Source: Dimorphilus gyrociliatus
Taxonomy: Eukaryota > Animalia > Annelida
DNA: 64,000 nucleotides
NCBI GenBank assembly: GCA_904063045.1
Contig: CAJFCJ010000005.1
Location: 3,997,689 to 4,061,688 of the forward strand
Direction: 5' to 3'
Shown here: positions 1 to 64,000 of the stretch, one piece after another
Layout of the letters: every line of letters begins with the position of its first letter
How positions within the stretch are numbered: position 1 is the stretch's first letter
Position numbers and translations under genes: made by a program
The notes under the pieces: generated by a model
Databases searched by the model: none
What the model saw: the letters and a program-made list of their open reading frames with translations, nothing else
What the model was told of the DNA's origin: nothing

Positions 1-377
1 CAATCGCTAAAGGTAGAATATCAATTGTGAAATTTAAATATTTAATACTAGTGTTGTTATTCCATCGAAAAAATCCTACGACATGTCATATTATTTTATC
101 ATTTCAGAATAATTTATCAAAATTAGGTCGATTTCTATGCATACCAAACGCCTATTATATGGTCTACATGGAGGAGGAAAACCATTTAGATACGCGTGTC
201 AATTTGGTCAACGATCATGCAATAACCGAATTAGTTGATGAGAATAGTCTTAAAAGAGACAAAAAGCCGATAGTCAATTGGTTATTGATAGCGGCTATCT
301 TAGATAGAATGTTATTATGTCTGTATATAATTTTAAATGCCATTACTGCCACATTTATATTCTCTCATCCAGCGTAA
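1..377 (+). CDS. 3' end of a divergent nicotinic acetylcholine receptor-like (Cys-loop) subunit; last exon 108-377, gene starts left of the window
   Basis: AG acceptor at 107, then an open frame ending in the M4-like VNWLLIAAILDRMLLCLYIILNAITATFIF, closely matching M4 of the neighbouring gene (ANWLLLAAVMDRILFIIYILLN). Confidence 0.75.
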   Translation, partial: IAKGRISIVKFKYLILVLLFHRKNPTTCHIILSFQNNLSKLGRFLCIPNAYYMVYMEEENHLDTRVNLVNDHAITELVDENSLKRDKKPIVNWLLIAAILDRMLLCLYIILNAITATFIFSHPA

Positions 378-962
378 CAAATATTTCGAAAATTAGAACC
401 AATACAGTTATTCAGTCTCTCTTTTTTTTATTTGTGTCGCCCTACATCGTATATGGACACATGCGCTGTCTCTTTCTCTCTCTCACTCTCTCACTCTTCC
501 CTCAATAAATTCCATTTGGTTTTATATAGGCTGAAAAATACTTTCTTCTTTTCTCTTTACTTGAAAGCGTAGGCTAATTCTAAAAATATCTTAAGAAAAT
601 ATAAGAGTAGAAAGTACCCAACTTAAAGTCTTTTAACATTAATAATAGTAATAATCGGTGGGTATAATAAATTTTTATTACATACCATATACAGTATATT
701 GCTTATTGAATAGATTTGAATATTCATTCGTCTAGCACAGGAGACCATTATTCAGTTAACTTTATACCCTAAATGCTCTAAATATTCCAATCTTTAGATG
801 ACAAATAGTTTGAAAGGATAGGTAATAGGCTCAGAATTTTTCACCACAATACAAATTTTTAGTTTAAGAGAGTAAAGAGTGTTCAACATACCTGTTCCGC
901 GAGAAATTGTCATTTTTATATCTATATTTATATAGCTTAAGAATTATTATAAAATAAAAATT

Positions 963-2760
963 ATGGACCTTCTTAAGCTCCTAACTTATATATCTTTTGT
1001 TATCCTTCCTCTTTTCCTTTTACCTGCAGTAATTGGGTAAGTAAATTGTCTTTTTACTACGGTTAATAGAGTGTATGTAGTATATATATACAGGATTTAT
1101 ATAATGGTTAGTAATTAATATTATTAATACATACAACACACTATATGGCAATGATAATATTTTATCAAGCCCTTTTAAGAATTCTCTCTCTTTGAACCTA
1201 TATTTCTTTCTCGATTTCACCCATACTAAGCTCTTTCATCATTTTAACCATATTGTTTTCTTTCTAGTGTTACAAGTGCAGAATCGGAGAATTTATATCC
1301 GAATCCTGAACATAAACTTATCAGAAATTTATTAAGCAATTACGAAAGGGGACATAGATCGGCTAGACCAGTGAAGAATATTCATAAAGCACTTCATCTT
1401 AATTTTACGTTATTCTTAAGAAAACTTATCGATTTAGACCCAAAAAATCAAGAATTAACAACATTAATTGAAATTAAATATGAATGGATAGATGAACTTT
1501 TAAAATGGAATGAATCCGCTTATCATGGTATCAAACTCGTCGAAATGAACATTAAAGATATATGGTCACCCAACGTTAGAATATCTGAATTGTTTGTTTC
1601 GAATTAATATTTCATCAATGTTTATTTCATTCACTTTTCTATTTGTTATAGAACTGGTAGGAAAACAGATTTTAATCCAATTGAAGAAGTTATTGTCGAA
1701 TCTTCAGGAAGAGTAACTTTTAATCCTAGGGAAATTTTAAAAACGCCATGTGACGTTGACGTTACTTATTTTCCTTTTGAGAGACAGGTAAAATGGTACA
1801 TTTAATTATAGCGTTACTCATACATTATTAAATAGACTTGCTCACTTTCGTATGTAAACTGGATGCATCATAACAAAGCTGTTTTTCTGAGGCTGAAAAC
1901 ATCAGGTAATCTTCCTTATGATAAATTCTATTTTACACCCGAACCTGGTAATGAATGGGAAATAATCGACGTTCACCAAGATATTTTTTATCACGAACAT
2001 TACGATTTTGAATGCTGTTCTAATAGGAATTTTACAGCAATGATTTTCAAAATAGAATTAAAAAGGAATGCCAGTAAGTTTAGTCGCTTTACCAAAAATA
2101 TGAACAGAATTATACATCATGTAATTATAATTTACAGCCTTTTTAGCCATTGTACTGTTTTTACCATGCTTTTTACTGGTTCTTTTAAATCTTCTATCAA
2201 CATTTATTCCACCCGATTCAAGCGAAAAGATAAATTTGGCTTTGAGTATCTTCCTTAGCTATTTTGTCTTACTAATGATAGTAATGGATCATATACCTAT
2301 GGGAAGAAAGGTTCCAGCAGTTGGTAAGTTTTTTAACAACGCTGAACTGATATCCTTAAGCATAAAATACTTAAAATTCGTAGGTGAACTCATTGTTGCA
2401 AGTTCGGTTATCATAGCCTGCAACATTATTACATCTACCGCTGTCTATAATATTGCCTTGAAAGGTGACGGAGATGCCAAAGTTCCTGATAGAATTAAGA
2501 AAATTATTTTAAAATTACGGAAAAAATTATTCGTACCGGTCAACTATTACGTACATATTCATAGTGATAGTAATGATAACGATATTCCATTAGAAATGAT
2601 GAATGAAGTCGAAATGGAAAATAAAAGGATGCTTAAAAAGCAAAGAAAGAGAAAGGCTAATTGGTTGCTTTTAGCCGCGGTTATGGATCGAATTTTATTT
2701 ATAATATACATACTGTTAAATATCTTTATAAGTATCTTTGTCTTTGTGAGTCCAATCTAA
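963..2760 (+). CDS. Divergent nAChR-like Cys-loop receptor subunit, 6 exons (about 963-1036, 1268-1591, 1652-1787, 1836-2073, 2138-2323, 2384-2760)
   Basis: Signal peptide MDLLKLLTYISFVILPLFLLPAVIG; RPVKN motif; Cys-loop CDVDVTYFPFERQTC across a splice; loop-C vicinal CC; M1-M2 PPDSSEKINLALSIFLSYFVLL; M4 MDRILF. All junction phases are consistent. Confidence 0.9.
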
Positions 2761-3165
2761 GCTTATTAATAGATAAGAAACGAAAGCAGTGAAAACTCAA
2801 TATTTCAAATTCCTACCTTTGATGATATATTTAACTATTGCAAATTTAAATACGCTATATACTATATATACATATATACTGTATATTCAGTATAAAAACA
2901 TGCATATATTCTTGTCTGCAACAAGACAATTGTAAAATATACAGTTTTACAAGCGCTATTGTATTCTTTTAACGTTTTAGTGATATCATTTAATGATATC
3001 TTTTTAAATAAACGAATTTAAAACAATTGAATAAAAGTTTTTCTATTACAACCAACTCTAATCTTATCGAGTAAAGGTGAGTATTGAGGTAAATTTCAAT
3101 AATTATCATATTTAAATTACTTTTCAAGCAGTTCTAATTCTTTTTCACAACTCTGTTAGTCAATC

Positions 3166-4071
3166 ATGAATATTCCTGGTAGTTTTACTTATGATGGTGT
3201 TCTTTATCCTCCAAATACTAACGTTAATATCTTAACTGCAATTAAAGATTTTTCGTTTAGGTCCGATGATGTGTTGGTCTCATCTTTTCCAAAATCTGGT
3301 ACAACTTGGGTTGTTGAGATTGTTGATGAAATTTTGAGAAGAGGTATCGAACCGGATAATGAATCACCTACCTATTTACGAGCGAAAATGCTCGAACTTG
3401 GACCTCCCGCTATTTCCAAATCTGTTATTGATGAAAATAACGACGAGAATTTGATGAAAGGAGAAAAAAGAGTATTCAAAACTCATTTAGCATACACTAG
3501 TCTTCCAAGTGATATAAGATCGGGTCAGTCAAATATTCGGCTTATCTACATTGTCAGAAATGTCAAGGATAATTTGGTATCATTCTATCATTTTTGTCGT
3601 ATGAACGAATTGTATGGACTTTTCAAGGGGTCCTTTTCAGATTTCTATGACTTATGGTTGAATGGGCAGACACCTCATGGCGATTGGTTCGAACACGTTA
3701 AAGGATATTTAGAAAATTCGGTAAATAATGAAAATATATTAATTATATCCTATGAAGAATTGTTAGAAAGTACTTTTGAAATGATCGGGAAGATATCTAC
3801 ATTTTTAAATATCAACCTAGAAGATAAAGTTGTCAAGAGTATCGTTGAGAAAACTAACATAGAAAATATGAGACAGAATAAGAGAACTAATAGGCTAGAA
3901 GTTAAGGCCTATCGGCAGGATATATCCCAATTTTTTCGTAAAGGTATAGCAGGTGACTGGAAGAATTGGTTAAACGAAGAACAGAGTCAGCGAATTGATC
4001 GTCTGTTCGAAGAAAAACTTCCAACTGATATAAGAATTTTGCTGAACAAACTTTTCTTATCTTATAATTGA
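3166..4071 (+). CDS. Cytosolic sulfotransferase (SULT1-like), intronless, 301 aa
   Basis: 5'-PSB loop FPKSGTTW, catalytic His in KTHL, 3'-PB RNVKDNLVSFYHF, C-terminal RKGIAGDWKN motif. Confidence 0.93.
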   Translation: MNIPGSFTYDGVLYPPNTNVNILTAIKDFSFRSDDVLVSSFPKSGTTWVVEIVDEILRRGIEPDNESPTYLRAKMLELGPPAISKSVIDENNDENLMKGEKRVFKTHLAYTSLPSDIRSGQSNIRLIYIVRNVKDNLVSFYHFCRMNELYGLFKGSFSDFYDLWLNGQTPHGDWFEHVKGYLENSVNNENILIISYEELLESTFEMIGKISTFLNINLEDKVVKSIVEKTNIENMRQNKRTNRLEVKAYRQDISQFFRKGIAGDWKNWLNEEQSQRIDRLFEEKLPTDIRILLNKLFLSYN

Positions 4072-4155
4072 ATTGAAAGAAATACGAATATTTTACGAAC
4101 GAAAATTGTAAAACATATTAAAATTATATAGTCGCATTAATTGCAGTAGTATGAT

Positions 4156-5148
4156 TCAGTCTGTTAGGCGTATTGGAGCTGTGTTAATTGATGCACTCCT
4201 TCCGCAGAATAGTTCTTTAGCTTTCCTTCTAAAAAAAGAATTTAAATGTGCGAAGAGGAAAAAGTTTGCTGATGAATTGATGCTTTTCAATACAGTAGCC
4301 AATCTATGATAGTAAAAAAGGAAATGACCGCAAGTCAACATTTCCTTTACGAATAGCGCCGTGATAACGATACGAAAAATCTCAAAGGAATATACTCCAA
4401 TGAAAAGTATATTTACTGCCAATAAGGACTTTGTAACCTGTTTGGTTCTCATTGCAGTTTTTAATTGATTTCCTGTTGCGGTTTTTAAAGTAGTCTTAAG
4501 CTTTTTAAATGTAAGAATTGTCACTATCAGTACGATAAGAAATGGTGCTAATATTGCCAATATTGCGATAAAAACCAATCGGTAAGCTATCGCATAAAAT
4601 CTATTAGCTTTTAGTGACGTCCCTACAACTTCGTAACTTCCTTTAAAAGAGTTAAATTGGGCGTCGTATTCGTAATTTTGAATGAAATATATCATAAATA
4701 GCAAAAAATAAAGGCAACCAGTAATCAATATAGTCTTTAATTTGGTAATACTTTTATAAGTGAATGGTTTACAAACTGCAACGTATCTTTCAGCGGAAAT
4801 TAAAACAGTTGCCCAATTAGACGCCGCGTCAGCCCATTCAGATACACTATTTGTATATTTCAATCCGTATGCTCTGACAATTGAATAATTTTGAAATAGA
4901 TTAAAATTAGCATATTCCAAAAGGTAAGGTAGCCCTAATATAATAAGATAATGAGTAAGAAAGATGGTATCAGCAACTTCCAGAAAGATTACCAGCACTG
5001 CTGTAGCCGATTTTGATTTCATATTGCTCCATATAACAGCCGCCATAATATTAAATATTATTCCAATACTATTTATAACAGTTATAGGCAATCCAAATAT
5101 TAAAAAACGGGTGAAAGGACAAGAGATAGAAAGTGAGGAATTATTCAT
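4156..5148 (-). CDS. Rhodopsin-class peptide-receptor-like GPCR (FMRFamide/sex-peptide-receptor-like orphan), intronless
   Basis: Seven hydrophobic segments; SAERYVAVCKPF in TM3; INSSANFFLF in TM7; first ATG at 5148 (the ORF track starts at an upstream GTG). Confidence 0.85.
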   Translation of the reverse strand: MNNSSLSISCPFTRFLIFGLPITVINSIGIIFNIMAAVIWSNMKSKSATAVLVIFLEVADTIFLTHYLIILGLPYLLEYANFNLFQNYSIVRAYGLKYTNSVSEWADAASNWATVLISAERYVAVCKPFTYKSITKLKTILITGCLYFLLFMIYFIQNYEYDAQFNSFKGSYEVVGTSLKANRFYAIAYRLVFIAILAILAPFLIVLIVTILTFKKLKTTLKTATGNQLKTAMRTKQVTKSLLAVNILFIGVYSFEIFRIVITALFVKEMLTCGHFLFYYHRLATVLKSINSSANFFLFAHLNSFFRRKAKELFCGRSASINTAPIRLTD

Positions 5149-6441
5149 AATCTCTTTTATATCCACTTTTAAAAGTTCATATTAAAACTCCCTTACTGAG
5201 TAAAAATGTTCCTTGAAAGGAATCTGTTATTCTCCTATATATTGAATTTTTATTGTAAATAGTCATATATTTATTAAACCTTTATGTTCTCTTCAGTTAA
5301 AAAAAATCATAATACATACCTTTTCAATTGATAGACAGTTAATTGTAACGTTTGTGTCGGTAGAATTTTAATGGTTATATTATTTTCTTTAAATTCTCTC
5401 CTTTTCTCCTAGTTTGTTTCTGTTTGTCCAGTACTATCAGTGATAACCTCAATATGAATAGTCTTTCTTCGAATGTTAGCCATTGAAGAAGAGTAGAAGA
5501 GCCTTCAGAGGGCGTTCAGTATGTATTATAAGATATCTTTGTACTTATTAAATGATACTTTTTACCCTAGAAACTTAATCTTCAATCCATACATTCATTC
5601 CAAAGGTCGCTTGTTCTATAACAACGGAGACATAAATAACTAATCTCTAACAATTATATTACCTGATTAGATATTTCATGTGAAGAAAGGATGCTAAATA
5701 AATCACTTATATTAGTCCAATACGTTGCTTTGTTTTACTCGCACCGAGATTGTTGGATATCAATTAATGGACTGATCCTTTGTAGCTACAAGCGTGATAG
5801 TAATATTAAAAGTAATCTTAAAAAATAGTATGTAGGCTGAAAGTGGTGTATTATTTACTTTTAGGTTTACTAATTATTGATTATCTAGTAACAGTGATAC
5901 CATCAATCAAATATAGATATATATATATAAATACAACAATATTTATAAGCGAATGGTTTCACTTTCCTTACTCCTTATCTTTATTATTTTTAACAAAAAT
6001 TTCCCAACGCCATCTATTGCAGCATACTAATCTTAATATTAAACTCGTAATTCAATGTAACAAAAACTAGATAAAAGTAATTTCGATTGTCTAAAAATGA
6101 AAATTAAATTGATGCACTTAACCTAATTAATTAGTTAATTATTAAAAGTTACTTTATAATTGTCTTATTTATACTATACAACTTCAATTGTTAGCTTAAA
6201 ATTCTCTAATAAACAGGGTTAAAGTACTAGAAGAGATAATACGTTCTTAAGTAATCCTGCAGGAAAAAAAGGAAAGCTAATAATTTAATGTACACTTTAC
6301 CAAACCTTCATCGGAAAATTTTAATTAAATATTAGTAAATGTCTCTCAAGCGACATCTTTGAACCAACACGAAATTAGTAAGGACATTTCAATACTACTC
6401 TCCATTTAGATAACTTACTTTTTCTCCCCAAAAATATAATA

Positions 6442-7651
6442 ATGGCATTGAATAATATCACATTTCCTTATACTGACAAACCCACTATTCAAAGATCAAC
6501 GTATCCTACCGTAGATTGTCCTGGTTGCTTCGTCATTACTGTCGCAGCAGAACCAGCAGTTGAAGGGTTTAATATGAATTTAATTGAAAATTGGATATTT
6601 GGAGTGTTTACGTCGTTATGTTCTTGTATTATTCTTTTGGGTAACATTCTCGTTATTCTCGCTGTTTTCACATACAGACCTTTGAAAAGCGTTCAAAACT
6701 TCTATATTGTATCCTTAGCCGTTTCCGACCTTCTAATTGCAGTTATTATTCTACCATTCAACATTATAAGCTATATTATGGATCGTTGGGTGTTTGGTAA
6801 AATATTCTGCGAAATTTGGCTAACGGTTGATACGTTCAAATGTACAGTCAGCACCCTTAGCTTGTGTGCGATTGGTTTTGATTGTTATTTTGCCATTCAC
6901 AATTCCATCAATTATATCCCAAAAAGGACTCGGAAGAGAACTTTAACTATAATATTTTTGGCTTGGATAGTATCTTTTCTAATAAATGTTTCACCAGTTT
7001 TTGGATGGAACGTCAGCGAGAATTCGCTCTATCATACAACTGTTATTTGCAAACGTACAAGTGACAAAGGATATATTCTTTATTCTACTTTAATGGGATT
7101 TTTCATTCCTTTGATTATAATGAATCTCATATATTTAATAATATTTATCGTTGACCTAAAAAGATTTAGAGTAAAATCTGTAGAAAGACGAGACATTTCA
7201 CATGTTAACACTCAAATGAATACAATTGTACGAATAGATAGTGGAATATTTTTGAATATTGCTTCAATAGTGAGCCCAAATAAAATTCAACCAGTAATGA
7301 ACAACTCAAATGAGAAATCCGATGAATGTTTTATAAAGAAAAATAGATTCCTTTCCAAAGAACGGCAATCGGCAAAGACTCTGAGTATAATAATGACAGC
7401 TTTTACAATATGTTGGCTACCCTTCTTTCTAATGTAAGAATTACAATTTTAATCATAGATGTTCATAATAATATATTGATTATATTTTTAGGAGTATTAC
7501 TCTTTCTCCTGACGATGCTCATTCGATTCAATTCAAATTTACTATCTGGTTGGGATATACAAGTTCAGCACTTAATCCGATAATTTTTACACTCTTCAAC
7601 ATTAGATTTCGAAGAGCTTTTCAAACTTTATTATCATTAAAGCATCATTAA
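6442..7651 (+). CDS. Biogenic-amine-receptor-like GPCR, copy 1 (exons 6442-7433, 7492-7651)
   Basis: [19 protein letters not shown]3.32 in WLTVD, CWLPFF; the spliced last exon gives [14 protein letters not shown] and helix 8 FRRAF. Confidence 0.88.
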
Positions 7652-8800
7652 ACTAAACTTGAAAAGCTATAATATCCAACTTACAATAGAGATTTAGCTA
7701 TGAATGTTTATTACCGTTACTGTATATATTACTGTATATAATTAGATAGTATGGTTTTGTTCGAAATAAACTAGTACTTAAGGTATTTCTTATTAAAAGC
7801 TTATAAAAGATCAAGCGGGAGTTTACATAAAACTCAATAAGGTTTTGTTGATCTTTAGCATAATCTCTCTTTATCTTTAAGTAGTCGAATGGAAAATATT
7901 TTACATAATAACACTATTACTACTTGATCCTATAACTATAGTTTATTATTAAAATAAAGGTGAAATGAAATCTGACTCATTTAATTATCCGTATTTAGTC
8001 ATTTAATTAAACTTGAGATTTATAAAATCTCTTGAAAATAGTTAAAACTTTACTGAGTGTTAATTAATATATACCGTACGGTTTATATTAAGACCATAAA
8101 GATTTGGAAATTTCTATTTAGGATACATTAATTCTGGATTGGTTTCGTAAGGTGTAATGCTTCAACCTTATTGAGAATGTCTGGGGAATGATAAAGAATA
8201 AAATTTGCTTTGAGCGAATTTTCTAATTTAAATAATTTGTAAAGAAGAATTCAAATTCAATCAGAGACCAATACAGTGGTCAGTAATATACTAAAAGCAA
8301 TAAACAAGTGGTTTGCAAATGTTACAGAAATAGAAAGGAAATAATTGTATTACAACCAATCCACTACATTAAAAATCTTTGGTATATATTAGGACATCTT
8401 CTGGAGTTAAATGTAACCAGTCTAACTAATATATTTAATAATGTATCATAGTTTTAAGTATCCATTAACTTTCTTACTGATTAAAATATTAAACAATATT
8501 AAATGACTATTAAATTTTCTTTAAAAATCCGTATAGTCAATCATTAACTCCATTATTCAGGTAAAAACGATACGTACTAATTGGTTCAATATTTAAAGTT
8601 ACCTTGATTACCTCCTTTAACAACAGGAATTTTCCATCTCAAATTTTTTTTACAAATAGTTTAATTGCTACATCTTATTAAATAGAGGCTCCCTCTAGCA
8701 ACAAACACAATTATGTACTAATATGTTCAATCAGATATCCTTCCAAATCGGCAAAGAATAGCATTTGGATTTTTCCTCTGTTCAAAAAGAAAAGAATAAT

Positions 8801-10019
8801 ATGATTTTAAATACTACTACATTGCTTTACAACGATAGTTTGTATCCTACCGTAGATTGTCCTAGTTGTTCTACCATTACTGATATTTTAAAGCCAGCAG
8901 TTATAGATTATAATACAATTGAAAGTTGGATGCTTAGACTTCTTACGTCGCTATGTGCTTGTGTTATTCTTTTGGGTAACATTCTCGTTATTCTTGCTGT
9001 TTTTACATACAAACCATTGAAAAGCGTTCAAAACTTTTATATCGTATCCCTGGCAGTTTCCGACCTGCTGGTTGCAATTGTTATTCTGCCATTCAACATT
9101 TCAAGCTATATTATGGATCGTGTTGCGTTCGGTGAAATATTCTGCGAGATATGGTTAGCCTTTGAGCTATTAGCCTGTACAGCTAGTATCCTTAACTTAT
9201 GTACGATTGCTTTAGATCGTTATTTTGCCATTCACAATCCCATCAATTACACACAGAAAAGGACTCGGAAACGAAATTTATCGATAATATGTTTGGTTTG
9301 GATAATATCAATCGGAATAAGTGTTCCACCAGTTGTTGGATGGAATGCTAACGGGTATCTGTTTAACGGTACAACTGATTTTTGCCATCATACAACTGAC
9401 TTTGGATTTATTACTTTTTCTAGTATAACAGGGTTTTTCATTCCTATGATTATAATGAATTTGGTATACTTGAAAATTTTTGTTGCAAGTCGAAAACGAT
9501 TTAAAGAAAAGGGGAAATGTACACTGGCATTGGTATCTATACTTCATAACAAAGTTATAAATGAGATGAACCACACAACTGCGAGAGATTTCAATCCAAA
9601 TAAAGTTCAATCAGAAATAACCAATCAGGCATTTCAAACTCATAATTTCTTGGAAGAGAAGAAAAAGCTTTTATTGTCTAAAGAAAGGCGAGGAACAATA
9701 ACAACATGTATAGTCATTGGAGTATATGATATTTGTTTTTTACCTTGTCTCGTATTGTAAGGATTTCACTTTGAATACTTATTAGTATACTTTATTAAAT
9801 AACTGTTTTATATTTAGATATATATTTGGAACTCTTAAAGGAACTTACTACATCTCAAATTGGAGATTTTACCGAGCTGTTACATGGTTTGTATTTGTAA
9901 ACTCAGCAGTTAATCCTATAATCTATACTATCTTTAACAAGGAATTCAGAAAAGCATTTCAAAAATTATTACTCTTCCAGAGTATAAATTTGTCAACAGA
10001 ATCTAAACACAGTATTTAA
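8801..10019 (+). CDS. Biogenic-amine-receptor-like GPCR, copy 2, a tandem paralog (exons 8801-9756, 9818-10019)
   Basis: TM1-TM2 nearly identical to copy 1; ALDRY; intron at the same position and phase; last exon gives [14 protein letters not shown] and FRKAF. Confidence 0.88.
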
Positions 10020-10259
10020 CAAACTTAAAATTGATGTTGTACGAAATAAAAGTATAGTTCAAAATTTTCAAGTTTGGGTCTTTAAACCTTCCATTGTTTG
10101 TCAACATAGATGATTTACATTAATAGGATACACACAATTATTATCCTTTTGTCTATTCGAAACCTATTCTAATTAAGAATAAATTGATTTCCATAAAAAT
10201 AATGTGGCCGCTTCAGTTGGCCAAAAAACATAGTAAAGTCCATGATAATGAACCAACAA

Positions 10260-10680
10260 ATATGAAACATATTTGGAAAATTTACTTCAAAAACTAGATT
10301 GCGCTTTCTAGATGAACCAGTTAAGCGATGAGAGTAAGATTATCTATAGTAAACAAAACTGAACTACATATGAAATTATAACAAAACTATCGGTATCAGA
10401 CAAAAATGATGTGAAGACAATAAAATATATGTTTAAATTATAATATGAAGAAGAAGGTTCTACAATTGAAAAGCTAATATCATTCTTTATTACTTGGTCA
10501 ATGGTTACCGATGAATTTTCACATTATTCACTAAATGAAATTTTAACGTTTTTCTGCAACTGCCTTTCGAATAATTTATATAGCTGAAAATCAATCGGAA
10601 TTCTTTCAGCAAAATACTCAGCCATTAAACATATGACAGATATATTTTATAACGATTTAGAAGCTAAAGTAATGAGTGAT
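10260..10680 (+). pseudogene. Old, heavily decayed copy of the N-terminal part of the ARM-TIR gene at 12301
   Basis: Conceptual fragments LENLLQKLDCAF*MNQLSDESKIIY, STIEKLISFFITWSMVTDEFS, EILTFFCNC and AENQSEFFQQNT align in order with LESSIQQDSSFYVEQLSEKTKPLY, SSIESLLIEWADGSMEFS, QILTVLYNC and DENQSELFQQET; there are stops, frameshifts and deletions. Confidence 0.6.
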
Positions 10681-10689
10681 ATTACTTTT

Positions 10690-11330
10690 GATATTGATTC
10701 AAAATCTTAACATGTTGACAACCCTAAAGATCAATACTGTAATAACTCTCTACGTACAAACTTTTTAATGTTTTTGCTATATAGGCTCCGCAGCTAGCCA
10801 AACTATGAGCGTTAAAACAGTACAAGATACTGTAAAGCATATACAGAAACAGTTAATTTTATGTGGAACAACTATCGGATAAAACAAAGCAGGTTTATGA
10901 GCGTACAAAATATAATATGGATGAGATTATAATTCTGCCCGAAGGATCTTTATCAGATGAGAACTTTAGCTACGTAGAAGAAGCCATACATTCTTTAAGA
11001 CGGTTCATCCATATTTTAAAAATAGAAAAAGCTATAAAAATATTAATTAAAGCTTTAGCAATTGATTTAGTAAACGACAACATTTTGGAAACCATATTTA
11101 ATTTTATAAGACAAATTCCAAAATTAAGGAGAGTTTGGCTTCTTTCTTAGAATCTTTTATGATTGAATGGGCAGACGGATCGAAGGAATTCTCATACGCC
11201 TTCTATCAAGTGGATGAAACTATTAAGTTTTTTATTAAATGTGCTAATGCATCACAGACATATTGGTTTGTTAAATATTGTAAAAGTACAATTATTCTTT
11301 GAAATATAAATAATTTAGACGCTTGGATTA
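10690..11330 (+). pseudogene. Younger 5'-only pseudogene of the ARM-TIR gene, including its duplicated upstream sequence
   Basis: gatattgattcaaaatcttaa...aaccc.aaagatc.atactgt occurs at about 10690 and about 12193. The start ATGGGCTCTG has become ATAGGCTCCG. There is an internal deletion and frameshifts, and homology stops shortly after exon 1. Confidence 0.85.
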
Positions 11331-12300
11331 TCTCGAATAATCTAAAAATGATGTTTGTATATTAATTTTATGCATTTTTCTATCAACCTTCATTCATGAC
11401 ACAATTTACCGAATTTTCTTTTCTTTTTGTTTCAAAAAGAGATATATAACATAAGATTTATAGAATATGTTCGTATCTAGTATGCCATGTCACTGAATTC
11501 GTTTACTGACGCTGCTAAAAACAAAAAAAATAAGTTCCCTTCTGATTGAATCTGAAAGTAGTAGACCTATGCTGAAGGAAGAATAACTAAAAGGTAAAGT
11601 ACATTAAACATAGAAAAGGCTATCAATATCACCTCTTTCAATTCAAAGATGAAAACAATACATAGACATTCTATAGATAGATGATTAGGACTTTTACTAA
11701 CACGTCCAACCAGGAAAAAGAAGATTCTTTCAAGAAAACATTCCAGAGTCGAAAGTGGCTTGCTACGGGTAAATATACATTTATGAGAAAGGGTACGCAA
11801 AAAACTTTTGAAGCCAAGAAAAAGGGCTCATAAAGGTGCTACAGGATTCGTTTATTCCTTTAGCTCATTTTAGTAGAAAGAGGGCTTTTATTTGCTAAGG
11901 GTGATGCTTCATATCATAGATAAGTTATCCATGTTAGGTTTTTACCAGAGAGAGAGAGAGAGAATAACGATGTTGTAAGAAAATCAGAAATATTTAATCC
12001 TTAGTACACTATGGATAAACTATAGCACATAAATTTATATTTATATATATTTTTATAATATTTTATCAAGTTATTTACAATTTTCCAACGGTTATCTATA
12101 GCTTTTTAAGCATTATATGTATATAAATTTTAATCCAAATACCATACACTGCTTATATTGTATTATATTGTATTCTATATGCATTCTAAATAGATATTGA
12201 TTCAAAATCTTAATGTGTTGGCAACCCCAAAGATCGATACTGTGCTGAATAACTCCCAATGACTATCTGCGTAGACACTTATTAATATATCTCCAGTGTT

Positions 12301-14547
12301 ATGGGCTCTGGTACGAGTCGAAATATGAGCGTTAAAACAGTATTAAACGCTGCAAAACAGATACAGAAACTGGAAAGTAGCATACAACAAGATAGCTCAT
12401 TTTATGTGGAACAACTATCGGAGAAAACGAAACCTCTTTATGAGAGTTCAAAAAATAATATGGATGAAACTTTAATTATGCTAGAAGGATCTATAGCAGA
12501 TGAGAGCTTCCACGACATGGAAGAAGCTATAAATTCTTTAACTGCGCTTACATTTACTCGAATAGCGCCAAAAGAGAAAAAAAAACTAGTTAAAGCGTTA
12601 GCAATTGATTTAGTAAACGCAAAGATTTTGGCAACTATTTTTAAGTTATACAAGACGTATTACAAAGATAAGCCAAGTTTGGCTTCTTCTATAGAATCTT
12701 TATTAATTGAATGGGCAGACGGATCGATGGAATTCTCATACGCCTTCTGCAGGGTGGATGGAGCTATTAAATTTTTTGTTGAATGTGCTGATGTATCACC
12801 TCAGGAGATATTGGTTAGTTAAATATAGTAATAGTGATATTAATCTTTTATTTTATAATCTTTCCAATAGTCGAATAGTAATCAGATGGAACAGATTTTA
12901 ACAGTATTGTATAACTGTGCTCGATTTACTGAATGTAAAATGCTTTTAAAATGCCATAATAGTGTGGATATTTTATTCAAATATACAAAGATAAAAAATT
13001 CAGATTTGAAACTACTAGCAGTATTATTTCTGGCTAATATTGTTGATGAAAATCAATCAGAACTATTTCAACAAGAGACATCTGGCATAAAATATCTAAT
13101 AATTACTTTTATTCAAACAATAAAGAGCAAATCCAAAAGATTTGGTGGCTGGTCTGCTGAGGAGCTTGCGCAAGGTTTGTTTATATATTTTATTCTATTT
13201 TCTTTTAAAATATATCTACTATACTATGTAGACTGTTGGTTTCGTTTATTGCTTTATGTACAATAATTTTTTCCCTTTTAAACAATCATTTAGGTATATC
13301 AAAACTCGCAATAAATGATAAGAATAAAAAGTTATTGGTTGAGAATGGAACACTACCTCCTCTCTATAAATTAATTGATATTGGCGATGATGATGAAATA
13401 AACGTCAGCTGTCAGGCGATTTGGAATTTAGCTTTTGAAGCTGAAAATAAAGAGATAATTTTCAAGAATAAATCTTTAATGGATACTATTAGAAAACTTT
13501 CACAATCGAACAAAGCATATCAAAAAGCTGCTCAGGGAATCATTTTTCTCTATGAAGAATATGAGGATAGTAAAAAGTCAAAAGACCAACGGAAATCATC
13601 TATTGTTAATTCGGACACGGGACATATAATGATCAGTTATCAATGGGGTAATCAAAATGTTTTAAAACAACTTAGCGGCTTCCTTAAGAAACATGATTAT
13701 AAAATATGGATGGATATAGAGAATATGGGTGGTTCTACTCTTCAAGCCATGGCAGAGGCCGTTGAACAATCATCCATTATTCTTCTATGTATTTCGGAAA
13801 AGTATAAAGAGAGTCCTAATTGTCGTATGGGTAAGTTTTCAGTATAACTGTAACTGTTCAATTTATGAAAATGTTAATAATGAAACTTCAGAGGCCGAAT
13901 ACGCATTGAGAAGAAACAAAAGATTCATTCCACTCCTAATGGAAAGAGGCTATCAACCAGACGGATGGCTTGGTATTATGGTTGGAACTCGGCTCTATTA
14001 TGACTTTTCGGGAAAGTATGCTTTTGATGAAAAAGCAACAGAATTAGTAAGAGAATTAGGAAATGAAGGAAAGGCTTCCACAGTAAGATAATAAGTAAAA
14101 ATCAAATGCTAAATATCTTTAATTATAAAAAATTTCTTTAAAGAAAAATTCAAATCACATTATGAAGCAAATTAATTCTTCCTCAACAACGGCAGCTCCA
14201 CCGTATATTAGTAATGCTCCTGTTGTAAGAGCAAATCAAATGCCATCTTTAAAAAGCTGGAATAAACAAGATTTAGAAAACTGGATTAATTCCAATAACC
14301 TGCAAAAATTGTTCGTATAAAATAATTTCATGTTCATTCATTGAAATTCAAATTTCGAATTTATGTTAAATGTTTGATTCTTTCCAGTTTCACTTCGGCA
14401 ACGATGTCAGTTGAAAAGCTAATTTTTCTTCAATCGTTAAAGAGGGAAGCACCTGAATTCTTTTATAAAACCGTGAAGGATGAATATAAAATGAAAGGAA
14501 TTGATGACATTATGCTATTCTCAGATAGCTTTAAGAAATTACCTTGA
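12301..14547 (+). CDS. ARM-repeat / TIR (TIR_2-type) / C-terminal SAM-like protein with an N-myristoylation motif, 6 exons (12301-12813, 12871-13174, 13294-13830, 13892-14082, 14144-14310, 14388-14547)
   Basis: MGSGTS start; helical ARM-like segments (LAINDKNKKLLVENGTLPPL, QAIWNLAF); TIR HIMISYQW...WMDIENM...AVEQS...ISEKYKESPNCRMEAEYA...FIPLLME...WLG; SAM-like LKSWNKQDLENWINSNNL. All five junctions are phase-consistent. Confidence 0.88.
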
Positions 14548-14663
14548 AACTCCACTTGCATTTTGCCTACACTTGTTATTGTTATATTATTAATATATAG
14601 TAACTAATACTCTTTTCAATAAACATCTAAGATCGTCTTGAAGTTTTGTAGTAAAATTTTTTG

Positions 14664-15312
14664 TCAATAGGAATTGGTTATGGTTTTTGATGAAGTAAAG
14701 CATAAGTGAAAGAAACCAAATGGTTTGGACTTATTACCTGAAATTTGACCAGTTGATCCTTGCGTAGAGGCAGCTGTACTGGATTGAATAGTTGATCCTT
14801 GCGTCGAGGTATCTGTATCGGATTGAATAGTTGATCCTTGTGTCGAGGTATCTGTATTGGATTGAATAGTTGATCCTTGCGTCGAGGTATCTGTATCGGA
14901 TTGAATAGTTGATTCTTGCGCTGAGGTATCTGTACTGGATTGAACATTTAATCCTTGCGTCGAGGTATCTGTACTGAATTGAATAGTTGATTCTTGCGTA
15001 GTGGCCACCGTACTAGATTGAACAGTTGATGTTGTGAATAAAATTGATGAATCGCCAGGATGTGTTGGTGGTGTATGTGGTGAATTCCCATGATGTATTG
15101 GTGGCGTATGTGGTGAATCGCCAGAGTGTCCTGGTCCAGCAGGTGTTTGGAATCCAGTAACAATTATAAAACTAATTTGATGGGCTGTTGATATGAGACG
15201 AATATACAGTATACATATTGAAAAATTTTAAGAAAACTTAAATAAAAAACTTGCATAAAATTAAATATAGCAGCATTGTTGAGTATAAAGCATAACAGCT
15301 AGTTTTTGCCAT
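14664..15312 (-). CDS. Probable secreted low-complexity protein: His/Pro repeats followed by Ser/Thr/Asp-rich mucin-like 13-aa repeats
   Basis: An open frame over about 14664-15225 lacks its own ATG. A hydrophobic exon MAKTSCYALYSTMLLYLILC (15312-15251) can splice in phase to give ...LCNFIIVTGFQTPAGPG. The first exon is uncertain because the donor is weak. Confidence 0.55.
14751..15029 (-). repeat. Coding tandem repeat, 39-bp unit, about 7 copies (consensus STIQSxTDTSTQG)
   Basis: gttgatccttgcgtcgaggtatctgtatcggattgaata recurs with a 39-nt period on the plus strand. Confidence 0.95.
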
Positions 15313-16706
15313 ATTATCACCAAAGCATAAGCACAAACTGAGTAGAACTTTCTTCCAGCGTACAGTTAAACTCTAAGTAGAGGATTAATGTTTGATTACT
15401 GTTTACTTGGCCATTAAGACTGTATAATATTTGTCAAACCTTCATTTTATATAAGGCGATTGTTTAGTTCTTTTAGTTTATTGTAACAAGCTTCTAAAGG
15501 CAATTTCATAACAATAATGGCAACTTTTATCTAAAATCAGTTTATAGTTACTAATAGATCTATTGTAATAATATAATTGCGGTGTTTTAGTGTCTTTATC
15601 GAACACTGACACACAGAACTAATTTTGCTAAGAAGTGTTCCTATTATTACTTTAACAAAACTATTTTGTTATTTTCGTTCATTTTCAAAATTTCCATTGT
15701 TTTTTGTTACTAGGTTAGAAAATCAATAATAAACTGGCTTCTCTACATGAAAACAGTATTCAATATTACAAAATTATTGGACTAGTACATAGAATAGAGG
15801 GGAAAAATAAACATGGTTTAATGACAAATTGATACGGAGAGACTATTTATAAATGTTTGTTACTTTAAAAATAGTGATGGATATACATTAATTTTATAAT
15901 GAAGATAAATAAATCTTATATAAAATTCATCAAAAAATATATAAGAAAGGAAAATAAACACAGGAAGGCCAAAAATAGAATTGAATGAAAATTCTTTTAT
16001 GTATACCTTCCTTTTAGAATAAATACTAATAGAAATGTTATTTAGTGATCAAGATTTTTATATCGATTGATTTATTGATTAGATATTTAACATATAATAA
16101 ATAAAATACTACTGAACAAGGGGAAAAGTAAAATTTTTGGACTAATCAGGATAAAAGAATTGAATAAATTTCACTAATTAAATTAGAAATCTGTGACCAT
16201 CTCTTTAAATTTCCTTTATATTCTAATTTTTAACAAAAACTATTCCATTCCATTGAAACGCCGTCTTCATTGTTCATAATTAAGTAATTCTTTATGATAT
16301 CCAATGGTATTTTCTATTTGAATTAGTTGAAAAGATTTGTTAAAGGATTATTTATCCAACATATTCATATTCAGTTATTTCAAAAAGCTTCATTCGGAAA
16401 CAATGAAACTTCAGTAATCAGTGTAAAAGTTTTTCTATTCGAACAGATCTCCAGCACAGATTATAACCTTTTCTATTAGAAAATTTATGTTCATGCTGAA
16501 TTTTGTTGTGGAAGTATTGAAGTATTAATTTAATAAAGAAAATTTGTTTAAAAAGTAGGTCAACTAAGCATTTTGTACAATTTGTAAGAGACCAATGAAA
16601 TGTACAGTGTATATGATAGGGCTAATGTAAATTTTTCATATATATACATTTATATACAATTTATATATATATATATATAAATATGTATATCTGATTGTAT
16701 AGATAT

Positions 16707-17056
16707 CTAATAATTACGAGTACCGTCATCTGGACAAGATCCTAAATTGCAAGGTACTACTAAAATAGCCAATCCCGCACAGCCTGCATCCTGGTCTCCT
16801 GAGGGACAGGTACGCTGTTGAGCCTTTTCACCAAGACCGCAAGATGTCGAACACTGTGAGACAATCTGCCATTCACTCCATTGAGCTATTACCGGAAATG
16901 AAACATTTAAGTTAAGAAGAAAAAGTTTTTCAACTTTATTCTCTTTCTATAATAAAAAAAAGTGAAAGAGCGAAAACTTGATGATTGTTTACCTGCTAAA
17001 CTTTCATAAAAAAGAATATTAAAGATGGTTAACCGTAGTAGAATCCTTTTATACAT
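16707..17056 (-). CDS. Small secreted protein with a single thrombospondin type-1 (TSP1) domain, about 80 aa (exons 17056-16993, 16885-16707); absent from the ORF track
   Basis: Signal exon MYKRILLRLTIFNILFYESLA with a phase-1 donor (G|gtaaac) matches a phase-1 acceptor giving AQWSEWQIVSQCSTSCGLGEKAQQRTCPSGDQDAGCAGLAILVVPCNLGSCP, with six Cys and WxxW. Confidence 0.8.
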
Positions 17057-17629
17057 CTTACAAAAAAGTGAGGTGATGGGAGGAAGTATGTTCCTATATG
17101 AAAATAATTAGAAGGGGCGAGATTATTTATTTGTAAAGTAATTGATATTTTTATTGAAATGTACATAAAAGACAATTAATAACTTCAAAGTAACTAAAGT
17201 AAAAAGGGTTATGTATTACTTCATAATTAATACCATTACGCATTTATAATATAGACAGTGTACACATATGTATATATATGTATACTAATATATTTATTTA
17301 TATATATATTTAGCATACAGAGGAGTCAAGTTTTTCTTCATAAAGTATGAAGATATAAAGAAATAACGTTATGGCTTTTGGATAAATGTCATTATATTCC
17401 ATAAGTTAACATATCTTGTGAAAAATGACAAGTAAACAATTTAGACATATCTGTTCCTTTGCTTAGATTGGTTGATTAGTATAATAAAATTTCATTTATT
17501 GCTTGTTTAAATAAAATAAGTCAAATATTAGCGTTTTTCTAATTAAAATTAATCAATTTCGTATAATCGAATAATTCTTATATGATATTTAAACAGAACG
17601 TTACATGTTAACGTTCTGTTCAAATCACA

Positions 17630-18176
17630 TGTTATGAATGAATGTGAGTCAGTATGTGAGCGTCACTTAAGAAGGGAGTTTGACTTAGCCCAAAGCCGAT
17701 ACAGTCTAGGTTGACGTTATGTCACCAGGTAAGTAACGACATGGCATGAACGTGGCAACACAGATGAGCACAGTCAAACACCCAGTTAAGTGACGCTAGC
17801 AAGGTATAAAAGGGAGTGAATGTAATAGAACGGTGTGAGAGACCAAGAGTACATCAAATACAATTTATACGAAATTCTTCGCAATTTCGTACTATAAGCG
17901 AAAAATAAAATCTTATAAAATATTAATTGGTCAATTACTATAATATACTGTCATAGGAGTCTCTTTTCTATATTTACAATTTGAAAATATTCTATTGGCG
18001 ATAATGAATTGAAATCTTTGATTTATTAACATGTAATAAATATATCTAATATCACTGATAGGAATTACAGTCTTAACGAATGCTCTATATTTTACCTCTA
18101 CTTTATAGATTATATATAGTTTATTCTTTGCTTAAAGATTAATGTTGAAAGGAAAGTCAAAAATGTTTTTATAACA
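17630..18176 (+). mobile_element. Candidate solo LTR or promoter-like GC-elevated island
   Basis: TGTTAT...ATAACA termini; flanks TCACA and ACACA (4 of 5 match); TATAAAAG at 17805; AATAAA at 17904; no coding remnant attached. Confidence 0.3.
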
Positions 18177-19686
18177 ACACACGTCAAAAACAATAAGAAC
18201 AATTTAAATAGAAATAGTGACCTTTATTGATCATGTGACTTTGAGAGATGATAAGTAAAAATATCAAGAAAACAGACATCTGTAGTGGTATTATCTTTAC
18301 GAATTACATTTTAGAGGTTTACGTGTAAAAGAAATAACCATTTGACAAATGAAAGACCGTCTTGAAAAGTCTGTTCTTATCATTTAAAAGAAAAGATATC
18401 AATCCAGCAGGAAAAGATTTATTAACTATAACAAAAGACAATCTGTGAATTATTACTTTAAATCTTATAAAATAATTTATTAAAGCGCCCTCTCTTTCTT
18501 CCAACCTGAATTAGTAATCCATGATATGAAAAGAGAATCTTTCCTATTCAAATAATAGTTAGAGGAAAAAGAATAAACAGTTATGGTGTTTAATAAATCT
18601 ATAATCCATTAAACAATTAATGATAAAGTAAAGATGGAATATCCTGTAGTGAAGATCCATTCATAAACACCTTAAAGATAATCAACTGCTAATATGGTTT
18701 ATAGTTTAAAGGGAAAGGAAATAAAAATGTCCATATAAAGTAATTTACATCTTTCATTGAGATTTTCATATATTTTTATTAATTTAATGAAATATGGCTC
18801 CTTTATCTAGAATATCAAAACAGATCATAATTGTGATTCGAGCACTGAATTTTATAAATTGAAATTTCAATGGTTGAGTAGTCTATTAATGAAATTTTTT
18901 CCTTTCTTCCCCTTCTTCCTCTTCGTCTTCTGTTAATTTGCAATATCATTTTATCTATTTCTTTCATTTTAAATGAAAGAAAAAATTTAATTAACACTGA
19001 AAATAATGATAAGATTAGAAGAGTAGAAGACGTCTTTGATATTTTCAATGTGATAGATAATATATATTAACAGTAAGCTCATCCATTGTTCAATGAGCAA
19101 ATCAGTAATACCTTTGCAATTGCACACATATATGAATAGTACAAATATGTGTTTATATAGGACATTTAACAATTGCAAATGACCTTATTATTTATCGTAT
19201 CACCTCAATAACATTCCATTCAGTATCAATTGCATAGAGATTTTCTTTCCTCTGCTCTTCAAATACACTTTCCAGGAAATCGAATAGTTGCAAAACATTT
19301 ACATGAATATTCAGAAATCAATGAATTATTATTCATGATATTATCATTCGACACAAACCAATCGAATATTTAAATGACAAAGCCTTTGTCATATATTCAT
19401 TATTAATCTGTAACTACAAACCATGAAAATATTTAATCAATCAATTCCTCAAAAAATGTAATAGTTCCACTTTATTTTTATTTAAGTTTTTCAAAGTGCT
19501 TTCTTTTTGTAGATTATTCATATAGCTAATATAAAAATATTGAGCCTACAATTAGTACAAGAACATGCTGTTTAATAATTTAAAGATGTCTTTGTTTGAT
19601 ATGTGTTGATTGAATTTAATGTTTAATTTTATGAAAGAATGGTTTTATGCTTAAATGAATTAAGAAATTTATAATATATACATTAC

Positions 19687-20645
19687 CTGGACATTTTTGA
19701 GTGTTACATTCTTGTTGTGACTGAATATCACCAGTGCACTCTGCACCTCCATGAGCTGGTGTAGGATTATTACATGTTCTTGTCCGATTTTGAATTCCAC
19801 CCTTACAGCTTTTTGAACAGGCACCCCAGCTTCCCCATACTGACCAACCACCGTTCACTATTTGAAAAGTCTCCCTTTTTAAATTCTTATCAGAAAGTCG
19901 AAATAAAATTTTTACTAACCTGGGCACGAGACTACTGTACAGTCTGTATTTTTTGAAGCAGATCCACTACAACTTGAACCACCATGAGCTGGACTTGGAT
20001 TATTACAGGATCTAGTAGCACTTTTGCTTCCTAGTCCGCATGTTTTACTACAACCACCCCAACTTCCCCAGGCAGACCAGCCTCCATTCACTAACGCAAA
20101 TTATATTTCACTATGTTGAACTTTTCGAATATGTTAACTAACCTGGGCATTGAGTTATTGTACAGCCTGCATCCTTTGAAGAAGATCCACTACAAGTTGA
20201 ACCACCATGAGCTGGACTTGGATTATTACATGATCTAGCAGCAGTTTTGATTCCAGATCCGCATGTTTTACTACAAACACCCCAACTTCCCCAAGAGGAC
20301 CAGGCTCCATTAACTGGACAAGATGGAACGGAACAGCTAGAACTATCAGTACTTCCGGACGAGCACTTTGAACCAAAGCTGAAAGAAAATAGATACTTTA
20401 ACGAAATACAAAAATATTATTAACAACATACCCAAGCCCTGTCTGACAAGATCTATATCTAGTAGAACTTCCACAAGTAGCTGAGCATGAACCCCAACTA
20501 CCCCAATTTCTTGCAACTTGAAAACAATATTGAATGAATATTTTTTATTAAAAAAAAATGAATAATAAATTAACTTACTCAACATGTTTACCGACGAAAT
20601 ATAAGTTATGATTATTAAAAAGAATATTAAAAATGAACGACTCAT
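19687..20645 (-). CDS. Secreted protein with at least 4 TSP1 repeats; 3' end unresolved after the phase-1 donor at 19686
   Basis: Signal peptide [18 protein letters not shown]; repeats [42 protein letters not shown] and [14 protein letters not shown], with RxRxCNNPxPAHGG and phase-1 exon borders. Confidence 0.88.
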
Positions 20646-21075
20646 AGTTTAATAAACAAATTTATTTATAAACGTTGACTACGATGCTATCAGGAAAAGT
20701 AATGTAAAGTTTTTCCGTTTTAATAGAATCGACTCAAGATTTTCTATGAATGTATATGACATCATTATTCGATTGGGATTTGTCGATATTAAACTGTTTC
20801 TCATCTAATAAATTGTTTTTAGTGTATGGTAAAGATTTGTTACTAATCGATGAGAGACAACGGTAAAGGAGACGTATTGATAAAACAATCGAGTAGTTTC
20901 CCTATGTTCATTGTTTATAGATCTAGTACAATCGATAAGTTCTTGAGCAGACTGTTTTGTACTACTTCTGAGCATGAGTGAAAAAGATTCAAGATAATAA
21001 TAAGATAACACTGTATTATAATCATTTAATAAATAAATATATTAAAGTTTGTACTGTTATCATTACTAACTATTG

Positions 21076-23717
21076 TTACTTGTTTTCGCTATTAGCAATT
21101 GATTTTCCTTTAAGCCTCTTTCGTGCTTCGGTAGCATAAGATTTTATAGCCATTAATTTTTGCAATTTCATACTGACTCGACCAACTTCTGTATCTTCAA
21201 ATCTAGCATCTTTAGACGCTGCCGCTATAGTCATTAACTTCTTTTTATGTTCCTTCTGACCTTCGGTTAACTCTCTGAATATTATTAATATCATTATTAT
21301 TATTATCATTAGATAATATAACTTTTTTATATTGATATATGATATTAAATATAATTTCATAGTATATTACTTATAGTCAACTTCACCATCTTCATTTTTG
21401 TCTAAACTTTGCAGTAGTTTGTCAAGAAGATCAGATGATAGAGGAATATTAATATTCTGTTCAATAAGCACTTATAGCAAACAAGACTTAAAAATAAGAC
21501 TACTGATTATAAATATTTATAAATACCAGTAATCCTTCTTTGAATTCTTGCCGAGATAACGTTCCGGAACCATCCTTATCTAACGATGTGAATAAATCTA
21601 CTAATCTTAGATTTTGTAATCTCATACATTCCATAAGAACAGTCATTGGATCATCTCGATTAAATTCATTTTCATTCTCTTTAAAATTACCCTCCCTTTG
21701 CTTAATTATCGGACCATGAATAACAACGAAACGCCGTTTCATCTTTATTGACTCTAACTTTTCAATAAATAGCGGTTCAACCCATAAACCCTAGAATAAG
21801 AAGGAGAAGAAGAGGAAGAATAAAAAGTGGATAGGAGAGCGAATGACAATATTTCCAATAAAATAGATAACAGTACAATGTTAAATTGATTAATTCATGC
21901 ACTAAATGAAAAAGTATCCTTACATCAATGTTCACTTCCTCTAAAGCTATAGATTCAACTTGATCTATTAATTTAATTAAGTGTGTTGCTCCTTCCGAGA
22001 GAAAGACGTTACCTTTAATCTAATAAATTATGAATAGGCCATTAAATTAATAGATCATATAGGAATTTAATAAACTAACTCCTAATTTAAAAAGAGTTTT
22101 ATTCTTCTTTAAACCTTTTAATATATATTGTAAAGATTCAAGATCAATTCTATTATAGCTTATATCTAAATCCTTTAATGTTTTATTAATGCTTAATACT
22201 CTCATTAAAGCTTTACACCCATCTAAATAGAAGCCGTTCCATGAGAGATCAACAGTTTCCAATGAATGATTTTTCTGTAATGCTCTACAAATTGCTTCAG
22301 CTCCTTTTCTTCTAATATGATTCCAACTCAAATTTAAAGTGACTAAGGTATCGTTAAAACCTATTGACAAAGAAAAATTGAATTGCTTAATGAACATGCA
22401 AGTATCCTTCAATGTTTCTCTTATCTTATATTGAATTTTTTATTTAAAAGAACCAAAAAAAAGCAGCTTACTTAGAGCAGGATTAATTATTTCGCAACCT
22501 TTTTCTTTTAGACTATTTTTACTAAGATTCAGATCAGTAATACTTCGATTTTTCTACAGAAAACGAAAGTTAAATTTTCGATTTTTTGCTATGTTCATTT
22601 TAAATTAAATGAATTATAGATGACAGTCTAAATTATATATATTTATATATATAAAGTAGCCTTTTTTCATTTTTACCGCTATCAAATCCGCTAGATGGCG
22701 CGCCTCACCATCAGAAAGTTTTGTATCGGATATATCCAACTTAAGTATCGTTCTATTTTCAATAAACGCTCGGCTAAGGTGACGGTGTCCCTCGTTACCA
22801 ATATTATTTCCAGAAAGATTCTAAATTTAACACAATAATAACAATAATAACAAAGCAATGTATAACGAAAAGGATCCTTACCAAGTGTGTAATAAATACA
22901 TTTTCGACAATCATTTCAGATATATATCGGATGCAGACATCATCAAGAGCATTCGAACCAAAATCAAGTGATTTTACCTTTGTATTATTCTAATATATTT
23001 TTTTAAGTATTAATTGATTAAAAATCAGTCAAAAACATAGAAAACACACCTTACCAATAGAGAAACGCAAAATGCTTTCATTACTGTTGCGTTTGGAAAA
23101 TGATTACGTAAGCAAATGCTTTCGCTATCTAAACCTTTCAGAAATTTTTGACTTGGCTTTATTTTGAATTTTTTACATGCCAAATTATATAATGCTTGAT
23201 CATCTGTCTCTTCTGGTACTGTTGATTTATTATCATCTATATAAAGATGATTATGACAAAGTGTTAGGTGAACTTTTTAGATTTTGTTAGAAAATTAATT
23301 TTTTAAACCTTCTTCTTCCGATTCCTTATCGTAATATAGAATATCCTCACTAGTGGCTGTCACTGGTCTAGAAGATTGTTCTTCAGTTTGTTTTGAAGTA
23401 GGTCTATCCCTTTTTCTTATTCTGTGTATTAACTTTTTAGCTTGTGCTTTCGCCTTGACTACTGCACTTAACGTGACGCTGCTTTCTCTATTAATTTGTA
23501 AAGATTAATCAAGATTATTGTTAGAATAAAATATGACTATAACCTACCTAGGATTATCTCCCAAAGTACAAGTTATTGGTCTAAAAGCAGCCATTCGATA
23601 CATTGCGGCCTTTTGGAGACTTGAATAAGAGCTTGCTGAACGAATAGTTCGTAATTCTCTCCTCTTTCTATCTCTCAGAACGTCAATTTCCTCAATTGCC
23701 TCTTTTTTTAAATTCAT
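21076..23717 (-). CDS. LRRC74-like leucine-rich-repeat protein with a C-terminal EF-hand-like segment (multi-exon)
   Basis: Ribonuclease-inhibitor-type LRRs (LNLSWNHIRRKGAEAIC, VDLSWNGF, LDISYNRI, NLSGNNIGNEG), then DPMTVLMECMRLQNLRLVDLFTSLDKDGSGTLSRQEF. The start at 23717 is tentative. Confidence 0.75.
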
Positions 23718-25048
23718 ATCTTTTCCAAAGGTAGGAACAACGAATTTTCAATTTGAAACTGATGAGAAATCGAAACAGAGAGAAAGGGAAAGACAAGATG
23801 TAGACAACTGCCAGAGCAGGTATGCAGCATAAAACTTGAATAAGTTTAAACTTATAGATGTTAGATATAAGACGAAGGGGACTAAAGGGATAGGAGTAAG
23901 AGAGAGAGAGAGGGAGAGAGACAAAAATAGAGAGAGTTGGTAAGGAGAGCAAAATGGCCTATGGGAAAAGTAAAAATGGCTCAATGGCGGTTGATTAAAA
24001 AAGAAGGTAAACAGTCTTATATGCATATTTCAAACACAGTCTATAGAAAATTCTCGATATCTACTCGCCAATAGGTGAATTTCTATTTTTTGAATTGTTA
24101 ACTAAACAACCAAGAATTATTCCTTAAAATTTTTAACTATCAATAATTCATTAATACGTTTGAATATCAATTATAACCTTTTCCATTCTTTATTAATATT
24201 TCAATTTTCTTTTCATACTTTCTTGAAAAAAAATTGATTAAAAGTAAGAAATTTCCCTTTCTCTCACTCTCTCTCTCTCTCTCTCTCTTATACACTCTTC
24301 AATAGGCTCTCGTTAAAATTTCTTTTCTATGATCAAAACTATTCCTATCGAATTCATTGTAAAAAAGTCAATATATTAATTATACCGATATGTCAGCCAA
24401 CTTAATCGCTCTTTTATTCTTTTAACCTTTGACCCAATAGTAACGAATTGTATTTTTATTAGTTGTATTCAATACAAATAAAGTATAAATATTGTTTTAT
24501 ATGAATATATATATATAGATATTTTTTTTAATTGTATGTTATTGTTAAACAAATATACAATATGAATAGATAATTATAGGATAATAATTTGTTCGTTTTC
24601 AACAAATAAATCTTATATTTATTTACTTTTCTCTCTGTTTTTTAATTATTCAACCAACAGCAGGAGAAAAATATATTTTCCATTCAATCTTTTATTTATA
24701 CAGTAAATGATCTATTTCTTTTTTTTATTCTCTCTCTCTCTCTTTCTCTTTCTCTCCTTTTCTCCCACCTCTCACTCCCTTCTCTCTCAGACACAGACAC
24801 ACATACACACACCTCTAGTCTTTTATAGCTTGCTTACTTTGGGCTAATTCTTTTGATTTCTATTTAATGTTTATGTTTTTTACAACACACTTTTAATTTC
24901 TATATTTATTCTTGCATTGTTCAATTATTGCTTAATTGATTTGAAGTTGTCTAAACGATAGATGGCGTTCTAATAATAAAAGAGAAAATGTAAAATTTTT
25001 ATGGTATATATATAGAAAATAAAAATCCTTTTCTTCAAACTTTTAGAA

Positions 25049-25062
25049 ATGTCACGTGACAT
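25049..25062. promoter_or_regulatory. Perfect 14-bp palindrome ATGTCACGTGACAT containing an extended E-box (GTCACGTGAC)
   Basis: Read directly from the sequence; it lies between divergently transcribed genes. Function is untested. Confidence 0.4.
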
Positions 25063-26129
25063 AAAAAAAGAGTGAAAAGAGACAAAGTCAGTTTACAGTG
25101 TTGAATAGAAAGAAATGTGAAATAAAGAAATAAGTGGATAGAGGGGAAATAGTAAGTTTTTATAAAAGATTTTGTATATATTCTTAATATTAACTTAATT
25201 ATATAAATATTAATATACAGTATAATTTACTGTATATCTTTAATACAGCTAAAGGAAAGCTAGTATTTTTCTATGTTAGAATTGATAGGCCACTAAATAG
25301 TAATACAGTCATTGAACTAATAATATCATTCAACGTTGATTAAATGTAAGCAAGATGTAATTAAATAAATAGTGGAATATATTAAATGAAAATATCTCTC
25401 TTTTCAGGTTTTAAAGAAGAATTTAGGCTCATTTTACGCTAATTCAACTTGAACGAATATGTTCAGTTAGTTAGGTTTATATTGAAACTATACAAAATCA
25501 TTATATTCTTTTATTAAACTCTTTTCCATTTCAATGTTTATAAGAACTTTTAGTCTAGTTTGTTTTAAATAAATAGTGAACAGTAAAAAAGTTTCAACTT
25601 TATATTCACAAGTTTATGGCGGCAGTCTAAGAATACTACGATTTTACAATAATCCGTTCATTTCTGTCGATTAGCTGCACTGATAGTCAAGGAAACGGCA
25701 TTAAGTAGAAGAGAACTATAACTAACTTTATGTCAGGTTTAGATTATTGTCTTACACTGAGAATTTCAAACTTTTCTAATAATAGGATACTAAGTAAAAG
25801 TATAAGCTATATTATTAATTGGATAGGCTGAACTCTTTCTAATTATTTGAAGCAACATTTGACCGTATTTAGCAAGATCCTAATTTATTTCATGACTTTT
25901 AGATGAATGATATTGAACATCTTTAAAATTTTATCAATTATCGAGATTAATTGTCCAAGTACAATGCCAAGGCCATCAGCAATGCAATACAATCATCCTA
26001 CGTAAAAATCGCTTCCTAGGAATCTAATTATAAAAAGTGATGTACATATCAACCAATAAGGATATGAAAAAGATATGTGTATATGACGAATAGTTGTACT
26101 AAGTGAGACAGTTGCTCTCCTTGAGACTT

Positions 26130-26647
26130 ATGGAAGAAAACAAAAGAACTTTAATCTGCATTCTTCTCTTAAGCTGTGCTTCAGCATGCTTTAGTTTCTT
26201 ACCAAGTAAGTTTTGATAAGCGCTTCTTTAGGACAGATTATATTATTGTTTATTTCTTTTTCAAATTCAGCTGGAGGCAGTTGGTCACCTTGGACTCCCT
26301 GTTCAGAAACTTGTGGTTCAGGTATCCGGCATAGAGTATGTGTACCTGGAAGGTTAAGAATTCAAATACAATTAAAGGGAGAGAATTCAAAAAATAACAA
26401 TAATTTTTCAGTGGCAATACCTGCTCCATACAAAATCCTCCACAAGAAGGTGCTTGTGAAGTGCAACCGTGTCCTATAGCTGGAGGTTGGTCTAATTGGA
26501 ATAGTTGGGGCGCTTGTTCAAGCAGTTGTGCGGGTGGCGTGAAAAGTAGAAAGAGATTCTGCACTAATCCATCACCCGCCTTCGGTGGTCCTTCTTGTTC
26601 TGGTAGCAATTACGTACAGCACGAATGCAATACTCAAGAATGTTCAG
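26130..26647 (+). CDS. Secreted TSP1-repeat protein, paralog of the 20645 gene; 2 repeats seen, 3' end unresolved
   Basis: Signal exon MEENKRTLICILLLSCASACFSFLP; WSPWTPCSETCGSGIRHRVC; WSNWNSWGACSSSCAGGVKSRKRFCTNPSPAFGG. The first repeat is split by a phase-2 intron exactly as in the paralog. Confidence 0.85.
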
Positions 26648-27059
26648 GTATAGTGGGATATATATAAATTATTGATCAAATGATATAATAATATTATTCC
26701 CCCTCTTTAAAATCAACCATATAATCCATTTTCACACTATTGCAAAATACATAAACATTGACTTTTACATCTTTAAATTAAGTGCTTTAAGATGACGCAT
26801 TATATAAGTAGAGATAAATCAACATATTGCTGTCATACAATATATTTAACACCTATTTGTTTAATTGATATCGATAATCGACCAAAATGATTTGGCCACT
26901 TGACAAAAACAAAGACTTTTCTAGTTGAATGAAGATGGCGTTACTCGCTCCAGAATTATTTTTTATAAGTCTGATGGTAAAGAATATGATCTTCAATATT
27001 TTGCTCAAATAGTCCTCTCACAGGTTAGATAAAACATTTACTCTACTCTCTGATAGATT

Positions 27060-27800
27060 GGTAAGTTGTGAACTGATTTTTAACTTCTTGACGTATGAAC
27101 CTTATAAAGTCAGAAAAGGCTTATTGAGCACAAAAGTCACGAGGAGGTAATCGATCTCTGAAAATCCTAGAAAATCAGTCGTCCAAATATAGCAAAAGCC
27201 CTCTACATATAGAAAAAAATGAAAGTTTGGCAAACCTGGGAAAAATAAAGAAAAAGATAGGGAAAAGATCAATCTATTAAGGGAGAGAGGCGATAAAGTC
27301 ACTTGATCTAGTAATCACCGATGAATCTTTGTATTTCGTTACTCGACGATTTAACCTTGAAGAATAGTGCCGGAATATCAAAAGCCCCCAAAGGAGGGAG
27401 AAAGGCTTTAAAATATGGGGAGCTCTTTGTCCCGATGGATATTTGTATATTTCAAAAGTTTAGAGCATTTCAATAAAAAGTGGTATTATGATCCGTTGAA
27501 AGATAAAGTCTTACCCTTTTTTAGGCGAGAGCTTTCATAATGGCTACATATTTGAGAAAGACAATGCCCCCCTGTCCAATAGCAAAAATTCCAGCTTAAG
27601 CTTTCCGAAAAGCAATAATCCAAATGTATTGAATGGATCATCTTGTTCATAAGACATTTCTCATATTGATAGAGTATGGTATATTCTACAAAACTTACAG
27701 AAAACCTTTGAGAAAAACCGTAAAAGATTGTAGAAGAACTACACACGTTCATCGAAGTATTCAAGTTAAAACTTGAAAGTAACGCTCTTCGATAACACAA
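27060..27800 (+). mobile_element. Decayed Tc1/mariner-superfamily transposase relic
   Basis: Motifs in the expected order: VITDESLYF (D at 27320), IWGAL, LKDKVLPFF, YIFEKDNAP (D at 27560), VLNGSSCS*DISHIDRVW (compare VLxWPxxSPDLNPIENxW). Several stops; no terminal inverted repeats found by eye; 5' boundary approximate. Confidence 0.8.
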
Positions 27801-28419
27801 CATATTAGAAGAGAAATGTATGCTTTATTATATTTTGTTTCTTTGTTAACTCAAGATGATAATAACAAGAATACAGATTATTAATAAATAACATATAATT
27901 CATTACTTGTATTTGTATTACATTGGTTATTGAAAGACTTGATTATTTAATTACTATTATTGAAAAAATAGAAGAAAATAAAGGTTAATTTTTATATTAA
28001 CGAAATAAAAAGAAACAAATATGGAATACAGTTGATGAAAGACATGACGAATTTATATGTTCATACAACTGCAAATGAGGCTATTTAAATGGGAAAATTA
28101 CCGTATTTTATAACTAATTATATATTAATTAAGAAATAGAAACGTTATATAGGTTAATAATACATAATATACAGTCTACAAACATAGTTAATGATACATT
28201 TTACTTGGAAAATTTTCCAAATATGAAAAGATATTCATATCTTCAATTCAGCCATTTTTCAATTTAAGATTTAGCTAGAAAGGAGGTTGTAACAATATTA
28301 TTTATTCAATATTAAATTAAGACTTGAGTGCTTTTTGCTTTAAAAATATACTTTTATATAGGATATTGATGTGACTAGGTCAAGGTGTGAAATGTTTTAT
28401 AATTGTAACAATCTAATTA

Positions 28420-29760
28420 GTACAGTATTTATATTTTACCATATTACTACTTTTCAGTATTTGTCTCACAAGTGTTCCAATGTAAGTAGAATTAGCATCC
28501 ATCTTTTAAGATTTAATTTTTATAGTATTTGTATAATTATCAATTTCTTTTCAGCTAAATGGAGTCTGTGGACTTCTTATTCAAAGTCTTATGGTACACG
28601 AAAACGAATAGGAAAATGTACATATTTTAAGAAATAACTTTCTAATCATTTAATAGTCTAAAGCACAATCTACTATTGAATAATTCTTTTTTTAGGTTAA
28701 CAAAACCATAATGCTTAGCGAACATGGAAATTTTGACATGCAACTCAATTCCTTGCTCTAGAAACGGAGAATGGTTGGATTGGAAGTTATGATCTACGTG
28801 CAATAAAATTATGTGATAATGGGATTAGAACAAGAACTATAAGATGTTCCAATCCTAGTCAGGCGTATCGCGGCAGCTTTTGCTTAGGTTCAGATTCAAT
28901 ACAAAGCTGTTGCAATTTACAAGACTTATTAGACTATCCATATAAAAAAAGAGTACTTTTGCAATAATCAGAAATGTACTACTAGATAATAAAATTGTTA
29001 CAATTCTCTTATACCTTCATTAAATATTCATCACAATCATTTAATAAGTGCACCCTAATTAATATTTAAGCTATATATTACAATGTAAAGAAACCTCCTA
29101 GTTTAGGTATAAATGTATACTGCACATATTAATAATACTATATATAAACCTATAATTTTTCTCATATAAGATATTTTAGTGTTACACAAGGTATTCTTCA
29201 TAAATATCAATTAGTTTTGCAATTTTTGTCCTCATTTCAGGGTTATTTATCTATTTGAAAACTTAAATAATTCAGTATAACAGTCAACTATAACAAAATT
29301 CTAAAAACGTTATAATTGTTGTACAGCTTGGCAACTAGAAAAATGAATTAAATATTAATGGAATATATCTTTTATATAAGAAATATAAAGGAAAAATGGT
29401 ACGAAACATTTTGTTACAGTTATATTTTTCTTTCGAATACGTGATACACTTAACTTTTCAATTATTACTCCATTTTCATTATCATACTGATGACAACGTC
29501 TCCAAACGAGAACATATTTCGCGGTATTTGGGTTAGTATTTAGGGAAAAATTTATGTTAAATACATTGAAGATAATTTATTCATGCTTTATAAATTGTTT
29601 TACAGTAAAGATTATCTTTCTAATGATAAATCAATCAAAAGTCTTTGCTTAAAAAATGATCGATTTCAGATTCAGTAACAATTCACAAACAACTTCATAA
29701 TGGTTAAAAAATGCAATGGTACTAAACAATTAAATCAAGTATGCAATGTTGCAGTGTTTG
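28420..29760 (+). pseudogene. Pseudogenised third multi-TSP1 paralog
   Basis: Decayed signal exon (FTILLLFSICLTSVP); AKWSLWTSYSKSYG with Cys-to-Tyr changes; TCNSIPCSRNGEWLDWKL*STCNK (TGA at 28790), then a frameshift to CDNGIRTRTIRCSNPSQAYRGSFCLGS. A further faint repeat lies at about 29660-29760. Confidence 0.7.
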
Positions 29761-32004
29761 GTCAGAGTAAACAATTTGGACTTTATTCTCTAAAGGACGT
29801 TGGCAATTTACTAAAAAGGTTTTACAAGGATTCTAAATCATCGCTTGATTGTTTTTTCTTGCGTTAATAATTCTAATAAAGACAAAGATACTAATATACT
29901 GTATACTAAAGATAATTGCCTTTTTAAAAAAAAAGACCTTTGCAACTATTCAGGTAAAAGTGCAAGTCGTCTACGGCATTTCAAATTAAGGTAGGCTTTC
30001 TTTTTTACAAAATTGTACGTGATTGTCTCATGGAGACGCCAAAGTGTTTGTATGGCATTCTTTGTTAAAGGAATTCATTGAAAATTAGAATAATAATAAT
30101 AAACATTAGAAATCTTCGCCCCTTTATTGTTATTGTTGTTTCTTTTTCCTTCTAAAAATAGACAAGTCTCTACTATATACATTTATATATTAATGAATTA
30201 AAATTTATGATTATTCTTCTAATTAAATTATTCATAAATATTTTTGACTTGAAATGACTTTGATATTTTCATTTTGTGAATAGACGTATTCATTTTTAAT
30301 CGAGCATCAATATAAGGATATTTTACGATCTGATAACTATTTAATGAAAGCATATAGCTACTAACTTAATGCTTTATACTTTTTTGTTCACTTTGACGCA
30401 TTGCCTTTATCGTACAGTTTTTAATTTTCTTATATAATTCTTATGAATATCTTTATTCACTTATCTGTTTGAAAACAATTAAATACAACTAAATTACTGT
30501 ATATATACTGTCTCTTTATATATACATTATGTATAGGCGTTTAGTTAGTACGAAATTATTTAACACCTGATGACTCAAATAGAAGCTGTCAAGGATTTTA
30601 GACAGGCATAAAATCTGTTAGTAATACATAATATCATAGAAATAACTAAGTTTTCCAAAAGAATTAATTGCCTCAATGTGTCTGGTAAGAGTCTTCTCTT
30701 TTGAAACACTTTGCGGGAACATTTTCAATTCAATTTACATTGAAGTCATAGATGGCGCCAAAATTGTTTAATATCAATGTTAAAAATGTCTTAATTTTAT
30801 TTATTATACATTATTATTTAAAAGTTTAACTGGTAGAAAGTAAAATGTAACATACAATATAGTATTCTCCAACTTATAGCTATGAAAGCGTTAATAGATG
30901 GCGTTTACAACTTGTTTACTTTTTTAGTCAAAAACATAAGTTAATAATAGATTAATGATGTATTAATTAACGAAATAGATTATAATTTAGATTCTGCCAA
31001 AATTGATTATTTAATAGAATAAGAAATAAAAGAACGAAACTATTGTTTGTATATACAGCATATACTGTATATATATATAATGTATAGGTTTATCTAAAGA
31101 GGTATTACGTAACACTAAAGAATGAAAGAAAAAAGAAAAAGAAAGGTATATAGAAAAGAAAACAGTTAAAGATTGTACATAAGTAGAAAAGAGAAGTTTG
31201 AGAACGGATATTAAATACTTTGTAAAAAATTGTTCTATTTAACCTCTAACAAAAGCCAAATGCCTTAAAAGTCACCGAAGAAAGTCAGTTATAAAAGATA
31301 TTTAATGACTTTTTTTTTAAAGCTAGTTTTTTACCTTTAATTAACTTTGACTGATTAATTAAAGTATTATAATGAACTTAATTATCCGTAGAACGATAAA
31401 TAATTGTTTTAGTATTATGGTCATCAATATAAGGTCGTTTGAATTAAAAGATTAGAGAATAAACCTCTAATAACTTTTCTTTGGACTGTAATTCAGATTG
31501 TAAAATGAAGAGAATTTAATCATCGATTGTACTTATATTATAAGGATTAAAATAAATATAGACAAAATATATATCATATGATAAATTTAGAAGAGTTACA
31601 TCATGCCATTCAAGTTTGTCGCGTATCGATTGGTCGTTGCTTAACAACATGCATTTGAAAAGGAAACAATTAGACTTGTATGACAAAACAATCGATTCTT
31701 ATGAATAAATCTATAAATCCTTTTGGAACTACTTTTCGACAAGGAAATCATATTATAGTTAAACATTTTCCCTAGCAAACATGGTTCTATAAACGAGAAA
31801 CGGTAACATTAATACCTTCTTCCTACTTCTTCTTTGATTTTTGTTTTCATTAAAGGTAAAGGTATTCTTGCCTTTTAAATTAGATTTATCTTCTTTTTAA
31901 TATCAATAATTTTAAATAAAAATTATAAGTAAATGACGCTGAAAAAAGTATTAAACGTTTAAAAAAACCAATAGATATATCAACTTTTTTAATTGAAAAA
32001 TGAA

Positions 32005-32440
32005 ATGGAAAATGCCAATTTTATGAACGAAAATACTAATGAAAATCTGTGGAATCCAAATACAACGTCTACCAGACAAAAATGTCTCATTAGGAATATT
32101 TATGGTACGGTTATTGATGAATTTTTGACTTTTTCATTCGTAATTGAATATTCAAGCTATTTTCTCTTGAAATATAGGAAAACGCTGTTCGAAGCAAATT
32201 CAACAGTGGCATCCCACACTGAAAAGTGTCCAAAGGCCTCCTTGGCTTCAATCAACTGCCTCAGCTGCAGCATTGTCATATAATTTCGCTGTTGACCAGT
32301 ATAATCCATATATATCACCTTCACTGAGACCAACACCGACACCTGGACAATCACAAACACCTGTAAACTTCGAAAAGATACCAACGAGATATTCATATAA
32401 CCTTTTGGAAGAGACAGCCTTAAATAGTCTTACGCCCTAG
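32005..32440 (+). CDS. Small two-exon protein of unknown function, about 121 aa (32005-32104, 32178-32440)
   Basis: Phase-1 donor TATG|gtacgg matches acceptor aatatag|GA, giving an uninterrupted frame ...GKRCSKQIQQWHPTLKSVQRPPWLQSTASAAALSYNF...SLTP*; GC content is elevated. Confidence 0.55.
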
Positions 32441-33066
32441 TAGATTAACAGCTCACTTATCATCCTTCTGTTCCTACTCTTGTGCTTACTCTTCATACCA
32501 TCCGCCTATCCTCTTTCTTTCATACTGCCCTCTTCCCCAAGCAAAGCAAAGAAAACGGTATTTGAAGAAAATACAATACTCAACAGCAACCTTTATTCTT
32601 TCTTTGACTGATTGTTACATATTAGGATAATGTCTCCCGAGTGTCTTGCTACCTTCACTTGATAAAAGAAAATATTTAGAGAGGAAGAAAATTGATACGA
32701 TTCCTCCTATCTTCTTTAATCAAATAAACGATGATATATTTAAATTTATATTTAACGTTAATAGAAACAAATTTATAGAATTATTGAATAAATGCTATAA
32801 ATTTGGCATAAATATTTTATAGTAGGCCTAACCTACAGAGACCATACGAATTAATGTAACTTTTTTTAGTGTGGTTTGTAAAATAAGCTGATAAAAGAGC
32901 CACACCTCAAATAATCCGTTAGTAGATCTATAATATGTGGCGAAATTGTCTATTGAAGTTTATTGTCTGATTGGAGATGAGTGAAGGAATCATTTTAAAC
33001 TAAATAACAGGAATCATACAAAACTGGAAAAAAAAGAGGAGAAGGAAGAGGTAGACAGGTGAAAAA

Positions 33067-34254
33067 ATGTTAAATCAATCATTCGAGAATATTGATTCTC
33101 AACTATCAACAAGTATTGAAGCTTCCTTTGTTTGGTTAGTTTGTCTGGTTGGTTCTGTATCGAATTCATTGGTCTTTTTGAGTTCTTGGGCAAACAAGCA
33201 TAGTCAGAAATTTTTACAAAGTCTTATCGCTTTCCAATCACTTATAGATTTTTTCGTCTGCTCTGTTTATTCTCCACTTTATACTTTCCTTGCTCTTTTT
33301 AACGGAGAACTAAATAATACAGAATATTTTTGCAAGTTTACTGGAAAGTTGTTTGCTATATTAACAAGCATCGGCTTAAGTACTCAGATGCTAATTAGCA
33401 TTTACTTGAATGCTTTGGCTTTAAGCAGAAAGAGTCGACAGTTTTTTCCATCCTATTCAGCGATTATCTATATTGTCATGATAATCTTATTCAATGGAGT
33501 TTTAGGTGAAAAAAAAACTACTAAGCTAAAAACATAACCAATAAAAACAATATATCTTTTTTTTCATCTAAAACTAATATTGAATCTCTCTCTCTCTCTC
33601 CTCGCTTCATCATTCTTATCTTCTTATTGTATTACTACTATTACTATTGATATAATAAAATCATCTCTATATGTCTTCACGTCTTCCATTCTCGAAATAG
33701 TTGCTATGAATGAAGTTGATTTAGGAATGAATAAACTGCTATGCAAAACGACTACTTCATTTTTTGTCTCATTTATTTTTCTTTTTCAACTGACAACGGT
33801 GTTTGCTTGCTTACTGGGAATAAGAAGATTTATTGTACTTGCTAGACTTAGCTTATTGAAAACCCAAAAATTACCAGGAATTTATTCAAAAGCATCTATA
33901 ATAGCCACTTTAATACTAATCAATTTTGTCGTCTGTTGGATTCCTTTCTTCCTTATTGATCTTGCTGATAGTAACTTTTTTCGAAGGATAACGATGGATT
34001 TATTCCTCCTTAAATCGGCAATAAACCCTTTTTTATACATCTACGCAGTAAGAACTATCAGACATTGTCTTAAATTGTTTCTTATGTGTCAATGCCGAAA
34101 GACGCAAGCAGTTATGAAAATGTATCATTTACGAAAGAAGAAAAAAGTCCTCAAAGATTCCAGTTACTCCTTTTGCCATTCTGCAAATTCTGTAACAATT
34201 ATTATAGGTAAAAATTCTGATTTGAGAGAAACTTTGAAAGATGAAACTAACTAA
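33067..34254 (+). CDS. Divergent orphan class-A GPCR (exons about 33067-33505, 33701-34254)
   Basis: GSVSNSLVF in TM1, SLIDF in TM2, FCKFTG, VCWIPFF in TM6, AINPFLY in TM7; splice phases match. Confidence 0.72.
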
Positions 34255-34858
34255 TCATTTCTTTAGGTTAGAGATATAGATGTCGCTGGTGTATTTACTG
34301 TAAATACTGTATATTGTACATATATTTTCAACATTATAGAAGTAATTATCAACCAAAGCAACAAAGTTAAACTAGTTATTAATTAACTGAATAAATACAA
34401 TTTTCAAATTCTATTTATATTAATATAATATTTGTTATATGTACAAGAAAATTGAACAAATTCAATTCAACAATTATTCAATTGATATTCCAAGAGAAAT
34501 CTTGGAATTATATCTTATGTAATCTTATTAAAGATTTCTGTAATGAATAAGCTTTTTCAATTAATAAAATCTCTTTTATTTTTCCTTAAATATGCCTAAT
34601 TGAATATGCAAAATAGAAATGTTAAGTCTATTATACGTATACAATTACATTATAGTTAGAGATATTTATTATTAATTATTAGAAACATTTTAATAATTGT
34701 TGTCGTTCTAATCATTTTCTAAGTATAATGTATTTCTTTCATGTTTATTCTATCCTATTACCTTGCTTACTTTTCATTTTCTGATCTTCTTTTGAATTAC
34801 AAACTCTTTATCCTTTTCTTTCTTGTTTGCTTTCTCTTTACTCTACCTTCTCTATCTA

Positions 34859-34889
<31 letters not shown>

Positions 34890-37708
34890 CGAATGAACAC
34901 AAAATAATCGATAAGATAATCGCGTCATTTCTTTAGATACAGATAAGAAAGAGCAAAGACAAGGAAATAACAAATGAGTAAAAGCAGGTTTCGTTGACGT
35001 TTTATGGCTTTTTTTGTAACTGCTAAGTTTAAAAGGTTTTTTTAGCGTCGTAGAACATTCACTTAGGCCCAGTTTTCCACTGCAATAATTAAACGTTAGT
35101 CTTAGCAGTCTTAGTAAAAATTTGATTAGGCGAAGTCTCTTTTTTTTGGTGAACACTACTATCTCAGTGGAGTTCATCATTGCCTTCGGCCGTTGGAAAG
35201 TCTTATTCAATTTATTCCTTTCAATAACAAAGTCATCCCTCTTATTAATTTATTTATGGGACTCCGTTTAGTTGAAGTTGGTCTAGTAACAAATTTTTCG
35301 AGCAGAATCTATTAATTTGATTAGAATTCTTCCATTAAGTTTATAAAACTCTCATATGGAAATTTCTTTTAGTATACTTCTTATACATTGATACGATATA
35401 TAGAAAAAGTATTAAATTGCCTTACTTTTCCTTCGGCAATGCTTTAATATCATACTATCAAGATACCAATCAGTTTTGTAAATCCCTTGATAAATTAGTC
35501 TTTCTTATTCACGCTTTCTTATTCGCTCTTTCTTCTCAATCACTATTATTAGGCATGGTTTGGGCCTGCCATTACATAACATTTTGAGGGTAATAAAGAC
35601 GTTTAACCCAATCTTTGCGCTTCGAAAAAAAATCGTTCTCTTCCATTCAATGTCAGTCACGTGGTGACGATTTGGGACCAGTTATCATAGATATTCTATA
35701 TTTCTTTATATTTCTTACAGAAAATATAGAAAATGGAAAGGGCAATATATGTAAAAGTCATATACGACAATTTACTCATGATTAAGAAAGAAGGCTAGAA
35801 GAGGAAGTAAATGAGGGTACAAAATAGAGAATGAGAGGCAGAAAGATAGAGAGTGAGAGGGGGAGAGAGAGAAAGAGAGAGAAAGTCCATCAATAAATTT
35901 TTGCATTTTCTCCGACACTTTACCAAATCGATAAAATATATTCATAGGCATTTATTCCATACCTACATATTTATAATTCATCTAAAGCAACATTTATGCT
36001 CCTACTTAATTATAGGTCTACATTTCTGAAATATTATGATGTAGTTACGTCAATAACGCCTAAAGTCAACTGAATACCCCGAAAGATTTCCAATGGTCAC
36101 AAATGGGGAATTAGAAATTCTACGTTGATACATTCAGTTGAGAGTCTTCTTAAAAAAAATCTATAGATGATTGATGCTCAGTTTTGTTCTTTATCATTTT
36201 TGCAGGATTTTTTGCTGTCTATATATAAATACTATTTATCTTTTTTATTATTATTATTTTAAGCTTTGAGAGAATAAACCAAAAATTCCAGGCGTAGTTT
36301 TATTCTACTATTTATTAGAGGTAAACACGAAAAGGCATTAAAGTGACTTTTATAGCACCTGTACATAACACAGCATTTCATTTTAATAATTATAAATATT
36401 AACGATACGAAAGAAGAAAAGGAAACATATGTTGAGTATGAACAAGCTATTAATTTCATTTGAATTATTAAAAATTCGCAGAGACGTCAAAAGAGATTGT
36501 TATATTTACGTAAACGTCAACGAAAAATAGTCGACAAACATTTTTTGATATATATTTATATACAAACTGTAAATATATATATATACTGTATATATTGACG
36601 TATTAAATATCAAGTAAATTTGAATTAAATATAGAACAAAATGACGAATGCCCCTCTCCAGCCAACGACATTCATTTTTTTTTAGACTAATCGCTCGACT
36701 TTGTCAATATTTTGCGATGACAAAAATTGCCTATGCAACTCTCACGGTATTTAATTCGTAAACAATCCTTGGTTTGTAAAGCAAACAGGGTGTTTGATAA
36801 AGGAAATTAGCGACCTTCTTAACATGAACCTAATTCTGCAACAGTCCACCACCCTCCCAACATTTCCTTCTCGCAACTCTTTCGCTAAGCAGAAGTTATC
36901 GAAACGTGAAGGAAGACCGCTGCGTCAGTGTCTCTTCATCATTCGTCATTTTTCCTTAACCTATTCTAGCGTAACGACTCCCTACTGTACATATATATAT
37001 ATATATGTGCTTTTATTAAAAAGTAAACTTTGGCTCATAAATACTATACAGTTCATACACAGTACGCATTTAGTACAATAGATATTGCCTATCAATAGCC
37101 ATCATTATACATTTATTAGGTATATAATGAGAAAATAGAGTAAAATGTTACTTATATTAAAAGTAAGGATACAAATGTATTTTTATATGAAGATGTTTAT
37201 ATCTTTGTATATTGTATATAATATTATTATCATAACAGAAACATCTTATAATTGATATCTACCAAACGTCTGTCGACTGTTGCTATTCCGGTCAAATAAC
37301 CAAAATTTTAATAAACTTTTGCTGATATTTCTCCTTTAATTTTCTTTTATTGAAAGAAATAACAAAAAACTAAAAAAGAAAAACCTGTAATATATTGCAA
37401 TATTTCAATCTATAATAAACATATATAAAACATATAAATGTATGCAGCAAGTGTATAGACTTATTTCTTTTTTATAATACAGTAGAATTGCTGTACGCAG
37501 AATATCTAGAGTATTTATTTATTAATTTAATATATTGCATATATAAATATGTAAATATCAAGTTTAGATACACAAATTTAACAATATATTGATTAAAATT
37601 AATAGTTACTCTTCAGTTTATCTTGTGTACACTAAATCTTCTTTTGTATCAAAAAACAAAAAAGAAAGAAAGAAAAAAGAAGAGCAATTTTCGTATGTTA
37701 ATTCATTT

Positions 37709-37742
<34 letters not shown>

Positions 37743-38140
37743 TTAGTTTCCCTCTATCTCTCTCTTTTATTTTGCAAGAATTCACCAAGTTTTAAGTATA
37801 TTGCACATATTTCTATCGAATCTTTCGTTGCCTAAGTCAGGTCTTTTTTCTCTTTTTTTAATTATTTTCCTTCAAAAATCTTGTTTGTATAGTAAAAGGA
37901 AAAGATAAAAGGAAGAAAAGAAAAGTAAATAAATAAAAATGTACGCAAGTTTTGATCAAGTTTAATGCAAGTTGGAAGTATAATAATAGACTATTCCAAC
38001 TTGTCAGAATCTTCAGTATAAGTTATATAGCAAAAAATGCAACAGTTAATTTGATCCAATACAAATTTTTTTGCGGATGAATAAATGTTTATCGTACAAA
38101 CTAACCTCTTGGTTTGTCATGGGAAATTTCCATCTTTTGT

Positions 38141-38940
38141 CTATACTGCAGCAGTTTGTACTAAACTTAACTTGGAGTTTGACTTCTCTCTTTCCCAAGT
38201 TTTTCCCTGTTCAGGTGAGTAAATCATAGCCAATTTTGTTTTCTGAGTAAATACAACTCCGACAACAATTAAAACTAAACATAGCGCAAGTCCGTAAGCT
38301 GCAATTGTATTCACCCATAATAGTTTATCCTTAGAAGTCTCTCTTAGTTCAGCACACTCATCTGGAAGTTGAACTCTTGAAGTTAATGATGAATAAGATG
38401 AATAAGCCGATATACAACAAACAAGTAAGGCTTCGCCAAATTCCTTGCCAATTCTCCCTATTAATTGTCTTCCATTAAATAAAGTCGGTGTTCTTAGAGA
38501 GTCTAAATACCATCAAATAGAATTACGATTATGCACATCATATTTTGAGAAGGGAAGAGAAAAGCATTTCTCATGATTATTCATCGTTAATTTAATTTAT
38601 CTAATCTCTAATCTTTAATATTTTTGTTAATTTTTAAGGTGCAAAATCATTATATCTTGCCTTGACGGTATTGAAAAGTATAAGGTTTTGTTATCCTAAC
38701 AGGAAGTGGCCAAGTTATGCTTATCGTTCCTGAAACCAAACGATTCAAAGTCGCTGACATGTTCACTCTCTCGCAATTATCCCCAAAGAAAAAGGGACGG
38801 TGGCAATGGCAGCGTTTCCTTAACCGGCTTTCCTTCGTATAATAGCAACTTCCGCCGTTTTCGCAGTAGCAGGAAAACGAGCCGTCTAACAAAATGAAAA
38901 TACAGAATAAGTATAAAGAAAACTGACCGTATTGAGACAT
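38141..38940 (-). CDS. Small type-I membrane protein: signal peptide, one EGF-like domain, a beta-rich (FN3-like) segment, TM helix and short tail (exons 38940-38661, 38502-38141)
   Basis: CYCENGGSCYY...CHCHRPFFFGDNCE has six-Cys EGF spacing; TM TIAAYGLALCLVLIVVGVVF. The two exons join in phase 1, most plausibly through a GC donor. Confidence 0.72.
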
Positions 38941-39663
38941 GATGGCCGAGTGTGGCACGTAGAAAAGAATAGACGCCTCTCAGCGACGTCTAGTGGTTAA
39001 TATTTTTAGATAAACTTCTTTTTCTCGCTCTGAAACAAAAGCACTACACCAGTTTCAATTTACGAAGAAGAGATTAGCGCTAATATCAAATACACTTAAA
39101 GGTTCTTACCGCTCGTAAAGGCCTGTACATAAACAATGGAGGATAATCATTATTCTACTTTTCTCTAAGAATTATTGAATTAAAGAAAAGAGATTTCTTC
39201 TATTTCTGTATATATGAATGCAGTATATAAGCGTAATAGATGATGGAAGAGAAAAGAATAAAATGTTATCCGAACATTTTTCATCTTTAATATACGTAAA
39301 AAAAGATATCAAATTCCATCAAATGGATCCTTCATCTATATAAAGTAAACTTTCCCGATTCTATTTACTATTTCCATTAAACATGGTTTGGTCCTTAATC
39401 TCGAACCTGAAGACTATATTACCAAAAACTATTTCTCCCTCCATTACATTCTTGTATACTCGTGATAAAAACGAGGAACAGAAACAAAAATATCTAAATA
39501 TATAGCCAACAATCGATTAGTTTTAATATTAACAAACTATAATACAAATTAATATTTAGTATACTGTATATATATACAAGTTAATATATACATTTCGGTC
39601 ATATTCATAATATATTCATATATTTACAAAAGAGAATATGGCAAACATTTTACGATTTACAGT

Positions 39664-41304
39664 CTAAAAGAAGAACGCTTTAGTTAAAGTGAAGTAGGGA
39701 GCTGGAGTTTGTTTGTAATATCCATTTTCGAATGGAGCGTTAACTTTGCCTATTTCCCGATTGACGTTTGTTAAAATTTGTAGAACGTCATGTCTATAAG
39801 GAAAGACATAAAGAAAAATAAGTAATAAGTTAATAAATAATATTTTATTATTGTGATTGTGGGTTCTTACTTGTCGTAATTTCTTGCTATTTGCACACAA
39901 AGCTGCTTAATATACCAACTACCTTCGGATCTACTTCTAAAACTTTTTAAGCCAGGGACGGTTGAATATCCTATTAGGATATCAGCCATATCACTCACAA
40001 TATTATCTTCAACTCCGTCTGATTCAATATTTCTTCTCCTTACAAAAAGCGCCGTCTCGCCTTCTGTTTGGCAAGCCTGGATGAAGAATAATTTTGGTTT
40101 GCCAGATAAACTAGGACATTTGGAAGCACCGAAAAAGTTTGGAATTTTCATTATTTCGAGCTTTCTGCGGTCTCTTCCGAATACGTGACCAGTTGTTCCA
40201 TGGGATAGAACAAAACATACCAGACAACTGAAATTGGAATGATTCTCGGATGCTATATTTCCTAATACCTTCTCCATTTCGGATGCTGTCAGATCCCTGA
40301 AGAGCTTTATTGCATAATTTAATTTAGTAAATACTCTTTGTATATTCCTTATATCTTCCTCAGCTCCATTTCTAACAGGTAAACAATCGTTCAGGAATTT
40401 TGCGTTGTTAATAATTATACAATAGCCTTTAGGCTTAGTATCAATTGTATAAGATTCTCTTTCAATGTTGAGTGTTAATTTACTGTGAAAGAAGTAATAT
40501 AATTAATATTAATAATATATCTGTATATATTTACAATATGTATATATATATATATTATATAGAGTATACTGTATAATATTATACTAATATATTCGTACAA
40601 CTAAACGTCTACAAAATAATAGGAAAGTACCTTGGAATATTTATTTTCTTTCCGGAGTCAGTTTCGAAATCACTTTGCCCCAAAATCTGTCCATTAATGG
40701 ACTCGTATTCTTCTATTAATTTCTCCAAATAACCACAATCGGATAGAATCTCACCAAAGGCTGCTTTTAAGAACTTAATATCATTCTCTGTGATGAGGCC
40801 CTCCTCCTCGAGTAACATTAATAATTGCTGCGATGTCTCTGCTTCGTCTAATTTTCCTCTAGACGTACAACCGCTCATTTCAACATATGATTTAAGGTTC
40901 TTAAAATCGTCACTTTTTATCTCTTCAGACAGCTTATGCAATAGTAATCTATAATTGCTAAGGGTGGATCGCTTCGTCTTTAAACCATCCATCACTTGCC
41001 TGGAGGATATATTTAGGTGCCTTAGTAAATCCCTTCTCCCAATATAATAAAGACATTCCTGCAAGCAATCCATGTTCCCAGTTGTTAAATCTATTTTATT
41101 ATTGTCAATTAGTAAAGTCATAATTTCCGATCCTCGATCAGTTTTCTCTAATTTTGAAGATGATACTAAATCTTTAAGTAAAAATTTTAATGAATTTATA
41201 TCTCTTATCTTCAATTCTGCAGATATTTTATAAAGTTTATGTATCCATTCAACTTCATGTTGTTGGTGTGAATCTGGATTGCCAACGCAGTCGCTTTCCA
41301 ACAT
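39664..41304 (-). CDS. Caspase-8-like initiator caspase: two DED-like domains plus a caspase domain, 3 exons
   Basis: Tandem death-effector-like segments (LKFLLKD...YYIGRRDLL; YRLLLHKLSEEI); PKGYCIIINN; VLSHG; KPKLFFIQACQ; GSWYIKQLC; KQTP in the last exon. Confidence 0.88.
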
Positions 41305-42911
41305 TTTACAGAGTATTTAATTGTTTTATTCAGATAAATATGCCTATCATATGAAAAAATCGAAAAAAGTAGACTCTTATGTCTCTTTTCTTGTTTTACT
41401 AAAAGGTGAAATCCCCTTCTCCTTTTATTAGTAATTGAAAACAGTCACTATAGACAGTTGAAGATTCGTAACTATTCCTCGATAGTTCAACCATGAACAA
41501 AAAAAGACTACATCAAATAATTAACGTATTCTTTCTGATTACTTTTCAATTCCTTTGTTTTTAAATGAAGAATACTTTCGTTTCCATCAAAAAAAACACT
41601 TTAGAAAAATAGAACAACAAAAGATACCTGTCCCACAAAATATTAATATAATCAGGTAACGAGGAATTTATATACCAGTTTTTATTTCCCGCAGAATATT
41701 TGTTTTTCTTTTATTTATGTAGACGTTATTAAAATTTAGTACTTATACCTTAGCGAGTGAGATGAGAAAAAGAAGTTTTTATTCGATTGAAAGAATGGTA
41801 ATCTAGAAATATAATTAACTATTATTTGTTATTTATTTGTAACATTAAAGAAGAAGAAATATTTCAAGCAAGAATCAATTAACATTATCACTACATCTCT
41901 TATCAATTTGTACTAAATTAGTTTATTTTATACATATTTTACTACAGAATCTTATCAAGCTGTATGTCGTATAAAAGGCGTAAGCGATAAAATTTGCTGC
42001 CGCAGCCAAACTGTAAACCATGTAGTTAAATTACTTTCTAATCAAGTAAACACAAAAAGGAGAGAAATCTATAGTTGTTAAATGTTAAGATACTTTACAT
42101 ATATATATATATATATGTGTGTGTGTATCATGAAATTTATTTTATTTTCGCTTCTTCTCCAAAGGATTACTGTTGAATAATTAAAGAAATTTAACAGATA
42201 GAACTGTTCTTCTTTCAAAAATATACTGAATCTCTTATGAGTCTAATACCTTATAATGCTACAGAGCTTTTGGTTTGTCTTCAAGGTAGCCTTGTGCTGA
42301 ATAACTTTATTACATGCAATTAATTAATTTCCAAGGTAAAAGTAGAGAATACATTAAATTATAAGATAATTAGGTCATTCTTAAAATCTAAAGGGAAAAT
42401 AAATTATTAAGAATCTATAAAATAATTTCTGGTCATTTCCAACCAATATAAAAGTCTATAAAGAGAGTAGTTGTATCTAAATAGGTGTGTATAAAAAGAA
42501 ACATTTGCCTAATGTTTATAAATAATCGAATCTTTTATTTCTATACAAAATTTACACTGATACAAATAAAAAGAAACTTATTGTTGACAAACGAGGACGG
42601 CCCATACCTTAGCAGGAAATATTAAATAAAATAAAAAAAGAAAAAAAACAAGAGCCATAGAATTGAATATTTTAAATCTTCGTTTTGTAAATATGAAAAC
42701 TATACAATTGTCTAAAAATTCGGACGAAATCAAGTACTTTTTTGTAGTTAATTACAAAAAAGTACAATAACAAATGAGAAAAAATAAATAAAAGTATACA
42801 CGAACAAAATACACTTGTCATTAATAGTTTGTCCTCTTTTTCTCTTTTTAATTTTCAGAAACAAATGAGGGAATCAATTTTTAAGAAAAATAAAATTATT
42901 ACAATTACGGA

Positions 42912-45082
42912 TTAGGACTCTTGCGGGTCAGATTGCTCTTTTTCTGCCTCTCCAGCTGGCTAAAAAAGAACAGAAAGTTCAAGGTTAATAGGTTTATAAA
43001 ATTATTTAATAAGAGGTAAAGAAGGTTAGAAATTATTAACGCTAATGCTAACCTTGTTCTCTGGACTGAGTATGGGAATAGGCGTTCTAAAAGAGTCTGT
43101 TCGCTGTGGAACAGGTGAATAGTAAGTCGTTCCTCCACGAACTCGTTCTTTAGGTGGAGCAGCGTAATATGTAGTTCCCCTATGAACAGTTCCTAGTTCG
43201 CCGCTATCTGGTGGCTATAAGGATGGGAAATTTTAAAAACATGCATTTTCATGATATATAGAAACTATCACTTACCTCGGTCTGAGGCAAAACGGTTGGT
43301 TGAACGGTGTTAGTATAAGGTATTATGTTTTGACCATGAGGAGGAAGAACATAGGGCGAGTGCTGAATTGGTAAATTTGGTACCGGCACCAAAATAGGTG
43401 GGTGAGCAGTGCCCGGAGCAGCCGAAGGAGCTGGATGAATACCCCGATCAAGAAAACCTGTAGCAACCGGCGGAGTGTTCACTTGATTATAAAATATTTG
43501 CTGCTGCTGCTGCTGCTGCTGCTGTTTTTGTATCAATTGTCGCTGGTGCCTAGGAGCCAAGTTAGGAACATACTGACTCGCATTACTTCCTTTCGATTTA
43601 GCTCCTGATCCATTCTCCACCTTGTCATTCTCTTGGACTGTATCTTTATCAGCTTCCTGTTCTGCAGAAGATCCTTTATCGTCTTTTTTCAGTCTCTGTC
43701 TTGTGTATCGTTTAGCTTTTGATTTAGTTTTGACAGAATTAGTTTCAGATTCCTCTTCAAGTTTTACAGTTTGCTGTTGGTGATTGTGGTCACCTCTATT
43801 ATTCAACCTCTCAGGCTCAAAATTACTATTCTTATTTTCTCTTTTAGATTTGGAAACTTCTTCATCTTTCTGCTTATAGTAATACTTCGACTTCGAACTT
43901 GTTCTATAATTGCTATCATTCTCTTCCCTGAACGAATTCCATTCTCCTTGATAGGATCTAGGTCGACGATTCGGTTGCCTATTATTAGATTGATGATTTC
44001 CCTTACCCCTACCCCTACCCCTGCCGCGACCCCTTCCTCTTCCCCTTGGTTGAAATTCGTCGTATGTATAACTATCTTCTCCTCCATACCAATAACGATT
44101 ATTATTTCTCCGGCTATTGCTTGTTCCTGGTCGATCATTGCCTAAAAATTAAAATTCAATGATAGTATAAAAATGACATATTTTAAATTATTTTTTCTTA
44201 TTTCTCTTGATAATAGGATTTTTCTTGATCACTATGAAATTATGTAACCTAAGAGTTTTCTTTAAATAATTTAAAACAAAATTACCTCCTCTAAATCTTC
44301 CCCTGGGAATAAAATCGCCAAGACTCCTGTTCGAAGGCTTTTTTGTATCTGCGCTTTCCCTACCGTTACTTGAAGCAGGTGGTGAAGGGGGTGGTTCATT
44401 ATTAGATCGAATGTCATAACCGTACTTAGCAATTATTTGTGTTCTTGATTTCGGAGCTTGTTCATCCTCTCTAAATCTGTCATGTTCCCATTTCGTCTTA
44501 CCTATCCACAATTGCCCTTTTTCTTTGGCCCGTTTTTCACCCTCCTCTTTATCGTCTTCCTCAACTTCCTCATCTTTCCTATCGTCATGCTCGTAAAAAT
44601 AACCAGTTCTAGGTATATATGCTGGATTCTTTTTATCCTCATCATCGTCTAGTTTGGCCGAAGACTCAGGTTCTTCTTCACCATCACCACTCTGCCGCTC
44701 TTCATTAACGACTTCCTCATCCTCATCAGTAAATTCCGCCGAATACTCATCGGCTGTTTCCTCCTATTCAGAACAAAAACTTAACCTTCTACAAAGAAAA
44801 AAATGCAACAAACCTCTAATGTTTCATATTCAGAATCAGAAGATTTGCCTCCACTCTCGGCATCAGATTTCTATCAAAAAAGAAGAATAATTAGCAACAA
44901 AATTAAAGAACCCAGCGAAAACTGGTCGTAATCGCTCATGATATAAAGCGTTTCCCTAGATAATCCATACTTACTTCAGATTCGGACAACCTTTTTTCTT
45001 TGTTTTCTGAAACTACATCAGACTCTTTCTCAAATTCTTCTTTGGCCTTTGGATTCCTTCTTTTCCGCAAACGAGACGACAT
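42912..45082 (-). CDS. CASC3: CASC3/Barentsz (MLN51) exon-junction-complex subunit, multi-exon
   Basis: Btz/SELOR motif DDDEDKKNPAYIPRTGYFYEHD...KWEHDRFREDEQAPKSRTQIIAKYGYDIR; RS/RG-rich and polyQ regions; GGTTYY motif. Confidence 0.9.
43500..43525 (-). repeat. (CAG)n tract encoding polyglutamine in CASC3
   Basis: ctgctgctgc... on the plus strand; QKQQQQQQQQQ in the protein. Confidence 0.9.
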
Positions 45083-45457
45083 TGTTATTTGCTTCCGGTG
45101 CCTTCCCAGTTCACTTCCGGTAGCCAAGAGCGCGAAAATTTTAAATACGAACTTTACGCCAAAAAATGTTTACATAATATAATACTATAGAACGTTCAGG
45201 ACTTTTAGGTCATTTATAAAGGTCGTCTAAAGCATAAACAAGGTAATTTACATTTTTAATAGTTTATTCAGAAGGTGCGTTTAATACGAGACAGATTATT
45301 AGATAACAAGTACGAAGCACACTGACATCAAACCATTAATATAATTCATATATTGTATTGTACGAATCTATCATTATTACTGACTACTCTATGAGAAATA
45401 TATCAGATGCTATTCAAATTAGTTATTAAAGTTCGACAGAAATGCTTAAGAGAACAA

Positions 45458-47464
45458 TTACATTTTGTTGATACGCTCCTGCATTTTCTTTATCTCTTCA
45501 CATATCTCTTTAGGTAAATCATCCCCAACCTCTCTGTCTAAGAAAGCTTTCGTTTCTTCAATATCCGATTTCCAATAATCCTTGGGCAAAGAGAATAGTT
45601 CGTCCCATTTCACCTTATCTTCAATTCCAGAAAGGTCAATAGATCCTTTTGTTGGAAGATAACCGATGGCAGATTCAACAGCCACATCTTTGTCTTCAAC
45701 TCTCTTACAAACCCAATCCAATACACGGATGTTATCACCAAAGCCAGGCCAAAGGAAATGACCATCCGCACCGGTTCTAAACCAGTTAACATGGAAAATT
45801 TTGGGCAATTTAAGACCAGATTGTCTTCCAAATTGTAGCCAATGATCTAAGTATTCTCCAAAATTGTAACCCATAAATGGTCTCATAGCCATAGGATCAT
45901 GCATGATCTTTTTTCCATGAAATTCCGCAGCAGCAGTTGCTTCGGATTTACAAGCAGCTCCAACGAGGACACCATGGTTCCAACCGTATGATTCAAAAAC
46001 CAACGGGACACCCTCTGGTCTTCTGCCGCCAAACAAGATAGCATCGATTGGTACACCTTCAGGATCTTCCCATTTTGGATGAATGATTGGACATTGAGCA
46101 GCAGGAGAGCAAAATCTGGCATTGGGATGAGCTGCCTTGCCTTCTTCTCCAATTTTCCATCTCTTTCCCAACCAGGTTGTAATGCCAATATTCTTGTCTT
46201 CAACCTCATCTTCGAGTCCTTCCCAATAGTAAGATCCATCGTCCGTCTTTGCAACATTTGTGAAAATCGAATTCTTCTGGAAAGAAGCCATAGCATTTGG
46301 ATTAGTCTTCCAGTTTGTTCCTGGAGCAACTCCAAAGAAACCAGCTTCTGGGTTGATAGCTCGCAATTCTCCCTTTTCGTTGAATCTCATCCAGGCAATA
46401 TCATCTCCTACGCATCTAACTTTCCAGCCAGGTAAAGTTGACTCCAGCATAGCCAAATTTGTTTTGCCGCACGCAGAGGGAAAAGCTGCAGCGATGTAAT
46501 GTTCTTTACCACCTGGCTTTGTGATACCCATGATAAGCATGTGCTCAGCCATCCATCCTTCATCTCTAGCAATAGCATTCGCAATACGAAGAGCAAAACA
46601 CTTCTTTCCCAAAAGAGAATTACCACCATATCCAGATCCAAAGGATTTCACTTTTCTCTCTTCAGGAAAATGGGCAATGAAAATTCTTTCAGGGTTGCAT
46701 GGCCAGTGGTTGACCACCTTCTTTCTCCATGGGCGAGGGCATCCCATGGAGTGAATACATTTCACGAAATCTCCGTCTCCAAGAACTTCCCAAATTTTGG
46801 AAGTAACGCGGGTCATAACACGCATGCAGAGCAATACATAGTTAGAATCAGTAATTTCAATACCAATTTTCGACAAGGGAGATCCAACTGGCCCCATAGA
46901 AAAAGGTATAACGTACATCATTCTGCCTGCCATACAACCAGGAAATCTCGACTGTAGTTCTTTTTGACAGTCTTCGGGCGAGATCCATTGTCCGAGACCT
47001 CCTTTAGCGTCACCGTGACATCTTGGTACAGTTTTATGTTTTTCTTTCGTGCAAATCCATGTTTTACTCTCCACACGGGCGACATCTGCCGGATCGGTAC
47101 GGCACACGTAGCAGTTTTCATACTTCTCCAATTGCTCTAATGTTCCTCTTTCTTCGAGCTTGTGAATTATCTCTGTTGCTTCTTCGTTTGAACCATCACA
47201 TATAAAGATACCGCGAGGCTTCAGATAATCAGCCTATATAAAAAACAAAAACAGAAATAATTTTTTTTTGAAACTTAGTATTGTAACATTAAAATTTGAT
47301 AAAATCTCCTATTAGCTTACATAAAACGCAATAAACTTCTTCGCTTTGGTGGGAAGAGCATGGAAATCTCCTTTAGCAATAGGAATATGGCCCAAATGCG
47401 GTACGATGATTTCATGAACTTCAGTGTATTTAATTTCAGGTTCGACGTCTAGTTCTCGACTCAT
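45458..47464 (-). CDS. PCK: Phosphoenolpyruvate carboxykinase (GTP-dependent), two exons
   Basis: SFGSGYGGNSLLGKKCFALRIA, WMAEHM, AFPSACGKTNLAM, CVGDDIAW, INPEAGFFGVAPGT, HDPMAMRPF, NWFR...FLWPGFGDN. Confidence 0.97.
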
Positions 47465-47834
47465 GGCTGCAAATTTTATTCCGAAAGGCAAGACAATGCA
47501 AATCTCTGGCAAGAGCAGATACTTTCACACCAAGCTCGGATTTAAGAGTGAAGAGCAGTAAGGGTGACCTACAGTCGTCTCGTTCGAGATATAACCTTGG
47601 AAGGTTGTAGACTGGTTTTTAAAATACCCTTAATATTGTTTCATGCAACTGCATATCGTTTATAATATCCATATTTATTAGAAAAAATTTTCTTAATAAA
47701 GAATAAAAAGAAAAATATTTTCTGATTTTAAAATCCCTAAATGAATCAGGTTACCAGTTTATATCCTGGCAGCCATCTTGCGTGAAAATGAGTGTGTTGA
47801 TAGAATGAGCGGATTTGTAAATTATCCAATAAAA
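47465..47834. promoter_or_regulatory. Compact head-to-head region between PCK and strawberry notch, with a YY1-like motif (CAAGATGGCTGCC on the minus strand, 47768-47780)
   Basis: The two ATGs are 370 bp apart on opposite strands; the motif is read directly. Confidence 0.5.
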
Positions 47835-50800
47835 ATGGCAGATAATCGACTAGTTTTTAATCAGAGTGTCGATCAGGTAATTGTGAAAAACTTTTAAAAC
47901 AATAACTATGACTTTAAAACTCAGTAGTTCAATGCTAGATATTAAAAAGCCTTCTGTTTTCGTTTTTCGTCTCTCCTTCCCTATAATATTGATGAGCCAT
48001 CCATTGAAACCAACATCGAAACTACCTAATAGCATTAGAAAACTGCTTAATATAAAAATGCAAATATTTTATTAATAATTATTGTTAAAATATATGAAAA
48101 ATAATTTAATTGATGAAGTATAGGAGTAAGCAAATGTTTAGTAAATCTGGAATTGAAAGTTACATAAAAGTGTCGTAAAATTTCTTTTAAGCTCATTCAT
48201 CATACTTTAATAGTGACTAATTATATATTTACATTACAGGATATTCTTAGCAAAGCGCTGAACAGTTCAGGAGTACTGCTAAATGATGGTGAATTCAATA
48301 AAACACCCAACGCGGTGCACTCTATACCTCAGGCAAGTAATTTCTCAATAGCTTGAAATCGATGAATTTATTACTTGTCGATGAAATTTGACTCTGAATG
48401 TTCATAATTTGGATTCTAAACATTTTTGCCAAAACTTAATAGTGATGGTTTTACAAGTAAAGTCATGATGTATTTCGTCTGCTTCTCTCATTCTAAAGTG
48501 CTAAATAACCATAAGTTTACAAAGCATAAGTTGTTAAATTGTCAGTTTCTAGCCTTGGCTGCAGAAGTTTTACTTACAGTATATAGTTGTATTACGAAAA
48601 GAAGCATATACAGTATTTGCAATTTTTAAGAAGGGACACATGTTTAAAATTGGTTTTGCTTAACCAAGACTTTCTTTAGTCTAAATATTTATTTAATTTT
48701 ACTAAACAGCAGCCAACATTGGTTCGTGTCATACAAGCTCCGATACGAACCCAACCCACACAGCAAATCCAAAATATTACGGTGTTAAAGCAGCCTCAAG
48801 CAACTCCTGTTTACCAACCAAGAATGGTCCAAGTTCAAGGATTGCGAACTGGATCTCCAACAATCATTCACAATGCTTCACATCCCGTTCTGACTCTATC
48901 TGCTCAGGCATCACCTACATCAAATGTTTATGTGGTTCGGAATACAACAAATTCGCCTAAACCGGTAACGATTAGTCATGTACAATCGGCACCGAGCTTG
49001 CTTACTAGTCAACAAGCTGTTCAGGCTACAGACAAAAAGCCTATGATAATTCAAGTTATGCCAAAGTCCACCGAGGAGGTATGAAAATGTTTCTATTTAA
49101 GCATTTTCAACACCCTATTAATTTTAAATCCAATAATTGTACTTAGGTTGTCGAAGAAGACGAAGGAGAAATCCTTCATCAAGCCGAAACCTACTCAATT
49201 TACAAACCGGCAAAAATTCGGCGAGGAGTTTCTCATCCTGATGTTGTCGTTGAATCTGCTTCTTTAGCCAGTGTACTGCCACCTGATCCAGATTTTCAAA
49301 TGAAATTGCCTTTGGAAATAACAGATGAGGGTCATTTATCAGCGATTCAGTACGAGACTGTTCTCTATGCTTGCCAAAGACACGAACAATTGCTACCTGA
49401 TGGAAATCGAGCAGGATTCCTTGTTGGAGATGGTGCCGGTGTAGGAAAAGGTGCTTGTTCTGTTTTTCTAATGTTTATTGTACACCATGGCCGATAAGAC
49501 ATGTACAAAATTTCACAATAGTAGTATAGTTGTATCTTATGTAGTAAATCATTATTTTCTTATAATATTTTAGGAAGAACAATTGCCGGGATAATATATG
49601 AAAATTATTTGAGAAAGAGGAAAAGGGTACTCTGGTTGAGCGTTTCAAATGATTTAAAACTAGATGCCGAAAGGGATCTAAGGGATGTTGGTGCTGGACA
49701 TATTCCTGTGTATAGCTTAAATAAATTAAAGTACAAGAAAATTTCATCGTCCGAGAATGGAAGTATTAAGAAAGGTGTTATTTTTGCAACATACACCTCA
49801 CTCGTTAGCAAAAGTAGTAGTGGGGCCCAAGAAGGACGATACAATTCAAGATACAAGCAACTACTGCATTGGTTAAAAGACAAGGAAGGTTGTTAATTAC
49901 TGTTTCTCTTTCTATATAGTATTTCAATTAGTAACAAGAATTAAGGTTACTTTGTATTGATTTTGATAACAATTAAAATGATTCGGACAAATTTTAACCA
50001 AGAAACCCCTATCGACCTCTCTTTAAAAACATTTTGAAAAATTCTAGGTTTGATAGTCTTCGATGAGTGTCATCGAGCAAAAAATCTTCGACCAGCGGGC
50101 ACTGGAAAGTCGACAAAGACTGGTCAGGCCGTACAAGGTCTACAGACATATCTCAATGATGCTCGTATAGTATACGCTTCTGCTACTGGAGCAACAGAGC
50201 CAGCACACATGGCGTATATGGTTCGATTAGGCTTATGGGGTGAAGGAACTCCTTTTCTTGAATTTTCAGAATTTATATCAACTGTGAATGCTCGTGGAGT
50301 AGCCGCCATGGAATTAGTTGCCATGGATATGAAATTGAGAGGTCTATACATTGCTAGGCAATTAAGTTTCCATGGAGTAACCTTCCATGTTCAAGATGTA
50401 ACACCTCCTGAGAAATTTTTAGAAGTATACGATAAAGCCTGTATCCTATGGCATAAAGTTATTAGGTATTTTCAAACGGCTTTGTCAAAGGTAACGGAAA
50501 TTACTTTTTTAAATAATTGTTATAAAATACCTCTTTTGTTACTCAGTTACCCAATATTTCCAAGAATGTTATGTCACAAGTTTGGTCGGCCCAACAGCGT
50601 TTCTTTCGCAGTCTTTGCATATCGGCTAAACTTGGTAGATGTGCTGAAATGGTGGAAGTTGCTCTGAGATCCGGAAAATGCGTTGTTATTGGTCTTCAAT
50701 CAACTGGTGAATCACAGTTGAGAGATGAATTAGAAGACGGAGGAAACATTGATCAGGATCAATTGTCTTCAGCCACAAAGCATATCTTAGATTCATTAGT

Positions 50801-53085
50801 TAGGAAACATTTCCCTACAGGCGGTGGATTTCCCTCTTTTATTCGAGATAATTCACCATCACCTAGTCCGTCTCCACCTCCACCCAAACGAAAAAAATAC
50901 GAAAGTGAGGAGTCTTCTTCGGATTCCGAAGATTCTGGATCTAGTTCGGATGAAAATCCGTTTTTGGCAAGTGATGATGAAGATCCTTGGTTAAGAGAAA
51001 AGAAATCAAGGAAGAAGAAGAAGCCTCCAAAAGTTTCTTCTTTGACAAATGGTAAGCTAGCTACTAATTCAGATTATTTGAATAGTAATTAATTTGCTAT
51101 TTGTAATTTCAGGTGATTTAGATGAAGACGAGGAGACAAAAACTAACCGCATTGTCGAATCAATTATTTGCTCTGATAAATTAAAAGAATTCTCTGATGG
51201 GAATACCACCGATGAAGATCTTAAATTAAAGAAAATGAAAATTGAATTACTACAAGAAATTGAAGATTTGGGTAAAATATTACCGGGAAACCCTTTAGAT
51301 GATTTAATCGATCGTTTAGGTGGACCAGATAGGGTAGCTGAAATGACAGGTCGAAAAATGCGCATGGTATGTAACGACATGGGAAAATATGATATTGAAC
51401 AAAGACGATGCGACAATCAGCCTATTGAGATGACAAATATCATGGAAAAAGGGGCATTTATGGATGCTGATAAAAAGATTGCGATAATTTCTGATGCTGC
51501 CAGTTCGGGAATATCCTTACACGCCGATAGAAGAGCTATCAACCAAAGTAAAAGGGTTCATATAACGCTTGAATTGCCCTGGTCAGCCGATAGAGCTATT
51601 CAGCAGTTTGGTCGAACACATCGATCAAATCAAGTGTCTGCTCCCGAATATCACTTTTTGATTTCGACATTTGGTGGTGAAAGGCGTTTTGCCGCAACTG
51701 TTGCTAAGAGGTTAGAGAGTTTAGGTGCTTTAACACATGGAGACCGTCGTGCCACTGAGACAAGAGACCTCAGTCAGTTTAACATCGATACAAAATATGG
51801 AAGAGTTGCATTAGAAAGAATGCTTAAAGGCCTTACTAATTGCGGCCCTCTTCTCCCACCACCCCCAGAGGCTGGTCAGGATTTTGTAAGCAGGGCTCAA
51901 AAGGCATTAAAGGCTGTTAACATTTTAGAAAGTTACAATGACGTTTATAACATCGAGAGAGATTCACTAACAATTGGAAAGTTTTTGAATCGTATTTTAT
52001 GTATACCAACTCGCTTGCAAAATGCTATCTTCAAGTATTTTACAGATTATTTGAACACAGCCATCAAAGAAGCAAAAAAGTTTGGTAGTTTTGATGAAGG
52101 CATATTAGATTTGACTTCTGGAGCTGAGTTAGCTAAGGAGATAAATATTAACACATTTGAAAGCAGTATGGGGGGTTCCAGTAAAACTCAATTGGCTTTA
52201 TATCAATTAGCAATAGATAGGGGTATGTCTTATGCCGATGCTTTACATCAGTGGAGACAACACGACGGAGAAAGCGATGGATTTTATAGAGCTAAGACAG
52301 GCTCAACCAGGCTGATTCAATTGGCGATTAAATATTCTAAACCCCAAGCTGCTGGGTATTTTCGATACAAGAAAAGTAACAAGCAAGATGAACAATTGTA
52401 CAAAGTTTATACACCTCATACCGGTAGACAACCTCGATTAACCACCTTTGACAAACTTCAAAAGAAATTCGAAAAGATTGACACGGGAGAAGCAGGAGCT
52501 CTGTGGAAGAAGCAACATTCATTCACTGAAACTGGGTGTCTTCATAAATATCTTAAAAAAACTTGTCACTCGGAAAACTGTTCTCTTGGAATTAGAAATC
52601 AAATTTATCATATTCTAGCCGGAAGTTTACTGTCCGTCTGGGACAAAGTGGAAAGGATATTACAGATGACAAGAAGCGGCGTGCATGAGCGTATGCAGAT
52701 TGTCAGAGTGAGCACAGAGGATGGTAGAAGAATAGTTGGAGTTGTTATTCCGAAGAATTCCGTGCAGCTACTTGAGGAAGTTTTTTCAGGCAAAAAAGAT
52801 TTATACAGTGGATCTGCTCCCTCAAATACTACAAATACCTTCCAGCAGGTTAATGCTGAAAAATCAAACTTTAAAAGAATGTTTGCCACTACAAAAGATA
52901 TACGACCAATTACTTCTCTTCAACAAGACAAAGAACAACCTGTTGAAAAGGAAAAAGCAACCACTCAATCTGTTCCAGTTGCTGAAGAGAAAGTTGAGGC
53001 TGCTCCGGAACCAGAACGAACTGTTCTTCCTGACGAAGACGAAACGTTTCCAGAGGAAAGCTACGAAGATATGCCGACATTTTGA
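47835..53085 (+). CDS. SBNO1: Strawberry notch homolog (SBNO/sno), multi-exon
   Basis: N-terminal [11 protein letters not shown]; [16 protein letters not shown]; GDGAGVGKG; FDECH; YASATGA; [21 protein letters not shown]; [16 protein letters not shown]. Confidence 0.95.
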
Positions 53086-53463
53086 AGTGTATAATTTTTA
53101 CTATTTATATATGTAAAATGTTACACATATATGTTTGTACATATATACGTGTTTGTGTTTATCGGGGAACAGTTTAAATACAATCACGAAATTTTTTCGA
53201 ATGTTAATTAATGACCAACAGGCCTGCCAGTTCGTTGATATTGAAATTTTAAACTGTACGTACATACAGTGTCTACTTTTATAAATATTAAATATATCAT
53301 ATAAGAGCATTTCAAGTATTTTACGTTTAATTTTAATCCAAAATATACATAGTTTTGTACATATAAACCGAAATGTGTCTTAAACATCTTGTTACACAAT
53401 TTACAAATTTGCTTATTAGGTTTTTAAAGTTTTATAAGTTTATTATAATTCGTTTCTTTCTTC

Positions 53464-55218
53464 CTAGTTCTCTTCATCATCGGATTCTGTCAAGATTAGA
53501 AAAATATTAGCATTTTAGAGTAATATAGAGAAATTAAGATTCAGTTAATATCTTACCTTCTTCGGCATTCTTAAGCCAATCGACAAATTGGCTAACTTGC
53601 TCGAGGAATACACTCTTTCCCTTGGAAAGATGTCCGTCTTTATGCCATTTCAGAATTGAGTCCTCTCCAACAACATCTGCTTTATAGAATAGGACAACAA
53701 TTCGACCGAATACCTTCATGAATTGCATATTGTCATAGCAGTACTCTTGGCATCTGCGAAGGAGGCACAGTTCAGCTCTTGGAGTACAGCAAGCAGCGGC
53801 TAAAAGTGGAGTGTAACACTTTAGATGTCTTAAAGCTTGATCGGCAACAAGTTCTTCCTTTTTGTTCCATTCGACGGCAGACATAACCTTATTCCAAACT
53901 AAACCAACTAGTTCGACATCGGTTAAACCGCTTTGGGCGCCTTCTGCCTTGATCCATGCCACAATTTCGTTAGCATCGGCCTCGTCTTCGATCAAATTGG
54001 ATAACTGTTCCCCCAGCTGTTTTTTTAGTCCCTGGGAAGCCTTTGAGATTTGCATCTCGGCAATTGAAAGAAGACCCTCAGTTTTAAAATGGGCACAAAA
54101 GTGCTCCGTAGTTCGACGAGTCGAAGGTAAGATGTTTAAAAGCTTATCATCGAGCGATGCTCGACGCAAGCTGGAGGATACATTGTTAGCGTCTTTTTCC
54201 TTTATCCAAATGGCAAACATATCCGTAGCAAAATCTAGAGCAAGGCCGTCCTTTGCCAAATGATCATCAGTGTTGAAAAGAGGTGCCAATGAATTATGTT
54301 TGACAAGACCTTGAGCCATGCACATTCCAACAACCTGTGCAAGACGCTTTCTAGCTTCTGGAGTAAAGGCCTTCAGGAAAATAATCAACTTGCTTAATTC
54401 ATCCTCAAAGGCTTTTTCCAAATATTTATAACGGCGAATAAGTTTAAAAAATACACAATAATATGCTTTCACGTCCTCCTCCGTTTCCGCCAAGAATACA
54501 TAACGTTGGGCCTTTTCGGCACCATCGTCGACGGTATGACCTCCAGGAGCCAACATTCCCCCAGTGAAGAGGACATCGAAGAGTACTTCGCCATATCTGA
54601 TTGATATCAATTGAATTTTATTAGCCCACTAATTCGAATATGATAACAATCACTTACCGTCTATAGTCCAATTTGTTACCGGCCGAATCGAGGAATTTAC
54701 TCAAACTGTCCAAATCGTTACCAGCTTCTTTTAGTCCTGCAACTAGTGAATCACGGAAAGCTTGGGGCTCGTACTTCTCTTTTTCATCTATCAACAAATA
54801 TATCTCTTATGATACGCCTGTTTACAGCTTTCTAAGGTCTATGTCTTGTAATTAGGCTCAGTCTTTTTTTTGTATGTTTAATTGACGTTAGTTTTTCAAT
54901 GTGATTAGCGAATTATTCTATGTACTCATATATCAAAATTTGGGATGGACTGTGTAGATTCTCTATAATCTGTGCTTTTGTGTTAAATTCTGCCCGCGTA
55001 CGGTGCATCATACACAAAATTTTAAAAAATTTTTAAAATTGGCGCCATCCTTTCTCTCTTTAAGTAATATCCGGTTGACCTTCTTTAAGACAAGACATTT
55101 TGCTATGACTCAGAAAGCATGACTAAAACTACGCATATGAATAATTGTAAAACAAACCCCTTTTACGCGTCTTTATGCGCTGGCCTTGTAGAACCGGTTT
55201 TTCTTGCTTTTGACTCAT
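53464..55218 (-). CDS. BZW: BZW / eIF5-mimic protein (5MP), 4 coding exons
   Basis: MSQKQEKPVLQGQRIKTRKRDEKEKY; LDYRRYGEVLFDVLF; IRRYKYLEKAFEDE; W2 domain ending FVDWLKNAEEESDDEEN*. Confidence 0.95.
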
Positions 55219-56821
55219 ACAAAACTGGCTGAAAATTAGAGAAAAATATGTTATACCGTATTAAGTGGGTCATTCAGTCTGGCCACTGATGTATCGTATT
55301 GGTTGCCGGTTATTTAATATTTAATATATTTTAAGATTATATGATGTGGCAAAATCAATAACAGTTAATTTGTCAGTAACATCCTGAAGTTAATGTAACG
55401 AACCGTGTTTTAAATGAAAAAGAGAAGCTTCAGACGAACAACAAAAAATTGCTCAGCGAACGGAAGTAATATTACGACCGGATATAAAACCTATTTCTGC
55501 ATACGGTAGGGCCATCTGAAGTATTTTATTGTCGTTATTTTGTTTAAGAAGGGAGTGAAAATTTCCTCTATTTAAACAGGCGACAAGAGAAAATATATAA
55601 TGATCATTAAGCGATATTATAGATAACATTTAATAATTTTAAGATATTCAATGTTCTTTTTTATCTTGGTATTAGTACGCAATATTTAGTTTCTATGCAA
55701 TAACACTGTAAATAACCTGTCAAGTGTTCCCATATTGGGACTGTCTAAATTACGAATTCTAGACTCGACTTGTTATTAAATTTCGCAGCTCGCCTTGTGA
55801 TGATTTATAAGAGCTAATCTTTCGACAGTATCAAGCTCCTCTTATACCTATATTTTACTTGAAATAATCAAAAATGTATTAATAATACAAAACAAATTAA
55901 AGATCTACATGATAGTTTTCACGAATGGGTCAGAAGAAACCCTAAAGACTCTCTATTATAAAAAATAGATTTATTTAGAGATTAACCTAATAAAAAACCA
56001 GGGTTTGGGTAGAGTAGGGAAGGGTTTAAAGGAGAATAAATAGAACATATATTAAATGAAATATTTATAATATACATAATATAAAATCATGTGCAAAAAG
56101 GTTAAGAAATCATTGAAAATCTTTCTACATCCAAGTTTGTATTATGCAATGCTTAATAAAGGAACAAGTTAATTGTAAGTATATAGTTATAACTGAAAAA
56201 ACTGTATATATATATTATTCTAGTGACATTAGACTCTGCATTATTTTTTTCCGAAAAAAATAAACTTTCACTGGAAAAAATATCAATAAACTACAAGAAA
56301 AAATGTTTGAAGTTTCCATTCCAGACAAAACATAGCTAAAAAAATATTATCTAATTGTGGCGATGAGAAAAAAAGGGTCATAAGGAATTATTGACAAAGG
56401 AATATATATATACAGTATATATACCTTATATCATAATTATTATTAATAATATTATTATGAAGCTTACAGTGTATTAAAACATACATCAAAAAAATGTACA
56501 TACTAAAAGTATTGGACTATTCAAATATTATTAGAGATCACTGACGAATTCAATAGCATGCTATGCATAAATGTTGCTAAATATATATATATATATATTT
56601 CTTATATATGTTAATACATAAACTGTATACATATTTTTGTATATAAGTACTCATAAGTATAGAAATTTAAAGCTTATCATAACAAACCGACATGTATATA
56701 TCACTGAAAAAAAAGGAGTACATATAACTACAAATAAATCCTTTTCAAGCATTCTGTTATACTCTAAAAACAAGTGTTATCACCATTTTTTGTAATAATT
56801 ATTATTATTTTCTATAATATT

Positions 56822-59800
56822 TTAACGATTCATCAACTTATTAGTCATAATAGCGCTTAACTTTACTGCATTCGTTTCATCTTCTTTATCCATCATATCT
56901 CTTAAATTTCTCTTTGTTGATCCAACTGCATTCATTCTATTTAGTAACATATCATTTATTGCTGCAAGGTCACGAGCTGGCGATGTGTGAAAATGATAAA
57001 AAAGCGTTTGTCTCGGTGTAAAGTTATTTGCGTTCGATTGCTTTATAGGGCTAACGTACACCTTTTGGTTGCCTACCCTACGAGGAGAAGTTGAAAAAGG
57101 CCTTGTTGTAGGAAGCGGTGTTAAAGGGGTCGATTCGTTATTTGCATCTGATATGTGTGGTGAGAATTTAACAGCAAATTCTTTGACACGACTCACAAAA
57201 ACAGCATTGTAGAAGCGTATTATGTCGCCTCTTTCGTCTCGATCGAACACAGCGGAAGAACTTCCGGTTAACTTGGTGGGAGTTGGAGGGGCGCTAGTCG
57301 GTGCAGGAAGCGTAGAGGAAGATCTCATTTTTTTTCTATCCGGTTCATCTATTTGTCAGAAAGAAAAAATTATAACGACTATTTATAAAAACGACATATC
57401 GAATATCGCAAAAATGCCAAATATCGTGTTTTCAATTAGGACTTACCGTCTTCCGAAGACCCAGAAATTCCGCGTCTTGATAAAAGAACGCTTCGGTAAA
57501 CATGACTATCAGCTTGAGGTTGTAATCTATAAAAAGTCATGATATCTTGAAAGGATGTACTGCATCCAGTCACTTTTGCAACCGCATATATTGTGCACAT
57601 GATCATTTGATCGATATGCCTGTCTTTCATAACGTCGACATGCTTTGTTAATATAAATTCAAATGTTGTCCACATCTTGGCTCTTAGATCGTCGTCAATT
57701 CTTAATCTTTCGCAAAGATCTCTTAATCGCATACAAGCTAAATAATAAACTTTTCTGAAGAAGAGTGCAATTGAACCAGTTCTCTTCTCTTTTTCTTTTT
57801 CTTTAATGGGAAGTGGCGGTACGTCTTCTTCGGTTATCTTCACTGATGTATCATACTCTTCTTTCTTAGTGTCGGCAGAGAGAACAACCTATAGGAAAAA
57901 ATTCGTGCAGTTACAAATTATTACTAAAGTCTTAGGAGTTATAATAAAATATTTACCGGTTTAGTAGTAATAGGTTTACCAATTAATTGAACAGGGACCA
58001 GTAACCTTCTACCGTCTTTTGTTGTTACTAATTTATATGTATCATTTCCCCGACTAGGAGTCACTCCAGCATGAGGGCTAGCAAATTTGTCGTTTGCCAC
58101 TAATCTTGTTTCAGTAACCTTTTTAGGTTGCGGGGGATCTGGAATGGCGGGAAGCATGACTTCTTCACATTTTGGAACAGGAGATATCTCTAAATAACTC
58201 CATAGCGGACTATTATACGACCATGCACCAGATTCTAAGACTGATTCTTCAATTCTATTTAAATGTTTAACCATTTCCCGACTTAATTGATCCTCCGCTC
58301 TTATCACTAACTCAATAACTTTGTAGAAATTGAATGGAGGTAATTCAAATGTTTCTATTACCCAGGGATAGGTTTTTTGCGAATTATACGAAAATAAAAC
58401 CACTTCAATTGCGCAGGCAAATAGACATTTGTGAAATGTTTCTTTCTCTAGAATTGCTGTCAGATCTTCTTTTTCCTTTTTCATTACTCCCAGAAGAATT
58501 TTATAAAATAAGCATTTGGCCAGCTTAATTCTTTGTATGGCAAAATTATCATTTCCAAATTCCTTACAAAATTCAGAAGAAAGGTTCGCAACTAATTCTT
58601 CAATAAATTCTTTAGGATTTCTCTGGCATTTTTCGAATATAACTAAGAGATTCTCAGATGGAGACGGTTTCTCCCCAGCCAATAGCGAATGTAATTTGTT
58701 GACAGTTTGCGTTGCTGTTGAAACTGGGGTTTCTGATCCCGTTTTAGTGGCTTCTTTCATGTAACGTCGACCAGTTAAAGGAGTTTTCGGTTGGAGAGTG
58801 TGAGTGTAGCTGTAGAAAGAGAATATATAATTTCCTTTTACTATAACATACTAAATAATGGAACAGTAGAAATAAATTTGAATACTTACACCATCCTTCT
58901 TGTTTTCTCAACGTTAGTTCTTCTGACTTCTGCCATATTGACAACGGCATTTGGAGGACCTTGGGTGCGTTCGTGTAATTCGGTATCGGGATGAGCAAAA
59001 TTTCTATCGTCAACATCGCCCTTCGTCAGAACGTATTCGTCATATAATTTATTCACTTGTTTTCGAGAAAATTCAAAATTCGTTTGTTCCAAAACACCCA
59101 TTAATGTATCCAAACTACCCCTAAGATGACCTTTCTCGAATAGAGAATAGATAAAGGGCAACCATTTTTGAGTCCGAAGGTTATACGCTTCGATTCCTGG
59201 AGAAGTTAACATATTTAATGCATTTAACTGCAACTATGGAATTCAAAACCTAAGGTATTTAAATAAAATAAATAGAAAAAAGAAGGCGAGAGGGGTAGGG
59301 TGTATTAGGAACACCGAGAATAAAAAAGGAGAAAGAAATACGGTAATAAAGAGAATATCAATGAAATCAATATATATAGCTTGTTTTCAATCTACTTTAT
59401 AAAAATTTGTATCCCTATTAATTTCCAATAGAGAATATTTACAAAAAACTTTTCTATGGTTCAAATATTTGTCATAGTTCGAAGGTAAAACAGTCGCGTC
59501 TTTGTAAAAAAAGCCGATACAATTACTATATAATACTCTCATGACTATTTCATATACTAGCTAGATATTAGGTTCTTTTCCCTTTTAGTTTTTTTTACCA
59601 GTTAAATAAAAGATAGACAGAAAAATAGTTGAAGATTATTTGTTTATTTGTCTAAGTCTGTCTACTCTTTTTATAACATTGTAAAAAGTTGTTTTCATTC
59701 AGTTGCCTTAAAGATTTTGTCTAGCCTGTTCATTCTTTTAAGTGCCTTCTTTCACAATCGTCTGTCATACTATATACCTATAATAATATTTATTCGTAAT

Positions 59801-61249
59801 TTATTGTCTCTCAATTAATATAAAAGGAAACTACTACGATTTAAAGATTAGTGTTCATACTGTTTGAACTATTCCATTTAAACAAATTTCTTAAGATATT
59901 AGCTTTATACCACTATTTTAAAGTGAATTCTCCCCTGTGAAACTCTATTGTATGCCTTATAATGAACTGAATTGAAAAGAAATTTGTTCGGATCGTCTAT
60001 TTATCATTTTCAACAAAATCCTAAAAGAAGGTTTTCGCGAAATCTACCGTATGATCCAATCAAGTCTGAGCTGATCTTGGTATTGTATGCTTATAAAATA
60101 TTATCTTGTAGGATTTGTTTTATCCTACAAGAAGAAAGTTCAAAGAATAAAATCACACATACCTATACCATCGTAATGATTGCATAACCAATGAATGATA
60201 TTAAAGTCGTCAGGGTGCTTGTTTGAGATGGAACCAGGATTGGATTCCATAAACTGCACTTGATATTGTCTAAAGTTGGGATTAATTAAATCTGTCCGAC
60301 TGGTAAATATTGAATTCAAGTATAGCCAATCTATACAGCAAATTAAGAGATGATAGCTGCTCACTAAATCTTCTTGAACATCATTCATTTTTGATCTGTT
60401 GCGAAGAAATGAATAAAAGAAAAAGAAAAAAAAACCTATTTATTTTAATCAGTTTATGTAAATAAAGAACTTGCGGACAGTTAAATACTTAAAAAACAAG
60501 TTTGAAAAATCGATCATTACCTAAAAATATTACACGGAATTAAGTCGACTTAACAAGTACTAGAAGAAAGATTATTGAAGTATTGATACGTGAAAGTTTA
60601 AAGCAATCATTAAATTATTCAATATTCTTAATTGACAATAAAGTGATATTTATATATTTTCTTGTAGACTAATCAAAAGTAAATATTATTTCGTACACTC
60701 TGTTGAAAACCTATCGACTAACCTTGCTAGGCTGTAACATGACCAACAGAATTGATAGACGTCATTAGCAGTACATGGTAATTTTAGTTTTCTTCCTTTT
60801 GTTTGAACTCTTTGTACCCATACTGGCTTTTGAAATACTGTTAGAAACAGCGTCTGATACTTTTTATAAATCACGAATGTGACATCGAACGATCTTTCAA
60901 TTTGTTGCATTTTTGCTCTGAAATCCTGCGGCATACTTGTCATATCTGCCCAAGAGTGCATCTTTCTAAAGAAATCTGATTCCTCCAGTTTAGAAGATCG
61001 TAATAATCTCGTTAAACTGACACAATTCCCTTGAACAGTATTATTATCAACAGTAGATAGAACAGTCATCCTGCTTTCACTCCATAAGGCCACGGCAAGC
61101 CAGTGCAGCTGCTCCCCCTCCAAGCTATATTGGGATCGTATATTTTCATAAGCATTCCAAGACTCCTCCTTTGTATTTTGATCCATATTCAAATCGGAAC
61201 ATAGATCATTGTAACGTTGTTCCAGGTCCGAGTCGTCCTGTAGAACCAT
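56822..61249 (-). CDS. RBL: Retinoblastoma-family pocket protein, p107/p130 (RBL1/RBL2)-like, multi-exon
   Basis: YSLEGEQLHWLAVAL...GNCVSLTRLL; DLVSSYHLLICCID; TPVSTA; pocket A (FHKCLFACAIEVVLFSY...FYKVIELVIR...EMVKHLNRIEE); pocket B (KDRHIDQMIMCTIY); RGDIIRFYNAVF. Confidence 0.93.
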
Positions 61250-61340
61250 TTTTTAGATGGTTTTTTAGGTGATTTTCGTCCAGTTCAGAAGGAGTATACG
61301 CACAGGAAGTGGTTTTGTTCTTGAGTTCTGATTCCGGTAG

Positions 61341-61374
61341 TTTTCGCGCCAAATATTCTGTGCTCCGCGCCAAT
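61341..61374. promoter_or_regulatory. Tandem E2F-type sites about 90-125 bp upstream of the RBL start (TTTTCGCGCCAAA and CGCGCCAA)
   Basis: These match the TTTSSCGC E2F consensus; CpG-containing motifs are rare in this AT-rich DNA. Confidence 0.6.
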
Positions 61375-62599
61375 AACATTCCAACACGCAGCAATCGGGA
61401 CTACAGGTTGTCCATATTGGTTTTGAAGTGTTTTTCTACCTTAATAGTTAATAAAATTCTCTTTTTTCTCAATATATCTGCTTATCCAACGGCTTTCTTA
61501 TAGCTTGTCCACAACGAAAGTCTTAACAGTGTAAATTGAGAAGTTTAGACTTGCTCAATGTTAGAAAAACACTGAGAGCCAGACTTTTAGCCAATAGAGT
61601 ACGTGCATCTTATAGATTATAGCAGCCGTAATCGTAGGCAAATGGCGACCTCAAGATGAACAATAAGTTCAGCCATATTGGAAAGCCAAAAATGTATATT
61701 TTTAGTGTGTTCCACTGAACTTGGCGCAACAAAAAGGATTTCAAATAATTAAGAACGCAAAAAACTCGATTATTTTTGTTACTAGACCCCGTTAAGAATA
61801 CTAAGTCTTATCAATAATCTAGATTTAGTCCATAAATCAGAATATTCGGCCAAGTAATTATATTCTTAGTTCATAAAATATGTAATAAGTTAATATTCGA
61901 AATCAGTAAAAACGCATGTTTATTTGTATTGATGACAGGGTTTAGTCTACGTTAAATCTAAAAATAAGTGAAAATATGCACTTGTTTCATGGAGGTAATA
62001 GAAATCTTTAATTTATAGATTATTATTGAATAGCTTTTTTGCCTCTTAATAGACTTTATCGCTTTTTTCTAATTATAGAGCATATATTTTGGACTTGTGC
62101 CATTTTAAAGCACTAGCAAGTGTGCATTACATAATATTCTTGTCTGAACACGTTCAAGCGCGGGCGGCGCAATTCATAAATAGCCGTGTCACTATTCTTA
62201 CTTTCGTATTAAAGCGTAACGTAACACTTTATAATGAATAGAAATGAAAGTAAGAAAAAAACCGCTGTATTTCGAATTTAAAGTACTAATTAAAATGAAG
62301 TTTAATTAAATTCATTGAAGTTGAAATCTAAAAGGCAGAATAATTTCAATTTTTAAAATGATGAATGTTTATTGAAAATTACGAAAATTTCTTAAAAAAT
62401 AGATTAATAACCTGATATCTCTAAACATATAATAAATAATACACTTAATTAGTATTTTTTCAGTTTTTATTAAATCATCCAAATTCAATGTTATTGTTGA
62501 ACATATCCATTAAAAACGTATTCTGCTACAAAGTGCTTAAAATAACTTTTTACCTGTAAAAATGAGTTTCATATTTTTTTTCTATTTATTATTATCGCT

Positions 62600-62709
62600 T
62601 TCTTTCTAACTCGCTCTCACGCTATCTAGCTTTCTCTCTTTTTTCACTATTTTCCTCTTTTTTCTTCTCTCTTTCTCTCGCTTACTTACTCACTCGCTCT
62701 CTTTCTTTC

Positions 62710-62740
<31 letters not shown>

Positions 62741-62767
62741 TTACTTACTCATTCACTCTCTTTCTTT

Positions 62768-62828
<61 letters not shown>

Positions 62829-62835
62829 CTCCCTT
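62600..62835. repeat. Compound (CT)n microsatellite with a duplicated unit of about 60 bp (ctttctctcgcttacttactca...)
   Basis: Read directly. Shorter CT/GA tracts also occur near 470, 11950, 23900, 24270, 24730, 34860, 35870 and 37720. Confidence 0.9.
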
Positions 62836-62861
62836 TTCTATCTTTTTCATATATTCTCTTA

Positions 62862-64000
62862 TTAACTTGGATAATAATATCCTAAACCAAACAGGATTAT
62901 AAAAAGATAGATAAAGAAGAAAATTCTATCCATGACCAATGCGACAGCTCTCCACTCTTTACTAATCTTTGTGGTAACGTCCTTTTCGTAAAGTTTGTTA
63001 TTGAATGCCCTCAGAGCTCTTCTTATCTAATGAGAGAGAGAGAGGGAAAAAATAGAAAATTAGGTTAACTTCATGAAATGAATATAATTATACCTCTTTC
63101 ACTTCATTCTCCAAAGCTCCTTTTTGATGTATAGGTGATTCCATAGCAATATTACCGTTACAAGTTCCCTTATTATTATCGCAAGCTCCTGGTGGCGGTT
63201 GGAATTTGTTGTATTTCATTTCGGGGCACTTAATTCTTTTTTTTAGCTGTATATGAATAATAGAGAATTCGTTTATTAGTTGAAAGGGGGGATGGGAGAA
63301 TAATTGTACTGGGTTTTATCTTACTTTTTGTCTTCCATCAGGCGAATCAATTATGATCATTTGCTCGCCTCGTTTACCAAGACCTAATTCACCTTTCAAA
63401 CAGAGAAATCCACCGATAAATTCTACTAGAAACTTCCTCAACCAAAGGGGAACACGATTACGCTTGTCGCTTCGAAAGTATAAATTTATAATGATGACCG
63501 AGAGAAAAGTCGATAAAGTTATAAGAACGAGATTTAGGCAGAAATAGGCCCCAATTAATGGAATAGAGTGGCTGGCTGGAGGCGTACAATCAGCCAAAAT
63601 CCTTAAGAGGAGAAAGAAGGCTACAAAAATATTCATACCTAGAAAAATAATAGAATAAATGAGTAAATTTTTTGCAGTCGCTTCAATGTACTGTAACAAA
63701 CCAAGAATCATCTTTGCAGAAGATTCGGGAGGCAACCAAAATACAACTAATGTTAATAGGGAGAGAAGGACGCAGGGCAATATGAGAATGTAATTGTAAA
63801 AGGCGGCTGATCTCTTCAATTTGAAAGCGAATGTCAAATCCGGATAAGGTTCTGCGCAACAAGGGTAATATTTGACGTTTTTAACTGCAGGATGAGCCAG
63901 CAATATCCATTCGTTACTTGCCACATATTCCGTTATATCAACGGCTTCTAGACCCTCGTAAAAATCAATATTTAGCTTGAAACCGTCATAAGTCCAGCTC
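62862..64000 (-). CDS. Alpha-type nAChR subunit of the anion-selective lophotrochozoan type; 3' part only, 5' end lies right of the window
   Basis: Loop C YYPCCAEPYPD; M1 YILILPCVLLSLL; M1-M2 LPPESSAKMILG|MNIFVAFFLLL; M3; later exons give the amphipathic helix and M4 EWRAVALVMDRIFFFIYLF, ending at TAA 62862-62864. Confidence 0.92.

Follow-up and report, generated by a model that had tools for sequence, protein, structure and literature searches.

The window analysed here, 64,000 nt of Dimorphilus gyrociliatus DNA, contains two class A receptor genes arranged in tandem on the + strand, copy 1 at 6442-7651 and copy 2 at 8801-10019. With moderate confidence we regard them as young, lineage-specific tandem duplicates of a type 1 tyramine receptor gene (TAR1), fast-evolving, each kept open and transcribed, with constraint relaxed differently in each copy. 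D3.32, R3.50, W6.48 and Y7.53 are regarded as near-obligatory in amine receptors. In these sister genes, both of them open and transcribed, the binding and switch modules have been dismantled separately, and the intact parent gene serves as a control. The pair is therefore a natural experiment on which module selection protects after duplication, on the existence of amine "decoys" or of constitutively active derivatives of amine receptors, and on the speed at which a GPCR can leave its family. If the copies are decaying extras, they represent ordinary duplicate turnover.

Gene structure and origin of the tandem pair

Both genes consist of two exons. Exon 1 of copy 1 (6442-7433), defined by its ORF, its Pfam 7tm_1 match and the residue table, encodes the protein from the N-terminus to TM6, including D3.32, K3.35, T3.40, DCY, S34.50 and CWLPFF. 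It is followed by a GT..AG intron of 58 nt (7434-7491) and by exon 2 (7492-7651), in which translation and the residue table place TM7 and helix 8 with W7.40, Y7.43, S7.45 and NPIIF. In copy 2, exon 1 (8801-9756) holds V23.50, E3.32, DRY, P34.50, Y6.44 and CFLPCL, as judged by its ORF, Pfam 7tm_1, alignment to 5-HT1A and the residue table; the intron is 61 nt long (9757-9817), and exon 2 (9818-10019), known from translation and from a spliced RNA contig, encodes TM7 and helix 8 with W7.40, F7.41, V7.42, F7.43, N7.45 and NPIIY. The intron of each copy interrupts the same codon, after 6.54, in phase 2. Read from the sequence, both frames are open, with no stop and no frameshift, and the predicted proteins of 383 aa (copy 1) and 385 aa (copy 2) are 51% identical; no further copies are present within the window. 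Exon 1 by itself matches Pfam 7tm_1 with E 8e-50 in copy 1 and E 4e-53 in copy 2 (170 and 181 bits, respectively, against a cut-off of 30.5). These results are in accordance with a sequence-only reading of this DNA, which had described tandem receptor genes with intact frames and a shared intron position, and every residue call of which proved correct in comparison with 170 relatives and in the 5-HT1A alignment. Two small points are corrected: the ATG of copy 2 is at 8801 and the stop of copy 1 at 7649-7651. A sulfotransferase ORF is also present in the window; looked up by exact sequence, neither this ORF nor exon 1 of copy 1 had a database entry.

In the tree, the two copies are sisters (support 100/99; stem 2.66, end branches 2.59 and 1.83) and nest within the annelid TAR1 (tyramine type 1) clade, the joining node having a support of 89/93 and the pair's branches being long. 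This clade includes the Platynereis Tyramine-1 receptor and the TAR1 of D. gyrociliatus itself, with an end branch of 0.11. The latter, encoded at about 1.80 Mb on CAJFCJ010000003.1, is canonical: it has every invariant residue and the canonical TM7 residues, and its intron is identical in codon and phase to those of copies 1 and 2, which makes the pair a supernumerary extra. It is thus shown that both copies derive from TAR1, intron included. Among the receptors of this type ("GPCR No18" / SER-2), the closest are D. gyrociliatus TAR1 (P0118) and the Platynereis Tyramine-1 receptor ("orphan GPCR 48", P0128), which responds to tyramine with a nanomolar EC50 (PMC5282848). The pair shares with them the clade and the class A core, and with the D. 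gyrociliatus gene the position and phase of the intron, but it differs in an identity of only about 40%, in branches more than 10 times longer and in G5.46; in addition, copy 1 is without R3.50, I3.40, P34.50, N7.45 and Y7.53, and copy 2 without D3.32, W6.48, F6.51, F6.52, G7.42, Y7.43 and W23.50. The pair evolves more than 10 times faster than canonical TAR1.

On a contig of a relative, sequences matching 97-5148 and 10836-14547 of the window were found, and the 5.7 kb holding the pair has no counterpart on this syntenic contig. Two word-based protein searches of an incomplete collection found no orthologue of the pair in the relative whose other genes it contains, and no relatives closer than 42-55% identity. 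The best ENA matches were intronless genes on metagenome contigs. The absence of the pair from the relative's syntenic contig, as well as the existence of canonical TAR1 as a backup, speaks for an explanation that we consider unlikely as a whole, namely that redundancy has let one copy or both drift towards the pseudogene state. The first disabling change would then have freed the rest of the module, and copy 2 would be mis-spliced because it is decaying.

Partition of residue losses between the copies

Numbering of residues was checked on 56 and then on 170 relatives, which span protostomes, echinoderms and vertebrate alpha-1 receptors, and on human 5-HT1A. Among the 170 relatives, D3.32, R3.50, I3.40 and W23.50 show zero variation, and W6.48, F6.51/6.52, Y7.43 and Y7.53 are nearly invariant. 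The characteristic motifs read D3.32, DCY, CWLPFF, W7.40, Y7.43 and NPIIF in copy 1 and E3.32, DRY, CFLPCL, W7.40, F7.43 and NPIIY in copy 2. Both copies carry G5.46, where relatives have S. With this one exception the aminergic pocket set (D3.32, W6.48, F6.51, F6.52, Y7.43, S5.42/S5.46) is complete in copy 1, while copy 2 departs from it in E3.32, F6.48, C6.51, L6.52, F7.43 and G5.46. The switch set (DRY, the PIF residues I3.40/F6.44, N7.45, NPxxY) is complete in copy 2 except for Y6.44, while copy 1 departs from it in DCY, T3.40, S7.45 and NPIIF, with S34.50 besides. Switch or coupling sites altered in copy 1 alone are thus I3.40T, R3.50C, P34.50S, N7.45S and Y7.53F; pocket sites altered in copy 2 alone are W23.50V, D3.32E, W6.48F, F6.51C, F6.52L, G7.42V and Y7.43F.

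An unbiased scan of the 64 alignment columns with a conservation of 90% or more gave six changes found only in copy 1 (3.40, 3.50, 34.50, 4.57, 7.45, 7.53), ten found only in copy 2 (23.50, 3.32, 6.44, 6.48, 6.51, 6.52, 6.53, 7.41, 7.42, 7.43) and two common to both. The pocket/switch split gave p 0.015 in a Fisher test and p 0.012 in a rank test on membrane depth, both of them post hoc, by which this partition is unlikely to have arisen by chance. Sorting of the losses by functional module is consistent with continued selection on a different module in each copy. Loss of residues invariant across 170 relatives is also what would be seen in drift towards pseudogenes, but the other module of each copy is without change among the conserved columns, Y6.44 of copy 2 being listed nevertheless.

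The same residues bear on another explanation, to which we also assign a low probability: both copies could be ordinary G-protein-coupled amine receptors in which the changes are tolerated, copy 1 coupling in spite of DCY and NPIIF and copy 2 binding tyramine or a related amine via E3.32. Glutamate at 3.32 does retain the carboxylate and phenylalanine at 6.48 and 7.43 the aromaticity, N1.50, D2.50, W4.50, P5.50, Y5.58, E6.30, N7.49 and P7.50 are kept by both copies alike, and a V2 receptor with the R3.50C change still drives cAMP constitutively (PMC2792721, PMC7272623). Tolerance would nevertheless have to extend to the joint loss of five switch or coupling sites in copy 1 and of at least seven pocket sites in copy 2, sites that vary rarely or never among the 170 relatives, and to the absence of S5.42, S5.43 and the loop-2 cysteine from the main RNA of copy 2, described below.

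Divergence, selection and transcripts

The more similar and younger tract of the two genes covers TM1-TM5, where 6501-7175 of copy 1 is 76.7% identical over 675 nt to 8842-9510 of copy 2; a nucleotide comparison of the flanks and introns found no similarity. Between the copies dS is 0.47 in TM1-TM5, with a dN/dS of 0.49, and 1.9 in TM6, which shows either recent divergence or homogenisation of TM1-TM5. For orthologues compared between species, dS is about 2 and dN/dS 0.035-0.16, with 0.035 for the canonical gene; between the pair and this gene synonymous sites are saturated. The dN/dS of the pair is 0.5, below 1 (synonymous versus non-synonymous differences, p 6e-6), a value pooled over two sequences and not per branch, by which relaxed constraint and positive selection are not separable. 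It is distributed unevenly, since TM1-TM2 are strongly constrained (dN 0.03-0.08) and the loop 2/TM5 and N-terminal windows reach about 1. The relative-rate test is symmetric, i.e. both copies evolve at an equal rate.

Drift towards pseudogenes is favoured by the overall ratio of about 0.5 and by the windows in which it approaches 1, but the tight constraint on TM1-TM2 argues against it, as do the 383 and 385 intact codons. In neutral simulations 7% of ORFs were without a stop at 0.05 changes per site, less than 1% at 0.1 and 0/4000 at 0.2, while the actual change per copy in TM1-TM5 is about 0.23 per synonymous site. The signs of a pseudogene considered here (stops, frameshifts, a dN/dS of about 1, intron loss) were not found in the pair, in which the pooled ratio is 0.5 and the intron is kept. 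The possibility, raised in the sequence-only reading, of an untranscribed or neutrally evolving copy is answered by this ratio together with the transcription of both genes. The same reading had suggested subfunctionalisation; in its favour are the separate loss of modules, the kept ORFs and the equal rates, but canonical TAR1 exists, so the ancestral job was not split between the two.

Evidence on transcription comes from one RNA-like data set, available as contigs of depth 5-10 from an unspecified stage and sex. Both copies are transcribed at low, similar depth in this bulk run. RNA-like contigs starting at 6267 cover exon 1 of copy 1 at a depth of about 5-7. No splice joint for the last intron of copy 1 is listed in the RNA contigs, and one contig extends 18 nt into it; if this intron (7434-7491) is retained in the message, a stop follows just past TM6 and a six-helix protein results. 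The loose end adjoining 7668 has no match in the window. In copy 2 the last intron is spliced out (RNA joint 9756>9818), and two further GT..AG segments within the ORF are skipped. A 56-nt segment (9201-9256, RNA joint 9200>9257) is removed from a minority of the RNA, the joint having a depth of 2.4 with about 6.5 retaining the segment according to bin depths, and this skip shifts the frame and abolishes the DRY region. The other, an in-frame segment of 69 nt (9355-9423), is spliced out in the main contig of 842 nt and depth 10.5. No contig retains it, because the depth of 5.8 in bin 9288-9441 is exactly the contribution of the 842-nt contig. This segment encodes 23 aa, among them the loop-2 cysteine and TM5 positions 5.38-5.43 with S5.42/S5.43. 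The main product of copy 2 is therefore probably a protein other than the full-length one first modelled. Low expression, the two skips in copy 2 RNA and the entry of a copy 1 contig into the last intron are all to be expected if the pair is decaying.

Possible functions and known parallels

In the explanation that we prefer, an annelid TAR1 would have been duplicated, after which the relaxation of constraint would have taken a different course in each of the two. Copy 1 would have kept a nearly complete amine pocket with the loss of five activation or coupling residues. Copy 2 would have had its pocket rebuilt, with the switch set kept (Y6.44 excepted) and a main RNA without loop 2 and the top of TM5. 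The canonical TAR1 of D. gyrociliatus would handle ordinary tyramine signalling.

Judging from its residues, copy 1 has probably retained binding of tyramine or a closely related amine, without the normal agonist-driven G-protein switch; it could signal constitutively, be biased towards arrestin or be silent. Amines are normally removed by transporters and enzymes, and we know of no amine decoy receptor. Among class A receptors, atypical (scavenger) chemokine receptors and C5L2 keep ligand binding, have an altered DRY and give no classical G-protein signals (PMC3072526); a decoy role for copy 1 is modelled on them. Copy 1 matches them in its sequence, by DCY with D3.32, W6.48, F6.51/6.52 and Y7.43 kept; their ligands, however, are proteins, scavenged via internalisation. 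The substitution at 3.50 is identical to that in the V2 receptor, where the disease mutation R137C/L (R3.50C) causes constitutive, ligand-insensitive activity and arrestin recruitment (PMC2792721, PMC7272623). DCY need not, therefore, equal "binding only", and the earlier view that loss of R3.50 means a dead switch is not proven.

It is tempting to see in the complementary, module-wise defects an obligate class A heterodimer, as the sequence-only reading proposed among its alternatives, in which binding of the amine by copy 1 trans-activates the G-protein-coupling copy 2 in the fashion of GABA-B. The two genes are neighbours with a common orientation and have similar low depth in one bulk RNA run, but we consider such a heterodimer very improbable. 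We know of no natural obligate complementation pair in class A. Tyramine signalling is already supplied by the canonical receptor, loop 2 is lost in copy 2 RNA, and neither a coiled-coil tail nor another dimerisation device is present: past the helix 8 motif the tail has 11 residues in copy 1 and 26 in copy 2, too few for a coiled coil. Binding and coupling are indeed divided between two protomers in GABA-B, and engineered binding-deficient and signalling-deficient LH/FSH receptors complement each other (PMC4326798, PMC6301190), but GABA-B is a class C receptor whose extracellular domains are large and whose tail forms a coiled coil, and the gonadotropin cases are engineered; the pair has neither device. 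That the copies form a natural complementation pair, copy 1 binding and copy 2 coupling and both active only jointly by trans-activation, is accordingly a suggestion of extremely low probability; if true, rhodopsin-type amine receptors would have their first natural example of labour divided as in GABA-B.

Copy 2, in the preferred explanation of separately relaxed duplicates, is probably unresponsive to tyramine in the canonical manner. It could be constitutively active, have become an orphan, or recognise a new ligand through an open entrance with a short loop. After the 69-nt splice, loop 2 of its product is predicted to comprise about five residues and to lack the disulfide. In melanocortin-type receptors loop 2 is very short and lacks the disulfide to TM3, and the spliced copy 2 product resembles them in both of these predicted features. 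The 69-nt segment is also similar to exitrons, or to intronisation, in that an intron-like, in-frame piece of coding sequence is removed from the RNA in one data set, and it possibly represents the conversion of coding sequence to an intron.

The receptor pair and its parent gene

The sequence reads as two tandem class A GPCR genes on the plus strand of the AT-rich window (~30% G+C). Copy 1 consists of exon 1 at 6442-7433, a 58-nt GT..AG intron in phase 2 and exon 2 at 7492-7651 (383 aa in total), and copy 2 of exon 1 at 8801 (ATG)-9756, a 61-nt phase 2 intron and exon 2 at 9818-10019 (385 aa). In either gene it is the codon following position 6.54 that the phase 2 intron interrupts. The exons were searched and aligned as separate pieces, and exon 1 matches Pfam 7tm_1 with E 8e-50 in copy 1 and 4e-53 in copy 2. 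The two copies are 51% identical, no other such genes are present within the window, and the closest relatives with a solved structure are the 5-HT1A and alpha-2A/alpha-1A receptors. In a careful maximum-likelihood tree the copies are sisters (support 100/99) nested in the annelid type 1 tyramine receptor (TAR1) group, on branches that are all very long (stem 2.66, ends 2.59 and 1.83). They share a polytomy with P0118, the canonical TAR1 protein of D. gyrociliatus (end branch 0.11), and with a group that includes Capitella and Platynereis 'orphan GPCR 48'; the Platynereis protein is the Tyramine-1 receptor and responds to tyramine with a nanomolar EC50 (PMC5282848). The family itself is known, and the pair adds two new and very divergent members.

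The canonical residues are complete in P0118, and since the intron at its locus (L003, contig CAJFCJ010000003.1 of GCA_904063045.1) lies at the identical codon and phase, the pair descends from an intron-bearing TAR1 gene. The second exon of this locus, which is absent from the public model, codes for W7.40, Y7.43, N7.45 and NPxxY; the public model itself (L003 6001-7307, 363 aa) runs into the intron and is without TM7, the missing exon being situated ~60 nt downstream. The window's G+C and intron sizes match those of D. gyrociliatus, whose median intron is 66 bp (PMC7854359), and window and D. gyrociliatus are equidistant from a related species at 70-74% coding identity. The pair is likely supernumerary beside the ordinary TAR1 of this genome. 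Near the N-terminus both copies carry a YPTVDCPxC motif (6502-6528 and 8843-8869) where the canonical gene has NCSDC, while fish alpha-1A receptors have a CPxC resembling it.

In the related species, synteny with the window extends to both sides of the pair on a 20-kb contig (L007), where nAChR-like genes, a sulfotransferase, a GPCR on the minus strand and TIR-domain genes are present. This contig has no counterpart of the 5.7 kb of the pair, only a 2.4-kb gap without a tblastn match, and protein searches found no close orthologue of the pair. The window also contains an intact one-exon cytosolic sulfotransferase (3166-4071, plus strand; Sulfotransfer_1 E 3e-59), only 63% identical to its orthologue in the related species (dN/dS 0.16), and directly downstream of it come three GPCR genes, of which two are of amine-receptor descent. 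The first of these GPCRs, a Srw-like class A ORF (4159-5166, minus strand; 7tm_1 E 3e-13), is no kin of the pair and is 74% identical to its counterpart in the related species (dN/dS 0.07). Another contig of that species (L004, Logan SRR23372228) carries at 17584-18993, 6.5 kb downstream of its canonical TAR1, a third and very divergent amine-type receptor of 469 aa (P0051). Position 3.36 of this receptor is S, against C in relatives, and its very long branch lies outside the TAR1 clade.

Complementary loss of pocket and switch residues

The exon pieces of both copies were aligned with 56 and later with 170 relatives from insects, crustaceans, priapulids, molluscs, annelids, rotifers and echinoderms, together with fish alpha-1A receptors. 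The sequence-only reading had described reciprocal decay, copy 1 keeping the amine pocket and copy 2 the activation switches, and all of its residue calls were correct. Copy 1 has D3.32, W6.48, F6.51, F6.52, W7.40 and Y7.43, with DRY changed to DCY and NPxxY to NPIIF; copy 2 has DRY and NPIIY, with E3.32, F6.48, C6.51, L6.52 and F7.43 in its pocket. D3.32, R3.50, I3.40 and the loop-1 Trp are shared by all 170 relatives; where aligned, W6.48 and F6.44 (169/169 each) and F6.51 (165/165) are also invariant, and F6.52 (164/165), Y7.53 (157/158), N7.45 (155/156), G7.42 (157/158) and Y7.43 (155/157) nearly so. An unbiased comparison across all 64 columns with at least 90% conservation found I3.40T, R3.50C, P34.50S (loop 2, cytoplasmic side), S4.57N, N7.45S and Y7.53F unique to copy 1, and W23.50V, D3.32E, F6.44Y, W6.48F, F6.51C, F6.52L, L6.53V, L7.41F, G7.42V and Y7.43F unique to copy 2. 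Only two changes in this comparison are common to both. G5.46 is found in both copies, the residue being S in 164/170 relatives. Copy 1 also has an unusual K3.35 in mid-TM3 (6838-6840), a position occupied by C, T, L, I, A or M in the 170 relatives; judged from its location, this lysine might extend to the sodium-pocket residue D2.50.

Pocket and switch changes number 0 and 5 in copy 1 and 6 and 1 in copy 2 (Fisher p 0.015), and a rough membrane-depth rank test of the same split gives p 0.012; both tests were devised post hoc, with the data already seen, and are therefore supportive and not conclusive. That the substitutions are simply tolerated is a less likely but real rival explanation. Sister genes that have lost complementary modules so cleanly, and whose parent gene is present in D. 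gyrociliatus, are an unusual variant; to our knowledge such a pair has not been described, and none surfaced in literature searches made on other questions.

Copy 1 would most likely still bind amine and have lost the normal agonist-driven switch; it could be a silent receptor, one biased towards arrestin or one with constitutive activity. The binding-only decoy proposed earlier agrees with its lost switch residues and kept pocket, but is an option and not a deduction, because the V2 receptor with the same R3.50C substitution is constitutively active (PMC2792721, PMC7272623). Copy 2 has most likely lost canonical tyramine recognition, while its coupling to G protein could persist. Classical subfunctionalisation is weakened because the canonical TAR1 still covers the parent function. 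A heterodimer of the two copies is an improbable reading to which nothing but their complementarity points, and engineered LH/FSH receptor complementation offers a proof of principle only (PMC4326798, PMC6301190). Neither tail is long enough for a coiled coil of the GABA-B type.

Age, rate and selection

The two copies have diverged in a mosaic fashion. For exons 1 and 2 pooled, dS is 0.69, dN 0.37 and dN/dS 0.53; the corresponding values are 0.47, 0.23 and 0.49 for TM1-TM5, 1.9, 0.53 and 0.28 for TM6, and 0.8, 0.53 and 0.64 for exon 2. Nucleotide similarity (76.7%) is limited to 6501-7175 versus 8842-9510, with none in flanks or introns. Between D. gyrociliatus and the related species, canonical TAR1 has dS ~2, dN 0.077 and dN/dS 0.035, and three neighbour genes have dS ~2, dN 0.14-0.26 and dN/dS 0.07-0.16. 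This mosaic of dS and similarity, set against the species dS, means that TM1-TM5 of the pair separated, or that gene conversion last homogenised them, clearly later than the divergence from the related species, and their relative rate since then is ~14 times that of the parent gene. Tajima-type counts, with ten outgroups and a consensus, are symmetric (25 versus 24), and therefore neither copy is the fast one.

Windowed dN/dS is ~1 in the N-terminal part and in loop 2/TM5 and ~0.05-0.3 in TM1-TM2. When neutral change was simulated with the base composition of this genome, an ORF as long as these was still open in 7% of trials at 0.05 changes per site, in 0.6% at 0.1 and in 0/4000 at 0.2. Taken with the pooled comparison of synonymous and non-synonymous differences (p 6e-6), this indicates that selection held both copies open, until very recently at least, with a constraint far below that on the parent gene. 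So weak a constraint might also accompany decay towards pseudogenes, which is a less likely but real rival: drift of a whole gene should hit both modules, and neither copy shows that, so that each intact module is probably still used. The best-supported reading is a young, lineage-specific pair of TAR1 duplicates under relaxed yet real selection, in which each copy has kept one module intact and lost the other. The module-wise loss is the main argument that each copy still has some role depending on its intact module.

Transcripts of the pair

Transcription was assessed over 5900-10500 from the contigs of the one public run with this locus, of low depth and from an undescribed sample; such contigs prove presence and never absence. 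The run was taken as RNA because the intergenic 7748-8363 and the copy 2 intron are uncovered and three GT..AG joints are present. Both copies have RNA cover. Cover of copy 1 begins at 6267 with a depth of ~5-7. A contig at 7099-7451 extends 18 nt inside its intron, and no joint over this intron is listed among the run's contigs, though exon 2 is covered; if the intron is retained, the protein would stop directly after TM6.

Copy 2 is represented by an 842-nt contig (depth 10.5) with the expected 9756>9818 splice, which also omits, in frame, 69 nt at 9355-9423. A good polypyrimidine tract is present in this segment, as is CTGAC, which resembles a branch site. Its bin depth is fully accounted for by the 842-nt contig, and since no contig of the run keeps it, it acts as an intron there. 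The skip drops 23 residues, among them the loop-2 cysteine that partners C3.25 and TM5 positions 5.38-5.43 with S5.42 and S5.43, for a predicted 362-aa product whose loop 2 is ~5 residues long. Should copy 2 thus lose loop 2 and the top of TM5 by splicing, a loss of its canonical tyramine recognition would be likelier still. A minority joint, 9200>9257 (56 nt; depth 2.4 versus ~6.5 retaining), causes a frameshift with loss of DRY.

A very deep contig (bin mean ~205) matches just the 75 nt at 7594-7668, the end of the copy 1 CDS plus 17 nt, and its continuation has no match anywhere in the window; an antisense transcript, a chimeric one or an assembly artefact could account for it. Upstream of copy 2 a 210-nt piece at 8469-8678 is transcribed (depth 4.3). 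Between this piece and the part of the coding region with cover lies a stretch without any (8679-8825), which holds the predicted ATG; the piece could represent either a 5' exon or a transcript of its own.

Follow-up and report, generated by a model that had tools for sequence, protein, structure and literature searches.

A transcribed ARM-TIR-SAM gene of Dimorphilus gyrociliatus with a myristoylation-type start and a glutamate at the TIR catalytic position

A gene in which the domain types of SARM1 occur in a different order raises the question of whether it encodes a separate animal TIR enzyme, a displaced relative of SARM1, an adaptor, or no working protein at all. Such a gene lies at positions 12301-14547 (forward strand) of the window, the 64,000-nucleotide stretch of the genome of Dimorphilus gyrociliatus, a tiny marine annelid, that was analysed and to which all coordinates refer unless another contig is named. 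A preliminary description, made from the DNA letters, had proposed a myristoylated, ARM-gated and SAM-oligomerising protein that cleaves NAD+. Our preferred reading, to which we assign a probability of roughly 0.55, is that the gene is the D. gyrociliatus member of an ancient family of ARM-TIR-SAM proteins of ~620-700 residues and acts through a proposed mechanism in which anchoring and assembly lead to the use of NAD+.

The locus is a real gene, transcribed and spliced as modelled. Its coding region comprises six exons and 623 codons, with every intron GT-AG and 57-119 nt long. Expressed contigs were taken from X1, the one public run holding the locus, and a 2102-nt contig from this run joins a 5' exon to coding exons 1 to 5 without any difference from the genome, excising introns 1-4 exactly at the modelled junctions (12813|12871, 13174|13294 and 13830|13892 among them). 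The non-coding 5' exon of the mRNA occupies 11487..11767, its 5' limit being approximate and set by the reach of the RNA contig, which extends 282 nt past 12193 and whose loose letters match window positions 11738-11767 exactly. The first coding exon opens with 5' UTR sequence (12194..12300; the contig piece begins at 12193). Two short ORFs lie in it, starting from ATGs at 12213 and 12259, and the coding ATG at 12301 is preceded by an in-frame TAA (12283-85). Intron 5 is backed by a separate RNA joint, 14310|14388, and an RNA contig spans 14388-14800. The donor att|GTTCGT at 14311 is the only canonical exon 5 donor that keeps the frame, in agreement with this joint; another, ttc|GTATAA at 14315, was rejected because it gives the wrong frame.

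All exons lie on the forward strand, and the domains are distributed over them in sequence. Coding exon 1 (12301..12813, residues 1-171) holds the MGSGTSRN start followed by the first, helical stretch of the ARM region, and coding exon 2 (12871..13174, residues 172-272 and the first base of Gly 273) continues with ARM-like helical repeats. Coding exon 3 (13294..13830, residues 273-451 and the first base of Glu 452) carries an Arm repeat (residues 280-319) and, from about residue 384 to the exon end at ...SPNCRM, the first two thirds of a TIR_2 domain. Coding exon 4 (13892..14082) completes Glu 452 and adds residues 453-515, the C-terminal third of the TIR_2 domain (EAEYALRR...PDGWLG...). A Ser/Thr/Pro-rich linker and the first SAM helices (SWNKQDLENWINSNNL) are encoded by coding exon 5 (14144..14310, residues 516-570 and two bases of Phe 571), and the remainder of the SAM domain (…EKLIFLQSLKREAPEFFYK…) by coding exon 6 (14388..14547, residues 571-623 and the TGA stop).

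A partial duplicate of the first coding exon lies about 1 kb upstream, at 10690..11300 on the forward strand, where it was recognised by blastn, tblastn and sequence reading. It spans part of the 5' UTR, exon 1 and 35 nt of intron 1, with a blastn identity of 73.7% (659 columns, 51 gap positions). Its ATG has become ATA, it contains stops and frameshifts, and its tblastn pieces fall in three frames. The main gene could in principle be a decaying gene or pseudogene like this neighbour, or an artefact of chance ORFs, and the decayed copy, the two upstream ATGs and a 137-nt contig that retains intron 5 unspliced might be taken as signs of it. Against such a reading, which we consider practically negligible, stand the spliced contig and the separate exon 5-6 joint, a frame open over 623 codons with all domain hallmarks intact, and an orthologue on a related contig with the same start and 69-85% identity in exons 3 and 4. 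The spliced X1 contig rules it out unless X1 were DNA containing a processed copy, and the genome search returned a single locus and no intronless, processed copy. The preliminary description had spoken of several decayed copies and seen in them a fit to an immune role; the decay is real, but there is a single partial copy, and too much was built on it where immunity is concerned.

For comparisons at the protein level the exons were searched one by one, with three contiguous paralogues from the same genome (L004, L020 and L021) and database homologues standing in for the whole protein. The N-terminus MGSGTSR matches the start pattern MG-x-x-x-S/T/A/G/C/N; in N-myristoylated proteins, Gly 2 is followed by a permissive third residue, and the sixth is small or is Ser/Thr. 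This feature, singled out in the preliminary description, is present as described and is conserved across phyla: the pattern fits 57 of 144 full-length-like homologues, including those of a coral, abalones, a crinoid and amphioxus, with starts such as MGSGASRN in Acropora, MGSGTSRS in the crinoid and MGSGASRQ in the related-contig orthologue. The D. gyrociliatus protein is probably anchored to membranes through the predicted myristoylation. An MG start is missing in all three of the closest in-genome paralogues examined, so not every member of the family need be membrane-anchored.

The ARM region, also noted earlier as long and ARM-like, is confirmed by a Pfam Arm match in exon 3 (exon residues 7-46) that scores 25.6 bits against a cut-off of 20.6, and the repeats stand directly N-terminal of the TIR domain, which begins at residue 111 of exon 3. 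In a profile search of the PDB, the ARM part of the family profile matched designed ARM proteins, Vac8, ODAD2 and APC. Vac8, the best natural match (E 5.9e-16), is itself a lipid-anchored ARM solenoid of the yeast vacuole, N-myristoylated and palmitoylated; it has neither TIR nor SAM, however, and the likeness is one of generic ARM repeats that gives no sign of shared function. In SARM1 chains, only SAM and TIR align with the full-length family profile. The region is of generic ARM type without a match to the NMN/NAD-binding ARM domain of SARM1, and the earlier description of the protein as ARM-gated is unsupported.

The TIR domain is of the TIR_2 type, as had been proposed. Its Pfam match exceeds the cut-offs and is split between exon 3 (profile positions 1-69, E 1.2e-14) and exon 4 (positions 73-121), while the contiguous TIR domains of the paralogues reach E-values of 1e-20 to 1e-22; against the closest paralogue the two TIR pieces show 66% and 55% identity (alignment A3). 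The codon of Glu 452, g|ag, bridges intron 3 (13830/13892), giving the spliced reading SPNCRMEAEYA. The claim that intron 3 divides the glutamate at the catalytic position is borne out, and since the X1 contig joins 13830|13892, the splice that builds this glutamate is seen in expressed sequence; a different splice that would remove it, which the preliminary description had named as contrary evidence, did not appear in this contig. Paralogues without intron 3 read CRMEAEY or CRAEAEY contiguously. The intron within the Glu codon is shared with the related-contig orthologue and missing from the in-genome paralogues.

This residue is nearly invariant in the family. Examination of 181 family TIR domains gave 160 with a locatable C-R/K-x-x motif, and the glutamate is present in all but one of these (159/160); its column is at least 90% conserved in the family alignment. 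Through the paralogue and the family profile, Glu 452 aligns with the glutamate of W-C-x-x-E in RPS4, RPP1 and Cat1. Four residues before the glutamate, the TIRs of SARM1, Cat1 and plants have a Trp; our protein has Asn at this position, and the family Asn or Ser, so the placement of the protein under an S-x-W-C-x-x-E motif was right as to the glutamate but not as to the Trp. Among solved structures, the TIRs closest in sequence to that of the family are those of Cat1, a bacterial CRISPR-associated protein, and of the plant proteins RPS4/RPP1 (the family TIR profile gives 1.7e-9 for Cat1, 1.8e-5 for RPS4 and 1e-3 for SARM1). They differ in having the Trp, and the ARM, SAM and lipid-anchor flanks of the family are eukaryotic.

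The C-terminal domain is, by the family profile and a paralogue's structural model, a divergent SAM domain. About 75 residues long (W-T-x-x-D-V-x-x-W-L ... E-A-P-E-F-F-Y), it stands at the C-terminus of some 165 of 204 homologues, and exons 5 and 6 match colinear halves of its profile, positions 4-29 (E 2e-7) and 37-82 (E 2.5e-16), with E-values that come from a search of six exon peptides only. This agrees with the earlier proposal of a SAM-like domain spread over two small exons. Pfam SAM_1, SAM_2 and SAM_3 stayed below cut-off in the C-terminal exons and in every family member tried. When the C-terminal profile was compared with the PDB, SAM-domain proteins were found throughout among the matches listed, including liprin-beta-1 (4e-12), the SAM of SMS1 over the full domain (1.7e-7) and that of SARM1 (2.6e-6). 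The expectation that the C-terminus folds as a SAM was supported by an AF2 model of a paralogue's contiguous domain (L021:4534-4782), which has five helices and a pLDDT of 91. In a VIA-align search against 48,161 chains the top 24 matches of this model were all SAM, led by the tandem SAM of SARM1 (Z 7.1, rmsd 2.6 A over 65 residues), and ESM Atlas gave TM values of 0.64-0.68 to SAM clusters. Foldseek against the PDB placed SAM at most top ranks, all with E>1, and the fold assignment relies on VIA-align and the profile search instead. Two further predictions carry no weight in either direction: a complex of two SAM-domain copies, run with the alignment not used, scored 0.02, and a single-sequence AlphaFold2 model of the intronless paralogue L004 reached a pLDDT of 38. 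In the D. gyrociliatus gene, a Val occupies the family's nearly invariant SAM Gly.

Taken as a whole, the sequence places the gene as a conservative member of an animal ARM-TIR-SAM family that reaches from corals to amphioxus. In the family search, 1056 cluster representatives scored E<=1e-10. Exon 3 has 45-52% identity to the full-length proteins of abalone (Haliotis), freshwater mussel (Sinanodonta) and amphioxus (Branchiostoma), and the family shares the motifs HxMISYQW, GSTLxAMAxAVE, CRxEAEY and PDGWLG, with the MG start, the glutamate and the SAM domain all conserved. It is probably one of those that Gerdol et al. (2017) treated as 'ecTIR-DC'. The protein kind is already catalogued, and the gene is a sound example of it. 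'ARM-TIR' proteins are known from invertebrate immunome surveys, for example in Aplysia (PMC9334734), and a 40%-identity TIR cluster, 'A0A0B7AZE4_1', has been defined by Hurieva et al. (2026, bioRxiv 10.64898/2026.04.20.719644). Members of this cluster have the same architecture, length, motifs, C-terminal domain and MGxGxS start; nothing essential sets our gene apart, its peculiarities being the intron in the Glu codon and the Val at the SAM Gly. Table S2 of the same preprint lists A0A7I8VH84 with a TIR at 381-507 and, by structural alignment, a catalytic Glu 452. Given the matching coordinates and the same Glu number as derived here, our gene is probably this 623-residue UniProt entry. The earlier remark that little functional work exists on such proteins was fair, but it overlooked that the family, and A0A7I8VH84 with its Glu 452, had already been tabulated. 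In the surveys consulted, and for nearly all members in the preprint's table (bioRxiv 10.64898/2026.04.20.719644), annotation extends to ARM/TPR plus TIR only, and we found neither the conserved myristoylation motif nor the C-terminal SAM described in the sources consulted.

Could the protein nevertheless be a SARM1 orthologue, or a rearranged copy doing SARM1's job of NMN/NAD+-sensing axon or cell destruction? The NAD+ hydrolases SARM1, dSarm and TIR-1 likewise combine ARM, SAM and TIR in one chain, with the glutamate on helix alpha-C; the closest SAM fold is that of SARM1, the family profiles match both its SAM and its TIR, and a need for oligomerisation is likely to be shared. A canonical ARM-SAM-SAM-TIR gene with Pfam-level SAM_1/SAM_2 is present on another contig, however, at L022:2209-4452 (reverse strand), and the order encoded at 12301-14547 is ARM-TIR-SAM, with a single SAM in place of the tandem pair. 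Its TIR is closer by score to Cat1 and to plant TIRs than to SARM1, its ARM region does not align to that of SARM1, and ARM-TIR-SAM proteins form a conserved family of their own, from corals to amphioxus. SARM1 also begins with a mitochondrial targeting sequence, where our protein has the myristoylation-type start. We therefore regard this reading as highly improbable: the separate canonical gene, the domain order and the TIR and ARM comparisons rule out orthology, and the preliminary view of SARM1 parts in a different order, outside SARM1 itself, was correct.

A more serious alternative is an adaptor or scaffold without enzymatic function, whose TIR makes TIR-TIR contacts at the membrane with receptors of the Toll-like or IL-1R-like type or with further TIR proteins, while ARM and SAM recruit partners and the conserved glutamate serves structure or binding rather than catalysis. 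ARM and SAM domains are classic mediators of protein interaction, and the ARM region resembles peptide-binding ARM proteins; the Trp of W-C-x-x-E is missing; and surveys have classed ARM-TIR proteins as putative TLR adaptors (PMC9334734, PMC6321704). In addition, four isolated TIRs of cluster A0A0B7AZE4_1 gave neither product nor NAD+ depletion in E. coli; the 'Active' column of Table S4 (bioRxiv 10.64898/2026.04.20.719644) is blank for all four, which come from Chlamydomonas, Branchiostoma lanceolatum (652 aa), spotted gar and Phallusia. This negative result is weak, because the catalytic controls RPS4, RPP1 and RUN1 are likewise blank in the same assay. Related TIR clusters made cADPR or depleted NAD+ in a Glu-dependent manner, and sister clusters that share S-x-N/S-C-x-x-E are active; a protein of 639 residues from oyster is one such case, TIRs of coelacanth and herring are others, and a rotifer cluster is likewise active (Hurieva et al. 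2026). Moreover, the glutamate is near-invariant over hundreds of sequences, from cnidarians to chordates, as in catalytic TIRs, whereas most animal TLR and interleukin-receptor TIRs are without it (bioRxiv 10.64898/2026.04.20.719644). On this evidence we consider an adaptor role the less likely reading, and NADase activity of the product is plausible as a candidate function judged from sequence. The role of 'executioner' given to it earlier was overstated, since the four isolated TIRs of its own cluster were silent, although sister clusters were active.

In the anchored-assembly model that we prefer, the myristoyl group would hold the ARM-TIR-SAM protein at a membrane, and the ARM solenoid would bind a protein or peptide partner or keep the TIR in check. 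Self-association of the SAM domains could then bring the TIR domains together, and the assembled TIRs might use NAD+, resulting in cADPR, ADPR or NAD+ depletion. Such NAD+ use may serve as a signal in immunity or stress, or as a death switch. If assembly is needed in this way, isolated TIRs of the cluster would be expected to be silent in a bacterial screen.

Animal TIR enzymes beyond SARM1 have only newly come under test, and the ARM-TIR-SAM family is both large and old, extending from corals to amphioxus and to some fish. Its lipid-anchor motif, together with a SAM domain that Pfam misses, points to full-length or TIR-SAM constructs over isolated TIRs. More tentatively, the family may represent a further lineage of animal TIR enzymes alongside, and independent of, SARM1, myristoyl-anchored and in many species also palmitoyl-anchored, that becomes active only on assembly through the cryptic SAM domain. 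If this proves true, it would explain the silence of the cluster's isolated TIRs and would define a membrane-proximal pathway with an NAD+-derived signal, extending from cnidarians to cephalochordates.

The DNA around the ARM-TIR-SAM gene is AT-rich, at about 30% G+C, and introns here are very short. Our model, built from the sequence, comprises six coding exons on the plus strand at 12301-12813, 12871-13174, 13294-13830, 13892-14082, 14144-14310 and 14388-14547. The start codon at 12301 follows an in-frame TAA at 12283-85, all five introns (57, 119, 61, 61 and 77 nt) have GT-AG borders, and the coding length of 1872 nt corresponds to 623 codons plus stop. The donor of intron 5, GTTCGT at 14311 (following att), is the sole canonical donor that preserves the frame; a stronger-looking GTATAA at 14315 does not keep it and was rejected. 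Where exons 3 and 4 join, g from the first and ag from the second make up a GAG codon, which gives SPNCRM-E-AEYA, matching the spliced SPNCRMEAEYA and its glutamate in the preliminary description.

Expression data came from one public sequencing run with contigs over the locus (X1, Logan contigs; library type not on record). A 2102-nt contig on 12193-14310 has introns 1-4 excised exactly at the modelled junctions and otherwise shows no differences, and a joint between 14310 and 14388 (GT..AG) backs intron 5. Because a genome search places exons 1, 5 and 6 at a single locus, which has the introns, this spliced contig is RNA-derived rather than a processed DNA copy; the gene is expressed, and the splice that builds the glutamate codon is confirmed. 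A 137-nt contig from the same run (14281-14417) has intron 5 unspliced, alongside the spliced joint; it could be pre-mRNA or intron retention, and retention, if true, would cut the SAM domain short. The long contig extends 282 nt further 5', in letters that match 11738-11767, and places a non-coding 5' exon at 11487-11767 (plus strand, 3' end at 11767, 5' limit approximate) and an intron of 426 nt at 11768-12193; the 5' UTR part of the first coding exon (12194-12300) holds two short upstream ORFs, with ATGs at 12213 and 12259, before the MGSGTS start.

Domain searches were run exon by exon, with contiguous paralogues used in place of the joined product. Exon 3 carries a Pfam Arm repeat above cut-off and TIR_2 positions 1-69 (E 1.2e-14), exon 4 carries TIR_2 positions 73-121, and exons 5 and 6 had no Pfam match in this exon-wise search. 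The paralogues are a tandem pair on contig C12 (L020), one gene on contig C9 (L021) and an intronless 645-codon open frame on contig C31 (L004; 631 residues from the first ATG), whose protein is 100% identical to a Dimorphilus gyrociliatus 'unnamed protein product'. Their TIRs (Pfam TIR_2, E 1e-16 to 1e-22) lack intron 3 and read SANCRMEAEYT, SPFCRMEAEYV, SPSCRAEAEYM and SASCRTEGDYA, with the glutamate in all. In the other paralogues of the genome, identity to exon 3 is 31-42%, with the C12 pair's TIR domains (56-63%) as the exception, whereas the best full-length homologues, from Haliotis rubra, H. rufescens, Sinanodonta woodiana and Branchiostoma belcheri, every one annotated 'uncharacterized', reach 45-52% over this exon; this makes the window gene the conservative member.

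Used as the query of an exhaustive HMMER search, exon 3 matched 2835 cluster representatives at E<=0.001, of which 1056 reach E<=1e-10, and a word search with L004 added homologues from corals (Acropora, Montipora) and a brittle star. The homologue of the crinoid Antedon mediterranea, at 39% identity, also starts MGSGTSR (MGSGTSRS), and other starts include MGSGASRN in Acropora, MGSGGSRH, MGCGTSFP in abalone, MGSASSVE in mussel and MGSAPTKP in amphioxus. The PROSITE-type myristoylation pattern fits 57 of 144 full-length-like homologues, against a chance expectation of a few per cent; the motif is absent from the three closest Dimorphilus paralogues examined, which open with MA or MN. Of the 160 family TIRs with a locatable C-R/K-x-x motif (181 examined), 159 have glutamate at the catalytic position, and its alignment column is at least 90% conserved. 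Approximately 165 of 204 collected homologues carry a domain of about 75 residues at the extreme C-terminus.

Pfam made no SAM call on this C-terminal domain, with SAM_3 under cut-off in the members tried (E 0.0015-0.12). A profile of 100 family C-terminal sequences matched SAM-domain proteins throughout the PDB matches listed, among them liprin-beta-1 (4.3e-12), ETV6, SHANK, the SARM1 SAM (2.6e-6) and, across the whole domain, the SMS1 SAM (1.7e-7). AlphaFold2, given the family alignment, modelled the contiguous domain of L021 as five helices (pLDDT 91), and comparison of this model with 48,161 chains by VIA-align returned SAM domains as the top 24, the best being the SARM1 tandem SAM (Z 7.1, rmsd 2.6 A, 65 residues); the Z score is middling, yet the match list is uniform. 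Foldseek placed SAM domains at most top ranks, at E-values that are not significant, and the ESM Atlas model of L004 gave TM 0.64-0.68 against SAM clusters and 0.84 against the tail of a mollusc ARM+TIR cluster. In the window gene itself, residues 30-55 of exon 5 match positions 4-29 of the family SAM profile and residues 6-51 of exon 6 match 37-82. Together, the profile matches, the L021 model and the structure comparisons argue that the domain is a SAM, of a predicted divergent subfamily that escapes routine annotation. The preliminary description was right to place a SAM over two small exons, and its anatomy as a whole is borne out by the exon-wise Pfam matches, the family profile and the X1 splicing.

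Upstream, at 10690-11300 (plus strand), lies a decayed partial duplicate of the first coding exon, 73.7% identical, which runs from the acceptor through the first 35 nt of intron 1. Its ATG now reads ATA, stops and frameshifts interrupt it, and it is a single copy, where several had been claimed. The syntenic contig of a relative (L024:4621-9218), where a GPCR gene also lies upstream, holds two apparently intact tandem ARM-TIR-SAM genes, whereas the Dimorphilus locus holds one intact gene and the exon-1 fragment. The downstream gene of the pair is the orthologue (MGSGASRQ start; exon 3 69% and exon 4 85% identical), with its glutamate codon split in the same way. Converging on the 3' end of the window gene is a Ser/Thr-rich minus-strand ORF of 114 aa at 14664-15030, with a 39-nt tandem repeat (7.2 copies, 85% matches) and no Pfam match; an RNA contig covers 14388-14800. 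The stretch 44000-55000 is higher in G+C (0.36-0.40) and carries housekeeping genes: PEPCK (45461-47131, minus), a Strawberry-notch C-terminal exon (51094-53082, plus) and 5MP/BZW (53537-54610, minus).

Hurieva et al. (bioRxiv 2026, 10.64898/2026.04.20.719644) surveyed approximately 16,000 eukaryotic TIR domains, and D. gyrociliatus A0A7I8VH84 appears in their Table S2 under cluster A0A0B7AZE4_1, with a TPR-clan (ARM) region at 44-360, a TIR at 381-507 and Glu 452. Exon arithmetic puts the glutamate of the window gene at 452 and its TIR at about 384-503, and since both agree with the table, its product is very probably A0A7I8VH84; this kind of protein is already catalogued, one with matching coordinates standing in a published table. 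In Table S4 of the same work 'Active' is blank for four isolated TIRs of the cluster (Chlamydomonas, B. lanceolatum (652 aa), spotted gar and Phallusia), a weak negative because the known enzymes RPS4, RPP1 and RUN1 are likewise blank. Sister clusters were Glu-dependently active (an oyster 639-residue protein, an Adineta TIR, herring and coelacanth), and the coelacanth TIR, with the same S-x-N-C-x-x-E pattern, depleted NAD+ (10.64898/2026.04.20.719644). Invertebrate surveys have filed ARM-TIR proteins as putative adaptors (PMC9334734, PMC6321704).

The family TIR profile is nearer to the bacterial CRISPR-associated Cat1 TIR (1.7e-9) and to RPS4 of plants (1.8e-5) than it is to SARM1 (about 1e-3), and in each alignment its glutamate falls on the W-C-x-x-E glutamate of Cat1 and plant TIRs. 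For the ARM region the matches are to designed ARM proteins, Vac8, ODAD2/ARMC4, APC and catenins; the full-length family profile found no match to the SARM1 ARM in the PDB. Gating of the ARM region by NMN/NAD+, as in SARM1, is therefore unsupported. The genome's own, canonical SARM1 (L022:2209-4452, minus, contig C13) occupies a single frame of 748 residues, which encodes ARM, two SAM domains at Pfam level and a TIR with the sequence DWIHREI; the frame apparently runs through a short hydrophobic insert within the TIR, perhaps a small intron left unspliced. Another gene (L023:1700-2935, minus, contig C2) has a TIR, then a canonical Pfam-level SAM_2 and after it a second TIR-like stretch, and is adjoined by a TIR ORF at L023:1000-1638. 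Contigs C5, C12, C35, C186 and C246 bear tandem arrays of many near-identical ORFs of 770-890 aa with two TIR_2 each (for example four copies at C12:340-360 kb), a large TIR expansion within a 78-Mb genome.

The window protein is most likely a membrane-tethered TIR enzyme or signalling protein, which would assemble through its SAM domain and carry a protein-binding ARM solenoid. The conserved glutamate and the active sister clusters suggest catalysis, the conserved myristoylation-type motif points to membrane tethering, and the modelled SAM fold is consistent with oligomerisation. The gene is thus a well-documented member of a known family of predicted function, whose under-described features are its cryptic SAM domain and its conserved lipid-anchor motif.
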